The notes: generated by a model from the sequence alone, not told the origin. Shown: positions 1-55,630, numbered from the stretch's first letter. The stretch is 55,630 nucleotides of DNA from an uncultured bacterium (GCA_937935255.1 CALGXT010000136.1:1-55630), one strand, 5' to 3'. Program-made: numbers and translations.

Positions 1-13
1 AGGCCGCGGAAAT

Positions 14-33
14 GGGGTCGCATCTATAAATAT
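14..33 (+). repeat. REP-like repeat family 1 copy (GGGGTCGCATCTATAAATAT), left flank of RAYT gene
   Basis: Exact 20-mer with an AT-rich core in a GC-rich background. Its reverse complement is at 1140-1165 and four more copies lie at 23589-23966. Confidence 0.85.
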
Positions 34-74
34 TATTATTGCAGCGATGGAGCGGATGGGATATTCAAGGGGGT

Positions 75-1115
75 ATGAGCAGGCCCTTGCGCATCTTGAT
101 CGCGGACGGCTGGTATCACGTAACCGCTCGAGGGAACGAGCGGCGGGCGATATTCCGCGAGGACCGGGATCGCACTCGATTTGTCGAGTGCCTCAGCGAG
201 ATGGCGCAACGCTACGCGGTTTGCATTGCCGCCTATGTTCTGATGGATAATCACTATCACCTTTTACTACAGACGCCTCAGGCGAACCTGAGCGCGGCTA
301 TGAAGTGGCTGAACGTGAGCTATACGGTCTGGTTCAACCGACGACATGAACGCGCGGGGCACCTGTTTCAGGGACGGTACTACGCTGTGCTGGTGGAAAG
401 CGAAGGGGGGTGGTTGAGACGCGTGGCGGATTACCTTCATCTGAATCCGGTGAGGATAGCCGCGCTGGGTCTCGGGAAGACGAGGCGTTCGGCAGAGCGC
501 TCCGGCGCGTTGGAAGGGCCGACCCCAGCGCAAGTCGCCGAGCGGTTGAGCGTCCTGCGGTCGCATCGCTGGAGTTCCTATCCGGCATATGCAGGTTACA
601 CACGACCCCCGGAGTGGCTGGCGATGACGGAGATCTTCGAGCGGACGCCCGGCGCCGTAGCGAACCCCCATCGCCGTTACCGGGAGCATCTCGAAGGGCT
701 GCTGAGGCAGGGGATGCCGGAACGCCCCTGGGCGCAACTTCGGGCGCGGCTGGTTTTGGGCTCGGAAAAATTTTGGAGGCAAATCCGAGGAGAGGGCGAC
801 CGGGCGGAGATGACGGCGTTGCGCAAACTGGACCGCCGGACGTCGTGGGAAGAGGTAGTTCGCGCGGTGGAGACGGCGAAAGGGGAAGAGTGGATGGCCT
901 TTCGGGATCGGCACGGGGACTGCGGGCGGGACCTGGCGCTATACGTTGCGCGCCGGCGTTGCGGATTGACGCTCGCCGAGTTGGGGGCGAAGGTCGGCGG
1001 TCTTCGATATAACGCGGTCGCGCAAGCGATACGACTTTTCGGGCAAAAACTCTCCCGCGCCCCTATTCGAACTCTTACCCAAAAAGTCGAATCCCTCCTG
1101 CAAATAAACCCCTGA
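75..1115 (+). CDS. REP-associated tyrosine (Y1, IS200/IS605-like) transposase with C-terminal DnaA-C-like HTH region
   Basis: ORF 39..1115 starts at TTG. The first ATG at 75 gives MSRPLRILIADGWYHVTARGNERR, the usual N-terminus of this family. HUH motif in MDNHYHLLLQTP and a Tyr-bearing HLFQGRYYAV segment. The C-terminal part (GRDLALYVARRRCGLTLAELGAKVGGLRYNAVAQAIRLF) looks like an HTH. The gene is bracketed by inverted repeats. Confidence 0.85.
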   Translation: MSRPLRILIADGWYHVTARGNERRAIFREDRDRTRFVECLSEMAQRYAVCIAAYVLMDNHYHLLLQTPQANLSAAMKWLNVSYTVWFNRRHERAGHLFQGRYYAVLVESEGGWLRRVADYLHLNPVRIAALGLGKTRRSAERSGALEGPTPAQVAERLSVLRSHRWSSYPAYAGYTRPPEWLAMTEIFERTPGAVANPHRRYREHLEGLLRQGMPERPWAQLRARLVLGSEKFWRQIRGEGDRAEMTALRKLDRRTSWEEVVRAVETAKGEEWMAFRDRHGDCGRDLALYVARRRCGLTLAELGAKVGGLRYNAVAQAIRLFGQKLSRAPIRTLTQKVESLLQINP

Positions 1116-1135
1116 CCTCCTTTCAATGTTTCAGC

Positions 1136-3973
1136 TCAAATATTCATATTTATAGATGCGACCCCTTTGGGCGCCTTTGGGCGCAGGGCGAACGCGAGCA
1201 GCAGGAGGAGGACGGCAGCGGCGGCCAGGATTCCAATGCGACCGGGCGTCCAACGCTCGAAAGGCGCGGGCGGGCGCTCGACGTCGGCGGTCGGCCAGGG
1301 CAGCGCGGGCAGCTCCTCGTCCGTTTCCGCCTTCAGGATGGCGGCGACGTGTTCGAGGGTCAAACCCGGCGCGCTCAAATACAGCACATCAAAGTTGTGG
1401 GGCAGCCGCGGCGGGTTGCCGTACACGTCCGCGGCGCGGACACGCGGCGGAAGCCGCCGGAGCACGGCGGCGCCGCGTCCCGTCGGCAACAACACCACCG
1501 TGTTTTCCTCAGCGCCGCGATATTCATGCGCGCAAACGGCATCGGAGATCTCACGCCGTTCCGCGAATTTCTTGCCCTCCAACTGCCAGGCCATGTTCGA
1601 GGTCGCCGGCGCGATTTGCGAGAGCCGACCGTCCACGTTGAGATACCCGTACTCCGCGTTCCAGCGATCCATCGGATGGAAGGTGTAGATGAAGACCTTT
1701 TCGGCGCCCGCGGCGAAATTGGCGAGAAAGTAGCGGACATATTGCGCCGCCTGCGCGCGGGCGCGGTCGCGCCCACGCGCGGGGGGAATCTCACGGTAAA
1801 GGTTGAACACCTCGCTCAATCCGTGGCCGCCTTCGCTGTTCCAGATATGCCGCGTCAGGCCGCGATCCGCGAATGTTTCACGAATGACGCTCAAATCGCG
1901 GTCGAATTGATCGCCGGCCAACCCGTAGGACGCGTTGCCGTAGCGGTGAAACGTCACCCCATCCACATACCGCCCGCCGCCCAGATCGCGAACGGCTTCG
2001 TCGAATTTGCGCTCCGATTCGCCGTAGTGCGGTCCGCTGTTCCAAAAGAGCAATCCGCGGTAGCCGGCGGCCTCCGCGGCGGCGCGCGCTCGGCGATTCA
2101 TCTCGACCAGCACTTCGGGGCGCTCGCGCACCGGCCGGCCGTCTTTGATATCCCCGACGAAAAATCCGGGCAGGAACGGCTCGTTCCAAACCTCGACGGC
2201 GCGCACGACCGCGCCCGCGCGCTCGAGCAGACGCCGGGCATAGGTCTCAAAGGCGTCCATCGCGTCCAGGCGCGGCGCCGCCGCGGTGCGATACCACGAG
2301 TTGGCGCCCTCCCAGTTCGGGCCGACCACGGAATATTTCCTCGGCACGCCGCCCAGATGCGTCAGAATCAGCATTCGTTGTTTTTGGTGCAGCGCGATGG
2401 TTCGATCGGCCTTCTCGAAATTCCACGCGCCCTCGGCGTTTTCCATTTCACTCCAGTTGAAACCGTAGTGCACTCGATTCCAGTTGAAGCCGAGCGCCTT
2501 CGCCATGCGCAGGTCCGTCTCCGTCGCGGCGACGTGCGTTCCGAAAGGCGAATCCGGCGCCTCGCGATCCCAATGGCGCGGACGCCGCACGCGATGCAAC
2601 AGGAGCTCCGCCGAATGGCCCACGGCGCGGCCCTCGGCATCCACCGCCCGCAGCGTGACCAGAAAACTGCCGTAGGCGTCGGTCGGCGGCAGCGCCGCCT
2701 CGAACGTCTGGAACCGCGCATCGGCGCGCAATTCGATCGGCGGCAGCGGGCGCTCCACGCCGTAGAGGTCCAACACGGTTCCTTCGATCCGCGCGGCGCG
2801 ACCCGGCTCCCCGACCACGGCGACCCGATAACCCATCGGCTCGTCGTCGAGGCTCAAACCGTAGTCGCGCGCGGCAACGGCGTGCGTCTCGACCGGGCCG
2901 GCCAACCGGTGCGGCCCAGCTTTCTCCGCGACCTCGACCTGCAGCCCGTCCACCCAGAAGGCGCCCTCGTCGTGCGTTGTGATTCGGGCGAGATAAACGA
3001 AATCGGGCGCCGGCGGCAATGCGACGGAGAACTCGTAGCGCCGCCATTCGTCGCTCAAAGTCACCTGGGTCTGCCACGGTGGTTTGTACAGCGCCTCGGC
3101 GGGCGGGCCCAGGCGCAGAAAAAGGTTCATGCCGGGTTTTTCCGCGCGCGCCCAGAGACTGAGCGAATGCGTCGCGCCGGGTTTGCCGACGAACGGCGCG
3201 GTGATCTGCATCATCGGGCGGCCTTCATAGCGATGGGAGACCAGCCGCAGCGCAGGAAGCCCCGGCGGGCCGGGCGTGGCGGGATCGGGCCGGGCGTGTT
3301 CCGGCGTGGAGCCGTTGGCCCCCACCGCCCAGGGCGCGGTCAGGCCGAGGGGAAAGACGGAAGTCGGGAGCAGGTTTCCGTCGAACGAACGCCCGCCCAG
3401 CGCCGCGTCGAACGGCACATACTCGACGCTCAAGGCGCCGACCTCGAGGGCGCCGGCGGCGTTCATCGAGAACGTCAGCACGGCCGCCGGATCGGCGGCG
3501 GCGACGACGGCGAGCGCCTCGTATTCGCCCCACTCGGGCCGCGCGGCGAACACCGTGCTCCAGTAGCTGCGGTAGGGCGCCCCCCGCTGCCGCAGGATGA
3601 GGCTCACCGTCCGGTTGTCCTCGCTGCGCAGCGCCGCGCGGATGCGAATCGCACGCGCGGGGTCCGCGGCGATGTTCGGGACGCGGAACTGCACGGCGCC
3701 GTTGCGCACGGCTTTGACCTCGACGCGAAGCGCGCGAGATCCGGCGAAGGGATTGATTTCCTGAGGGCGGTAATGCGCCTCGACATCCGCCCAGGCCGAA
3801 TCCTCCTCCCAGCCTTCGGGCAAATGGCCGGTGATCGTCGCGCGCGACGAGGCGATTTCGCGGTACTCGCCCTGCACGGTGAACGCGCGGCGGCTCGCCG
3901 GCGGCGCGTCGGCCGCGTCCGCTAAGGCGGATAAAGCCATCCAGCCGATCATCCCACAAAATAACTTTTTCAT
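1136..3973 (-). CDS. Secreted clan GH-A (TIM-barrel) glycoside hydrolase with two N-terminal CBM-like beta-sandwich modules and a C-terminal hydrophobic anchor
   Basis: ORF 1136..4444 trimmed to the ATG at 3973, which gives signal peptide MKKLFCGMIGWMALSALADA. VEVWNEPF (acid/base-type NEP motif) and IWNSEGG (nucleophile-type) lie in the C-terminal half. C-terminal ILAAAAVLLLLLAFALRPK. The exact GH family cannot be assigned by eye. Confidence 0.8.
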   Translation of the reverse strand: MKKLFCGMIGWMALSALADAADAPPASRRAFTVQGEYREIASSRATITGHLPEGWEEDSAWADVEAHYRPQEINPFAGSRALRVEVKAVRNGAVQFRVPNIAADPARAIRIRAALRSEDNRTVSLILRQRGAPYRSYWSTVFAARPEWGEYEALAVVAAADPAAVLTFSMNAAGALEVGALSVEYVPFDAALGGRSFDGNLLPTSVFPLGLTAPWAVGANGSTPEHARPDPATPGPPGLPALRLVSHRYEGRPMMQITAPFVGKPGATHSLSLWARAEKPGMNLFLRLGPPAEALYKPPWQTQVTLSDEWRRYEFSVALPPAPDFVYLARITTHDEGAFWVDGLQVEVAEKAGPHRLAGPVETHAVAARDYGLSLDDEPMGYRVAVVGEPGRAARIEGTVLDLYGVERPLPPIELRADARFQTFEAALPPTDAYGSFLVTLRAVDAEGRAVGHSAELLLHRVRRPRHWDREAPDSPFGTHVAATETDLRMAKALGFNWNRVHYGFNWSEMENAEGAWNFEKADRTIALHQKQRMLILTHLGGVPRKYSVVGPNWEGANSWYRTAAAPRLDAMDAFETYARRLLERAGAVVRAVEVWNEPFLPGFFVGDIKDGRPVRERPEVLVEMNRRARAAAEAAGYRGLLFWNSGPHYGESERKFDEAVRDLGGGRYVDGVTFHRYGNASYGLAGDQFDRDLSVIRETFADRGLTRHIWNSEGGHGLSEVFNLYREIPPARGRDRARAQAAQYVRYFLANFAAGAEKVFIYTFHPMDRWNAEYGYLNVDGRLSQIAPATSNMAWQLEGKKFAERREISDAVCAHEYRGAEENTVVLLPTGRGAAVLRRLPPRVRAADVYGNPPRLPHNFDVLYLSAPGLTLEHVAAILKAETDEELPALPWPTADVERPPAPFERWTPGRIGILAAAAVLLLLLAFALRPKAPKGVASINMNI
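1140..1165 (-). repeat. REP-like repeat family 1 copy, inverted, right flank of RAYT gene
   Basis: ATATTCATATTTATAGATGCGACCCC is the reverse complement of GGGGTCGCATCTATAAATATGAATAT. It overlaps the last codons and stop of the minus-strand gene 1136..3973. Confidence 0.85.
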
Positions 3974-4045
3974 GGCGTCTCTATGGGCGATTTCAGAACG
4001 CCGCACAAGCGCGAAATCATCGAAAAAACAGCGGGAATCCATGTT

Positions 4046-4092
4046 TTCCAAGCCTTGGAAGCCGGCGGCGTTTCTCCTTCCAAGCCTTGGAA
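4046..4092 (-). promoter_or_regulatory. Pair of 15-bp dyads TTCCAAGCCTTGGAA (4046-4060, 4078-4092), candidate operator upstream of 1136..3973
   Basis: Two identical near-palindromes 32 bp apart, about 70-120 bp upstream of the ATG at 3973. The same pair with the same spacing is at 55319-55365. Confidence 0.45.
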
Positions 4093-4285
4093 AACCGCTT
4101 TGGGCGGCGGGGCGCATCGGGCGACGCCGAGGCCGGCGTAATCGCCGCACGGCGAAAATCGCCCGCCCGCCAATTCGCAGCCCACCCTCGCCCACGCCGC
4201 CACTTTTGGGCGCGATTGCTCCTGGCGAAAAGGCGCCGCGCGCGCGCCGCTTGCGCGCGCTTCCGAAGGACTCTATGCTGGCGGC

Positions 4286-5785
4286 ATGACATCCGCGAGA
4301 CCCAACGTTCTCATTTTCATGACCGACCAGCAGCGGGGCGACACGGCGCTGGATGGCGCGCTCAACCGCGCGCGAACGCCCCGGCTGGACCAATTTCGCC
4401 GGGAGGGGCTGACCTTCACGCAGGCGTATTGCCCATCGCCGCATTGCTGCCCCTCCCGCGCGACCTTCCTATCCGGCCATTACCCCAGCCGGCACGGCGT
4501 GTGGAACAACGTCAACGTGGGGAACGCCTTGAGCCGCGAGCCCCGGCCCGACGTCCCGTTTTGGAGCCGCGCGCTGGCCGAGGCCGGCTACGCGATGCGC
4601 TATAGCGGCAAATGGCATATCAGCGATCATGACGGCCCGAGCGCTTTCGGCTGGAGCGAGGGATTCGTCACCGCCTCGCCGTGCCGTCCGCGCAGCGCCG
4701 CTCCGCAAACGCAGGAGTGGGAGATTTATCGCCGGGGCGATATCCTGCCCTCTGACGGCCTCGGCGGGCCGCGCGCGCCCGGCGAAATCCGCCGGCCGGG
4801 CTATCCCCGTTATGTGCATTTCGGCACGGCGGAAAACTCGTTTCGCGACGGCGATGTGGTGGAGGACGCCGTGGCCGCGCTGCCGGAATTGGCGGCGTGC
4901 GGCCGGCCCTGGTGTCTTTTTGTGGGCACCCTCGGCCCGCACGACCCGTATGTCCCGCCGGCAGCCTTTCTCGATCTGTACGATCCCGCCCAGATTCGGC
5001 GGCCCTCCAATTTCGACGACGACCTTCGCGATCGTCCGGCGCTTTATCGGCGAATGCGACGCATTTTCGAACAGCTTTCACCCGACGAGCATCGCGAGAC
5101 CCTCCGGCGATACCTCGCGTTCTGTTCTTATCAGGACCATCTGTTCGGACGCGTGCTCGACGCTTTGGACGCCGCCGGACAGGCGCGCGAAACGCTGGTC
5201 GTCTATCTCTCCGACCACGGCGATTACATGGGAGATCATGGCCTCTGGTGCAAGGGGTTGCCGTGTTTTCGCCCCGCGTATCATGTGCCGTGCGCGGTTC
5301 GGTGGCCGGCGGGCATCCGCGATCCCGGCCGCGCCGTCGAGGCGATGATTTCCCTCGCGGATTTCGCGCCGACCTTGCTGGAGATCGCCGGCCTGGAGTC
5401 GCCGCCATCGCCGTATGCGAACGCCCCGGGCCGTTCGCTGGCCCCCTTTTTCCGGGATCAAACGCCCCCGGACTGGCGAACCGCCCTGTTCACGCAGACC
5501 AACGGCAATGAGCTCTACGGCATTCAGCGGAGCGTATTCACTACCGACTGGCATTTCACCTGGAATGGTTTCGACGAGGATGAGCTTTACGACCTCCGCC
5601 GCGACCCGGGCGAAACCGTGAACCTGGCGAGGGACTCCGCCTATGCGCCGATCGTCCGCGCCTGTATGCGACGCATTTGGCAGTTTGCGTACGAGCAGGA
5701 TGATGTCTGCGTCAACCCCTACATCGCCGTCGGTCTGGCGCCCCTCGGACCGGGCGCGGCGTTCGAGGCAAGCCGCCCGGACTGA
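4286..5785 (+). CDS. Sulfatase (arylsulfatase family, Cys-type formylglycine motif), no signal peptide
   Basis: N-terminus PNVLIFMTDQQRGD. FGly motif CCPSRATFLSGHYPSRHG. LYLSDHGDYMGDHGLWCKG. The protein starts directly with the conserved core, so no leader peptide is visible. Confidence 0.9.
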   Translation: MTSARPNVLIFMTDQQRGDTALDGALNRARTPRLDQFRREGLTFTQAYCPSPHCCPSRATFLSGHYPSRHGVWNNVNVGNALSREPRPDVPFWSRALAEAGYAMRYSGKWHISDHDGPSAFGWSEGFVTASPCRPRSAAPQTQEWEIYRRGDILPSDGLGGPRAPGEIRRPGYPRYVHFGTAENSFRDGDVVEDAVAALPELAACGRPWCLFVGTLGPHDPYVPPAAFLDLYDPAQIRRPSNFDDDLRDRPALYRRMRRIFEQLSPDEHRETLRRYLAFCSYQDHLFGRVLDALDAAGQARETLVVYLSDHGDYMGDHGLWCKGLPCFRPAYHVPCAVRWPAGIRDPGRAVEAMISLADFAPTLLEIAGLESPPSPYANAPGRSLAPFFRDQTPPDWRTALFTQTNGNELYGIQRSVFTTDWHFTWNGFDEDELYDLRRDPGETVNLARDSAYAPIVRACMRRIWQFAYEQDDVCVNPYIAVGLAPLGPGAAFEASRPD

Positions 5786-6033
5786 TCCTGACACCGGTTG
5801 AAGAAGAAGCGATAGACGAGCGATCAACTCCCGGACCCGCGCGCGGCATGCGCGGGCAATATCTCGGCGGCATTGACCGGTCGGGAAAATTCATCGCCTT
5901 CGTCCCGATCCGCCGCCATTTTTGCGGCGTCAAGCGCCCTCCGCGCGCCCGTGCGCGGAATCCGCCATCGCTTTTCTCGAATCGCGGACGATGTCCGCCT
6001 TCGTTTCAAGCGCTCGGGGAATAAAAGGGCGCA

Positions 6034-6110
6034 TGGCGTACCTGGCAGGAGTTGAACCTGCAACCCCCAGATCCGTAGTCTGGTGCTCTGTCCAATTGAG
6101 CTACAGGTAC
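6034..6110 (-). tRNA. tRNA-Arg (anticodon ACG)
   Basis: Reverse complement folds as a cloverleaf: GTACCTG TA GCTC AATTGGACA GAGC A CCAGA CTACGGA TCTGG GGGTT GCAGG TTCAACT CCTGC CAGGTAC G CCA. 77 nt with encoded CCA. Confidence 0.9.
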
Positions 6111-6308
6111 GCGCGCGACGGCGGACGCGCCGGTGGCGCACTCACCGAATGACGGGGGACTATACCGCGGAGTCCGGTCTGCGCGCAATGCCGGATTTTT
6201 CGCCCGCGCCGACGCCCGGGCTTGCGGAGGCGCGCTGAGGAACCCGTTTCGCGCGCTTGCGCGCAGCGCGCGGCGGGGGTAGGTTTCGCGCCGACGGAAG
6301 TGCGGGCC

Positions 6309-7307
6309 ATGACGCAAAAACCGGACGAAATCACGGGGCAGTGGCGCATCGCGCTCGTGCGCAAACTCGCGCAGGGCGGCATGGGCGCCGTCTATGAGGG
6401 CATCCTCGCGGGCGCCGACGGATTCGAGAAGCGCGTGGCCGTCAAGACGCTGCTGGATCGTTTCACCCGCGACGCCCGGTTCATGGAGCTCTTCGTCGCC
6501 GAGGCCAAGCTCGTCAGCGACCTCGTCCACGAAAACATTGTCCAGATTTATCAGCTCGGGCGTCGCGAGGACGGCGGATACTACATCGTCATGGAATTGG
6601 TCGAGGGCCTGCCGCTGCGGGCGTTTCTCGATCGCCACATTCAACAGCGGCGGCGCATTCCCGGCCCGCTCGCCGTCCACATCGCCAGCCGCATCGCGCG
6701 CGGGCTGGCCTACGCGCATAGCTTCCACGACCGCGCCGGTCGGCGGTTGAATATCGTCCACCGCGACGTTTGTCCGGCGAACATTCTGCTGACCACGGAG
6801 GGGCTGGCCAAGCTGACGGATTTCGGCATCGCCAACGCGCTGGCCATGCCGAAATTCGGGGAGCGGTGGCTGGCCGGCAAGATTCGCTATATGGCGCCCG
6901 AGCAGGCGGCCCGGCAGGCGGTGGACTTCCGGGCCGATCAATACGCGCTCGGCGCGACGCTCTTCGAGCTGCTTTCTCAAACGCCCGTGCGCCCGGACGA
7001 CAGCGATCCGCGCCGCGAGGATTTCACCGCCATCGCGGTTCCCTGGGATCGTCTGCCGGAGGGCACCGATGATGGCGTGATCGAGACGCTGCGCCGCGCG
7101 CTCGATCCCGACCCGGCGCGTCGCTATCCAGACACGAACGAAATGGCCCGCGCGCTGGAGTATTGCATTTATCGCGACGGCTACGGCCCCACCATTCAGA
7201 CGGTGGAAGCCTATCTGCGCCGCTACTTTCCCGATCTCTATTTACGGTCGCCTGCCGGCGCCGGAACGGACGCGCCCCTGGCCGAAACGATTATGGACGA
7301 GCGCTGA
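6309..7307 (+). CDS. Hanks-type Ser/Thr protein kinase (stand-alone kinase domain)
   Basis: Gly loop LAQGGMGAVYEG, VAVKTL, catalytic loop IVHRDVCPANILL, LTDFGIA, YMAPEQ. ORF 6222..7307 trimmed to the first ATG at 6309. Confidence 0.85.
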   Translation: MTQKPDEITGQWRIALVRKLAQGGMGAVYEGILAGADGFEKRVAVKTLLDRFTRDARFMELFVAEAKLVSDLVHENIVQIYQLGRREDGGYYIVMELVEGLPLRAFLDRHIQQRRRIPGPLAVHIASRIARGLAYAHSFHDRAGRRLNIVHRDVCPANILLTTEGLAKLTDFGIANALAMPKFGERWLAGKIRYMAPEQAARQAVDFRADQYALGATLFELLSQTPVRPDDSDPRREDFTAIAVPWDRLPEGTDDGVIETLRRALDPDPARRYPDTNEMARALEYCIYRDGYGPTIQTVEAYLRRYFPDLYLRSPAGAGTDAPLAETIMDER

Positions 7308-7369
7308 TCCGGTTTCGGTGTTTGGGCTTGATTTTTCCCCGGTTCGCCGGGCAAAGATGATCACTCGCA

Positions 7370-8506
7370 ATGAATTCCTGGCAGGATTTTTTTCGTTGGG
7401 AAGTGGCCGGAAACGAACTCTGGCGGGTGACCGGCTTTTTCGGCCTGCTGCTTGTTTTTCTGCTGGCCGCCAAAGTCCTGCGTCAGCAACTGATCCGGGT
7501 CTCCGAAATTCGCCGCAAACAGGGCCAGGTGGTGTGGCCGGCGCTGCTGGGCGCGGTCGGCCGCTCGCTGGCTCTGCTGTCCTGGGCCGTCGGCCTGATC
7601 CAGGCGCTTCGTTTTCTCGTCATTCCGGAGCGACTGGCGGGGCCCATCCGCGCCGCAACCGGCGTTTTCGTCACCGCCGCGGTCGGCTACCTGGCCTATT
7701 GCCTGGTGGATGTGGTCGAGGCCGCGATGAAACGGCGCGCGGAGCGCACGGAGAACCGCCTGGACGATTTGCTCGTGCTGATGACGCGGAAGAGCCTGCG
7801 CGCGACCATCGTCGCGCTGGCCATACTGCAATCCATCCAAATGCTCTCCGACAAGCCGCTGGCCTCCATCCTTGCGGGGCTCGGCGTCGGCAGCCTCGCG
7901 GTCGCGCTCGCCGGCCAGGACACGATCAAGAACTTTTTCGGTTCGATCGTCATCCTCGCCGATAAACCGTTCGAGCTGGGCCAGATCGTCACGGTGGAAG
8001 GACATACCGGCGTGGTGGAATCGGTCGGAATGCGCTCGACGCGGCTGCGCACCTTCGAGGGCCAGTTGATCGCCTATCCGAACGGCGAGCTTTCCAACCG
8101 CGCGATCGTGAATATCAGCCGCCGCCCGTTCATTCGGCGGACGTTGAATATCGGCATCCCCTATGACACGCCGCCGGCGAAAGTGCGGCGGGCGCTGGAG
8201 ATCGTCCGCGAGCTGCTCGCCAACCACGAGGGCATGAATCCCGACCGGCCGCCGCGGGTGTTCTTCAACGAATTCAACGCCGCTTCGCTGAACCTGCTGA
8301 TCATTTACTGGTATCACCCGCCGGACTTTTTCGCGGCGCTCGCCTTCGCCGAGAAGTTCAATCTCGCGCTGCTCGAGCGCTTCGCCGCCGAGGGCATCGA
8401 TTTCGCGTTTCCGACGCAGACGCTCTTTCTCGCGGGCGATCCCAAGCGCGCGCTGTCGCTTTCCCTTCCCGGCGCGGAGCGCGGCGCGTCGTTGGAGAAC
8501 GCATGA
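7370..8506 (+). CDS. Mechanosensitive ion channel, MscS family
   Basis: N-terminal TM helices followed by LAGQDTIKNFFGSIVILADKPFELGQIVTVEGHTGVVESVGMRSTRLRTFEGQLIAYPNGELSN, the typical MscS TM3 plus beta domain. Confidence 0.85.
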   Translation: MNSWQDFFRWEVAGNELWRVTGFFGLLLVFLLAAKVLRQQLIRVSEIRRKQGQVVWPALLGAVGRSLALLSWAVGLIQALRFLVIPERLAGPIRAATGVFVTAAVGYLAYCLVDVVEAAMKRRAERTENRLDDLLVLMTRKSLRATIVALAILQSIQMLSDKPLASILAGLGVGSLAVALAGQDTIKNFFGSIVILADKPFELGQIVTVEGHTGVVESVGMRSTRLRTFEGQLIAYPNGELSNRAIVNISRRPFIRRTLNIGIPYDTPPAKVRRALEIVRELLANHEGMNPDRPPRVFFNEFNAASLNLLIIYWYHPPDFFAALAFAEKFNLALLERFAAEGIDFAFPTQTLFLAGDPKRALSLSLPGAERGASLENA

Positions 8507-8910
8507 GCGCCCCCGAGGAACGGCCCATCCGAGACGATTTCTGGCGCTATGCGATTTGCGGCGCGGCCGCCGTGGCGGCGGATTACACGATTTGGTGGCT
8601 GCTGAACGTGCGCGCCGAATGGTGGACGGTCGCGGCCCAGGCGGTGAGCCGGCCCGCCGGCGGGCTGATCAGTTTTTTGGGCAATCGGCTCTGGACCTGG
8701 CGGCGGCGGCGCGAATTCACACTGGGAAAACAATTTCGGCGTTTCTGGATCGTATGGATCGGACTCTTCCTCCTCGCCGCCGCGGCGGTGTGGTGGCTGT
8801 CGAGCGTCTTCCCGGACGAGCCGCGCGGACGCTTTTTCGCCAAGGTATTGGCCGATGGCTCGGCGGCGTTCCTTGGCTTCTTGCTGCAGCGAACACTGAC
8901 GTTCCGTTGA
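8503..8910 (+). CDS. GtrA-family small membrane protein
   Basis: 135 aa with four hydrophobic segments. N-terminal FWRYAICGAAAVAADYTIWWLL pattern. The start overlaps the upstream stop (ATGA). Confidence 0.6.
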   Translation: MSAPEERPIRDDFWRYAICGAAAVAADYTIWWLLNVRAEWWTVAAQAVSRPAGGLISFLGNRLWTWRRRREFTLGKQFRRFWIVWIGLFLLAAAAVWWLSSVFPDEPRGRFFAKVLADGSAAFLGFLLQRTLTFR

Positions 8911-9063
8911 GCGCGGCGGCGATCCCAGCGCCATGGCGTTTCAATGCGGCGACATGACGGACTTGTCCTACGGTCGGCGGGCGCGCCCACCGCAGCGCAC
9001 GATGCGCAGCCCAGGGAAGGCCCCGGCGCGGACAGCCGGCGGGAGATTTTTACCCCGCCGATT

Positions 9064-9885
9064 TCAAACGCCCGAATAGGCCGAGAAACCGCCGTCCACC
9101 GGCACGACGACGCCGGTGACGAAGCGGGCGGCCGGCGAGACCAGCCAAATCAGCGTCCCGACGAGGTCTTCCGGCGTTCCGAACCGACCCATGGGAGTAT
9201 GGTCTATGATCTGTTTGCCGCGCGCCGTCAGCTCGCCGGTCTTCTCGTCGCGCAACAGGAATTTGTTCTGCGTGGTTTCGAAGAATCCGGGGGCGATGGC
9301 GTTGACGCGGATGTCGGGGGAATAGTTCTGCGCCAGATGCACCGCGAGCCACTGGGTGAAGTTGTTGATGGCGGCCTTGGCCGCCGAATACCCCACGATC
9401 TTCGTCAGCGGGCGGAAAGAATTCATCGAGGAGATGTTGACGATGACGCCCTCCTTTTGCTTCGCCATCACGCGTCCGAACACCTGCGAGGGCAGGATGG
9501 ACCCCAAAAGATTCAGCTCCATCACAAACCGCAGAGCTTGATCGGGGAGATCGAAGAAGGAGAGTTCCGGGCCGGTCGTCGCCTCTTTCCGGTTGCCGCC
9601 GGCGCCGTTGACGAGGATGTCGCACCGGCCGAACGTGGAGACGACGCAGGAGACCGCGTCATGGAGGCTTTCGCGGTTGAGGACGTCCGCGATGATCGCG
9701 TCGGCCTCGACGTCTTCGGCGCGCAGACGTCCGAGCACTTCATTGGCGCCGGTCGGCTCGCGGTCCATGATCACCACGCGGGCGCCTTGCCGGCCCAAAG
9801 CAAGCGCCATGGCGCCGACCAGCACGCCGCCGCCGCCGGTGAGTACGGCGACCTTGTCTTCCAGATTGAACAGCGAATCCTTCAT
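9064..9885 (-). CDS. SDR-family oxidoreductase (UxuB / D-mannonate-oxidoreductase-like subgroup)
   Basis: VAVLTGGGGVLVG Rossmann motif, NISSM...YSAAKAAINNFTQWLA catalytic YxxxK, IRVNAIAPGFFETTQN, VVPVDGGF. GGAGGA lies 8 nt before the ATG at 9885. Confidence 0.8.
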   Translation of the reverse strand: MKDSLFNLEDKVAVLTGGGGVLVGAMALALGRQGARVVIMDREPTGANEVLGRLRAEDVEADAIIADVLNRESLHDAVSCVVSTFGRCDILVNGAGGNRKEATTGPELSFFDLPDQALRFVMELNLLGSILPSQVFGRVMAKQKEGVIVNISSMNSFRPLTKIVGYSAAKAAINNFTQWLAVHLAQNYSPDIRVNAIAPGFFETTQNKFLLRDEKTGELTARGKQIIDHTPMGRFGTPEDLVGTLIWLVSPAARFVTGVVVPVDGGFSAYSGV

Positions 9886-10005
9886 CGAGGTTTCCTCCCA
9901 GCGAACGTGGAGACCCATCGCGGCGCCCTCCTCGTTCCCGCTTCGCGCAAAAACGCCCGGCGGCGCTTCGCTTCGGCCCCGTCGGTCTCGGCCTTGCGAA
10001 GTTCC

Positions 10006-11457
10006 CTACGCCACGTAGGTGCTGGCCGACGTGGTTCCGCCGCGTCCGGTCCAGTTCGTGTGGAAGAACTCGCCGCGGGGCCGGTCCACGCGCTCGTAGG
10101 TGTGCGCGCCGAAATAGTCGCGCTGCGCCTGCAGCAGGTTCGCCGGCAGCCGCGCGGTGCGATAGCCGTCGTAATAAGCGAGGGCGCTCGAGATCGCGGG
10201 CGCCGGAATCCCGAGCTTGACCGCCGTGGCGACGACGCGCCGCCAGGATTCCTGCGCGTTGGCCGTGGCCCGCTTGAAGAACGGGTCGAGCAGCAGGTTG
10301 ACCAGATTCGGATCCTTCGCGAAAGCGTCGCGGATTTTGCCGAGGAATGCGGAGCGGATGATGCAGCCGCCGCGCCACATCAGCGCGATGCCGCCGTAGT
10401 TCAGGTTCCAGCCGTATTCCTTCGCCGCCGCGCGCATGAGCTGGAAGCCCTGGGCGTAGGAGCAGATCTTCGCCGCATACAGGGCGTTCTTGAGGTCCTC
10501 GACGAATTCCTTTTTGTTGCCGCGGAATTTCGCCCCGGGGCCGGCGAGCTTTTTCGAGGCCGCGACGCGCTCCTCCTTGATGGCGGAGAGGCAGCGCGCG
10601 AAAACCGCCTCGGCGATCAGCGTCAGCGGCTGCCCGGCGTCGAGCGCGGCGATCACGGTCCACTTGCCGGTGCCTTTCTGGCCGGCGGTGTCGAGGATGA
10701 GGTCCACCACGGGCCTGCCCTCTTCATCCTTGTAGCCGAGGATGTCGCGGGTGATCTCGATGAGATAGGAATCGAGCGCGCCGCGGTTCCACTGCGCGAA
10801 GATCTTGTGCATCTCCTCGTTCGAAAGGCCGAGACCGTCCTTCATCAACTGGTAGGTCTCGCAAATCATCTGCATATCGCCGTACTCGATGCCGTTATGC
10901 ACCATCTTCACGAAGTGGCCGGCGCCGTTCTCGCCGACCCAGTCGCAGCACGGCTCGCCCTCCTTCGTGTGCGCGGCGATCTTCTGGAAAATCGGCTTCA
11001 CGTGCGGCCAGGCCGCGGGCGAGCCGCCGGGCATGATCGAGGGGCCGAGCAGCGCGCCTTCCTCGCCGCCGGAGACGCCCGTGCCGATGTAGAGCAGACC
11101 TTTGCTCTCGACGTACTTCGTCCGGCGGGTGGTGTCGTTGAAATTGGAGTTGCCGCCGTCAATGATGATGTCGCCGGCCTCCAGGTGCGGCAACAGGAGC
11201 TCGATGAAATCATCCACCGCCTGGCCGGCCTTGACCATCAGCATCACCTTGCGGGGCTTCTGGAGCGCGGCGGCCAGCTCCGCAATGCTGTGACAGCCGA
11301 TAATATTTTTGCCCTTGGCGCGGCCGGCGAGGAACTCGTCCACCTTGCTCGTCGTCCGATTGAAACACGCGACCGTGAAGCCCTTGCTCTCCATGTTCAG
11401 GATGAGGTTTTCCCCCATCACCGCCAATCCGATCAGTCCGATATCCGCTTGCGACAT
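10006..11457 (-). CDS. gnd: 6-phosphogluconate dehydrogenase (decarboxylating)
   Basis: [51 protein letters not shown]. An ATG at 11466 is also possible, but GGAGG is better spaced for the ATG at 11457. Confidence 0.92.
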
Positions 11458-11710
11458 GAAGTTCATCCTCCGGGGTTAGGAAACGGTTTTATAATCCCCA
11501 AAAGAGTTCGGGGGTCAAGCAGGTTCCGCGGGATTCAGGAACAAGTCCGGGCCGCCGGAGGGGCGGAAGCGGAGCCGACAAGGCCGGACGGCGGATTCGC
11601 GCCGCGCGCGGTTGAGCCGCGACGGCATCGTTCTGAACGGGGCGAACCGCCGCCGGCGCCTGCGCATTTGCTCTTGGCGCGGCGCGCGCGGGGCGCTCAT
11701 ACTGCGGGCG

Positions 11711-12196
11711 ATGAGCGCGGAAACCTCCAACGCCGGCGGCGGCCGGAAGATCGTCGCGACCAACCGTCGCGCGCGCCATGAGTACTTCATCCTCGAAACC
11801 CTGGAGGCCGGCATCGAGTTGCGCGGCACGGAGGTCAAGTCCGTCCGCGCCGGCGAGGTCAGCCTCGCCGAGAGTTTCGCCGACATCGAGAACGGACAGG
11901 TCGTTCTGCGCGATCTCCACATCCAGCCTTACCGCTGCGGCAATGTGCACAACCATGAGCCGAAGCGCCCGCGCCGGTTGTTGCTGCACGCCCGCGAGAT
12001 CGCGCGGCTCCACGGCCAGTGCGCCGTCAAGGGCCACGCCCTGATCCCGCTCGACCTCCACCTGCGCCGCGGCCTCGTGAAGGTCGAGCTGGGCGTCTGC
12101 AAGGGCAAACACCACGAGGACAAGCGCGAAACCCTGCGCCGCCGCGAGGCCGATCTTGAAGCCCGGCGCGCCATCGCCGAAAGGCGGCGGGCATGA
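11711..12196 (+). CDS. smpB: SsrA-binding protein SmpB
   Basis: KIVATNRRARHEYFILETLEAGIELRGTEVKSVRAG...LRDLHIQPY...HEPKRPRRLLLH. ORF trimmed to the ATG at 11711. Confidence 0.92.
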   Translation: MSAETSNAGGGRKIVATNRRARHEYFILETLEAGIELRGTEVKSVRAGEVSLAESFADIENGQVVLRDLHIQPYRCGNVHNHEPKRPRRLLLHAREIARLHGQCAVKGHALIPLDLHLRRGLVKVELGVCKGKHHEDKRETLRRREADLEARRAIAERRRA

Positions 12197-12669
12197 GATT
12201 CCCGTGGCTCATCGTGGACGGCTACAGCCTGCTGCACCGGCCCGGCCCGCCGCCGGATCGCGGCGCGGGTCCGCGCTTCGGCCTCGCGCGCGATGCGCTG
12301 GTGCGGCGGCTCGAACGGCTGGCCGGCCGCGTTTGCGACCGAATGACCATCGTTTTCGACGGACGCGGCGAGCGCGTCGCCCCCGGCGAGATCGCCGCCG
12401 GTCCGGTCGAAGTATTGTTTTCCCCGGCCACCCTGACGGCGGATTCCGTAATCGAGCGCCTCGTGCTCGCAAGCCAGGCGCCCGCCCAAATCACGGTGAT
12501 CACCTCCGACCGCCTCGAGCGCGAAACCGTCGAGGCCGCCGGCGCGCAAAGCCTCTCCTGCGGCGACTTTCTCGCGCTGTGCGAGGCCGAGGAACGCGCG
12601 CTCGCCCGACCGGCGCGCCCTGCCCCGCGCCGCGGCGGGGCGACCCTCGGCGATATTTTCCCCGGGTAG
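12193..12669 (+). CDS. NYN-domain protein of the YacP/Rae1 (DUF901) type
   Basis: WLIVDGYSLLH, MTIVFDGRG, VEVLFSPATLTADSVIERL and ITVITSDRLE follow the YacP/Rae1 pattern. The ATG overlaps the smpB stop (ATGA). Confidence 0.75.
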   Translation: MRFPWLIVDGYSLLHRPGPPPDRGAGPRFGLARDALVRRLERLAGRVCDRMTIVFDGRGERVAPGEIAAGPVEVLFSPATLTADSVIERLVLASQAPAQITVITSDRLERETVEAAGAQSLSCGDFLALCEAEERALARPARPAPRRGGATLGDIFPG

Positions 12670-12803
12670 CGCCCGCCGCCCGCGGATCGCGCCGCTGCTC
12701 TCCGCCCCCAGCTGATTCGCGGCGGGCAAATCCGAGGGGCTTGCCGAATGGCGTTGGTAGCGGATTTTCGCGGCGGACGGTCGCGGCGATATGCCGCGGC
12801 GGG

Positions 12804-12835
12804 ACTGTATCACACTTCGCGAAGTGTGATACAGT
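12804..12835. repeat. Palindromic repeat family 2A (ACTGTATCACACTTCGCGAAGTGTGATACAGT)
   Basis: Perfect 32-bp palindrome between convergent gene ends. Nearly identical copies at 14864 and 21022. Confidence 0.9.
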
Positions 12836-12897
12836 CGCGGCACGGCGCAACACGGCGCCCTGCGCCGGCGGGCGGCCCCCATCGCCGGCAATTTCCG

Positions 12898-14616
12898 TCA
12901 TTCTGTTCGGTATTCGCCGCGCAGGTTTTTCGCGGAACGCCAGTGCGAGGTGTGGTCGCCGACCTTCAATTGAATATCCGGCCCCTCCGCGATCAGCTCC
13001 ACCGCCGACTCGGGATGCCGCGCCCGCAGGATGTTGGCGAGGCATAGCGCTTTCTCGAACCCGTCGCCGCGCCGGTAGTTCCAAACCTCGTCCGGCTGCG
13101 CCGCGCGCGCGCCGTCGTAGATGGATTCCTCCGGCCAACCGCGCAGTTGCGCCTCGACTTCGCGATTTCCGAGCGGCTGCGCGCCGGCGATCGAGACGGG
13201 GCTGCGCTCCAGCGCCGCTTTGAAAAAGGGCGCCCAGTCGGTTCGCGATAGATCGCGGTAAGCATAAAAGGCCAAATCCGCCACGGGGTTTTCGGCCCGC
13301 AACGATTCCAGCCGATCCCGAATCTCCTCCCGCGCCATGTCCGGTCGCAACGGGAGCGGCCGCGCGCCGGCGAACGTCTTGGCCGTCTCGCAATCCGGCA
13401 GCCGCGGCTCCAGCCGAGCGAAGGCGATCAGCTCCCGCACCGAATCGAACCCGCGGAAATGACGGCACGGCAGTTGTTCCATGAGGCGCTCGACCTGCGC
13501 GGAATCGCTCATATCCACCGGTGTTTTGCGGAAAAACTCCTCCAGATCGTTCAGAATCACGCGCTCCTCGATCGGCGCGGTGAAAAACTCGTCCTCGTCA
13601 ATTTCGTCGAGCAGTTTTCCCAGCGGGCCGGTCCCGACCTTGAGGGCGCTGCCGCGTTCGTAGCTGTACACGGTCTCCGCCGGAATAAAGTGGTCCTGCC
13701 CGTGCAAGGCGTGGCGGAACTGGAAGCAGCGCTGGCGTTCGGGATATTGCCGCAGGAAAGCCGTCATCACCGGCATCGTCAAATCGGTGGTCAAGAACGC
13801 GCGCAGCGCGGCGCCGAAGCGGCGATAGGCGGCGGGGTCAATCGTCGCCTCGGGATAGACGACGTGGATCCATCCGGTATGGTGGGCGACGATCGTCACC
13901 TGCTCGTGGCGCAGCGCGCGCTGGGCCTTCTGGGTGAGCTCGGTGCCGTTGAACCACATCGCCTTTGTCACGAGGCGGCGGTTGTTGGTCAGCACGCCGT
14001 CGCCGGCGAGGATGAAGTTCTGCGAGTGGAGCGGCGTGGCCATGAGGAAGATGTCGTCGAGCGGGATGCCGCAGACGATAAACATCGCCGCCGCGTAGAG
14101 CGTGGAGAGCGAAACGCACTCGCCCGCGCCGATGGAATAGCCGTCGCGATAGCGGAAGGCGTCCATGGCCTCGACGGTCTCCGTTTTCCAATACGGGATG
14201 ATGTCGGAATCGTATTTTTCCAATCCGAAATGGCGGCGGATATCGAGGTCGAAGTAGTACCGGTCGCCCTCATAGCCGAAGAGAGCGTTCGAGCGCGCGA
14301 TGGTCGCCTCGTCCATGAAAGGCCGAAAACGCCGTAGTTCGCGCTCCTTCGTGGTCAAACCCCACGTGTCGAGATCGAGGTTGAACTGGTAGTGGTCTAT
14401 GACGAACTGTTTCAACCGGAGGATGCGGCGGTAGGGGTTGAGTTTCGCGAGGCCGGCGAACCAGGGATCGTCGCGCCAGCTCCAGATGCGGGGCGACAAG
14501 ATGTTGGCGAGCGTCAGCGCATAGAGCAGCTCCGGGAAAATGAAAATCTCCATATCGGAGAGCGTGGACGCCGAGGAATATTTCTCGAGTTGCGCGGCGG
14601 GAACAGCGGATTTCAT
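12898..14616 (-). CDS. Hypothetical protein, possible transglutaminase-like/papain-like Cys-His core
   Basis: ORF 12898..14778 trimmed to the ATG at 14616 (MKSAVPAAQLEKY). GAGECVSLSTLYAAAMFIVCGIPLDD...TPLHSQNF resembles a Cys...GIP...His transglutaminase-like core. No signal peptide. Confidence 0.7.
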   Translation of the reverse strand: MKSAVPAAQLEKYSSASTLSDMEIFIFPELLYALTLANILSPRIWSWRDDPWFAGLAKLNPYRRILRLKQFVIDHYQFNLDLDTWGLTTKERELRRFRPFMDEATIARSNALFGYEGDRYYFDLDIRRHFGLEKYDSDIIPYWKTETVEAMDAFRYRDGYSIGAGECVSLSTLYAAAMFIVCGIPLDDIFLMATPLHSQNFILAGDGVLTNNRRLVTKAMWFNGTELTQKAQRALRHEQVTIVAHHTGWIHVVYPEATIDPAAYRRFGAALRAFLTTDLTMPVMTAFLRQYPERQRCFQFRHALHGQDHFIPAETVYSYERGSALKVGTGPLGKLLDEIDEDEFFTAPIEERVILNDLEEFFRKTPVDMSDSAQVERLMEQLPCRHFRGFDSVRELIAFARLEPRLPDCETAKTFAGARPLPLRPDMAREEIRDRLESLRAENPVADLAFYAYRDLSRTDWAPFFKAALERSPVSIAGAQPLGNREVEAQLRGWPEESIYDGARAAQPDEVWNYRRGDGFEKALCLANILRARHPESAVELIAEGPDIQLKVGDHTSHWRSAKNLRGEYRTE

Positions 14617-14863
14617 GGCAAAAGCATAGCCCGCGGCGGGCGAACTGACAACCCGCGACTGGACGTCCGGCCTTCTCGATCGAAGGCCTTGCGCGACGCC
14701 GCGCGCCTCCCGTTCGCCCGCCGGCCCGCGGCGTCGCAGCGCTCCGCCTGCAGGGTCGGGTGGAGCCCCGGCAGGCAATAGACGCTGCCCTCAAGTGCGG
14801 GCGGCGGGGAACGCTTCTTTCCTCGCATCGCGGCGGGACTAGCCCCCGAACGACGGCGGACGA

Positions 14864-14893
14864 CTGTATCACACTTCGCGAAGTGTGATACAG
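14864..14893. repeat. Palindromic repeat family 2A copy
   Basis: CTGTATCACACTTCGCGAAGTGTGATACAG, a perfect 30-bp palindrome between tandem minus-strand genes. Confidence 0.9.
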
Positions 14894-14941
14894 CGCCGGC
14901 GGCGGCGCGTTCGACAGCCCGGACGGCGGAGTCGCCCGCGC

Positions 14942-17326
14942 TCACCGAGGCGATTCGGCGGCGGCCGGCGCCGCGTATTCGGAGGTGACGTCCACAGCGC
15001 TGATGCGGTCGTCGTAGGGATCCCACGCCACCATAAAGCGAAGCGGACGGCGCTCGAACGTGGCGGCATAGATGCGCTCCAGGGGGCGATCGGGATGCGC
15101 CCGCGACGCGGCCTCCGCCGCCTTCGCGATGAACCAGCCCTCATTCAGCCGGGCGGATTCGGCGGCGCCGAGCCGCTGCCAGGCGCCGTCCCAGATTTCG
15201 ACCCAGTTGTGATTGCCGCTGCCGTCGGGCCAACGGGGAATGCCGACGACCCGCGCCGGAATCGCGACCGCCCGGCACGCGTCCACCAGCAGGATGGAAA
15301 GCCCCGTGCACGAGGCGAAACCCGCCGCGACCGATTCGGACGGGCTTTGATCGGGCTTCGGCCGCCGCGTCGCGTGGTAGCGAACGCCCAATTGTTCGAA
15401 CACCTCGCGGTTGAGCATCACCGCCGCCTCGCCCGCCGAGGCGCAATCGCGAATCACGGGCATGAACCGCCGATAAAAATCCTCCCGCCACTCTTCGCGT
15501 TTCTCGCTGAAGGCCGCGTAAGGCAACACATAATTACGGTAGAGCGACAGCGGCGCCGCCTTTCCCCAAGGCGTCTCCGCCCGAGCCTTCGCCGCGAACC
15601 TCGCATTCCGAAGCAAATATTCGCCGGAGAGCGTGCGCAAGTCGGAGAGCGGCATGTTGACCAGGAGAAACAGCAGGTCCTCCCGCTCCTCCTCCGTCGC
15701 CCCCGCCAGCGCCTCCGCCAGCGACCGAACGTTCGATCCTGCCGCCCGCAGCGCGGCCTCCAGCGCCCGCGCCATTTCCGGATCGGCTACCCGCAGGCTT
15801 AGCGCCGCGTCGGGCCGGGGAACCGCCGGCGGACGCGCCGCCGGGTCGCGGGCGCCGGCCCGCACCGGATCGTCGCCGGCGGAGGTTTTCCGGATCGGGG
15901 CCGGATCGCCCCCAAAGGATACCTCCACAATGTCTCCTTTTTTTGCCTGACCGCCGGCCGCGGGCAGCAAGATAAAACGGTCGGTAATCAGCGCGTCCGG
16001 CACGCCTTGAAACCGAAGATCGCGAATGTTCATCAACCGCTCGGGCAAGAACGCGCAGAGCGGGCGGTCGCCCCACGGAGTGTCTCGCAGAACTTCAATG
16101 CGAAAAACGCGCCGCCCGTCCGCTTCCCGCCGCCAGGATTGAACCCAGGCGGCTTCTCCCGCCGCCCAGCGAACGGGCCAGGCCGGATCTCCATAGAAGG
16201 CCACCACGTCGCGATCCCAAAGATCGCCGAGCAGGGTGCGGTCCGCGATGCGATGGCGCCGAGCCAGTTCGGAAATCGCCGAGGCCTCGTAGCTCTCGAA
16301 TTCGATCGCGGCCTGCTGCGGCCATCGGGTTTGCAGACGATGCACCAAGGCTTGGTTGTTGAAGAAAAAGGCTTCGGCCAGCGTATGATTTCGCGCGGGA
16401 TTATGCAGAAAAGTTCCGATGCCCCATCCCATGAACCCGTGAAACGTGACGGCCGTGTAACCGAACATTTGGTGGACGCCGCCGCTGTGCATCCAGGCCG
16501 TCGCCATGCAGTCGGGCCCCGGAATGCGGCCGATCAGACAGTTGCCGACGGGCAGATACGCCTTGGGCCGTTCCGCGCGGATATCGAATCGGCGGCCCTC
16601 GGTGTTCAGGGCATACAACCGACCGTCCTCGCAGCGAAATTGGCCGCCCGCCACATTGTAGCCGATCTGCCAGTCCTTTTCCGTGGCGTGCCCGCTGGTG
16701 AGGAACGCGTCCACATCCTCCGTGTTGAAGGCGCCGGCAAGCGCCTCCGCCGCGTCCGGCGTCACGTCGTGTTTTTCGGCTTTTTCACCCGCCCCACGAC
16801 GCCAGAACGCGCGAGGGTTCGTTTCTTCCGAGGCGAAGCCGCCTTCCAGACCCTCGAACACGCCCGGCCCCATGCTGCCGGCGGCGCGCCGCACGAGCAG
16901 CGGTTCGCGTCGGCGGGCGATGCGCAACGCGTCGGAGGCGTCATAACCGGTCAGGATGCCCCAGAGCAGATCCGTATAGGGATCGTCATCCAGCCGTCGG
17001 GTCATCCGGTGGATTCCGACCACGGTTTCGCGGCCCAGGGTTTCGGGCGGACAAACGAAACAGACGTAGTCCGGAAAAATCTCGCGCAAAGCGATCTCGG
17101 ACTCGAGCACCGAGGTCTCGCACAAAATCAGTCCGGCCTCATGTTTGGCGCGCAGCGCCTCAATCGCTTCCCGCCAGTCCGGACGCTCGAACGTGGCGCG
17201 GGTCGCCACAACCACATAGCTGCCCGTCGGCGACGGCGCGCCGGTCGTCGTCGCGACGGCGGCCGACAGCAGAGCGGCGGTGAAAAGCAGAAAAGCATAC
17301 AAACCGTTTTCACTCATCCTGCGCAT
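14942..17326 (-). CDS. Secreted multidomain protein with C-terminal transglutaminase-like domain and N-terminal possible C25/caspase-like domain
   Basis: Signal peptide MRRMSENGLYAFLLFTAALLSAAVA. C-terminal FASCTGLSILLVDACRAVAIPARVVGIPRW...GNHNWVEIWDGAW (Cys/His/Asp core). N-terminal half has SGHATEKDW and VGNCLIGRI, a weak His/Cys dyad. Confidence 0.8.
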   Translation of the reverse strand: MRRMSENGLYAFLLFTAALLSAAVATTTGAPSPTGSYVVVATRATFERPDWREAIEALRAKHEAGLILCETSVLESEIALREIFPDYVCFVCPPETLGRETVVGIHRMTRRLDDDPYTDLLWGILTGYDASDALRIARRREPLLVRRAAGSMGPGVFEGLEGGFASEETNPRAFWRRGAGEKAEKHDVTPDAAEALAGAFNTEDVDAFLTSGHATEKDWQIGYNVAGGQFRCEDGRLYALNTEGRRFDIRAERPKAYLPVGNCLIGRIPGPDCMATAWMHSGGVHQMFGYTAVTFHGFMGWGIGTFLHNPARNHTLAEAFFFNNQALVHRLQTRWPQQAAIEFESYEASAISELARRHRIADRTLLGDLWDRDVVAFYGDPAWPVRWAAGEAAWVQSWRREADGRRVFRIEVLRDTPWGDRPLCAFLPERLMNIRDLRFQGVPDALITDRFILLPAAGGQAKKGDIVEVSFGGDPAPIRKTSAGDDPVRAGARDPAARPPAVPRPDAALSLRVADPEMARALEAALRAAGSNVRSLAEALAGATEEEREDLLFLLVNMPLSDLRTLSGEYLLRNARFAAKARAETPWGKAAPLSLYRNYVLPYAAFSEKREEWREDFYRRFMPVIRDCASAGEAAVMLNREVFEQLGVRYHATRRPKPDQSPSESVAAGFASCTGLSILLVDACRAVAIPARVVGIPRWPDGSGNHNWVEIWDGAWQRLGAAESARLNEGWFIAKAAEAASRAHPDRPLERIYAATFERRPLRFMVAWDPYDDRISAVDVTSEYAAPAAAESPR

Positions 17327-17517
17327 AAGGTCCTTCTTTCTTTCATTCGCCGGGTTCGCGGTATCATTCCGCCTCCGGCCCGCGGAGCGCGGTAAAGAAA
17401 CGCGCGTTCCATCTTCGCTCGATTTCGCGCGCTTGTCACGCCGGCGGTGGGCGCAACCGCCGAACCGGCGTCTCCGCGGCGACGGGGCGGCATCCGGCGG
17501 CGCGGGTTCCCAACCGC

Positions 17518-18216
17518 CTATCCGATGCGCCCGTCGGTCAGCGTCAGCGTCCGATCGCAGCGCGCGGCGACCTCGCGGTTGTGGGTGACGATGATCAGCG
17601 TGCGCCCGCCTTGTCGGACGAGGCCGAAGAGCAAATCCAGCACGCGTTCGCCGGATTCTGAATCGAGATTCCCGGTCGGCTCGTCGGCGAGGATGAGGTC
17701 CGGTCGGTTGACGAGCGCGCGGGCGAGCGCGGCGCGCTGCTGCTCGCCGCCGGAGAGCTCGTCGGGGCGGTGCCCGACGCGCGCGGAAAGTCCGACCCGC
17801 TCGATCAGCGCCAGCGCTTCGCGCCGCAACGCCGCGCCGCGCCGCCAGGCGCCGGGCCGGCTCAACGCCGGCAGGAGAATGTTCTCCACCAGATCGAGCT
17901 CCGGCAGCAAGTGAAACGCCTGGAAGACGAAACCCACGCGCGTGGCGCGGATTTCGGCCCGCGCGGCGGGAGAGAGCGCATAGAGGTCGCGCCCGTCGAA
18001 GAGCACACGGCCGCCGGTGGGCGCGTCGAGCGCGCCGAGGACATTCAGGAGCGTGCTTTTGCCCGCGCCGCTCGCCCCGACGATCGCCAGCGCCTCGCCC
18101 GCGCGCACCGCGAGCGAGACGCCGCGCAGCACCGGCACCTCGACCGCGCCCAGCCGGTATGTTTTGCGCGCGTCGAGCGCCTCGACCAGCGGCGGCGGGG
18201 AGGATCGCTCATTCAT
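17518..18216 (-). CDS. lolD: Lipoprotein-releasing system ATP-binding protein
   Basis: Walker A GASGAGKST, signature LSGGEQQRAALARAL, Walker B LILADEPTGNLD. Overlaps the upstream permease gene. Confidence 0.85.
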   Translation of the reverse strand: MNERSSPPPLVEALDARKTYRLGAVEVPVLRGVSLAVRAGEALAIVGASGAGKSTLLNVLGALDAPTGGRVLFDGRDLYALSPAARAEIRATRVGFVFQAFHLLPELDLVENILLPALSRPGAWRRGAALRREALALIERVGLSARVGHRPDELSGGEQQRAALARALVNRPDLILADEPTGNLDSESGERVLDLLFGLVRQGGRTLIIVTHNREVAARCDRTLTLTDGRIG

Positions 18217-19431
18217 AGCGCAAGGCCCTCGCCGGATCGAGTCGCGCCGCCCGCAGCGCCGGGATCAGCCCCGCCAATGTGCAGATGATCATCACCGCCG
18301 CCGCCACCCGCCATAGATCGGCGGAGGAGGTTTGCGCGGGAATCTCGCTCAGGTGATAGAGCGAGGGCGGCAGCAGGTCCAAGCCCGTGTACCGCGAAAG
18401 CCCGCGCATCAGATCGTTCCGGTAGCGCAGCGCAAGCAGACCCGCGCCGATGCCCGCGCCGGTGCCTATCAGCCCGGCGAGCCACCCTTGCCACATGAAG
18501 ACCAGCATCACCGAGCGCGACGAGAATCCGACGGCCTTCAAGAGGCCGATTTCACGAGTTTTCTGCACCGTGATCGTGATCAGCGTGCTGGCGATGCCGA
18601 ACGCCGCGACGATGGTGATGAAGATCAGCAGGAAGAACATCATGTTTTTCTCAACATGCAAGGCGGTGAAAAGCTGGCGATTCTGATCCATCCAGGTCCG
18701 CACATCCGCGGCGGGGCCGAGCCGCTCGCGGACGCGCGCGGCGACGGCGCCCGCCGCCAGCGGATCGCGCGTCATGACGGAGAGTCCGTGGACGCCGCGA
18801 TCCAGCCCGAAGAGTTCCCGCGCCTTCGGCAGGGCGCACAGCGCATAGCCGGCGTCGAAGTCGAACATGCCGAGGTCGAAAATGCCGGCGACCGTCAGCT
18901 CCTCCGGCAGCCGAATCTCCTGCGCGCGCAAGAAGCTTTGCGGCGAATACGCGAGGATGCGGTCGCCGACGCGCGCGCGCAGGCGGCGCGCAAGATCGCG
19001 GCCCAACAGCACTTCGTCGTCCTCGATGTCGAACCGGCCCTCGACCAGATGCTCCGGCACACGGCTGATCCGCGCCTCGAGCTCCGGGTCCATGCCGCGG
19101 AGCACGGGGGTGAAGACGACGTCGTCGTGCGTGAAAAAGACCAGCCCATGGATAAAGGGCGCGGCCCCGGTGACGCCCTCCACCGCTTCAATGTCCCGCC
19201 GCCAGGCCTCCGGCTCCTCCACCGCGCCGTCGCCCATGACGGTCAGGTGCGCGTTGAACGCGAGGATTTTCTCGCGCCACATCTGCCCGAAGCCGCTCAT
19301 CACCGAGAGCACCACCACCAGCACCGCCACGCCCAGCAGCACGCCGAGCACGGAGAGAATGGTGACGACCGAAAGAAACGAGCGTTTGGGCCGCAGGTAC
19401 TTCAGCGCCAGAAATACCGAAAACGGAAGGC

Positions 19432-19435
<4 letters not shown>
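18209..19435 (-). CDS. LolC/LolE-family lipoprotein-releasing system permease (FtsX-like)
   Basis: MSLPFSVFLALKYLRPKRSFLSVVTILSVLGV N-terminus, a large periplasmic loop, C-terminal FtsX-type helices and LRAARLDPARALRYE. Confidence 0.88.
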
Positions 19436-20895
<1,460 letters not shown>

Positions 20896-21021
20896 GGCGA
20901 TGCGACTCCAATGACCCGGCGACACTAGATGCGCCGCCCGAAAGCGTCAAGCCGCGGAAGGGGAGAATCCTCCCCGAGTTTTCACGCGGAGGAAGAAAGG
21001 TTTCCACCCGCCGCCGGCCGG

Positions 21022-21049
21022 TGTATCACACTTCGCGAAGTGTGATACA
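21022..21049. repeat. Palindromic repeat family 2A copy
   Basis: TGTATCACACTTCGCGAAGTGTGATACA, a perfect 28-bp palindrome between the cupin gene end and the lysS start. Confidence 0.9.
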
Positions 21050-21102
21050 GTCCAAAAAGCGGATCAAAGGTTTCAGGGAGCGGAACGCCGCGCAGGGGCG
21101 CG

Positions 21103-21426
21103 TCAACCGCGAATCATGATCAGCAGCATCTTGAACCGCCGATGGGCGCGCACGGAATGCGGCACGCGCGCGGGCATGATGACCAATTCGCCCGCGCGCG
21201 CGACAATCGGCCGCCCGTCAATGGTCAGTTCGCCCTCGCCATCCAGAATCTGGACGGTGGCGTCGTAGGGGGCGGTATGCTCGCTCAGGCCTTGTCCGGC
21301 GTCGAAGGCGAAAAGCGTGAGCGTTCCGGCTTTTTTGTCGAGCAGCGTCTTGCTGACGACGGCGCCGGGCGAATACTCGATGGCGTCGGCCAGCGAAATC
21401 GTCTGGGCATACAGCGTCTCGGTCAT
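21103..21426 (-). CDS. Cupin-domain protein
   Basis: 107 aa. LSEHTAPYDATVQILDGEGELTIDG...GELVIMPARVPHSV matches the two cupin motifs. GGGAGA lies 6 nt upstream of the ATG at 21426. Confidence 0.8.
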   Translation of the reverse strand: MTETLYAQTISLADAIEYSPGAVVSKTLLDKKAGTLTLFAFDAGQGLSEHTAPYDATVQILDGEGELTIDGRPIVARAGELVIMPARVPHSVRAHRRFKMLLIMIRG

Positions 21427-21525
21427 GGCAATCTCCCGTCGAAGCGGCGCCAGGTTTCCCTGCGCCGCGGTTTTTCTTTTCGCGCCCACCTTACGGTGTC
21501 CGCACACCGCAGGGCTTGACGAGAA

Positions 21526-22563
21526 TCAAGATTCGCCGCAGAGGGCGCGACGCAGCTTCGCAAGCGCCGCGGGCGAGGTCATCAGGATCAGCGTCTCGCC
21601 GGCGGCGTAGGCGCGGTCGGCCGGCGGGTTGAAGACCCAATCCGAACCCTGACGAAGCGCGACCAGCAGCGCGCCGTTTTCGGCCGGCGCCGTCAGCCGG
21701 CCCAAAGGAACTCCGACGTGCTGCGCGTCCGGCGTCAATTCCTCGATGCGAAGCGCGGGTTCCGCCCCCCGCAGCATCGTGTCGAGAAAGCTCACCACGG
21801 CCGGACGCACCATCTCGGAAGCCATGCGCAAAGCGCCGATTGCGCCGGCGGAGACGACCGCGTCCGCGCCGGCCTTGCGCAGCTTGGCGGCGTTGCGCGG
21901 ATCGGCGGCCGCGGCGACGATGCGCGCGCCGGGATTGAGCTGGCGCACGGTCAGACACGCGACGATGTTGAGCGGATCCTCTTCCGCGGCGGCGAAAAAG
22001 CCGGCGGCGCGTTCGATGCCGGCGGCGCGCAGTATGTCCTCATCGGTCGGGTCGCCCTCCACGCGGATATCGTCTTCCGGGGCGAGCGCGCGGATAGTCG
22101 CCTCCTCGCGCGGCGGCGCGACGACGATGAAGCGGCGGGCGGTGGCGCGCAGCTCCCCGGCGATCTGGGCGGCGATGGCGCCGCCGCCGCCGATGACGTA
22201 ATGACCGGACCAATCGCGGATTCGCTGTTCCATACGGCGTTTCCTCCAATAGGCGCGCAAGCCCTCGTCGGTGGCGAAGAACGTGATGCTGGAAATCGCG
22301 TAGGCGAACAGGCTCACGCCAAGAAAAGCGACCGAAATCGTGAAGAGCCGGACGCCCGGCGCCTCGCTGCCGGCGGCGACCTCGCCGAAGCCGATGGTCG
22401 TGACCGTGATGACGGTCATGTAGAGGCTGTCGAGCCACGAAGCGGCGCCGCCGCTCAAAGCGCGATAGCCCAGCGTGCCGTAGAGCAACACGCCGGCCAA
22501 AATGGACGCGATGGCGAGCGCGCGGCGGCGAATTTGACGGCGCATCTCGGCGGCGGGGGTCAT
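21526..22563 (-). CDS. Potassium-channel-type protein with TrkA-N (RCK) domain
   Basis: Pore region MTVITVTTIGFGEV (variant GFGE filter) flanked by TM helices, then HYVIGGGGAIAAQIAGEL Rossmann-type RCK. Confidence 0.8.
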   Translation of the reverse strand: MTPAAEMRRQIRRRALAIASILAGVLLYGTLGYRALSGGAASWLDSLYMTVITVTTIGFGEVAAGSEAPGVRLFTISVAFLGVSLFAYAISSITFFATDEGLRAYWRKRRMEQRIRDWSGHYVIGGGGAIAAQIAGELRATARRFIVVAPPREEATIRALAPEDDIRVEGDPTDEDILRAAGIERAAGFFAAAEEDPLNIVACLTVRQLNPGARIVAAAADPRNAAKLRKAGADAVVSAGAIGALRMASEMVRPAVVSFLDTMLRGAEPALRIEELTPDAQHVGVPLGRLTAPAENGALLVALRQGSDWVFNPPADRAYAAGETLILMTSPAALAKLRRALCGES

Positions 22564-22579
22564 GTCGCGTCCTCCCCGT

Positions 22580-23536
22580 TCACAGCCATTTCCAGCGGCG
22601 CATCAGGCCCAACAGAATCACGACCGTCGCCAGACACACCAGCCAAAAAACCAGATAAATCCATTTCCATTCCGCCTCCGGAATGAACATGTTCATGCCG
22701 TACACGCCGCACAAGAAGGTCAGCGGCATGAAAATGGTGCCGACGATCGTCAGACGCTTGACGATGCGGTTGGTGTGGTGGCTGACGGCGCTCAGATAGA
22801 GATTCACGGCGTCGTTCAACGTGTCGCGATGCACGGTCAGGTCTTCGCCGATGCGCTGGACGGCGTCGGCCGTCGCGCGCAGGTGCGGCTGGGTGGATTC
22901 GGGAACGACGGGCGATTTGCGGGTGGCCAGCTCGTGGAGCGTTTCGGCGCCGTCGAGCGCAATCTTTCGGAATTGGAGGAGGCGCCGCGTCAGCGCGGCC
23001 ACGCGGCTGAAGACCTGGTCGTCGCTCGCCGCGAGCAGGTTTTCGTGCAGCCGCTCGACCTCCACGGCAAAACGCCGGCGGCTCCGGCGGTGAATCTCCA
23101 ACAGACTGTCGCCGAGCTCGTACAGCAAGAAACCGTGGCTCCGGCTGAAACGGACAAAGTCTTCGCGATAGGTTTCCGCCATGCGCCGGAGAAATTCGAC
23201 GGGGCCGCGATGCGCCGTCACCAATGCGCGTTCGTTCAGCCATACTCGGACGGCGGCGGTTCGCAACGTTCCATTTTCGTACGACGCTTCCGAGAGGCCG
23301 AAGCACAAGGCGCCCGGCAACACTTCGTAGGCGGTCTCCTCCTCCGGAGCCGCCGCTTTCGCCGCCGCCGCTCCATCGAAACCCAGTCCGATGAGGATCG
23401 CGCGAAGGTCGTCGCCGTCGTCCAAATCCAGATCCAGCCAACAGAACCGGCCGCGCGCAATCCAGGCCGCCGCTTCCGCGGGCGGAATCGCGGTTTCTTC
23501 ACGGGACTGAAAATCGAATGCGACGGCAAAACTCAT
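22580..23536 (-). CDS. corA: Magnesium/cobalt transporter CorA
   Basis: C-terminal FMPLTFLCGVYGMNMF (YGMN motif) plus a final TM helix. ORF 22580..23710 trimmed to the ATG at 23536, because the upstream part is translated REP sequence. Confidence 0.88.
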   Translation of the reverse strand: MSFAVAFDFQSREETAIPPAEAAAWIARGRFCWLDLDLDDGDDLRAILIGLGFDGAAAAKAAAPEEETAYEVLPGALCFGLSEASYENGTLRTAAVRVWLNERALVTAHRGPVEFLRRMAETYREDFVRFSRSHGFLLYELGDSLLEIHRRSRRRFAVEVERLHENLLAASDDQVFSRVAALTRRLLQFRKIALDGAETLHELATRKSPVVPESTQPHLRATADAVQRIGEDLTVHRDTLNDAVNLYLSAVSHHTNRIVKRLTIVGTIFMPLTFLCGVYGMNMFIPEAEWKWIYLVFWLVCLATVVILLGLMRRWKWL

Positions 23537-23588
23537 CGGTATTCCCACCGAACGCCAATCTACGCCGCCGGCGCGCGCTTGACCAGCC

Positions 23589-23748
23589 GGGAAGGACATA
23601 GGGTCGCATCTATAAATATGAGCCGGGAAGGACATAGGGTCGCATCTATAAATATGAATTATGGCGGAGCGGCGCCTTTTTATAAAAGCGGGAAGGACAT
23701 GGGGTCGCATCTATAAATATGAATTATGGCGGAGCGGCGCCTTTTTAT
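23589..23748 (+). repeat. Array of three direct REP family 1 copies (GGGAAGGACAT[A/G]GGGTCGCATCTATAAATATGA...)
   Basis: Copies start at 23589, 23625 and 23690. Copies 2 and 3 share a 65-bp unit that includes GAATTATGGCGGAGCGGCGCCTTTTTAT. Confidence 0.9.
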
Positions 23749-23942
23749 CGTTCGGCCGGCAGGACGTCAGCTTTCTTGGCGACGACCTGAAGCTTGAGGC
23801 GGTTCCCTGTCTGCTCGAAGAGCCGGATCACCAGCGCGACGGTGTTCTACCGCAAACCAACAGCCTTGACGCACAATTCGGCGAGGTTCAGCCCGCAAAC
23901 CCTGCGTGCAGGGTCCAGCGCCAAGTCCCGGCACGCGAGAAT
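23745..23942 (-). pseudogene. Decayed 3' remnant of a RAYT (Y1 transposase) paralog
   Basis: The minus strand reads ILACRDLALDPARRVCGLNLAELCVKAVGLR*NTVALVIRLFEQTGNRLKLQVV... This aligns with CGRDLALYVARRRCGLTLAELGAKVGGLRYNAVAQAIRLFGQKLSR of the intact protein at 75..1115. There is an in-frame TAG where the intact copy has Tyr, and the N-terminal ~290 codons are absent. Confidence 0.8.
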
Positions 23943-23966
23943 ATTCATATTTATAGATGCGACCCC
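23941..23966 (-). repeat. REP family 1 copy, inverted relative to the 23589-23748 array
   Basis: ATATTCATATTTATAGATGCGACCCC, identical to 1140-1165. It directly abuts the RAYT remnant and lies 10 nt after the stop of the next gene. Confidence 0.9.
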
Positions 23967-23975
23967 GCAGCGCGC

Positions 23976-25472
23976 CTATCGCGTCGCCAACATCGCGTTG
24001 ATGGCGGCGGCGGCGCGGCGGCCTTCGCCCATGGCGAGGATGACCGTCGCGGCGCCGAGCACGATGTCGCCGCCGGCATAGACGCGCTCGAGCGACGTCT
24101 GGCCCGTCGCTTCGTCCGCCAAGATCGTGCCCCAGCGCGAGGTTTGCAGACCCTCGGTCGTCTGCCGGATGAGCGGATTCGGTTCGTTGCCGATGGCGAC
24201 AATGACCGTGTCCACGTCCATGACAAATTCGCTGCCCTTCACCTCGACCGGTCGGCGGCGGCCCGATTCGTCGGGCTCGCCCAGTTCGTAGCGGACGCAC
24301 TCGATCGCCTTCACCCGCCCGTACTCGTCGCCCAAAATCCGCTTCGCGTTTTGGAGGAGATGAAATTCGACGCCCTCCTCTTTGGCGTGCGCCACTTCCT
24401 CGACCCGCGCCGGCATTTCCACCTCGGTGCGGCGATAGACGAGATGCACCTCCTCCGCGCCGATCCGCAGCGCCATGCGCGCGGCGTCCATCGCCACATT
24501 CCCGCCGCCGAGCACCGCGACTTTGCGCGAGGGATAGATCGGCGTGTGGGCGCGCGCCTTGTCGTAGGCCCGCATCAAATTCGCGCGCGTCAGATATTCG
24601 TTGGCTGAAAAGACGCCGACGAGATTCTCGCCGGGGATGTTCATGAACTTTGGCAGCCCCGCGCCCGCGCCGATGAAGACGGCATCGTAGCCGTCCTCGT
24701 CGAGCAACTGCCGCAGCGTGCGCGTGCGCCCGACCACAAAATTCGTCCGGATTTCCACGCCCATCGCACGCAACGTCGCGATCTCGAGTTCGACAATTCT
24801 TTTCGGCAGACGAAACTCCGGGATGCCATAGAGCAGCACGCCCCCCGGCTTGTGGAAGGCCTCGAACATCGTCACCGCATGGCCCTCGCGCCGCACATCC
24901 GCCGCCACCGTGATGCTCGCCGGCCCGCTGCCGATCACCGCCACTTTCTTGCCGGTTTCGGGCTTCACCGCCGGCGGCGCCGCGCAGCCCTGCTCCCGCT
25001 CCCAGTCGGCCGCGTAGCGCTCCAGCCGCCCGATCGCCACGGCGGCGTTCACGTCCTTGAGCGCCTTGCCGACCGTGCACTTTTCCTGGCACTGTGTCTC
25101 TTGCGGGCACACACGCCCGCAAATCGCCGGCAGGATGGTGTTGCGTTTGAGAATCGCGATCGCTTCTTCCAACCGATTCTCGGCGATCGCGCGCACAAAG
25201 CCGGGGATATCAATGCGGACGGGACAGCCTTCGATGCACGGCGCATTTTTGCATTGCCAGCAGCGCAGCGCCTCCAGTCGCGCCTGCGCCGGACCGAAGC
25301 CGAGCGCCACCTCCTCGATGTTGCCGCGCCGGACTGCCGCCGGCTGCGAAGGCATCGGCTGCGGCGGGATTTTCAGGCGGTCTTTCGCTTTCAGCGGTTC
25401 CGCGCGCGCCAAAAGGGCATCCAACTGCGCGCGCGCCTCGGCCTCCAGCGTTTCGGGGGTCGCATGCGTCAT
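23976..25472 (-). CDS. nfnB: GltD-like NAD(P)H oxidoreductase, NfnB-type (SudA-like) subunit
   Basis: Two Cys clusters (CWQCKNAPCIEGCPV; ICGRVCPQETQCQEKC). Dinucleotide motifs KVAVIGSGPAS and KVAVLGGGNVAMDAA. Overlaps the upstream PyrK-like gene. Confidence 0.8.
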   Translation of the reverse strand: MTHATPETLEAEARAQLDALLARAEPLKAKDRLKIPPQPMPSQPAAVRRGNIEEVALGFGPAQARLEALRCWQCKNAPCIEGCPVRIDIPGFVRAIAENRLEEAIAILKRNTILPAICGRVCPQETQCQEKCTVGKALKDVNAAVAIGRLERYAADWEREQGCAAPPAVKPETGKKVAVIGSGPASITVAADVRREGHAVTMFEAFHKPGGVLLYGIPEFRLPKRIVELEIATLRAMGVEIRTNFVVGRTRTLRQLLDEDGYDAVFIGAGAGLPKFMNIPGENLVGVFSANEYLTRANLMRAYDKARAHTPIYPSRKVAVLGGGNVAMDAARMALRIGAEEVHLVYRRTEVEMPARVEEVAHAKEEGVEFHLLQNAKRILGDEYGRVKAIECVRYELGEPDESGRRRPVEVKGSEFVMDVDTVIVAIGNEPNPLIRQTTEGLQTSRWGTILADEATGQTSLERVYAGGDIVLGAATVILAMGEGRRAAAAINAMLATR

Positions 25473-26329
25473 GGCCGTCGGCCTTCCAACCGGGCGATGC
25501 CCAGTTCCAAATGACAGCGCTCGTGCAGCTCGTCCTCACGCGGTTTGTAAGTGCGCAAGCGCTGCATCAGATTGTCGAAATCCACTTGGTGCCCGTCGAA
25601 TTCGGGGCCGTCCACACAGACGAAACGGGTCTGCCCGCCCACGGTCACGCGGCAGCCGCCGCACATGCCCGTGCCGTCCACCATGATCGTGTTGAGCGAC
25701 ACCACCGTCGGCACGCCGTAGGGGCGCGTGGTTTCCGCGCAGAACTTCATCATGATCGGCGGACCGATCGCGACGGCAAGGTCGGGCTTCGGCGAGCGCT
25801 CGCACAGCTCCTTGAGCGGCGCGGTGACCAGCGCCTTGCGCCCGCGCGACCCGTCGTCGGTGCAGACGATCAGTTCGTCGGCGATCGCGCGCATTTCGTC
25901 CTCCAGAATGACGAGTTTCGCGTTGCGCGCGCCGATGACGATGACGACCCGGTTGCCGGCGAGCTTCATGCCCTGCGCGATCGGGTGCAGCGGCGCGACG
26001 CCGATGCCGCCGCCGACGCAAACGACCGTGCCGACCTTTTCGATATGGGTCGGGCGTCCGAGCGGCCCGAGCACGTTCTCGATGGCGCCGCCTTCGGGCA
26101 GCGCGGCGAGGCGGTGGGTGGTATGGCCGACCACCTGGAAAATCAGGGTGATCGTGCCGGCGGCGGGGTCGGCGTCGGCGATGGTGAGCGGGATGCGCTC
26201 GCCGAACTCGCTGTCGGCCTGCACGATGACGAACTGCCCCGGGCGGCGCGCGGCGGCGATCAACGGCGCCTCGACGCGCAACAGGAACACCTCATCGGAA
26301 AGCTGTCTTTTTTGGACGATTCGATGCAT
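25469..26329 (-). CDS. nfnA: PyrK-like FAD/NAD-binding ferredoxin reductase subunit, NfnA-type (SudB-like)
   Basis: MHRIVQKRQLSDEVFLLRVEAP, RPGQFVIVQ, GGGIGVAPL, C-terminal 2Fe-2S motif GTGMCGGCRV...FVCVDGPEF. Trimmed to the ATG at 26329. Confidence 0.8.
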   Translation of the reverse strand: MHRIVQKRQLSDEVFLLRVEAPLIAAARRPGQFVIVQADSEFGERIPLTIADADPAAGTITLIFQVVGHTTHRLAALPEGGAIENVLGPLGRPTHIEKVGTVVCVGGGIGVAPLHPIAQGMKLAGNRVVIVIGARNAKLVILEDEMRAIADELIVCTDDGSRGRKALVTAPLKELCERSPKPDLAVAIGPPIMMKFCAETTRPYGVPTVVSLNTIMVDGTGMCGGCRVTVGGQTRFVCVDGPEFDGHQVDFDNLMQRLRTYKPREDELHERCHLELGIARLEGRRP

Positions 26330-26566
26330 GCCCCTCGATCCTTGTTTCGGGCGCGACCCCGAAAGCGACGCATCATAAAGCGCTCTTTTGCCATAGCAAG
26401 CGTTTTGGCGCCGGGCGTCGCTCTCGCGGCGCCCATGCCCTATCCCCTGAACCGGATGGGATGCCGGCGGTTTTTCGCGCGCTCTGCATCCTTGGGAGAG
26501 AAAAACCGCGAAATTCGCCAACCTTCACGGCAAGGGTTCTTCGATTCACCGCCCCGACGAAAAGCG

Positions 26567-27868
26567 TCAAAGTTCCAACCGCCGTTGCGGACGGCGGCCG
26601 AAAATGCGGATGGCCGGCCCGTCGCCGGGGCAGACGGTCTGGCACAAGCCGCAGCCGCGGCAGAGATGCTCATCCACCACGGGACACTGAACGCCGTTGT
26701 GTTCGACGCCGCGGATGGCCTTGTAGGGACAGTGCTCGTCGCAGACCATGCAGTAAGCCCCGTGCTTCCAGGCGATGCACGTCGTTCGATTCACCCGCGC
26801 CACGCCGATGGACACCCGTCGTTTTTCCTCCAGCGAAAGCGGGCGGATTGCCGCCGTCGGGCAAACCTGGTTGCACGCGTTGCAATGCTCGTCGCAATAA
26901 CCCGGCTCGAAATGGAGCGTCGGCGTCAACAGCCCGTCCCAACCCGTTTCCAGGCCCGCGGCGTGAATGATCTTTTGAGGGCAGACCCGCAGACAATTGC
27001 CGCACCGCGCGCACAAAGCCTTGAAAGTCTCCTCCGGCACCGCGCCGGGTGGGCGGATAACATCGGCTTCCGAGCGCGCTCCGGGCGGCGTCGCCCAGCG
27101 CATCGCCGCGCCGGCGGCCAAGCCGCCGCCCAGCGCCAGAAAGTTTCGGCGATCCATGGCCGGCCCTGCCGGCGTAGCGGACGGACACGGAGCGGTTGGC
27201 GGTTCCGCTTCCGCGGGGCGCGCCGCCGACCCCCGCCGCGCGCGACGCCCCAGCCGCCCCAAATCCTCCTGCAGCGCGCCCAGCGGACACAGCCGATGAC
27301 ACCACAGGCCCGGCCAAATCGCGCACGCCGCCAACACCAGCAGCAGTCCCGTCGCGAACGCCCAGCGCGGGCCGACGGCCGGAATACCCGCAGTGTTCAG
27401 CGCGCCGTTCAAAATTGAGAGCGGATCGAGCCAGATGAACAGCGGATATCCCAGCGCCGCCCCGCCCAGGGCCGCCCAAAAGAGCCATCGCCCCACGAGC
27501 GGAACTCGCCTCAAGGACGGCCCGCGGCAGCGACGGGGGCGCCCGGCCAGTTCCGTCAAAAAACCCGTCGGACATAAATGCCGGCAAAACCAGCGACCGC
27601 GCAGGATGGCGACCCCGAAAAGCGCCGCCGCCAATGGCCAGAACGGATGAATCGAATGTCCGCCCAGCAGGCCGCCCGCCGCGAGGAAGGGGCTCATCCC
27701 AGGGACGATCAGCGCCAGGCGATGCAGCGGCAACCGGTGAAGCCACGCCCAGCTTTCCGAAATTTCGTGCGGCGGCGGAAGCAACCGGATGAGCCCGGGC
27801 ACGAGCGGACTGCCCAGCAACACGGCCGCGATGAGCGCCCCAAGCCGCCGGCGATTTCGCGACGTCAT
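26567..27868 (-). CDS. Membrane polyferredoxin (NapH/YccM-like CxxxCP repeats fused to a 4Fe-4S ferredoxin domain with an internal Tat-like motif)
   Basis: FCRHLCPTGF and WCHRLCPLGAL in the TM region. Internal MDRRNFLALGGGLAAGAA. Several CxxCxxCxxxCP motifs (CARCGNCLRVCP, CNACNQVCP, CRGCGLCQTVCP). The ATG at 27868 avoids overlap with the upstream gene. Confidence 0.75.
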   Translation of the reverse strand: MTSRNRRRLGALIAAVLLGSPLVPGLIRLLPPPHEISESWAWLHRLPLHRLALIVPGMSPFLAAGGLLGGHSIHPFWPLAAALFGVAILRGRWFCRHLCPTGFLTELAGRPRRCRGPSLRRVPLVGRWLFWAALGGAALGYPLFIWLDPLSILNGALNTAGIPAVGPRWAFATGLLLVLAACAIWPGLWCHRLCPLGALQEDLGRLGRRARRGSAARPAEAEPPTAPCPSATPAGPAMDRRNFLALGGGLAAGAAMRWATPPGARSEADVIRPPGAVPEETFKALCARCGNCLRVCPQKIIHAAGLETGWDGLLTPTLHFEPGYCDEHCNACNQVCPTAAIRPLSLEEKRRVSIGVARVNRTTCIAWKHGAYCMVCDEHCPYKAIRGVEHNGVQCPVVDEHLCRGCGLCQTVCPGDGPAIRIFGRRPQRRLEL

Positions 27869-27879
27869 GGCGCGGCTCG

Positions 27880-28776
27880 TCAGACGTTGAGGTGCGTCAC
27901 GCGGACGCGCGACAAATCGCCGCACCCGATTTTCATCTCGTGCGCGATGCGAATGTGGGGAATATCGAAGGGCTTTTTGTCGAACAGTGTGGCCGCGTAG
28001 GCGTCCGCGGCGACGGGGTCGCGCGAGAGGATGATCTGATCCGGGTGTTTGAGGGGGCCGGGCCCGCGCGGGCCGCGCTCGGTCATAATGCGCGAAGCGT
28101 CAATCACCACCAAGGTCGGGCGCACCCGCGTGCTGAAATCGGCGATGCACTGCTGCAGATCGTTCCGATGCCAAAAGCCGCGGTCTTTCACCGACCCCAT
28201 CCAGTTCTTCATGGAAAGCGTGAGGCCGGCGCCGCCGTGATGCTTCGCGACGGGCATATTGATGAGACATCCGGTGTCGAGCACGTCTACGGCGATTTCC
28301 GCCTCGCGCAGGGATTTGGCGTCCGGCAATTGCACCCGCCGATAGAGCCGATCCTCGCGCAGCAGCACCATCTTCCCGCCGGCGTCCCGCACGGCGGGGC
28401 CGATCCCGCTCATCTGGAACGCCTGCTGGGGCGGCGAGCAGGGATTCTCGGGAACCACCGCCTCGGAAGCGCCGGCCGCCAGACACGCTCGCGCGCACGC
28501 GCCCACCAGTTCCGGGCTGGTATTGCTGCCGTCCTGGGGCGGATTCGCCCAGCCGGCGTTCGGTTTGATGGTCGCTTTTTGTCCGCGCGCCACAAAGGCG
28601 CCCCAGCCGCCCAGTTTTCGGACGCCGGCCTCCAGCATTTTCGGCAAATCCTGGCCGTGGACGACAATGACTTCGGCCTCCGCCGCCGCCTCCGCCCGTA
28701 GCGCGCGAGGCAGCACGGCGGCGGCAGCGCCCGCCAACGATGTCTTGATAAAGGTTCGCCGCGAGAAGGTATTCAT
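27880..28776 (-). CDS. Tat-signal DUF362-domain protein
   Basis: MNTFSRRTFIKTSLAGAAAAVLPRALRA twin-arginine leader. QKATIKPNAGW and INMPVAKHHGGAGLTLSMKNWMG are typical of DUF362. Confidence 0.75.
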   Translation of the reverse strand: MNTFSRRTFIKTSLAGAAAAVLPRALRAEAAAEAEVIVVHGQDLPKMLEAGVRKLGGWGAFVARGQKATIKPNAGWANPPQDGSNTSPELVGACARACLAAGASEAVVPENPCSPPQQAFQMSGIGPAVRDAGGKMVLLREDRLYRRVQLPDAKSLREAEIAVDVLDTGCLINMPVAKHHGGAGLTLSMKNWMGSVKDRGFWHRNDLQQCIADFSTRVRPTLVVIDASRIMTERGPRGPGPLKHPDQIILSRDPVAADAYAATLFDKKPFDIPHIRIAHEMKIGCGDLSRVRVTHLNV

Positions 28777-28822
28777 CGTTCGCTCTCCATATAAAATCAA
28801 CGTCCGCCGGGCCGTCAAATTG

Positions 28823-31726
28823 TCATTCAACCGCAATTTCATACAACAAGCGAGCGCTTTCCGCGCCCCGAACATCGCACTCGATTTGCAGCGCGCCGTC
28901 CGGCGCGACCGCCACCGGGACCTCGGCCAACCGACGCCCGCCCGTGGAGAGCGCCCAGGCGCGAACCGGTCGAGGCGCCTCGCGATCGCGGGCGATGCGA
29001 ACGTTCGCCCGACCCGCGCGCACGAGATGGGGAAGCCGGCCCCACGCCGTCAGGGTGCGTCCGTCGGCGCGGAATTCCTGCCCGGTGTTGCGCATGTCAG
29101 TCAGATGCGTCACCAGGATTTTCCGACTCGAACGCAGCGGCAAGCCGTCGAGGGCGGCGGCGGCGACGGCGGCCGGACTGTCGCGAATTTCGGCCTCCAG
29201 CGCGCCCGCGCGGAATCGCAGGCCGGTCGGCCCCGCGCCGCCGGCGAAGCGCGGCGTGTCCACGGCGAACGCTTGCCCGGCGGCGTCAATTTGCAGCTCG
29301 CCGGTTGAGCTCTCGATTCGCCCCGCCGCCGCGTCCGTGGTGTTTTTCTCCAGGCCCGCACGCTCGCGCAATGCCGCCCACCCGCGATCCGCCGCGCCGG
29401 CGTCGAAGGGGTCGTTCGCGCCGCGCGACGCCGTTTTTAGCGGCACGCGCAACTCGTTCTCGCGCGCCGACGCGGGCGATGTCTCGATCCGATATCCGAC
29501 GCGCGCAACGTAGGCGAGCCATGGGCGGCCCGCGACCAGCGGCGCGTTAGGCGCGCGCGATCCCTTGAAGTCGTCTTCCTCGCCCGCGAACGATATTGAA
29601 ACGGGCGCCGGTCGCGCGTCGCGGCGCAGAAAGAGCAACAGCGCGAGCCGATCCGCGGCCAGATTGAGCGGATCGGAGGCGAGGTCGAAATAGTTCAACG
29701 GCGACGGCGATTTCACGCGTTCGAGATCGTGGCTGTAGGCGAATCGCCAGACGCCGTCCCAATCCTGCAAGGCCGCCAGCGCGCCAAGCAGTAAACCGCC
29801 GGTCCCGCGATGAGGTCCCGGCGCCGCGTAATTGAATTCGCTGACGGTGAACGGCTTTCCGAAAAGGCGCGTGAACGCCGCGCGCGCGCCCACGGCGGCC
29901 TCCGGATCCGCGGGGTGGCGATGCGGCGCGCGGGACGGCAGCGACCAGGGTTTTTCCACGAACTCCGGATGATCCGCGTAAAAGTGGTCGTCCACGTAAT
30001 CGAACGCCAAACGCGTCCATTGAAACGCGCGGCGATTCGTCCAGCCGTTCAAGTCGGTCAGCAATGCGCGACAGCCCAACTCCTCGCGCAGAAAACGCGC
30101 CATGCGCTCGAACAATCCCCGCTGGGTCTCCGCGCAGAACGCCGCGAAATCGCGCCCGCGCGGCGAATCCTCCGCAACAGACTTCGGCAGGGGATCGGCG
30201 CGGAACAGCGCCCCATGGTCGGCCTCCACCCCCCAGACCGCGGCGATGTGGGCGGGACGAGGATAACGAGCGGTCAACCAGCGATTCCACGCTTTTTGCC
30301 ATTCCGCGGCCACGCGCGGCGAGAGATTTCCGAGATAGTTGGCGGGCGTATTTTCATTGATCAGGCTGATCCACGCCAGCGCGGGGTCCTCGGCCCAGGT
30401 CATCCCGGTGTGGGGGTTCTTGTGCCCCAGCCATAACCGCGCAAATGCGCGCAAATGCTCCTCGGCCTTCGGATGCACGGCGGCGAGCAGCTTGAATTCG
30501 CCCGAGCTCAGCGAACCCGCCGTCCCCGGCCAGACCACTTCGGCGGGAACGGGGCGCGAGACGTACAAATCGGTCGAAACGAAGATGCCGTTTTTCCGCA
30601 GCGCCGCGAACAGATACTCCATCCGGTCGAGCGCTTCGGCGTTCAATTCGAGGGGCGCCCCGGATTTTTGCAGCGCGCCATCGTGATGGTGGAGCCGCAC
30701 GGCGTTATAGCCCAGCCGGGCCAGGCGCGCCGCCAGGCGATCGGCGGTGGCGCGATCCGGCGTGTTCGCGCCGAAACAGAGATTGACGCCGTAAAATCGG
30801 CGCGATTGGCGCGGCGTGCGCTCGAAGGCGAAGGCGCCGTCCGCGCGGGCGATCAGCCGGCCTTCCGCGCCCGGCGCGGGGCCGCGCCAGGCCGCTTTCG
30901 AGAAGTCCAGCGCCGAACCTTCCGCGATATCGAGCTCGACCGCGAACGGCAGCCACTCCGCCGACGCCGCGCCGTCGTCCGTCGGGGTCAGCAATCGTAT
31001 CGGACTATCGGCTGAAAGCTCGAACTCGATTCGAAAAGTCCGGCCGGCGGCCCACGGCTCGGCCGTGCCGCTGTTCGGACCGAACCGCAAGGTGAGCGTG
31101 GGATTCCAGCGACGGTCATCCTGCACCAGCGAGAGCGCAGGCTGTGGAAAACGGAACCGAAGTTCGCGCCCCGCTTCGGTTCGCACGCCGACCACGCTCG
31201 CCAGGCCGTTGAAGAGGTGCGGCTGATCGTTCTCCCCCGCCGGCGGCTCGCCGCGCCGGTCATCCGCGAACCAAAAACCGCCGACCGCCTGTTCATAGGG
31301 AAGGTTCAGGGAAACATTGACGCCGTGGAGCGAAAGGTCATCGCGCGCCGTCATTTCGCAGACGTATCGGAGCGCGCCGCCCGCCGCCGCCGCCACGACG
31401 ACCTGGGTTTCCACAACGCCCCCGGACGCCGCGACAATTCTGCCCGGCGCGGCGTTATCCCGGCCGCCGGGCCGCGGTTCGGGATGGAGCGTTGCATAAC
31501 GCCAGCCTTCTTCGAATAAAGAAGGCGCGAGAGCGGCCCATCGCTGCCCGTTGTGCCGGAATTCGAGGGCGCCGTTCGGCTGGAGAACCGCCGACCAGCC
31601 CCGTCCCGAAGCTTGTGGAGAAGGATAGTCGAATTCGATCGCATTCAATCGTTGCGTCGGGATCATCACGCCTCCCAGCGCCGCGATCAGCAAAATTGCG
31701 CGCGCCCCGTGGGAATATTGAAACAT
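28823..31726 (-). CDS. Secreted large glycoside hydrolase-like protein (clan GH-A / GH5-like TIM barrel in the centre)
   Basis: Trimmed to the ATG at 31726 (MFQYSHGARAILLIAALGGVMIP). YGVNLCFGAN...GYNAVRLHHHD, WISLINENTP (NE acid/base-type), FTVSEFNY (nucleophile-type). Confidence 0.75.
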   Translation of the reverse strand: MFQYSHGARAILLIAALGGVMIPTQRLNAIEFDYPSPQASGRGWSAVLQPNGALEFRHNGQRWAALAPSLFEEGWRYATLHPEPRPGGRDNAAPGRIVAASGGVVETQVVVAAAAGGALRYVCEMTARDDLSLHGVNVSLNLPYEQAVGGFWFADDRRGEPPAGENDQPHLFNGLASVVGVRTEAGRELRFRFPQPALSLVQDDRRWNPTLTLRFGPNSGTAEPWAAGRTFRIEFELSADSPIRLLTPTDDGAASAEWLPFAVELDIAEGSALDFSKAAWRGPAPGAEGRLIARADGAFAFERTPRQSRRFYGVNLCFGANTPDRATADRLAARLARLGYNAVRLHHHDGALQKSGAPLELNAEALDRMEYLFAALRKNGIFVSTDLYVSRPVPAEVVWPGTAGSLSSGEFKLLAAVHPKAEEHLRAFARLWLGHKNPHTGMTWAEDPALAWISLINENTPANYLGNLSPRVAAEWQKAWNRWLTARYPRPAHIAAVWGVEADHGALFRADPLPKSVAEDSPRGRDFAAFCAETQRGLFERMARFLREELGCRALLTDLNGWTNRRAFQWTRLAFDYVDDHFYADHPEFVEKPWSLPSRAPHRHPADPEAAVGARAAFTRLFGKPFTVSEFNYAAPGPHRGTGGLLLGALAALQDWDGVWRFAYSHDLERVKSPSPLNYFDLASDPLNLAADRLALLLFLRRDARPAPVSISFAGEEDDFKGSRAPNAPLVAGRPWLAYVARVGYRIETSPASARENELRVPLKTASRGANDPFDAGAADRGWAALRERAGLEKNTTDAAAGRIESSTGELQIDAAGQAFAVDTPRFAGGAGPTGLRFRAGALEAEIRDSPAAVAAAALDGLPLRSSRKILVTHLTDMRNTGQEFRADGRTLTAWGRLPHLVRAGRANVRIARDREAPRPVRAWALSTGGRRLAEVPVAVAPDGALQIECDVRGAESARLLYEIAVE

Positions 31727-31950
31727 GGCGTCATTCCACAACTTCCGGCCCGAGCCGTCAACGGCGCTTTTCGCGCGTCGGTTCCCCCATCGTTTCCCTG
31801 TCCCCGTCGGAATTTTCAACGCGGAGACGCCGTGGCCGCGGAGAAGATGGCGGGGCGTGGGACGCAGGACGTGGAAAGCGCTTTTTCAGGCACTCTACAT
31901 GCTCCTCTTGCTCTCGCACGGATTTCGGCGACCGACGCTCGCCGCTATAG

Positions 31951-32144
31951 CCTCCGCTCTCCGCTCTTCCGATCTCTGCGCTCTCGGCGTCTCCGCGGTG
32001 CAATCCCGGGCCGCGCGGCAGGCTCTGCTCTCGCTTCGACTATCTCACACCTTCGAAGGTGTGATATAGTCGCCGCACCGATGCGGAACCCTGAAAAGAG
32101 GACAAAAAAACAGGTTTGCGCTGGCGCTGGCGTTGCCTTCCGCT
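31951..32144 (+). repeat. Duplicated intergenic segment, copy 1 (contains family 2B palindrome at 32040-32069)
   Basis: Aligns over ~190 bp with 32392-32581, roughly 85% identical by eye with small indels. Ends in CCGCTATGCTGGCCG. Confidence 0.85.
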
Positions 32145-32326
32145 ATGCTGGCCGCCGCGCCGCGCGACGTTCTCTGTCCCTTACCGGATGGTTTTTTCGC
32201 GGCGCTGCCGCGCGGCGAACTTCCTTCCAACTTCGTTCCAAGTTCTGCCGCATTATACTGATAGAAAGCGTTTTATGAATTCGCTTTGGTAAACTTCATA
32301 TTCTCTGTCCCTATATTCTCCGGCGC

Positions 32327-32353
32327 GGCGGGCCTCCGCGGCCCGCCTTTTTT
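32327..32353 (+). terminator. Intrinsic terminator with no upstream plus-strand CDS
   Basis: GGCGGGCC-TCCGC-GGCCCGCC stem-loop followed by TTTTTT. Preceded by an unusually AT-rich ~90 nt stretch. Confidence 0.6.
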
Positions 32354-32391
32354 CTCCGCGCCTCCGCGCCCCTGCGGTGAAACCTTTCCGA

Positions 32392-32581
32392 CCTCCGCTC
32401 TCTGCGTTCTCGGCGCCTCCACGGTGCAATCCCGGGCCGCGCGACGGGCTGTGTTCTCGCTTCGGCTATCTCACACCTTCGAAGGGGTGAGATAGCCGCC
32501 GCACCGATGCGGAATCCTGGAAAGAGGACGGAAAAACAGGTTTTGCGCTGGCGTCGCCGTCGCCGTCCGCTATGCTGGCCG
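32392..32581 (+). repeat. Duplicated intergenic segment, copy 2 (contains family 2B palindrome at 32466-32495), immediately upstream of deoA
   Basis: See copy 1. Its CCGCTATGCTGGCCG end lies about 35 nt before the deoA ATG. Confidence 0.85.
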
Positions 32582-32615
32582 ACGCGCGGAAGCCGCGCCG
32601 CGGGAGATTCCAGCC

Positions 32616-33917
32616 ATGATGCCGCAGTGGATCATCGAGAAAAAGCGCGACGGGCGCGAATTGGGCGCCTCCGAAATCGAGTTTTTCATGCAAGGCTACG
32701 CGCGCGGCGAGATTCCCGACTATCAAATGGCCGCGCTCGCCATGGCGATTTATCTGCGCGGCATGACGGATTCCGAAACGGCGCTGTTGACCGAAGCGAT
32801 GATGCGCTCCGGCGACACGCTCGACACCTCCCGCATTCCGTTCCCCAAGGTGGACAAGCATTCCACCGGCGGCATCGGCGACAAAATCTCGCTCCCGCTC
32901 GCTCCCCTGCTGGCCTGCTGCGGCGTCGCCGTGCCGATGATCTCCGGCCGCGGCCTCGGCATCACCGGAGGCACGCTCGACAAGCTGGAATCCATTCCCG
33001 GCTATCGCACGAATCTCGGCGAACGGGAATTTCTGGATATCGTCGCGGAAGTCGGCTGCTCGATCGTCGGTCAGACCGAACGGCTCGTCCCCGCCGACAA
33101 GAAACTCTACGCGCTGCGCGACGTGACCGCGACCGTGCCCTCGATTCCGTTGATCACCGCAAGCATCATGTCGAAAAAACTCGCCGAAGGCATTGATCAC
33201 CTGCTGCTCGACGTGAAATTCGGCGCCGGCGCCTTCATGCGCACGCGCGCGGACGCCCGCCGGCTCGCGGAGAGCCTGGTCCGCGTCGGACGCGCCATGG
33301 GCAAAGGCGTGCGGGCGTTTCTTACCGACATGAACCAGCCGCTGGGCCGAACGGTCGGCAACGCCCTTGAAGTCGTCGAGGCCGCCGAAACGCTCTACGG
33401 ACGCGGCCCGGCGGACGTCCGAGAGCTAACCCTCGCCTTCGGCGCGGAGCTCCTGACGATGGCCGGCGTCGCGCCGAATTCCGCCGCCGCGCGCGCGACG
33501 CTGGAGCGCGCCCTCGCGAGCGGCGCGGCGATCGCGAAATTTCAGGAAATGATCCGCCGTCAAGGCGGCGACGCCGAAGCCGTCGCCGACTATAACCGCT
33601 TGCCGGCCGCCGCGATCCGAACCCCGTTGACCGCGCCCTGCGCAGGCTACATCGCCGCGGTGGACGCCGAGCGCATCGGACGCGCCGTCGTGCTCCTCGG
33701 GGCGGGCCGCAAGAAGACGGAGGACGCCGTGGACCCGTCGGTGGGTCTGTCGGAACTGGTCAAGGTCGGCGAGCGCGTGGAAAAAGGCGGCACGCTGGCT
33801 ATCGCGCACGCCAACGACCGCGCCCGGCTCGACGAAGCGCGCAAACTCCTGATCGAGGCCTTCACCTTCTCGGAAGGCCCGCCGACGCCGACCCCGCTTA
33901 TCGCGGAGCGCTTTTAG
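32616..33917 (+). CDS. deoA: Thymidine/pyrimidine-nucleoside phosphorylase
   Basis: IIEKKRDGRELGASEIEFF, VDKHSTGGIGDKISL, ISGRGLGITGGTLDKLESIPG. 433 aa. Confidence 0.92.
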   Translation: MMPQWIIEKKRDGRELGASEIEFFMQGYARGEIPDYQMAALAMAIYLRGMTDSETALLTEAMMRSGDTLDTSRIPFPKVDKHSTGGIGDKISLPLAPLLACCGVAVPMISGRGLGITGGTLDKLESIPGYRTNLGEREFLDIVAEVGCSIVGQTERLVPADKKLYALRDVTATVPSIPLITASIMSKKLAEGIDHLLLDVKFGAGAFMRTRADARRLAESLVRVGRAMGKGVRAFLTDMNQPLGRTVGNALEVVEAAETLYGRGPADVRELTLAFGAELLTMAGVAPNSAAARATLERALASGAAIAKFQEMIRRQGGDAEAVADYNRLPAAAIRTPLTAPCAGYIAAVDAERIGRAVVLLGAGRKKTEDAVDPSVGLSELVKVGERVEKGGTLAIAHANDRARLDEARKLLIEAFTFSEGPPTPTPLIAERF

Positions 33918-34031
33918 GGCTGAAAAGCCGAGCCGTCGGCGCGCGGCGAATTGATTTTGCGCGCGGATTGCTAACACAATTCTCACGAATTGTTATTGGC
34001 GGCGGTGTGTTAGATTACCATCGCAGCGGCG

Positions 34032-37000
34032 ATGAATGCGAATCCCATGGAAGAACGACGCAAAACGACAGGGGCGCCGGAGGCGTGGATGGACCTCGCC
34101 GTGTTCGCCGCCGCGGCGCTGCTGTTCCTTCTGACCCGGGCCTCGGGCCCTTATCCCGGCGAGCCGGCGGCGTGGACGGCGGCGGTGAGCGGCCTATCGC
34201 CGTTTCCCCCATTGACGCGCCCGCTGTACGCCGGACTGGCCCGTCTACTGGCTCACGTGCCGATCGGCGCGATGAGCGCGCGACTCGCGGTGTTCAGCGC
34301 CTTCTGCGCGGCCGCGGCCGTCGCGCTGATGGGCCGCATCGTGCGCGCCTTCCCCCCGATGGAGCCGGCCCGCGAGGACGACCGCGTCGCGCGATGGGTG
34401 TCGGGGTTGGCGGCTTCTTTTGCGCTCGCCTTCGCTTTTCCGTTTTGGTTCAGCGCGACGCGCGCGTCGCCGGAGCCATTGGCATTGGCTTTGCTGCTCG
34501 CCGCCATCGAACGCTTGATCCGCTATGAACAACGGGGGCGCCTTGCGGATTTGTGCTTTTTCGCGGCGCTGTACGGCACGGCGATGATAGAGCATCCCGC
34601 GGCCTTGTTTTTTTTCCCCGTTGTAGGCGTCGCGGCCATCGTGATTATCCTGCGTCGCTCGGCGCAACGGCCCACGGGTTTGTTGCCGGACCGCTTCTCT
34701 GTTCCGACGGCAGCGCGGCGATTCGCCGTCGCCGCGCTCTGCGGCGGCGCCGGACTCATCCCCATCGGGTTGTATGCAGGGTGGTATTCCCGCCAGCCCG
34801 CCGCACAATGGCGGGACCTTTCCGGCGTGGGCGCCGTGTTGAGGGACCTGGCGCGGGCCTATTATCACGCGACCCGCGAAGTCTTGCCGCCGATCGGCTG
34901 GTTGTTGATCGTCGCATTCGCGGCGGCGCCGTGCGTCTGGCTCGCGTTCGCCCCCTTGTTCGTACGCCGCAAAGCTGATGTCCGCCCCGGTCACATTTTT
35001 CTTTCCGCGGCGCTCGCCGGCCTCTCGCTCTGGGTTCTCTTGCTCGACGCGCTCGCCCCCGCGGCGGCGGCGGGGCTGCTGACGGCCCGCGCGATGCCGT
35101 CGGCCGCCACGGCCTTTGCGCTCGGCCGGCTGTCCGCGTGGGCGCGCCCCGCGCCGCGCGCCCGGCGCCGGCTGGCCCACCGCGGTTTATTCGCGTTCCG
35201 GCGCGTGTTTTCGGTCGGCCTCCTCTCGTTGTTTGCGCTCGGTCTGGTCGCCGCGCCGTTGCTCAACGGACGGCTGATGCGATCCGCCGCGCGCCAGCGC
35301 TACACCGACTACGCCCGAGACGTCGTCCGCTTTTTGGGGGGACGCGCCTGGCTGCTGCTGGAGTCCGGCGACGACGACCTGATCGCCGCCGCGCTTGCGG
35401 AGGCCGGAAGTTCCGCCCGCGTCATCCGGCCCGCTTTGGGCAACTCCCTCGCCTATCGCCGCCACCTCGCCGCAGGTTTCAATGACGCCCGCCTGCGCGA
35501 CGTCTCCGCGCTCGGCATTTCTCCGTTGCTGACCGAATGGCTGGGGCGCGGCATGGAGTCCGGCCTGGAGCTGGCCGCGCTGGGCTCGTTGACGCCCTGG
35601 CAGGCGGTCGGTCGCCGCGCTTTCCCCTGGGGCCCTTTGACGTGCCCCGCGACCGCGCAAACAGGCGACGATCATGACGGCATCGCGCGAAAAAACCTGG
35701 ACTTCGCGAACCGATACGCCGGTCTGTTCGACGCCGCGAAGCGCGAGCCGTGGCCCTGGACGAAGCACTGGAACGCCCTCGTCGCCGTCCGCGCCAGCCG
35801 CGCCGCGAACAACACCGGTGTCTGGCTCGAAGAGGAGGGGCGCCCGGACCTCGCCGCCGAGGCCTACGCGATCGCGCTGCGCGTCCATCCCGACAATCTC
35901 AGCGCGCTGATGAACGCCGCGCTCCTGGAGGCCGCGGAAGGCCGCGAACCTTCGGAGGAGCGAATCGCAAAGCTCCGGGCGACCGCCGACCGCCTGCGCG
36001 GGTCGGGCGAGCCCTTGAACGCCCTCTCGCTCATCGGTTTATTCGGGGAAATCCGACGTCCGGACATCTACGCGCGGCGCGGCTTGCTATGGGCCCTGGC
36101 CGGGCGCCAGGCCGCGGCCGAAGCCGAATGGAAACGCCTGGGCGCCGACGCGGAGCCGCTCCGTCGCGCGGCGTCGGAATACTTCGCGATTCAAAGCGGC
36201 GGGCCTGAAAGCGAGGCCGCATTGCGCGCCATCGCCGAGCGCGACAACGCGCCGACGGCGTGGATCGGCGTGTTCCGCCGCGCGCTTTCCCGATCCGACT
36301 TCGCCGCCGCCGAAGAGGCGCTCGAGCGCGCCGCCGCCGCCGGCGCGGAAGCCGCGCGGCTGACTCGCGAACGCGCGCTTTTGGACTGGACGTCGGGCCG
36401 CCGCGAGGAAGCGCGCCGCGCATTGCGCCGTCAGGATCGCGACCCGGAGGCGCTCGCCCTGCTTGCCGCGATGGCGGCCGAGGCCGGCCACGCCGAGGAC
36501 CTCGACCGCCACCTGGAGCGGCTGAAAGAATGGCGCGCAGCCTTGCCGCCGGGCATTTGGCTGACGATCGCGCGCATCGAAATGGGGCGCGGCGCTTACG
36601 ACGCCGCGCGCCGCGCGCTCGAAGCGGCGTGGCGCGCTCGCCCGGAAAACCGCGAGACATTGGAGCTCTTGCTGCGTCTGGATGTCCTGCAAGCGCGGCT
36701 CGCCGACGCGCGAGCGCGCGTCGCCGAGCTGCTGGCCGCAGATCCCCGCCATGCGTTCGCCAACCGCGTACTCGGCTCGATACAGCTTCACGAAGGCGAC
36801 TGGCTCGGCGCGGAAACCGCGTTGCGCCGCATCCTCGCCGCAGCGCGCGACCCCGGCGCGCTGAACGATCTCGCGTATGCGCTGCTGCGACGCCAGCGGC
36901 TCGAGGAGGCCGTCGAGCTGGCGCGGGAAGCGACCCGGCTCGCGCCGGAGATGTCCTCGGCCTGGGACACGCTCGGCGAAGCGCTGCGCGAAAGCGGAAA

Positions 37001-37214
37001 GGCGGAAGAAGCCGTCGAGGCGGCGCGACGGGCTGTGGAACTGGAGCCGGAAAACGCGACTTTTCTCTGGAATCTCGCGCAGGTCTATGAAGCCTTGAAA
37101 CGAACGCGCGAGGCCGCGGAAATCCTCGCCGCCCTGTCGCAACGACAGGATGAGCTGCCGCCGCAAATCCGCCGGCAATTGCGCGAACGCCGCGGCGCAA
37201 AATCCGATCCGTAG
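34032..37214 (+). CDS. Large polytopic membrane protein with C-terminal TPR repeats (N-terminal domain possibly DUF2723/GT-C-like)
   Basis: About 500 aa of repeated hydrophobic helices, then Ala/Leu/Arg-rich TPR-like repeats (e.g. AWDTLGEALRESGKAEEAVEAARRAVELEPENA). The N-terminal family assignment is tentative. Confidence 0.75.
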   Translation: MNANPMEERRKTTGAPEAWMDLAVFAAAALLFLLTRASGPYPGEPAAWTAAVSGLSPFPPLTRPLYAGLARLLAHVPIGAMSARLAVFSAFCAAAAVALMGRIVRAFPPMEPAREDDRVARWVSGLAASFALAFAFPFWFSATRASPEPLALALLLAAIERLIRYEQRGRLADLCFFAALYGTAMIEHPAALFFFPVVGVAAIVIILRRSAQRPTGLLPDRFSVPTAARRFAVAALCGGAGLIPIGLYAGWYSRQPAAQWRDLSGVGAVLRDLARAYYHATREVLPPIGWLLIVAFAAAPCVWLAFAPLFVRRKADVRPGHIFLSAALAGLSLWVLLLDALAPAAAAGLLTARAMPSAATAFALGRLSAWARPAPRARRRLAHRGLFAFRRVFSVGLLSLFALGLVAAPLLNGRLMRSAARQRYTDYARDVVRFLGGRAWLLLESGDDDLIAAALAEAGSSARVIRPALGNSLAYRRHLAAGFNDARLRDVSALGISPLLTEWLGRGMESGLELAALGSLTPWQAVGRRAFPWGPLTCPATAQTGDDHDGIARKNLDFANRYAGLFDAAKREPWPWTKHWNALVAVRASRAANNTGVWLEEEGRPDLAAEAYAIALRVHPDNLSALMNAALLEAAEGREPSEERIAKLRATADRLRGSGEPLNALSLIGLFGEIRRPDIYARRGLLWALAGRQAAAEAEWKRLGADAEPLRRAASEYFAIQSGGPESEAALRAIAERDNAPTAWIGVFRRALSRSDFAAAEEALERAAAAGAEAARLTRERALLDWTSGRREEARRALRRQDRDPEALALLAAMAAEAGHAEDLDRHLERLKEWRAALPPGIWLTIARIEMGRGAYDAARRALEAAWRARPENRETLELLLRLDVLQARLADARARVAELLAADPRHAFANRVLGSIQLHEGDWLGAETALRRILAAARDPGALNDLAYALLRRQRLEEAVELAREATRLAPEMSSAWDTLGEALRESGKAEEAVEAARRAVELEPENATFLWNLAQVYEALKRTREAAEILAALSQRQDELPPQIRRQLRERRGAKSDP

Positions 37215-37503
37215 CGGGCCGCAGGCCTGGAAAAAACCATGCTTTCACGCCCTTGGCCGGCGCGCCGCGGCGATCGCCGCTTTTCCGACCCGCCGCCCGC
37301 TCACACAATCCAAACATTTTTCTCGCTTCGGTCTTATGCCGGCATAACGAGTTTTTTCTAGGTTGCCCCCGCGACGCCGCGCCAGGGGGCGACTTCCGGG
37401 CATGCGGTGTTGCGAGGTGTGGTTATACCGGACGAAACCAGGGGCCGCGCGGCCCCGCGTTCGGTCAATATATCGGTCAGCAATGGAATCGAGGGAGGAT
37501 GGA

Positions 37504-38163
37504 ATGAAGGCGAAAGGATTGAAGATGGCGGCGGCCGCAGCGGCCCTGGCAGGCCTCTGTGTCGGCGTTGCCGAAGCTCGGAATATGGTCGGGTATATCA
37601 AGGTCGAGGTGCCCGCCGGCTTATCCATGATGTCCGTACCGTTTGAGCCAGTGGGTGGAGGGGCTTTCACGCTGGAAGCGGTGCTTGGGAATGCACCCGC
37701 GGACACTGTGTTGCTTCTCTTTACGGGCAGTGGATATGAGGTCTACAACAAAGATGCGGATGCTGGCTGGCAAGATGACAATGGCGACGACGCCGGAAAT
37801 CTTACTTTGCCCCGTGGCGGTGGGTTTTGGATATGGAATGTCAGCGGCAACCCGTTCAATGTCGTCCTTCGCGGGCAAGTGCCGACGCAGCCTATAAGCC
37901 AGAATCTTGAGACGGGACTTCAGATAGTTAGTTACGGCTTTCCATCGGCTGCGCCTTTGAGCAGTTACGGACCTTCGAATCCAGAGGACGGCGACATGCT
38001 CATGGTATTCGCAGGAAGTACTTATACGATCTACACCTATGTTGACGGTGAATGGGTGGACGACGATGGGAATCCCGCCGGCCTTGTTTTTGAGCCAGGT
38101 AAAGCTTATTGGTACTGGGCTCTGACCACTGACGTAATGTGGGGGCAAAGTCCTAATTTCTGA
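37504..38163 (+). CDS. Secreted protein of unknown function with an internal two-fold repeat
   Basis: GGAGGA SD before the ATG at 37504. Signal peptide MKAKGLKMAAAAAALAGLCVGVAEA. Repeats FTGSGYEVYNKDADAGWQDDNGDDAG...GGGFWIW and FAGSTYTIYTYVDGEWVDDDGNPAG...GKAYWYW. Markedly lower GC than the surroundings. Confidence 0.75.
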   Translation: MKAKGLKMAAAAAALAGLCVGVAEARNMVGYIKVEVPAGLSMMSVPFEPVGGGAFTLEAVLGNAPADTVLLLFTGSGYEVYNKDADAGWQDDNGDDAGNLTLPRGGGFWIWNVSGNPFNVVLRGQVPTQPISQNLETGLQIVSYGFPSAAPLSSYGPSNPEDGDMLMVFAGSTYTIYTYVDGEWVDDDGNPAGLVFEPGKAYWYWALTTDVMWGQSPNF

Positions 38164-38243
38164 TGACTCGATGCTTGGACTAACCTTTTTGTTTGCTGTC
38201 CATGTACAACTCAAAAAAGGAAAAACCTAAGAAAGGAAATAAT

Positions 38244-38864
38244 ATGAACAACTATCGTAAAGCGGTTGCTATTCTGGGATTTATGTTTGTGGCGTCTGCA
38301 TATGCTGATGTCCAGTTTGGTTGGGCAAATCATTCTGCGAATGCGCTAACCAATCATTTGGGTGCTACTATACCGCAGAGTCAGGCGACGGTACTGACCT
38401 TTTTGAGCGGAGATGCGGTTATCGATTTCGATCCCTTATCTCCTTTGGCGAGTTCGTACGGGTCGGGCGCTGGGGCGGATGTCTTTCTGCGGGCTCAAAA
38501 CAACACCTCCACGAGTTCGCGTTATTCGACGAATACTCCATCACTAGCTGGCAATGATCTTGTCGGAAAGTATGTGTACGCTGTTGTTTTGGAGTTGCCT
38601 TTTAGTCAATTTGTTTCCATCGCAACCGTCCCTGCCGGAACGTACTTCGGCATCTCACAGATGGGTTACACTCAAACGTCCGGAGTCGGCAATCCCGCAC
38701 CCATCCAGCAGTTTAGCGCCACAGACCCGACGACGGTTGGTCTTTACCGCGGCGGCCCTGTGCAAACCAGTCTCCAGGTCATCCCCGAACCTGCGGGCGC
38801 GACGCTGATTGTGATGGGCCTGGGCATTCTGTTGGCCCGTCGGATCAAAGCGCGTAACAGCTAA
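38244..38864 (+). CDS. PEP-CTERM sorting-domain protein
   Basis: Signal peptide MNNYRKAVAILGFMFVASAYA. The C-terminus VIPEPAGATLIVMGLGILLARRIKARNS has PEP, a TM helix and a basic tail. Low GC and AT-rich third codon positions. Confidence 0.85.
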   Translation: MNNYRKAVAILGFMFVASAYADVQFGWANHSANALTNHLGATIPQSQATVLTFLSGDAVIDFDPLSPLASSYGSGAGADVFLRAQNNTSTSSRYSTNTPSLAGNDLVGKYVYAVVLELPFSQFVSIATVPAGTYFGISQMGYTQTSGVGNPAPIQQFSATDPTTVGLYRGGPVQTSLQVIPEPAGATLIVMGLGILLARRIKARNS

Positions 38865-38887
38865 GATTCCGCGTAAATGTTGATAGG

Positions 38888-38927
38888 AACCCCGGCGCCG
38901 CGTGTGCGGCGCCGGGGTTTTCTTTTG
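38888..38927 (+). terminator. Intrinsic terminator after the PEP-CTERM gene
   Basis: Perfect 14-bp stem AACCCCGGCGCCGC-GTGT-GCGGCGCCGGGGTT followed by TTCTTTTG. Confidence 0.85.
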
Positions 38928-39286
38928 CGGATCGAGGACTTCAGCCGCGGGAACTCATCTCCGACGGCTGCCGCATAGCTGCGACCGGAGGCCGCGGCTT
39001 CAGCGACTGCTGGGAACGGGGGTCGGAAAATGGACGTCAGACGGTAAACGCCCCGTCCCCTTGAATTACGAATGTTCTCGATATTGTCTTTGCGCCTGCT
39101 CGTTTCCCGCGGCGCGAGCAAGCTCGCGCCCCGCGTCCGATGAATGCGGGGCGTCAGCTTGTCGAAGAAATAGCCGCGGCTCGAAGGTCGAAGGCGGGCT
39201 GAGGCCGCGACGCCTTCAGCGAGCATGTCAGGGCAAATGATGAGACGACGGGTATCAGGGGTCGGACACACGCCTCGCTCAGGCTC

Positions 39287-40123
39287 TTACGAGGCGTCGC
39301 CGGCCTTACCGCGCGCCGCCCGACTCCGGCTGTCCGACCGCAGGCAATAGCCGACGCCGGCGACGGTTTCGATCGCGGGCGCCTCCGGCCCCAATTTGCG
39401 CCGCAGACTTACGATTTGCACGTCCACCGAGCGTTCCGAGACGCCGGAATGGTCGCCATGCGTCGCCGTCAAAATCTGTTCGCGGGTCAGCACGCGATCG
39501 GCGTTTTCCGCCAGGGCCTTCAGGGTCTTGAACTCCGTGAGCCGAAGGTTCTCGATCCGACGGTTTCCGACGAACACCAGAAAACGGACAGGGCTGATCC
39601 GGAGAGCCCCCACGCAGATATCCGCCGAGACCGGCAGCAATCCGCGCCGGCGCAACGCCGCCACGATGCGCTCTGTCATCTCCCGCGGCGAAAGATTCGC
39701 CGGAACATAGGCGACGCGACCGGCCGCGTTTTCGGCGAATGCCTCCGGCGTTTCGTTCGCATCGTATACGAAAAAGAGCGGGGTCAGCGATGTGCGGGGA
39801 TCGCCCTGCAATTGCCGGCAAAGCCGCGCCGCTCGGCGGCCGGACGACGTCGCGTCCAACACGACGACCTCCGGACGCAGCCGCAACACCGCGGCCATGC
39901 CGGCGTCGAGCGGCGCGGTCTCTGCCTTCAGCCCGCCGGCCGTCAAGGCCCTTCGCCACGGCTCTTCAACCTCGTCGCGCGACACCAAGGCCAGCGCCCG
40001 CAGCGAACGTGATTCGACGCCGGCGCGGTTTGAGGCAACGGGGATGGAGGCCGAAGCCGCCGTTTTCTCTCCGTTTCGCCCGTGGGCCGTTCTAGAAACG
40101 GATACGGGCGCCGACTTCCGCAT
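39287..40123 (-). CDS. OmpR/PhoB-type winged-helix regulator with a degenerate receiver domain (start uncertain)
   Basis: C-terminal LRISPVRFLVFVGNRRIENLRLTEFKTLKALAENADRVLTREQIL...SVDVQIVSLRRKLG...VAGVGYCL. Receiver-like N-terminus ALVSRDE...VVVLDATSSG. The ATG at 40123 overlaps the upstream gene by about 30 nt, and no in-frame ATG lies between that gene's stop and the first receiver strand. Confidence 0.7.
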   Translation of the reverse strand: MRKSAPVSVSRTAHGRNGEKTAASASIPVASNRAGVESRSLRALALVSRDEVEEPWRRALTAGGLKAETAPLDAGMAAVLRLRPEVVVLDATSSGRRAARLCRQLQGDPRTSLTPLFFVYDANETPEAFAENAAGRVAYVPANLSPREMTERIVAALRRRGLLPVSADICVGALRISPVRFLVFVGNRRIENLRLTEFKTLKALAENADRVLTREQILTATHGDHSGVSERSVDVQIVSLRRKLGPEAPAIETVAGVGYCLRSDSRSRAARGKAGDAS

Positions 40124-41000
40124 AGAAGCCGCCGAGATTCTCGATGAAGAGCGCATCGTCATTGTCGGGAACCACCACCACCCCGGAATCGGTGGCCTGG
40201 AAGGAGTACAGCCACTCGCGGCGATATCCGATATTTGCCTGGAAATACTTGAGGAAATCCGCGCCCAATCCCGCATCCAGGGACAGGCCATACGCGAGGC
40301 CCTGGTCGGGGCGGTAAGTTTCGCGAATGCGGCCATCCCGCTTTTTATCGTTGCCGGAGCGGGCCAGGCCGTCCACTTCGCCGAAATGAAAATTCAGTCC
40401 GCCGAACAGACGGACGGGACCGGCGAGCGGGCGATAGAGGCCCCAGTAGCCGCCTTGCAGCAACTTCCAGGTCGAGTCGCCTTCCGTTTCCAATACCGCC
40501 GCGCCTTCTCGAATCCGCATTTTTTTCTCCGAATAAATGTGGCGGAAACCGACCTGCCAGCCCCACGCGCCCAGTTCCCCCGGAGTGGTTTTCCCCTCTT
40601 TGGTGTGCCGATAGGTCAGCTCCCACTCCTGGCGCTGCGTGTGGAGATCGTGCCGATTGGCGCCCTGTTCCGCGCGAAAATCGTGCGTGAGCCGCTCATG
40701 GCGCAGGATGAGCTCCCGCGGCGCCTGCGTCACCGCCAGCGTGAAGCCCCAGCCGTCGCCGGAGCTCTCGCCGTTCTGCCAGTGCTGACGGGTTTTGTCG
40801 TCATAATCGGCGCGGTGCTGCAGGGCGTCGTGAGAATGCGAGATGCTGACGCCGCGCAGGGTCAACGACACCCCCCAAGGTTCTTTTTCCTTGGGCGCGA
40901 GCTCGGCGTCATACGCCATATCCTCGGCATACTGACCTGCGCACCAGCCGGCCGCGCCAAGCGCGATCGCCGCCGCTGTCGTGAGGGCTTTGGTCTTCAT
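40092..41000 (-). CDS. Outer-membrane beta-barrel protein (unknown family)
   Basis: Signal peptide MKTKALTTAAAIALGAAGWCAG. Alternating-polarity strands rich in G/Y/R. C-terminal ...FYAEVGARIRF ends in Phe, as in OM beta-barrels. Confidence 0.7.
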   Translation of the reverse strand: MKTKALTTAAAIALGAAGWCAGQYAEDMAYDAELAPKEKEPWGVSLTLRGVSISHSHDALQHRADYDDKTRQHWQNGESSGDGWGFTLAVTQAPRELILRHERLTHDFRAEQGANRHDLHTQRQEWELTYRHTKEGKTTPGELGAWGWQVGFRHIYSEKKMRIREGAAVLETEGDSTWKLLQGGYWGLYRPLAGPVRLFGGLNFHFGEVDGLARSGNDKKRDGRIRETYRPDQGLAYGLSLDAGLGADFLKYFQANIGYRREWLYSFQATDSGVVVVPDNDDALFIENLGGFYAEVGARIRF

Positions 41001-41068
41001 CTTCCGTTTCCTTTCTGGCCCCAATGGGCCGCACTGTTGGATGGTGTGCTTTTCCCTCGCCCGCCCGC

Positions 41069-42496
41069 TCAGGAGCGCGGACGCGCGAGGCGTTCCACTT
41101 GTTCGAGATAGCGGGCGACATCGTCCCGCGGCTTAAGTTCGATCGAACGTTTGAGCAGCGGCACGGCGTCGGCGTATCTTCGCTGCCGGACCAACTGCTG
41201 GGCGTGCCGCAAGGTCGCCTCGGCGGCGAAGGCGTCGAGACCGGCCGCCCGTTCGAAAAGGAGGATGGCGCGCTCGACATCGCCGGCGGCGGCGTAGCGT
41301 TGTCCCAAAAGGATCAGCGCCTCGCCGTCGAGCGGATTGAGCCGGACGATCTCTTCCAGGAGTTCGATTTGCCGTTCGTCGGACTCGCCCCGCGCGGCGG
41401 CCAGTCGCGCTTCCAGTTTCAGCCAGCGTTGTTGCGCCGCCTCATCGAGCGCGGCGGGGGCGGCGCGGCGCACGTGTTCGGCGAGCGCGGCGGCGGCGTC
41501 GGCGCCGCCGCGCGCGACCATCGCTTCGGCCGCGCGCAACAACCGCGGCGCCGCCGTCTCCCCGCCGCGCGCGAAGGCGCGCAGATACGCGTCGGCGGCC
41601 AGATCGAAGAGCCGCTCATTGACGTAGATATCGCCCAGGGTATTGAGATGGTCCGCCGTGGCCTGGCCCTCCAGATCCAGCAGTTCATAGACTTCCGCCG
41701 CCCGGATCGGCTGCCGCTGCCCCAGGTGCGCATTGGCGAGCAACACCCAGTATTCGGGTCGGCTCCCGTCGCGACGGATCAACTCCTCGCACAGCGCCGC
41801 CGCTTCGTCGAATTTCCGGAGCCGGAACAGACAGCGCGCCAGGCCGAGCTGCCAATCGCTGACCGCCGGTTGGAGCAAGACGGCCATGCGATAGGCGCTT
41901 TCGGCCGCGGCGAATTGCTCGATCTGAGCGTTGGCGTGACCCAGCAGACCATAGGTCATGCCGTCGCCGCCGCCGAGGGCCAGCACGCGGGTCAACGGTT
42001 CGATCGCCTCGGCAAAATCTCCGCGCCGCATCAAGGCCAGTCCGAGGTTTTTATGGGCCCGCAGAAACGCGGGAAATTTGACGATCGCGCGCCGGTAGCC
42101 GACGATGGCGCGGTCCACGGCGCCGGCCTGCAGGTGCAGGTTGGCGAGCGTGAAATCCAGCGCCGCGCTGCGCCGGGGGCCGACCAACGATTCCAGCAAT
42201 CGCCGCGCCGGTTCCCGTCCGTCGGGCCGCCCCATCAGCGCCAAAACTTTTTCCAGCGCCTCTTTTTCTTCGGGGGCGATTTTCGGCTCGATGTCGGTGC
42301 GAAAGCCGTAGCTCGCGAGGAATTCGCGTTGAAACACCGGATGCTTCCACAAGCGCGTCATGGCGTCTTCCGCCGCCGGCGGGGGGGCGTCCGCCGCGCC
42401 GCTTTCGGCCGGCGCGCTCGCGATCGCCACGCCGACCAGCGGCCAGAATCCCAGGAAGAACCTTCGGCGCGCACCCGCAGAGATGAACCGTTTCAT
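41069..42496 (-). CDS. TPR-repeat protein (TtpD-like position in a TonB2-type cluster)
   Basis: ORF trimmed to the ATG at 42496 (MKRFISAGARRRFFLGFWPLVGVAIASA). Multiple TPR-like units (e.g. NLGLALMRRGDFAEAIEPLTRVLAL). Confidence 0.8.
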   Translation of the reverse strand: MKRFISAGARRRFFLGFWPLVGVAIASAPAESGAADAPPPAAEDAMTRLWKHPVFQREFLASYGFRTDIEPKIAPEEKEALEKVLALMGRPDGREPARRLLESLVGPRRSAALDFTLANLHLQAGAVDRAIVGYRRAIVKFPAFLRAHKNLGLALMRRGDFAEAIEPLTRVLALGGGDGMTYGLLGHANAQIEQFAAAESAYRMAVLLQPAVSDWQLGLARCLFRLRKFDEAAALCEELIRRDGSRPEYWVLLANAHLGQRQPIRAAEVYELLDLEGQATADHLNTLGDIYVNERLFDLAADAYLRAFARGGETAAPRLLRAAEAMVARGGADAAAALAEHVRRAAPAALDEAAQQRWLKLEARLAAARGESDERQIELLEEIVRLNPLDGEALILLGQRYAAAGDVERAILLFERAAGLDAFAAEATLRHAQQLVRQRRYADAVPLLKRSIELKPRDDVARYLEQVERLARPRS

Positions 42497-42509
42497 GGCA
42501 AGACCCTCA

Positions 42510-43178
42510 TTAATTCGCGAACGTGATCGGAATGCGGAGTTTGAAGGGCACCGGACGCCCCTGGCGCTTGCCCGGCTCGAAGCGCCATTTCCGCACCGCC
42601 GCCAGCGCCGCCGCGCCCAACTGGGGATGCGGCGTCCGCTCGATCGCGGGTTGAACGACGCGTCCGGTGCGGTCCACAATGAAAACGACATACACGGTGC
42701 CGCCGATCCGCTTGCGGCGCAGGTCGGCCGGATATTCGGGCGGCGGTTGCGAGGTCGCGCGCGGCATCTGGTCCAAATCCGCCGCCGAAAAAATGGCGTC
42801 GGTCTCCTCGGTCGCCGAGGAATTCCCATCCATGCCGGGTATTCGAACGACGAAATCGCCGGCGCCGCCGAACGTCGGATTGAGCGCCAGTTCCAATTGC
42901 GCAAGGTCGAGCGGCGCCGCGGGTTCGATCAGGGGAGGCGGCGGCTCCTCCGATTCCTCTTCCTTTTCGGGCGTCGGCGGGGGCGGCGGGGGCGGGGGCA
43001 AGTCCGCCGCGCCGACCGATCGAAACTCCAGATCGCCTTTCTGCGGGCGCGTCGCCTGTTCGAGCAGCGGCAGCAGCAAAAAGACCAGCCAGGCGGCGAG
43101 CGCCGCCAGCGCAAAGGTCATTCCGCCGAGCGCCGCCCGCCCGACCAGCCGACCGGCTCTGGAAAACGCGCGCCCCAT
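42510..43178 (-). CDS. tonB: Energy transducer TonB
   Basis: N-terminal TM helix, Pro/Glu-rich linker DLPPPPPPPPTPEKEEESEEPPPP, C-terminal YPADLRRKRIGGTVYVVFIVDRTGRV...AALAAVRKWRFEPG. The ATG at 43178 has GGAG 7 nt upstream. A GTG at 43184 is also possible. Confidence 0.88.
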   Translation of the reverse strand: MGRAFSRAGRLVGRAALGGMTFALAALAAWLVFLLLPLLEQATRPQKGDLEFRSVGAADLPPPPPPPPTPEKEEESEEPPPPLIEPAAPLDLAQLELALNPTFGGAGDFVVRIPGMDGNSSATEETDAIFSAADLDQMPRATSQPPPEYPADLRRKRIGGTVYVVFIVDRTGRVVQPAIERTPHPQLGAAALAAVRKWRFEPGKRQGRPVPFKLRIPITFAN

Positions 43179-43180
43179 GA

Positions 43181-43594
43181 TCACTCCGCCGTTTTCGCCC
43201 GGGTGGCCAGGTTCACGCGCGTCGCGCCGGCCAGCTTGGTTTCATCAATGACCCGCACCAACAGGCCCGCCGGCACCGATTGATCGGTCTGCAAAATGAC
43301 CGGCAGATCCTCGCGCTCGATCAACCGCTTGACGAGCGGCCGCACCCCGGCGACGCCGATATCGCGCCCGCCATAGACCACCTCGCCGCCCGCGGTGATC
43401 GCCAAAAGGATGCTGTTTTTTTCCAATTTGGCCGACGAGGCGGCCTGGGGCTTGTCCACTTCGACTCCCGTTTCCTCGACGAAGGTGGTGGTGACGATGA
43501 AGAACAGCAGCAGAATGAAGATGCAGTCGATCAGCGGCGAGATATCAATCCCCGCCGAGGCCTCGTCGCTATCGCTTCCGCGAAATCGGCTCAT
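43181..43594 (-). CDS. exbD: Biopolymer transport protein ExbD/TolR
   Basis: GIDISPLIDCIFILLLFFIVTTTF N-terminal helix. 137 aa. Confidence 0.88.
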   Translation of the reverse strand: MSRFRGSDSDEASAGIDISPLIDCIFILLLFFIVTTTFVEETGVEVDKPQAASSAKLEKNSILLAITAGGEVVYGGRDIGVAGVRPLVKRLIEREDLPVILQTDQSVPAGLLVRVIDETKLAGATRVNLATRAKTAE

Positions 43595-43604
43595 GGCTCC
43601 TCCG

Positions 43605-44252
43605 TCAGGCCGCGCGCGCCGTCGGTTCGGCGGCGCGTTGCAACGCTTGGGCGCACTGCGTTTCGAGGTGCGCCATCATCTTGTTGAATTTCTCATGCAA
43701 TCGGGAAAGGCTGTACTGGAACACCAGCCCGCTGAGCGCCAGCACCAATCCGGTTTCGGTCGTGATGAGGGCCTCGGAAATGCCCCGCGCGATCATTTCC
43801 ATCGTCTTCTCGCCGCCGCCGGACGCCAGCGCGCGGAAGGTGGTCAACATGCCGGTCACCGTGCCCAACAACCCCAGCAGCGGCGCGGCGCTGACGGCCA
43901 CCTGCATCACCTTGAGATCCCGGGCGAACGGGCGGAACTCCGCGGCATGCAGCGACGCGAAATAATGCTGCATGGCCTGCACGCCGGGGCAATCCATCGC
44001 GACGCGCAAAATCCGGCTCAACGGGCCGCGGGCGCGCCGCGGGTCGCGGCGAAACTTGGCCCAGGCCCGCTCGGGCCGCGCGAACGCTCCGGCGCGCGCG
44101 AGGTTGAAGGTGAGCCGCCACCCCACGCCGAAGATCACGATGGCGTTGACGCCCAGCGCGATCATGCCCCACCCGCCGGCGCGCCAGATCGGCAGCGCCT
44201 CGGCGTGAAAGCGCATAAATGCGTCGCGCGCCTGGATCCAGAAGAGACTCAT
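43605..44252 (-). CDS. exbB: MotA/TolQ/ExbB proton-channel protein
   Basis: 215 aa. AAPLLGLLGTVTGMLTTF and EALITTETGLVLALSGLVF motifs. Confidence 0.88.
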   Translation of the reverse strand: MSLFWIQARDAFMRFHAEALPIWRAGGWGMIALGVNAIVIFGVGWRLTFNLARAGAFARPERAWAKFRRDPRRARGPLSRILRVAMDCPGVQAMQHYFASLHAAEFRPFARDLKVMQVAVSAAPLLGLLGTVTGMLTTFRALASGGGEKTMEMIARGISEALITTETGLVLALSGLVFQYSLSRLHEKFNKMMAHLETQCAQALQRAAEPTARAA

Positions 44253-45709
44253 GGCGTCGCCGCCTCCGGCGCCGCCGTAACGACGGGCGGCGGGACGGCC
44301 GCTTCAGCGCCCGCCGTCGGAGCGCCCGCCAACGCGCCGAGAAAGGCCACGGCGAGCTGCTCCATCCGATCGAGCAACGCCCGGGCTTTTCGGGAAAGAA
44401 AGGCGTGCGCCAGGAGCGAGGGAATGGCGATAATCAGGCCGAATTCCGTCGTGATCAGCGCCTCCGAGATGCCCGCGGAGAGCATTTTCACATCGCCCGA
44501 GCCGAACACGGTGATCAGTTTGAACGTCGAGATGATGCCGGTGACCGTGCCCAACAACCCCAGCAGCGGCGCGCAGGCGGCGCCGACGGCGATGAACGGC
44601 AATCCTCGATTGAATCGGAAACGGGTTTCCAGCATGCGCTCGTACATCGCCTCTTCGATCAGATCCTTGGAACCGCCGAGATGGTCCGCGCCGACGGCGA
44701 GCATGCGTCCGGCGGGTCCGGGCAGCGCCGCAGCGACGGACCGCGCGGCGGCGGCGTCCCCGCGGCGAATCGCGTCGAACAGCGGAATCGTTCGCGCGGA
44801 GGACGGCATGCGAACGAAGGTCAGCGCCAAAAATTTTGCAAAGGCCAACAAAAACACCAGGGCGGCGAGCGTCAAAATCGGGACCATGACCGGGCCGCCT
44901 TTGCGGATATGTTGGCCGAGCGTTTCCCGGGTTTGCTCGATTTTACGCGCGCTCCCCAAGGTGGCGTCGAAGGGAATCACGCCCTCGCCCGCGGCGACAA
45001 ACTCGCGCACCCGGGCGGTATGCTCCGGGTCGGCGAAGGCGCTCACCGTGGGTTCGAGGGAGCCGAGCCGTTGCTCGGCGACGCCCGCCAGCGGTGCGGC
45101 GTCGGCGGCGAAAAAGGCGATCGGCCCGATCATGGCGAAACGCCCGGGGACGACCAATCCGTCTTCGCTGGCGGCCCGGCCCTCGAATTGCATGCCGCCG
45201 AAAGCGTCGTTCAACCGGCGAAGCCCGGCTTCCACCAGGCTCAATTGCCGGACGAACCGCCGGGCGGGCGGCAGATCGTATTGCTCGTGGGCGGACTTGG
45301 CGGCGGTGACGATGTTCTCAAACCTGCGCAGTTCGGCGATATGCAAACGCGTTTCGAAGTTCCGGGCATATTCGGCGAACAGATTGGAGAGATACGACTG
45401 TTCCTGCTCCAGGCGGCGAAGCTCTTGTTTCAGGTTGTTGATCTCCAGCGCGCGGTTATCCAGTTTTCGGCGGATTCCGTCATATTCCTGCCGAACCGCC
45501 ACGTGCTCCGTTTCCAGCCGGCTCGCCTCGCGGGCGAGCGGCAGTTTTTCCTCGACGATGGCGGCGCGCAACGCCGCCAGCTCCTCCGTCGCGGCCTCCA
45601 ACCGGCGGCGCGACTCCGCGACGACGGTCGGCGGTTCTGCGGCCGGCGGCGTCTGCGCGCAAACGCCGGCGGCCGCCACAATCATGCAGACCCCGATGAT
45701 GTTTTTCAT
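44249..45709 (-). CDS. Large MotA/TolQ/ExbB-family protein with N-terminal secreted coiled-coil domain (TtpC-like)
   Basis: Signal peptide MKNIIGVCMIVAAAGVCA, coiled-coil region, then CAPLLGLLGTVTGIISTF and EALITTEFGLIIAIPSLLAHAFL in the C-terminal third. 486 aa. Confidence 0.85.
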   Translation of the reverse strand: MKNIIGVCMIVAAAGVCAQTPPAAEPPTVVAESRRRLEAATEELAALRAAIVEEKLPLAREASRLETEHVAVRQEYDGIRRKLDNRALEINNLKQELRRLEQEQSYLSNLFAEYARNFETRLHIAELRRFENIVTAAKSAHEQYDLPPARRFVRQLSLVEAGLRRLNDAFGGMQFEGRAASEDGLVVPGRFAMIGPIAFFAADAAPLAGVAEQRLGSLEPTVSAFADPEHTARVREFVAAGEGVIPFDATLGSARKIEQTRETLGQHIRKGGPVMVPILTLAALVFLLAFAKFLALTFVRMPSSARTIPLFDAIRRGDAAAARSVAAALPGPAGRMLAVGADHLGGSKDLIEEAMYERMLETRFRFNRGLPFIAVGAACAPLLGLLGTVTGIISTFKLITVFGSGDVKMLSAGISEALITTEFGLIIAIPSLLAHAFLSRKARALLDRMEQLAVAFLGALAGAPTAGAEAAVPPPVVTAAPEAATP

Positions 45710-45727
45710 TCGAATCCCTTTCCCCCG

Positions 45728-46504
45728 TTATCGCAGACTCGCCGGCAGCGCGATGTAGGCCGCGGGGCGTTCGTTTCGATAGATGGCGACGGCGGCGGCG
45801 ACCGCCTCGGCGATGTCGTCGCGCGGCTCCCATCGCCAGCCCTCCGGCCCCGGGCGACCGATGCCCGCAATGCCGCGTTTCAGGTTGCAGTAATAGGCTT
45901 GCCCCAGTCCGACATAAAGGACGGTGACCTCTGCGCTCGTGCCGTCGGCCAGTTCGCGCACCTCGCTGGCGACGGTGATTTCGCGCGCGAACTTGTCCAT
46001 TTCGTTCAGGATGCCGATGACGTTCTGCGCGCGCTCGCCCAGGGACATTCGGCTTTGGGCTGGATTTTCCGGCAGCCGGCGGCTCAACAGTTTCACGCGC
46101 TCGCGCAACGGTTCCGGCGCGCGCGCCAGCGTCGAGCGCAGCTCGGATTCCAAGCGCGACACCGTCTCGAGGACGCCCGCCACGGCCTGCAGGAAATCCT
46201 GGCGGCGCCCCTCCAAATCGGCGATTTCGCGCTCCGCGTCCGCGATTTCGCGCTCCGCCTGGGCATTCTTCTCCCGCCAGGCGGCGATATCTCGTTTCAA
46301 CGTTTCCGCGCGCTCCGCCAGCAATTCGCGGCCGAGCCGCCATTCCTGCCGCTCGGCGGAAATCAGCCGGCGCGTTTCAAGCCATTTTTCCATGGTCAGC
46401 CGCCGTTCCGCGAACGAATCCTCGGCGGTCGCTCCGCCGCGCGGCGCGCACAACGCGACCAGGGCCGCGAGCGCTATGCCGGTATTTCGGTGATGTCTCG
46501 TCAT
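45728..46504 (-). CDS. DUF3450-type periplasmic coiled-coil protein (TtpB-like)
   Basis: Signal peptide, coiled coil WLETRRLISAERQEWRLGRELL..., C-terminal AEVTVLYVGLGQAYYCN. Occupies the position preceding the large ExbB-like gene, as in TonB2 clusters. Confidence 0.8.
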   Translation of the reverse strand: MTRHHRNTGIALAALVALCAPRGGATAEDSFAERRLTMEKWLETRRLISAERQEWRLGRELLAERAETLKRDIAAWREKNAQAEREIADAEREIADLEGRRQDFLQAVAGVLETVSRLESELRSTLARAPEPLRERVKLLSRRLPENPAQSRMSLGERAQNVIGILNEMDKFAREITVASEVRELADGTSAEVTVLYVGLGQAYYCNLKRGIAGIGRPGPEGWRWEPRDDIAEAVAAAVAIYRNERPAAYIALPASLR

Positions 46505-46518
46505 GGTTCGATCCCCTT

Positions 46519-49500
46519 TCAAAACGACGCGCTCACACTGAAGGAGGTTTTGACGGCGTCCGGGAAACGACGCCGCTCAATGTCCGGCTGCCCCGGAACC
46601 CGGAACACCTCGACCGCCGTCTCCTCGGTTAAATTGTTGACGCGAAGGGCGAGGGTGATATGGCGGCCGAGCTTCTGGGAGAGGCTGAAATTGAGGGTTC
46701 CCTGCTCCAGCAAATAAACGTCCGGACGCGCCCCGCGATCGCCGACGGCGGCGCCGCTTTTGAGGGATTCGCCGCGCAGGTTATAGAAGAGGCCGGCGGA
46801 CGTGCCGGAGCGTTCGAAATCCAGCAAGACGCCCGCGTTGAACAGAAACTTGGGCTGTCCCTCCATGTCGCGCTCGTCGCGTTCGATGCCGTGTTCGGCC
46901 AGACTCACTTTCATGGCCTCCGGCAGCTCGACGCGGGCGCTCATGCGGGTGTAGTTGACGTTGAGGGACAAATGCTCGCCCGGCCAGGGCAGAAAATCGA
47001 GTTTGCGGCGGAATTCCACTTCGACGCCGTGGACGCGGCCCTCGGGATAATTGACCGCGAGCAGATAATCGCGGGACAGATAGCCGAACGACTCTTTCTC
47101 GATGGGATTGCCGATCTCCTTGGCGAACCAACTGAACGCGTACACCTCGCCGGGCCGCCGGAACCATTCCCACCGGGCGTCGTAGTTCGTCACTTCCGCG
47201 AGGCGCAGATCCCGGTTGCCGATGAGAGCCTCGCCCTCGATGAAATCGTAGGTGATGATCGGCGCGATTTCGAGAAAGGTCGGCCGCGCGATCGTCCGGC
47301 TCCAGGATCCGCGCAGCTTCATGGCGGGCGTGAGCGCATACGTGACGCTGGCCGCCGGCAGCCAGCGCGAATCGCGAATTTCCGCCTCCGCCTGCTCGCG
47401 CGGCACCCCGGCGATCGTGTAGTACGAGATCGTCCGACCCGTTTGCGGGTTGACCGTGGTATTCACCACCGGCACCAGGTATGCGCGGATCGGCTCGAGC
47501 TCGTCCATGTCGGATCGCGGCGAGACTTTCATCCGGGTGTTTTCGGCGCGCGCGCCCATCATCAGCGTCAATTGGCGGGTGACGGGAAACTCGACCATGG
47601 CATAGCCGGCGTGAAATTCCTGTTCGCCCGTGTAGCTCACATCGTTGAGCCGGGGGCGGATGAACCAGTACATGCTGTTCTGCCAGGGGCCCGCGCCGAT
47701 GCGATCGCTTTCGAGAAAGACGTCGCTCCAGAGGGCGTACGGCGAGGCGGACACGTACGACGCCTTGGTGCGGTCTTCGGCGGCGGCGGCCATCAGCGCG
47801 TCGTACAATTGGCCGGCGGGACTGGCCCGCCAAGCCGCCAAATCGCGCTGATAGTCCGCGCGTCCGGCGGCGCCCCGACGGTAGGGCGGCACCGAGTAGA
47901 CCGGCCCGGTATAGAGCGGGTCGCGCTGTCCGGCGAAATCGTAATAGTACCCCTGTTGAGAATAGGCGCGCTGCGTCCAATCCCGCGACAAGCCGAACCG
48001 CACGCGGCCTTCCGCGGCGTCGCGGGACGCCGCCTCCCCCCAAAACGCGCCGTGCGGATCCGCAGCGCGGAGGTTGAACGGCAATTCCAGGTTCAGGCCC
48101 AATTGCGTGTTTTTCTCGGCCGTGTTCCGCCAGATGCGCGTGGAGCGGTCCTGCGGCGCGCCGGAGGACCCCGGCGGAATCGGCAGGTGCAGCCACGTCC
48201 CGTTCCCCTGATTGAACACATAGTTCCTGAAGAAGCGGACATCCGGCTCCTCCTGCTCGGTGAGGTTGCGCGCCGCATACCAGTCGAGTTTCAGGCCGAA
48301 CGGCGCATCGGCGGGGGAAATGGGCGCGTGCCGTCCGCGCAACTGCACGGTATCCAGCGAGCGCTCCGTATAGTGCATTGCTTGATCCACGCCGAGCGAT
48401 TGATCCACCGCCGGGTCGAATTCCGATCGGCGCAGCACCGCCCGGTCCGTCGTCACCCGGTTGCGGAGAGCCATGACAGAAACCTGCTGTTCTTTTCCGT
48501 CCCCGATGCCCGCGGCGAACATCTCGCTGTATTTCAATTCTTCGGCGCCCGTTTCGCGGGTGACCGACGTGGGCGCCTCCGCGGGGCTGCCGACCAGCGG
48601 CAGGAGGTAGCCCGTTTCAAAGCCGCGTTGCATTTGATACTTGCGTCCATAGTTCAACGCGGCGAGCCAGCCCCAAACGCCGCTGCCGATCTCGCCGCGG
48701 TCGCCGAATTGAACCGCCGCGCCCCAATTCGCCCCGGCGCGTTGCCGGCGAGTGCCGATCACCGGCGCAAAGGCGCGGGTGATGCGATCGCGCAGAAGAT
48801 GTTCATCGTCGTGGGGATACGCCGGACCGGCGATTTGGTCGTGCGCGGAATCCATGCCGCCGAGCAGCCCCTGGGCCTCCATATTGTCGGCTTCGGGCGG
48901 CAATTCGCGGCTCCCGCGATGCCGACCCCAGCGGTCCATCGGCGGCCGATCATAGCCCAGAAAATCCGTTCGACCGGTGGTCAGGGGATCGTATTCGCGG
49001 CTGAACGACGCCTTGAAGAACGGCGATTCCGGGATGCCGGTGGTTTCGATATTGACGCCGCCGCCGCTGTAATCGCCGGGCAGATTGGGCGTAAACGTCT
49101 TGGCCACCGAAAGACTCTGAATCGAGCCGGCGGGAAACAAATCCATGTGCACGGCGCGGCGTTTGGGATCGGCGCTCGGAACGCGGATGCCGTTGACGGC
49201 CGCGCCGACATAGCGGTCGCTCAGACCGCGCACCGTCGCATAACGGCCGTCCTCGATCGAGGCGCCCACGACCAGCTTCAGCGCGCCGGCGGCGTCGCCG
49301 GCGCCGGCGCGCCGGAGCAGATCGCCGCTGATCGCATCCTGCATCGCCACATTTCCGGCGCGGATGTTCAGCAAGCCGACTTCGGTGGCCGTGTCGCGGA
49401 TTTCGACCTCGCGAACCACCATTTCCTCCATTTCGGTCACTTCGCCTTTCAGTTCCACGGCGATTTCGGTCAGGCGTCCGGGCGCCACGGCGACGCCGGA

Positions 49501-49758
49501 AAGGACGGCGCGCTCGTAGCCGGGTTTGGCGACCGTGAGGGTGTAGCTGCCGGGCGGCAATTCGAGAAAACTAAATACGCCGTCATCATCCGTCGCGGCG
49601 CGGAGGTTTCGCTCCAAAACCCGCACCGAGGCGCCGGGCACGCCGCCGCCGAGATCGGCATCGCGAACCGTGCCCCGAAGACCGCCAGCGGCGGACTGCG
49701 CGCGCGCGCAGTCCAGCGCCATCCCGCAGAGGCACAGGGCGGCAATCCTCCGAAACAT
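46519..49758 (-). CDS. TonB-dependent receptor with N-terminal carboxypeptidase-regulatory-like domain (Oar-like)
   Basis: Signal peptide MFRRIAALCLCGMALDCARA. GTVRDADLGGGVPGASVRVL...DGVFSFLELPPGSYTLTVAKPGYE. Plug region TVRGLSDRYVGAAVNGIRVPS. C-terminal beta-barrel ending SFSVSASF. Confidence 0.9.
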   Translation of the reverse strand: MFRRIAALCLCGMALDCARAQSAAGGLRGTVRDADLGGGVPGASVRVLERNLRAATDDDGVFSFLELPPGSYTLTVAKPGYERAVLSGVAVAPGRLTEIAVELKGEVTEMEEMVVREVEIRDTATEVGLLNIRAGNVAMQDAISGDLLRRAGAGDAAGALKLVVGASIEDGRYATVRGLSDRYVGAAVNGIRVPSADPKRRAVHMDLFPAGSIQSLSVAKTFTPNLPGDYSGGGVNIETTGIPESPFFKASFSREYDPLTTGRTDFLGYDRPPMDRWGRHRGSRELPPEADNMEAQGLLGGMDSAHDQIAGPAYPHDDEHLLRDRITRAFAPVIGTRRQRAGANWGAAVQFGDRGEIGSGVWGWLAALNYGRKYQMQRGFETGYLLPLVGSPAEAPTSVTRETGAEELKYSEMFAAGIGDGKEQQVSVMALRNRVTTDRAVLRRSEFDPAVDQSLGVDQAMHYTERSLDTVQLRGRHAPISPADAPFGLKLDWYAARNLTEQEEPDVRFFRNYVFNQGNGTWLHLPIPPGSSGAPQDRSTRIWRNTAEKNTQLGLNLELPFNLRAADPHGAFWGEAASRDAAEGRVRFGLSRDWTQRAYSQQGYYYDFAGQRDPLYTGPVYSVPPYRRGAAGRADYQRDLAAWRASPAGQLYDALMAAAAEDRTKASYVSASPYALWSDVFLESDRIGAGPWQNSMYWFIRPRLNDVSYTGEQEFHAGYAMVEFPVTRQLTLMMGARAENTRMKVSPRSDMDELEPIRAYLVPVVNTTVNPQTGRTISYYTIAGVPREQAEAEIRDSRWLPAASVTYALTPAMKLRGSWSRTIARPTFLEIAPIITYDFIEGEALIGNRDLRLAEVTNYDARWEWFRRPGEVYAFSWFAKEIGNPIEKESFGYLSRDYLLAVNYPEGRVHGVEVEFRRKLDFLPWPGEHLSLNVNYTRMSARVELPEAMKVSLAEHGIERDERDMEGQPKFLFNAGVLLDFERSGTSAGLFYNLRGESLKSGAAVGDRGARPDVYLLEQGTLNFSLSQKLGRHITLALRVNNLTEETAVEVFRVPGQPDIERRRFPDAVKTSFSVSASF

Positions 49759-49782
49759 GGCGAACGAACCTCCCATGACGCA

Positions 49783-50988
49783 TCAGAGGTCGAACGTACG
49801 GGCCAGTTGATCCAGGCCGCCCTCCAAGGTCGCGTCTTCGAGGCCGGCGCGGTCGAGGGATAACGCGATCGCCACGCCCGCCAGCGCGCGAGGACGGGGA
49901 TTGACCAACGGACGGGCGGATTCGAGGGCGCGCGTGTAGCGCTCCAGCGCGGCCGCGCGATCGCCGGCGGCCATGAACGCTTCGCCGGCGCGAGCCCAAA
50001 GTTCGGGTTGCTCGATAATCAGAAGTTTGGGAATTTGTCGCTCCACGCTCTCCAGCAGAGCGCGGGCGCGCTCTTTTTCGTTCAGACGGCCATAAGCGGC
50101 CGCGCAATCCGCCATGATGGGCAGGAAAATGTGCGGCGCCGCGTCCTCCGCCGGCAGCGCGTCCGTCAGTTCATTCAAACGGCGTAGCGCGGAGTCGCCG
50201 CGCCCGAACGCGGTCTCGGCGGCGATCACGTCCAACCGAAGCGGAAAACGCTGATAATCGGGCACCTGCGCGGCCGCATCCCAGGCGCGCTGCAGCGCCG
50301 CGCCCCACCGCTCGCCGTCCCGCGCCAGCACGCGGGCCACGTGCGCGTACGCCCGTGAACGCCAAACTCGACTTTCATAGAAAAGGTCCCCTTCGGCGCC
50401 GTCCAGAAGCGCGAGCGCCTCCTCGACGCGCCCCGCGCGCGCCCACGCCGTCGCCTGCAGCGCGCGGACTTCGGGCGCATAATCGCGGACTTCGGCGAAT
50501 CGGCTGAACGTCGCCGCGACCACGTCGTGATCGCCCAGCGCCGAAAGGGCGCGCGCGATGCGCAGTAAAACCCGGTCGCGCGCCGCGCCGCGCAACTCGT
50601 CGGCGCGTTTTCGCGCTTCGGAGACCCAGGCGCGCGCGCGCTCCGTATCGCCGCGAACCGCCCACTCGGCGGCGACATCGGCCATGGCGGCGAGAACGGC
50701 CCAATGGCCGCGCTCGCGCTCCGCCAGAACCTCCGCGGCGCGATCCGGTTCCCCCCGCGCCAACCAGGCCTCGGCGACTTTGGCCAGCGAGCGCCCGCGG
50801 TCGTTTTCGTCATTGCGGACCGCTTCGGCGAACCGCCGGGCCCACGTTAACGCAGGGGCCCCGCGGGGTTCCGGCGCCGGCGTTGCCGCCGCATCCGGAG
50901 TCTGCGCGCGGCTGTCATTCGCCACGCCCGCCAGGCGGCCCGCTGCGATCGTTAGAAATACGCTAAAAAACTGTTTGCGCAGCCACAT
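49783..50988 (-). CDS. Secreted Ala/Arg-rich helical-repeat (TPR-like) protein
   Basis: Trimmed to the ATG at 50988 (MWLRKQFFSVFLTIAAGRLAG). Repeated helix-turn-helix-like units (ARAWVSEARKRADEL..., EEALALLDGAEGD...). Confidence 0.7.
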   Translation of the reverse strand: MWLRKQFFSVFLTIAAGRLAGVANDSRAQTPDAAATPAPEPRGAPALTWARRFAEAVRNDENDRGRSLAKVAEAWLARGEPDRAAEVLAERERGHWAVLAAMADVAAEWAVRGDTERARAWVSEARKRADELRGAARDRVLLRIARALSALGDHDVVAATFSRFAEVRDYAPEVRALQATAWARAGRVEEALALLDGAEGDLFYESRVWRSRAYAHVARVLARDGERWGAALQRAWDAAAQVPDYQRFPLRLDVIAAETAFGRGDSALRRLNELTDALPAEDAAPHIFLPIMADCAAAYGRLNEKERARALLESVERQIPKLLIIEQPELWARAGEAFMAAGDRAAALERYTRALESARPLVNPRPRALAGVAIALSLDRAGLEDATLEGGLDQLARTFDL

Positions 50989-51068
50989 AAAAAAACACCC
51001 CTCGCGCGAAGCCGGTTGCGGGGATCGGACCCGCAACCGGCATGTCGTTGGGAATTTATCGGGCGAAC

Positions 51069-53039
51069 TTATTCGCGAACGCGGTAGAAGCCGGAACCGG
51101 CCAGCGGCCGCGTGTCCGTGAAGGTCTGCAGCCCGGTGGCGCCCGTGACCGTGCCGATCACCGACCAGTTGGCGGGCGTCAGCGTCGGCGTCCATTCGAT
51201 CGAGTAGACGATCGACGGATCTTCCGCCATGAACTTGATGGTGTAGGTCAGGTGCTCGCTTTCGATCGCCGGATCGTCATAGTCCGCCTCGATGACGGAC
51301 ATAGGATCCCAGTCAATGAGACCCTTGCGCGCGGCGAGCGTCCAAGCGGCCCACATGCGGGTGTCTTGAAAAGCGCCCCGGAAGTTGACCGGCGTATAGA
51401 AGCCGTCCGCCGGCGGATTCCGACCGCCCGTCAAGTACGGGCTGCCGGCCGGCAGGTTCGGCTCGAGCGCCGTGACCGGGTAATAATTGACGCCGTTGAT
51501 CACGACAGGCGCGGCGGCGCGCTCCAGATAGGACACCGGCGCGGGATCGGTGTTGGGAATCAGCGTGTTGCTGAAGGCGGCGGCGAAAATATTGTAACCG
51601 GTGTCGGCGCCATACGAGGTGCTGTTGATTGTGTAAGGGCCGAAGCCGGCGTGAGGCTTGTCGCCGTCGCGGACCTCCGGCGGGCCGGCCTTGTATTCCG
51701 CGCCGAACACTTCCGCCAGCCGACTCGTGTTGGCATTGCAGCCGAACGCGTTCGGATAGTTGAACCGCCAGAAGACGCAGTTCTTGATTTCCAGCATCTT
51801 GTCGCCGGACTGGAATCCGTGATCGTAACCGATGTAGTTCGCCAGGGAGGCGCCGCCGTTGCCCGTGGGAATTTCGCCGGCGCCGGGTTTCACGTGCGCG
51901 TAATTGTAGTCCAGCATTTTCGCGGACGCGTGCGTGGCCGGATTGGAGTTGCCTTCGATGAGGGCAATCGCGCCGCCGAAGTCCATGAAGATGCTGTTAT
52001 AGTAGCGCCCGCCGCTGCCGTCGCGGAAATGCAGCGCCGTATTTTTCAAATAGGCCGAGGGAACCGGGCTACCGCCAAGTCCATGGCCGACCATCGTGAC
52101 GTTGTAGAACATCGGAATCGAGGACGGCATCCGATTGTCGCCGCTGGTGGAGCCGTCCATCTCGGCGCCCTTGTCGGAGCGGTCATTTTCGGAGGAGAGA
52201 GGGCCCTGGACGCGCAGCAGGAACTGACCGCGCCCGCGATAGCCTTCGTCCCAGTCGAAGCCGTCGTCGCCGTCGACCCAGGCGATGAGATACTTCACAT
52301 CCACGGTGCCGCCGAACCACTCGAAGGCGTCATCCTTGGTCTGGAAGACTTCGATGTGCTCGATCGTGGTGCCGCGGCCGACCGCGCCCATCGTCAACCC
52401 GTTGATCTCGTTGTCCTCGCCGATCACCGAGCCGCCGTAGCGGATCGAGACGAAGCGCATCACGCCGCTGTCATCCAGGTCATCGCCGCCGCCATACCGG
52501 CTCAGCTCGCCGTAGGGGACCAGGCCTTCAATCTGGAGCGTGACATTGGGATCGGGGGAAGTGGCGCCGCGCGCAATGTACGTGCGGCCCAGAACCAGAA
52601 CGCCGCCCCACGTCTCCGTGATGCCGTTGTTCTGCGTGCTCCACGGCGCTGTGCCGGGCGCCGGCGCCGGGCCGACGTAGTGATCGTCGTTCATGTTGGT
52701 GAACACGATCGGCTGGGCCTTGGTGCCCAATGCGCGAATCTTCGAGCCGCGGGTCACGACCAGCGCGCCGGGCTTGCCGCCCGCGCCGGCGCCTTCCGCC
52801 TTGCCGCGAATCAGCGTTCCCGGCTGGATCGTCAGCGTCGCGCCGTCCTGAACGAAAATGATTCCGTCCAGAACATAGACATTGTCGTTCGTCCAAGTCT
52901 CATCCGTGGTCACATCGCCCGCGGCCGGCGGATCGGTCGGATTGACCCGGCCCGAGCGGACGATCGTGGCGGCCTGAAGGCTCATCGCCGTTCCAGCCGC
53001 GCACGTCGCTATCAGCCATTTCTGCATCGTTCGATTCAT
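51069..53039 (-). CDS. Secreted protein, probable right-handed beta-helix-like fold, unknown function
   Basis: GAGGAG lies 7 nt upstream of the ATG at 53039. Signal peptide MNRTMQKWLIATCAAGTAMSLQA. TWTNDNVYVLDGIIFVQDGATLTIQPGTLIRG. C-terminal ...GSGFYRVRE. Confidence 0.8.
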   Translation of the reverse strand: MNRTMQKWLIATCAAGTAMSLQAATIVRSGRVNPTDPPAAGDVTTDETWTNDNVYVLDGIIFVQDGATLTIQPGTLIRGKAEGAGAGGKPGALVVTRGSKIRALGTKAQPIVFTNMNDDHYVGPAPAPGTAPWSTQNNGITETWGGVLVLGRTYIARGATSPDPNVTLQIEGLVPYGELSRYGGGDDLDDSGVMRFVSIRYGGSVIGEDNEINGLTMGAVGRGTTIEHIEVFQTKDDAFEWFGGTVDVKYLIAWVDGDDGFDWDEGYRGRGQFLLRVQGPLSSENDRSDKGAEMDGSTSGDNRMPSSIPMFYNVTMVGHGLGGSPVPSAYLKNTALHFRDGSGGRYYNSIFMDFGGAIALIEGNSNPATHASAKMLDYNYAHVKPGAGEIPTGNGGASLANYIGYDHGFQSGDKMLEIKNCVFWRFNYPNAFGCNANTSRLAEVFGAEYKAGPPEVRDGDKPHAGFGPYTINSTSYGADTGYNIFAAAFSNTLIPNTDPAPVSYLERAAAPVVINGVNYYPVTALEPNLPAGSPYLTGGRNPPADGFYTPVNFRGAFQDTRMWAAWTLAARKGLIDWDPMSVIEADYDDPAIESEHLTYTIKFMAEDPSIVYSIEWTPTLTPANWSVIGTVTGATGLQTFTDTRPLAGSGFYRVRE

Positions 53040-53410
53040 CTGGATCTCCTCGCTTGCTTGCACTCACTCATTCTCTGCCGTTGTACCGTTCGCCGAAACT
53101 ACAGGTTTCGACGATGCGCCTTGCGACCTCCGGGATGATCCCCATGATCTCCAAGAGTCGAAGCGCCCCAAAAATGCGCCGACAACATAAGGCGGCTCGG
53201 TTATGAAATCGTCAGCCAATAGCGAGGAATTTGTGCGGATGCCGTTAGAGATCGGGGGGATGAACATCCGCTGTTCCGCGTTCTTCCGTTCCTTGATTGC
53301 CTTGCGCGATCGCACACCAGGCGGACGCTCGGGACTGGGCGATCGCCGCCCCTGAGCGCAACGTCCAGAGCCGGGTTGACGGACGGGCGGGCGGAGCGGA
53401 TGATCCGGCC

Positions 53411-53947
53411 ATGGGACCGTTCTTCTCCCTGCTTGGGCAAGGCGTCGTCTACACGCTCATGGCGGCGGCATGTCTGGCCGGGATTTTGCTCTCCGCCCTC
53501 GGGTTTTCGGGCACGTGGATGGTGGTGGCGACGGCCGCGTTCGCCGCCTGGTTCGAGGGGCCGGAGTTCCCACACGTTGGGACGGTCATCGCGTTCGCCG
53601 TCGTCGCCGCCGTCGTCGAGGGCGTCGAGTGGATGGCCTCGGTGTGGGGCGTTTCCCGGCGCGGCGGATCGCGCGCCGCCGGATTCGCCGCCATGGGCGG
53701 CGGCCTGCTGGGAACTCTGCTGGGCCAAATGATCCTGCCGATCCCTTTGCTGGGCGGATTGCTCGGCATGCTGGCGGGGAGTTTCGGACTTGCCTACGCG
53801 GTGGAATGGCGGCGGCTCCGGCGCCACGGCCGCGCCGCCAGCATCGCCACCGGCGTCCTGGTCGCGCGCCTCCTGGTCATCGTCATCAAAGCGACGGTGA
53901 CGTTGGGGCTCAGTCTCACGTTGTTCGCCGGCATCGTTTTCGGGTGA
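53411..53947 (+). CDS. DUF456-family membrane protein
   Basis: 178 aa with four or five hydrophobic helices. GFSGTWMVVATAAF...VVEGVEWMASVWG...GLLGMLAGSFGLAY pattern. Trimmed to the ATG at 53411. Confidence 0.75.
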   Translation: MGPFFSLLGQGVVYTLMAAACLAGILLSALGFSGTWMVVATAAFAAWFEGPEFPHVGTVIAFAVVAAVVEGVEWMASVWGVSRRGGSRAAGFAAMGGGLLGTLLGQMILPIPLLGGLLGMLAGSFGLAYAVEWRRLRRHGRAASIATGVLVARLLVIVIKATVTLGLSLTLFAGIVFG

Positions 53948-54008
53948 AAAAGGCTTTTCCGACTCGAATACCGCGCCCTAAAATCGCGATAGAACAAAGC
54001 AGTTGATT

Positions 54009-54605
54009 ATGCAAATACACGCCCCCCTTTTGATCTCCGCCGTGGCCGCGGCGCTCGTCGTCCGCGCCGTCTCGGCCGGCGCCGGCGAGGTGCTCGCCGA
54101 GCTGAATTTCGCGGACATGGCCAGCATCACCGCCGCCAAAGTGACGACGGACCCCGCGAAGCCCAACGAACGCGCGTCGGGCGTTATTTTGCGTCCCCTG
54201 TACGACAACAGCAATTGGTGCGCGGTTTGGACGGAATACTCGGTCGAATCCCGCGAGGGTATTTCGTTTCAGCGCATCAAGGTCGTCCGGATCGATTCCG
54301 AGGCCAACGCTTCCGCCACGGGCCAGGCGGTCTGCTATCTGCCCGATATCGAAGGCGCGACCCGTTACGAGCTGACCCTCAAAGTTCGTTCCCCCGACGC
54401 AGCGGAGCTGCGGGTGGATTTGCGACAGCGCGGCAAGCCCTACACCTACTTCTGGAGCCGGCGTCTGACGCCCGCCAAGGAGTGGCAGGAATTCACGTTC
54501 GAAGTGACCGCCGAACCGACGGAAAGAACCGCGGTGGGACTTTATTTGAGAGTGCCGAAGGTCGGCACGATAGATATCGCCGCGCTGAAGCTCGAAAAGA
54601 AATAG
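54009..54605 (+). CDS. Small secreted CBM-like beta-sandwich protein
   Basis: The ORF starts at TTG 54003; the first ATG is at 54009. Signal peptide MQIHAPLLISAVAAALVVRAVSA. VDLRQRGKPYTYFWSRRLTPAKEWQEFTF resembles LILRQRGAPYRSYWSTVFAARPEWGEYE in the N-terminal module of gene 1136..3973. Confidence 0.75.
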   Translation: MQIHAPLLISAVAAALVVRAVSAGAGEVLAELNFADMASITAAKVTTDPAKPNERASGVILRPLYDNSNWCAVWTEYSVESREGISFQRIKVVRIDSEANASATGQAVCYLPDIEGATRYELTLKVRSPDAAELRVDLRQRGKPYTYFWSRRLTPAKEWQEFTFEVTAEPTERTAVGLYLRVPKVGTIDIAALKLEKK

Positions 54606-54793
54606 GCTCCCCGCGTCCGCCGCGCGCCCTCGCCGCCGCGTGTCGCGGTCGGCCGGGCGATCTCCCGGCGCGGGGAGGAGACCCCGCTCCTTCAGGAAGG
54701 CGGCGATCTCTTCCAGGGTTTGACGGCGCGCGGGCGCCTGATGACAAAAGCCGTGGCGCGAAGCGCCCTATCGCTATTCAAAGATTCAGGGCT

Positions 54794-55069
54794 ATGTTTA
54801 TGCGGGTTTTCACCTGTGCCTGGAGCACGGGGAAGCGTCAGGATCTCGACGACTGGATTGAGCGCAAATTGCGGCCCATGTCTCTCGAACAAAAAGTCGG
54901 GCGCCGGCTCGTGCCCTGGGTGCGCCTCAGAGACGCGGAACCATGGGCCGCGCAGGTCGAGCGACTTCAACGGGGATCGGTTTTCCTCCGTACCGGCGGG
55001 CCGGCGGCCTCCCGCAAATTTCTGGAGACCGCGCAGGCCAGGGCGTCCACCGCCGATCGCAGCGGATAG
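54794..55069 (+). pseudogene. Possible GH3-like N-terminal gene fragment
   Basis: DLDDWIERKLRPMSLEQKVGRRLVPWV...GSVFLRTG resembles the (S/T)LEEK(V/I)GQ start of family 3 glycosidases, but the frame stops after about 90 codons. Weak. Confidence 0.25.
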
Positions 55070-55172
55070 GAAGCGCGGCCGCTCGAACGTTCGCCTTTTC
55101 GTGGAATGCGCGCTCGACGTCCAACCTCCAACGTCCCGCAATCTTCTCTGCGGCCTTCGTGTTTCGCAGTGA

Positions 55173-55300
55173 AGATCCGGCGCGACGGCCGCTGGCGCCG
55201 GGTCCGGCGCCCTCGTCGCGCGCATCCCGAAGATCGTCATCAGAGGGGCCGTGACGTTGGGGCTTGGCCTCCCGCTTTTCGCCGGAACGGTCTTCGCATG
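55173..55300 (+). pseudogene. Relic of the 3' end of a DUF456 paralog
   Basis: 55206-55300 aligns base by base (about three quarters identical by eye) with 53851-53947. Translation GALVARIPKIVIRGAVTLGLGLPLFAGTVFA* versus GVLVARLLVIVIKATVTLGLSLTLFAGIVFG*. The frame is closed upstream by TGA at 55170. Confidence 0.6.
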
Positions 55301-55318
55301 ACGAACGAACGCCGCATT

Positions 55319-55365
55319 TTCCAAGGCTTGGAAAAGCGCGGCCCCACGTCTTCCAAGGCTTGGAA
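55319..55365 (+). promoter_or_regulatory. Pair of 15-bp dyads TTCCAAGGCTTGGAA (55319-55333, 55351-55365), candidate operator upstream of 55501
   Basis: Same motif, orientation relative to the downstream gene, and 32-bp phasing as 4046-4092. Confidence 0.45.
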
Positions 55366-55500
55366 AACGAGCGCCGCCCGAACCCCGCCGCCCGCGATCG
55401 CCGTCCAATCACCGGGCGCTTTGGGAAGGAACAGTAAAGATTCCACTGCCGGGAAGCGTTCCATCGGCGTATGATGCGTTCGACCGCGAAGGAGTTCGCC

Positions 55501-55630
55501 ATGAAAAAATTGTTCGCGCCCGCGTTGTCGGCCCTGCTCGCCCTTGTTTTTTCAACGCCCGCCGCCCGCGCCGCCGGGCCGAACGACCTCGAGTTTCTCG
55601 AGGCCTTCGCCTGGGGCGATCGCGCCGCCG
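55501..55630 (+). CDS. Secreted protein, 5' partial (runs off the window)
   Basis: AAGGAG lies 7 nt upstream of the ATG. MKKLFAPALSALLALVFSTPAARA signal peptide. Confidence 0.6.
   Translation, partial: MKKLFAPALSALLALVFSTPAARAAGPNDLEFLEAFAWGDRAA

Follow-up and report, generated by a model that had tools for sequence, protein, structure and literature searches.

Positions 23589-23966 of the window, by which we mean the whole 55,630-nt stretch of DNA analysed here, hold several copies of one short repeat around what resembles the end of a gene, and the locus raises the question of what kind of element left them between two host genes. A sequence-only reading had described a REP cluster enclosing the decayed end of a second RAYT gene. 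Comparison with an intact unit of the same clade at 14-1165 indicates that the block is probably a dead, 5'-truncated copy of a TIRtron. Here, TIRtron denotes a ~1.15-kb unit in which a TIRYT gene stands between terminal inverted repeats (TIRs) of ~24 nt that start GGGGTCGC, and TIRYT denotes a tyrosine nuclease/transposase of the Y1 HUH type, from TnpA(Y1) subclass 2.1.2, which carries at its C-terminus a fused DNA-binding domain resembling domain IV of DnaA. These labels, rather than REP and RAYT, follow from the TIR flanks and the traits of subclass 2.1.2. The combination of gene and TIRs is of an already described kind, and the relic is fairly ordinary. The block and its neighbours, in order along the window, are as follows.

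22580..23536, minus strand: corA, the downstream host gene (PF01544, E 6e-49), with its start codon 52 nt from the array end
23585..23748, no strand assigned: tandem array of a 36-bp unit x2 and a 65-bp unit x1.9, whose copy number varies by strain; in minus-strand reading, the array unit is a TIR plus a 12-13-nt outer tail, (C/T)ATGTCCTTCCCG
23601..23621, plus strand: right TIR copy R3, a 21-nt core in the 36-bp tandem unit, nearest corA
23637..23659, plus strand: right TIR copy R2, in the 65-bp tandem unit; missing in assembly L007, with a different unit in its place in assembly L006
23701..23724, plus strand: right TIR R1 of the remnant, found in all three assemblies of the strain group
23745..23933, minus strand: pseudogene remnant of a second TIRYT gene, codons ~283-346, DnaA-like helix-turn-helix (HTH) domain only
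23847..23849, minus strand: in-frame TAG replacing the family-invariant Tyr312, which aligns with the His of DnaA GGRDHTTV at the start of the recognition helix
23943..23966, minus strand: TIR copy adjoining the remnant on its upstream side (gene orientation), 10 nt past the nfnB stop
23976..25472, minus strand: nfnB/gltD-like oxidoreductase gene, the upstream host gene, with Fer4_20 and Pyr_redox_2 domains

The intact element to which the block is compared consists of three parts.

14..37, plus strand: left TIR, GGGGTCGCATCTATAAATAT, then the left-type inner flank TATT
75..1115, plus strand: intact TIRYT gene, 346 aa, with a Y1 HUH nuclease domain and a C-terminal helix-turn-helix like DnaA domain IV at residues ~250-345
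1142..1165, minus strand: right TIR, ATTCATATTTATAGATGCGACCCC on the plus strand

The stop codon of an adjoining host ORF, 1136..4444 on the minus strand, lies inside or next to this right TIR.

Repeat copies and their variation among strains

The 19-nt core of the repeat, GGGTCGCATCTATAAATAT, has exactly six exact matches in the window (15+, 1146-, 23601+, 23637+, 23702+ and 23947-), two of them around the intact gene and four within 23601-23966. Allowing up to three mismatches yielded no extra copies in the 55.6 kb, and 100 shuffles contained 0 matches. At the ends of the intact element the repeats form a perfect 20-nt inverted pair, 14-33 / 1146-1165 (20-24 nt overall), and an imperfect pairing, 35 nt long and 86% complementary, extends over 11-45. 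In the block, the direct copies with their 12-nt outer tail CGGGAAGGACAT start at 23588/9, 23624/5 and 23689/90; the starts returned by a repeat finder, 23588, 23624 and 23689, agree to within one position with the three that had been read by inspection (23589, 23625 and 23690). The inverted copy said to face them likewise proved to be there, at 23943-23966, and its pairing is complete with each of the three: 24/24 nt against 23701-23724, 23/23 against 23637-23659 and 21/21 against 23601-23621. TRF recovered the 65-bp tandem unit of the earlier description (x1.9 at 23624-23748, 98% matches) and, in addition, a 36-bp unit (x2.0 at 23585-23657, 100% matches).

Domain matches agree with the earlier placement of the block between nfnB and corA, both on the minus strand; the gene upstream of nfnB has a DHODB_Fe-S_bind domain, and the pair would fit an NfnAB-type oxidoreductase. 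Two further assemblies encode the window's CorA, namely L006 (ENA ERZ6863929; 99.9% nt identity with the window) and L007 (Logan ERR9287890; 98.6-99.5% identity). A CorA 56% identical occurs on another ERZ6863929 contig, and the same assembly has a 91%-identical TIRYT. When the intergenic region was compared across the three near-identical assemblies, the relic was constant and its repeat end was variable. The end of nfnB, the upstream repeat, the remnant, and the first downstream repeat with its tail are identical in all three (alignment A1), and the downstream repeat copies number three in the window, two in L006 and one in L007, each a short-read assembly. In L006, the second repeat comes with a filler of its own, TTTGGGGTTTTTCAACGGAA, and with the variant GCGCCCC, and this distinct filler argues against mere collapse of short-read assemblies; in L007, after the single repeat, the tail ATGTCCTTCCCG comes twice in a row with CT between the two.

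In L008, which is more distantly related (nt identity 82% for corA and 85% for nfnB), nfnB and corA are separated by a pectate-lyase-like gene of 424 aa. Homology of L008 with the window ends at 23981 and resumes at ~23588, exactly the array end, and the block 23589-23980 stands where L008 has ~1.37 kb, including the 424-aa gene and the last nfnB codons. The window's NfnB ends in ...AMLATR*, ~11 residues shorter than the ...AMLADAPARSSKNKGTL* of L008. Judged by this alignment, the block has remodelled the nfnB 3' end and the region upstream of corA relative to L008. With L008 as the sole outgroup, and with yet other genes upstream of corA in relatives further removed, the difference could be a loss here or a gain in L008. 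Searches of the window and the scanned collections gave no other copy of the 190-nt remnant, and no close strain was found with an empty site between nfnB and corA, the closest relative, L008, having another gene there; we therefore infer insertion at this spot.

That copies of this gene are born and decay, as had been proposed for this genome, is borne out in related contigs by an internal-deletion copy, a 3' stub and a premature-stop copy. One MAG, CALHRZ01, carries an intact copy with both repeats (L002/L010, protein P0001; 91% aa and 89% nt identical to the window's), an internal-deletion copy in which ~80 N-terminal codons are fused to ~50 C-terminal ones, HYH has become HYP and a TAG is present (L003), and a 122-nt 3' stub with a repeat (L001). 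Both L003 and L001 are 94-96% identical to L010, so the element has multiplied and decayed within one genome bin. The premature TAG is in L005, whose identity to the intact copy is 64% in aa and 71% in nt, yet whose left end matches it at 31/32 nt. Inverted repeats with the head GGGGTCGCATCTA flank homologues that are 91%, 73% and 64% identical (L010, L012 and L013), and a 60% homologue (L014-16) has the head GGGGTCATGTCTAAAG. As far as these alignments tell, repeats are far better conserved than genes in the TIRYT family, and their outlasting the genes explains how a remnant of 62.6% nt identity can lie between repeats that are 24/24 identical. Many homologues sit on contigs of ~1.1-1.4 kb, roughly the length of the element, as expected if a multi-copy element breaks assemblies. 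A plasmid search returned only 17 distant matches, all <60% identity. Horizontal transfer of the TIRYT gene is only a lead.

Multiplied ends are also not peculiar to this locus. In L013, the gene is preceded by two direct copies of the repeat; L014-16 has two full copies together with partial heads, and on the opposite side further partial heads that are G-rich; and L004 has three heads with GGAGGAAG tails. The outer tails resemble one another (GGGAAGGACAT in the window, GGAGGACCAT in L014, GGAGGAAG in L004). Multiplied ends thus recur across the TIRYT family, and may stem from slippage at G-rich ends or from enzyme chemistry.

These ends bear on whether the 266-nt doublet at 23701-23966 (TIR, remnant, TIR) could be a live element of MITE- or REPIN-like kind, mobilised in trans by TIRYT, with extra ends made by the enzyme rather than by slippage. 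Its interior has diverged by 37%, yet its two TIRs are perfect and the same as in the intact element; the number of ends varies among strains at least 98.6% identical; the second unit of L006, with its own filler, is not a simple duplication; L004, L013 and L014-16 likewise have multiplied ends whose outer tail is purine-rich; and Di Nocera et al. (PMC3733652) describe dimers and clusters of TIRs. We nonetheless consider a live doublet unlikely. Neither a second doublet nor a copy of its interior was found in the window or the scanned collections. No target-site duplication of the doublet is visible (its flanks are CTGC/GGGG and CCCC/ATGT), nor was a conserved target seen among the outer flanks of 12 ends, where only a purine-rich tail recurs on some. 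The units include 12-13 nt beyond the core, and head-to-tail units of 36 and 65 bp are what slippage or unequal crossing-over produces; perfect TIRs, for their part, are explained equally well by the general conservation of TIRs, as in L005.

We see an equally small chance that the repeat ends, a core of ~21-24 nt with its purine-rich outer tail, are units that TIRYT itself copies or deposits, the TIR doublet being a nascent REPIN-like element and the array turning over between strains 98.6-99.9% identical. If TIRYT did deposit ends, the locus would offer natural evidence of TIRYTs spreading repeats, and a snapshot of repeat doublets arising from a transposase-bearing element. By analogy with DnaA boxes at an origin, one might further speculate that arrays of ends act as multiple binding sites for the DnaA-like domain.

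The nature of the repeats and of their enzyme

The intact protein matches PF01797 (Y1_Tnp) with E 8e-16 and contains the motifs N59-H60-Y61-H62 and Y120-L-H-L-N124-P125, of which H60, H62, Y120, H122, N124 and P125 never vary among 38 aligned family members. By sequence, its HYH and Y-x-x-x-N-P motifs make it a class 2 Y1 HUH enzyme. The family comprises >5000 matches of ~345-350 aa, some of them named Verrucomicrobiae transposases. In its C-terminal part, the family profile matches DnaA structures in the PDB (8btg, E 1.5e-5; 1l8q and 2hcb, 3.2e-5; 1j1v, 4e-4), 1j1v being the complex of E. coli domain IV with a DnaA box, and the family motif GGlDYaaV aligns with GGRDHTTV of DnaA. PF08299 (Bac_DnaA_C) is hit by 9/38 relatives on their own; the C-terminal domain of the window protein itself did not reach significance in Pfam. 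The best NCBIfam match of the intact protein is REP_Tyr_transpos (NF047646), and NF033573, the IS200 model, gives 22.6 bits against a cut-off of 55. With 68.7 bits for NF047646, below the cut-off of 80, the protein is not a RayT equivalog, and the label RAYT first given to 75..1115 does not hold. The gene is of the longer, TIR-associated type, TIRYT, of subclass 2.1.2 (PMC3733652, PMC6006769).

The repeats, too, had been labelled REPs, and this name had to be given up. Predicted DNA folds of all ends range from -2.4 to -10.5 kcal/mol with z-scores of -1.7 to +1.4, no better than shuffles, and stable stems near the ends lie only outside the repeat. The head of the repeat is GGGG(T)C, without GTAG or CGTC; the TIR head GGGGTCGC fits the consensus GGGGWSAS at 7/8 positions, with G rather than A at position 7, and the L014 head GGGGTCAT likewise fits at 7/8. 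In the 55.6-kb window, no repeat copy was found away from gene ends with three mismatches allowed. Outside the window, in collections without the window's own contig, the exact 19-mer occurs at only three loci among GTDB representative genomes, all in CALHRZ01, on two short contigs among JGI metagenomes, and on no viral contig; all five of these loci, which lie outside the strain group, carry a TIRYT gene or element-end sequence. The broader proposal that repeats and transposase form one system fared better: 6/6 copies in the window touch a copy of the gene, intact or remnant, and homologues elsewhere have homologous inverted repeats. A different, truly palindromic family, GACTGTATCACACTTCGCGAAGTGTGATACAGTC, is present at 12803, 14862 and 21019, with variants at 32038 and 32464. 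We also compared the repeat with the DnaA box by eye and, at a best agreement of 5/9 positions, claim no likeness.

Against this background it is quite improbable that the block is a BIME-like cluster from a REP family spread genome-wide, whose enzyme would be a domesticated RAYT present in single copy, and that it encloses the fossil of a decayed second one. The enzyme does belong to class 2, is TnpA(REP)-like and has Y-x-x-x-N-P, REP_Tyr_transpos is its top NCBIfam match, some sources call its relatives RayT, and inverted repeats around a gene together with a local cluster are REP-like. However, the NF047646 score stays under its cut-off, single units do not fold and have no GTAG or CGTC head, no copy lies off gene ends in 55 kb, and the genome and metagenome scans found just the five loci, each with a TIRYT gene or element end. 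Several copies that are 94-96% identical in one MAG are IS-like rather than a single-copy domesticated gene, and subclass 2.1 is published as lacking REPs (PMC6006769).

Decay of the second gene copy

The remnant of the proposed TIRtron copy was identified by tblastn of the intact protein against the window, in which the sole significant second match lies on the minus strand at 23930..23760 and covers residues 285-341 (30/57 identical; E 6.9e-10 with the default composition correction, 8e-10 without). Formal alignment of the fragment with the intact gene is significant: its Smith-Waterman score is 125, compared with 26.7 +/- 4.2 in 2000 shuffles (z = 23.6), the family HMM matches it with E 1.4e-10, and remnant and intact copy are 52.6% aa and 62.6% nt identical. 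These scores and the TAG at Tyr312 uphold the sequence-only reading in its central claim, that the 3' end of a second transposase copy lies between its repeats.

Only the last ~63 codons, the DNA-binding domain, are retained, down to the natural stop TAA at 23745-23747. Homology with the intact gene begins ~10 nt past the inverted repeat, at codon 283-285, and hence ~283 codons are missing. The earlier estimate of ~290 deleted codons with the repeat directly abutting was right as to the missing N-terminal part, but its count becomes ~283, and the homology starts ~10 nt inside. Among nearly invariant residues, G284 is missing and V replaces both G308 and A318. Because of these changes and the TAG at Y312, the remnant is, on sequence grounds, a pseudogene, and no start codon precedes a complete domain in it.

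We think it very unlikely that the remnant retains a function, whether as a small DNA-binding protein (e.g., a transposition inhibitor) or as a cis-regulatory module for corA. What survives is indeed a DNA-binding domain, an ATG inside the upstream TIR opens a frame (MNILACRDL...), and the block is 100% conserved in three assemblies, but the TAG ends that frame after 32 codons, ahead of the recognition helix, conserved residues are lost, and the three assemblies are too close for their conservation to inform. A promoter and terminator scan of the block returned one weak promoter-like site and no convincing terminator. The site points to corA, but it is one where 0.4 are expected, and it lies in the junction of the 65-bp duplication, which is missing in 2/3 alleles; an Rfam scan of the block matched no RNA family. 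Least credible of all, and refuted by the composition-corrected E of 6.9e-10, the z of 23.6 and the HMM E of 1.4e-10, is that the protein similarity arose by chance or as a composition artefact in G+C-rich DNA, for although the alignment is short (57 residues) and the genome rich in Ala, Arg and Gly, the match is in register with the gene's stop and the downstream repeat.

Among 120 family members, the remnant is closest to the window's intact protein (53%) and to P0001 (54%), and a search of a 5.8-billion-protein collection found no candidate sharing enough words to be a closer parent of its peptide; the remnant may thus have decayed neutrally in place for a long time, or, just as possibly, a rare lineage may have been truncated recently. 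Differences from the intact copy fall 19/18/27 by codon position, with 14 synonymous and 27 non-synonymous codons, counts that separate neither these two histories nor neutral decay from the divergence of a paralogue still in use. At 23943..23966, the upstream repeat has the inner flank GAATATT, of the right-end type (GAATATTT) and not the left-end TATTATT, and the region matches 1139-1176 at 34/38 nt, including GCGCCT outside the repeat. This repeat may be a second right end or a secondary copy rather than the original left end, and, since simple internal deletion does not account for a right-end-type inner flank, histories other than that of L003 are also possible.

For the dead TIRtron copy that we favor, the parent would have belonged to a diverged sister lineage using the same repeats, and its catalytic part would have been lost by deletion or by rearrangement with the second repeat copy. 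The repeat would be the site that the enzyme recognises through its DnaA-like domain, and the HUH/Tyr core is proposed to cut at the element end. The relic would be immobile alone, yet could still serve as a trans substrate of the intact enzyme, whose gene lies 22 kb from it, and its end array would grow and shrink by slippage, by unequal recombination between units, or through enzyme-mediated end reactions.

Relation to known systems

Few Y1 HUH enzymes are as widespread as the TIRYTs (subclass 2.1 or RAYT Group 1), which may be selfish transposases or domesticated genes. The locus and its relatives lend sequence-level support to IS-like behaviour, with several copies per genome and decay by internal deletion, truncation and stops. 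For specialists, the interest lies in a gene-derived repeat doublet, a strain-variable end array and multiplied ends across the family, and the array, because it varies among strains, is a definite spot at which population reads could reveal activity.

A REP is a short palindromic hairpin headed by GTAG; tens to hundreds of extragenic copies accompany one RAYT gene. REP/REPIN systems with a RAYT, such as TnpA-REP/RayT of E. coli and the REPINs of Pseudomonas, share with our locus a related Y1 enzyme, inverted repeats on both sides and local clusters. They differ in that the window's repeats have neither hairpin nor GTAG head, and none lies off gene ends in 55.6 kb.

Elements of the IS200/IS605 type (IS608, ISDra2) have subterminal hairpins in direct orientation and no TIRs, and their transposase of ~130-150 aa lacks an HTH. 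The element described here has in common with them the PF01797 catalytic superfamily, multi-copy behaviour and decay to deletion derivatives; it departs from them in its length of 346 aa, in having TIRs and no hairpins, and in its NF033573 score (22.6 bits against 55). MITEs and internally deleted ISs offer another likeness, a 266-nt non-coding unit bounded by the TIRs of a co-resident autonomous element. In contrast to them, this unit is known in one copy, shows no visible target-site duplication, and has an upstream TIR like a second right end.

The closest match is the TIRtron itself. Di Nocera, De Gregorio & Rocco (2013, PMC3733652) define the TIRYT as a RAYT-like gene flanked by terminal inverted repeats, the whole unit being the TIRtron, note that many TIRs share the GGGGWSAS head and sometimes form dimers or clusters, and list the type from Acidobacteria, PVC bacteria and others. 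Our element agrees with that account in its Y1 gene, which has HUH and the catalytic Tyr and exceeds RAYTs in length, in its non-hairpin TIRs, and in repeats that are low to moderate in copy number and at times dimeric or clustered. Neither a repeat pair around a 3' gene remnant nor a strain-variable end array was found described in the passages of PMC3733652 consulted. Experiments on TIRYT binding or cleavage appear neither there nor in Quentin et al. (2018, PMC6006769).

Quentin et al. place 20/26 TIRYTs in TnpA(Y1) subclass 2.1, which is RAYT Group 1 of Bertels et al. (2017, PMC5581495). They describe subgroup 2.1.2 as having a Bac_DnaA_C-like C-terminus and no REPs nearby, and class 2 genes as low in copy number, with poorly conserved copies within a genome (PMC6006769). 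The window's gene corresponds to subclass 2.1.2 in Y-x-x-x-N-P, the long protein, the Bac_DnaA_C-like HTH and the lack of REP-like hairpins near the gene, and the 53% identity between the window's two copies recalls the poor conservation of copies. The three CALHRZ01 copies, which are 94-96% identical, differ from this pattern and are more IS-like than the class-wide description.

Host gene ends at the repeats

The intact TIRYT element (Y1 HUH tyrosine transposase gene) adjoins a long host ORF with a hydrophobic C-terminal stretch (1136..4444, minus strand). The end of this ORF (1136-1165) extends into the element's right TIR, and the repeat encodes its final residues, GVASINMNI, together with its stop codon; the element therefore provides the 3' end of the host gene. 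NfnB ends in ...AMLATR* in the window (23976-23990) versus ...AMLADAPARSSKNKGTL* in L008 (1318-1355), the corresponding locus of a more distant relative. Homology between the two at the nfnB end breaks 15 nt away from the repeat, and we therefore conclude that the NfnB C-terminus was rewritten by rearrangement.

Copy number and possible transfer of the element

Many TIRYT homologues were found on contigs of 1.1-1.4 kb, approximately the size of the element itself, which is the assembler output expected for multi-copy repeats. The sample harboring the window's strain also contains a contig encoding a CorA only 56% identical to that of the window (L017/L018: ERZ6863929 c_000000961726; ERR9287890), and a MAG from the same sample carries a TIRYT 91% identical to the window's, with identical repeats. 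If this contig belongs to the MAG, similarity between the elements would far exceed that between their hosts, and the sequence comparison would thus point to horizontal transfer.

Motifs resembling or flanking the repeat heads

Within the TIRYT gene, GCGGTCGCATC (557-567) shares 10 of 11 positions with the repeat head GGGGTCGCATC. The site falls in the codons for L-R-S-H-R-W and is kept in every copy examined, with the same codons in L010 (the 91%-identical copy), L011 and L012 (a 73%-identical homologue). Its likeness to the repeat head could reflect chance combined with coding constraint, or a putative internal binding site.

Immediately outside the GGGG heads of the repeats in L004 (a related contig with multiplied repeat ends) and L014 (a homologue at 60%), the purine-rich short units GGAGGAAGGG, GGACCATGG and GGGGAAGGGT occur in tandem, accompanied by truncated repeat heads:

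L004 840-1033: purine-rich tandem units with truncated heads
L014 1371-1470: purine-rich tandem units with truncated heads
L014 about 2540-2640: purine-rich tandem units with truncated heads

These runs of G-tracts could in principle form G-quadruplexes.

Other palindromic repeats in the window

The window also contains dispersed, near-perfect palindromes of approximately 34 nt, and short palindromes arranged as two pairs, with 32-nt spacing, at two far-apart sites:

12803-12841, 14862-14900, 21019-21057: palindrome family GACTGTATCACACTTCGCGAAGTGTGATACAGTC
32038-32076, 32464-32502: variant GACTATCTCACACCTTCGAAGGTGTGATATAGTC of the GACTGTATCACACTTCGCGAAGTGTGATACAGTC family
4039-4094, 55312-55367: TTTTCCAAGSCTTGGAAAA palindrome pairs

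Both GACTATCTCACACCTTCGAAGGTGTGATATAGTC variants lie within a 150-nt duplication (31968-32117 and 32394-32543, 89% identical). The TTTTCCAAGSCTTGGAAAA palindromes constitute a second small family. The GACTGTATCACACTTCGCGAAGTGTGATACAGTC/GACTATCTCACACCTTCGAAGGTGTGATATAGTC family bears no relation to the transposase repeat, and its members resemble genuine hairpins of the REP-like or operator/terminator kind.
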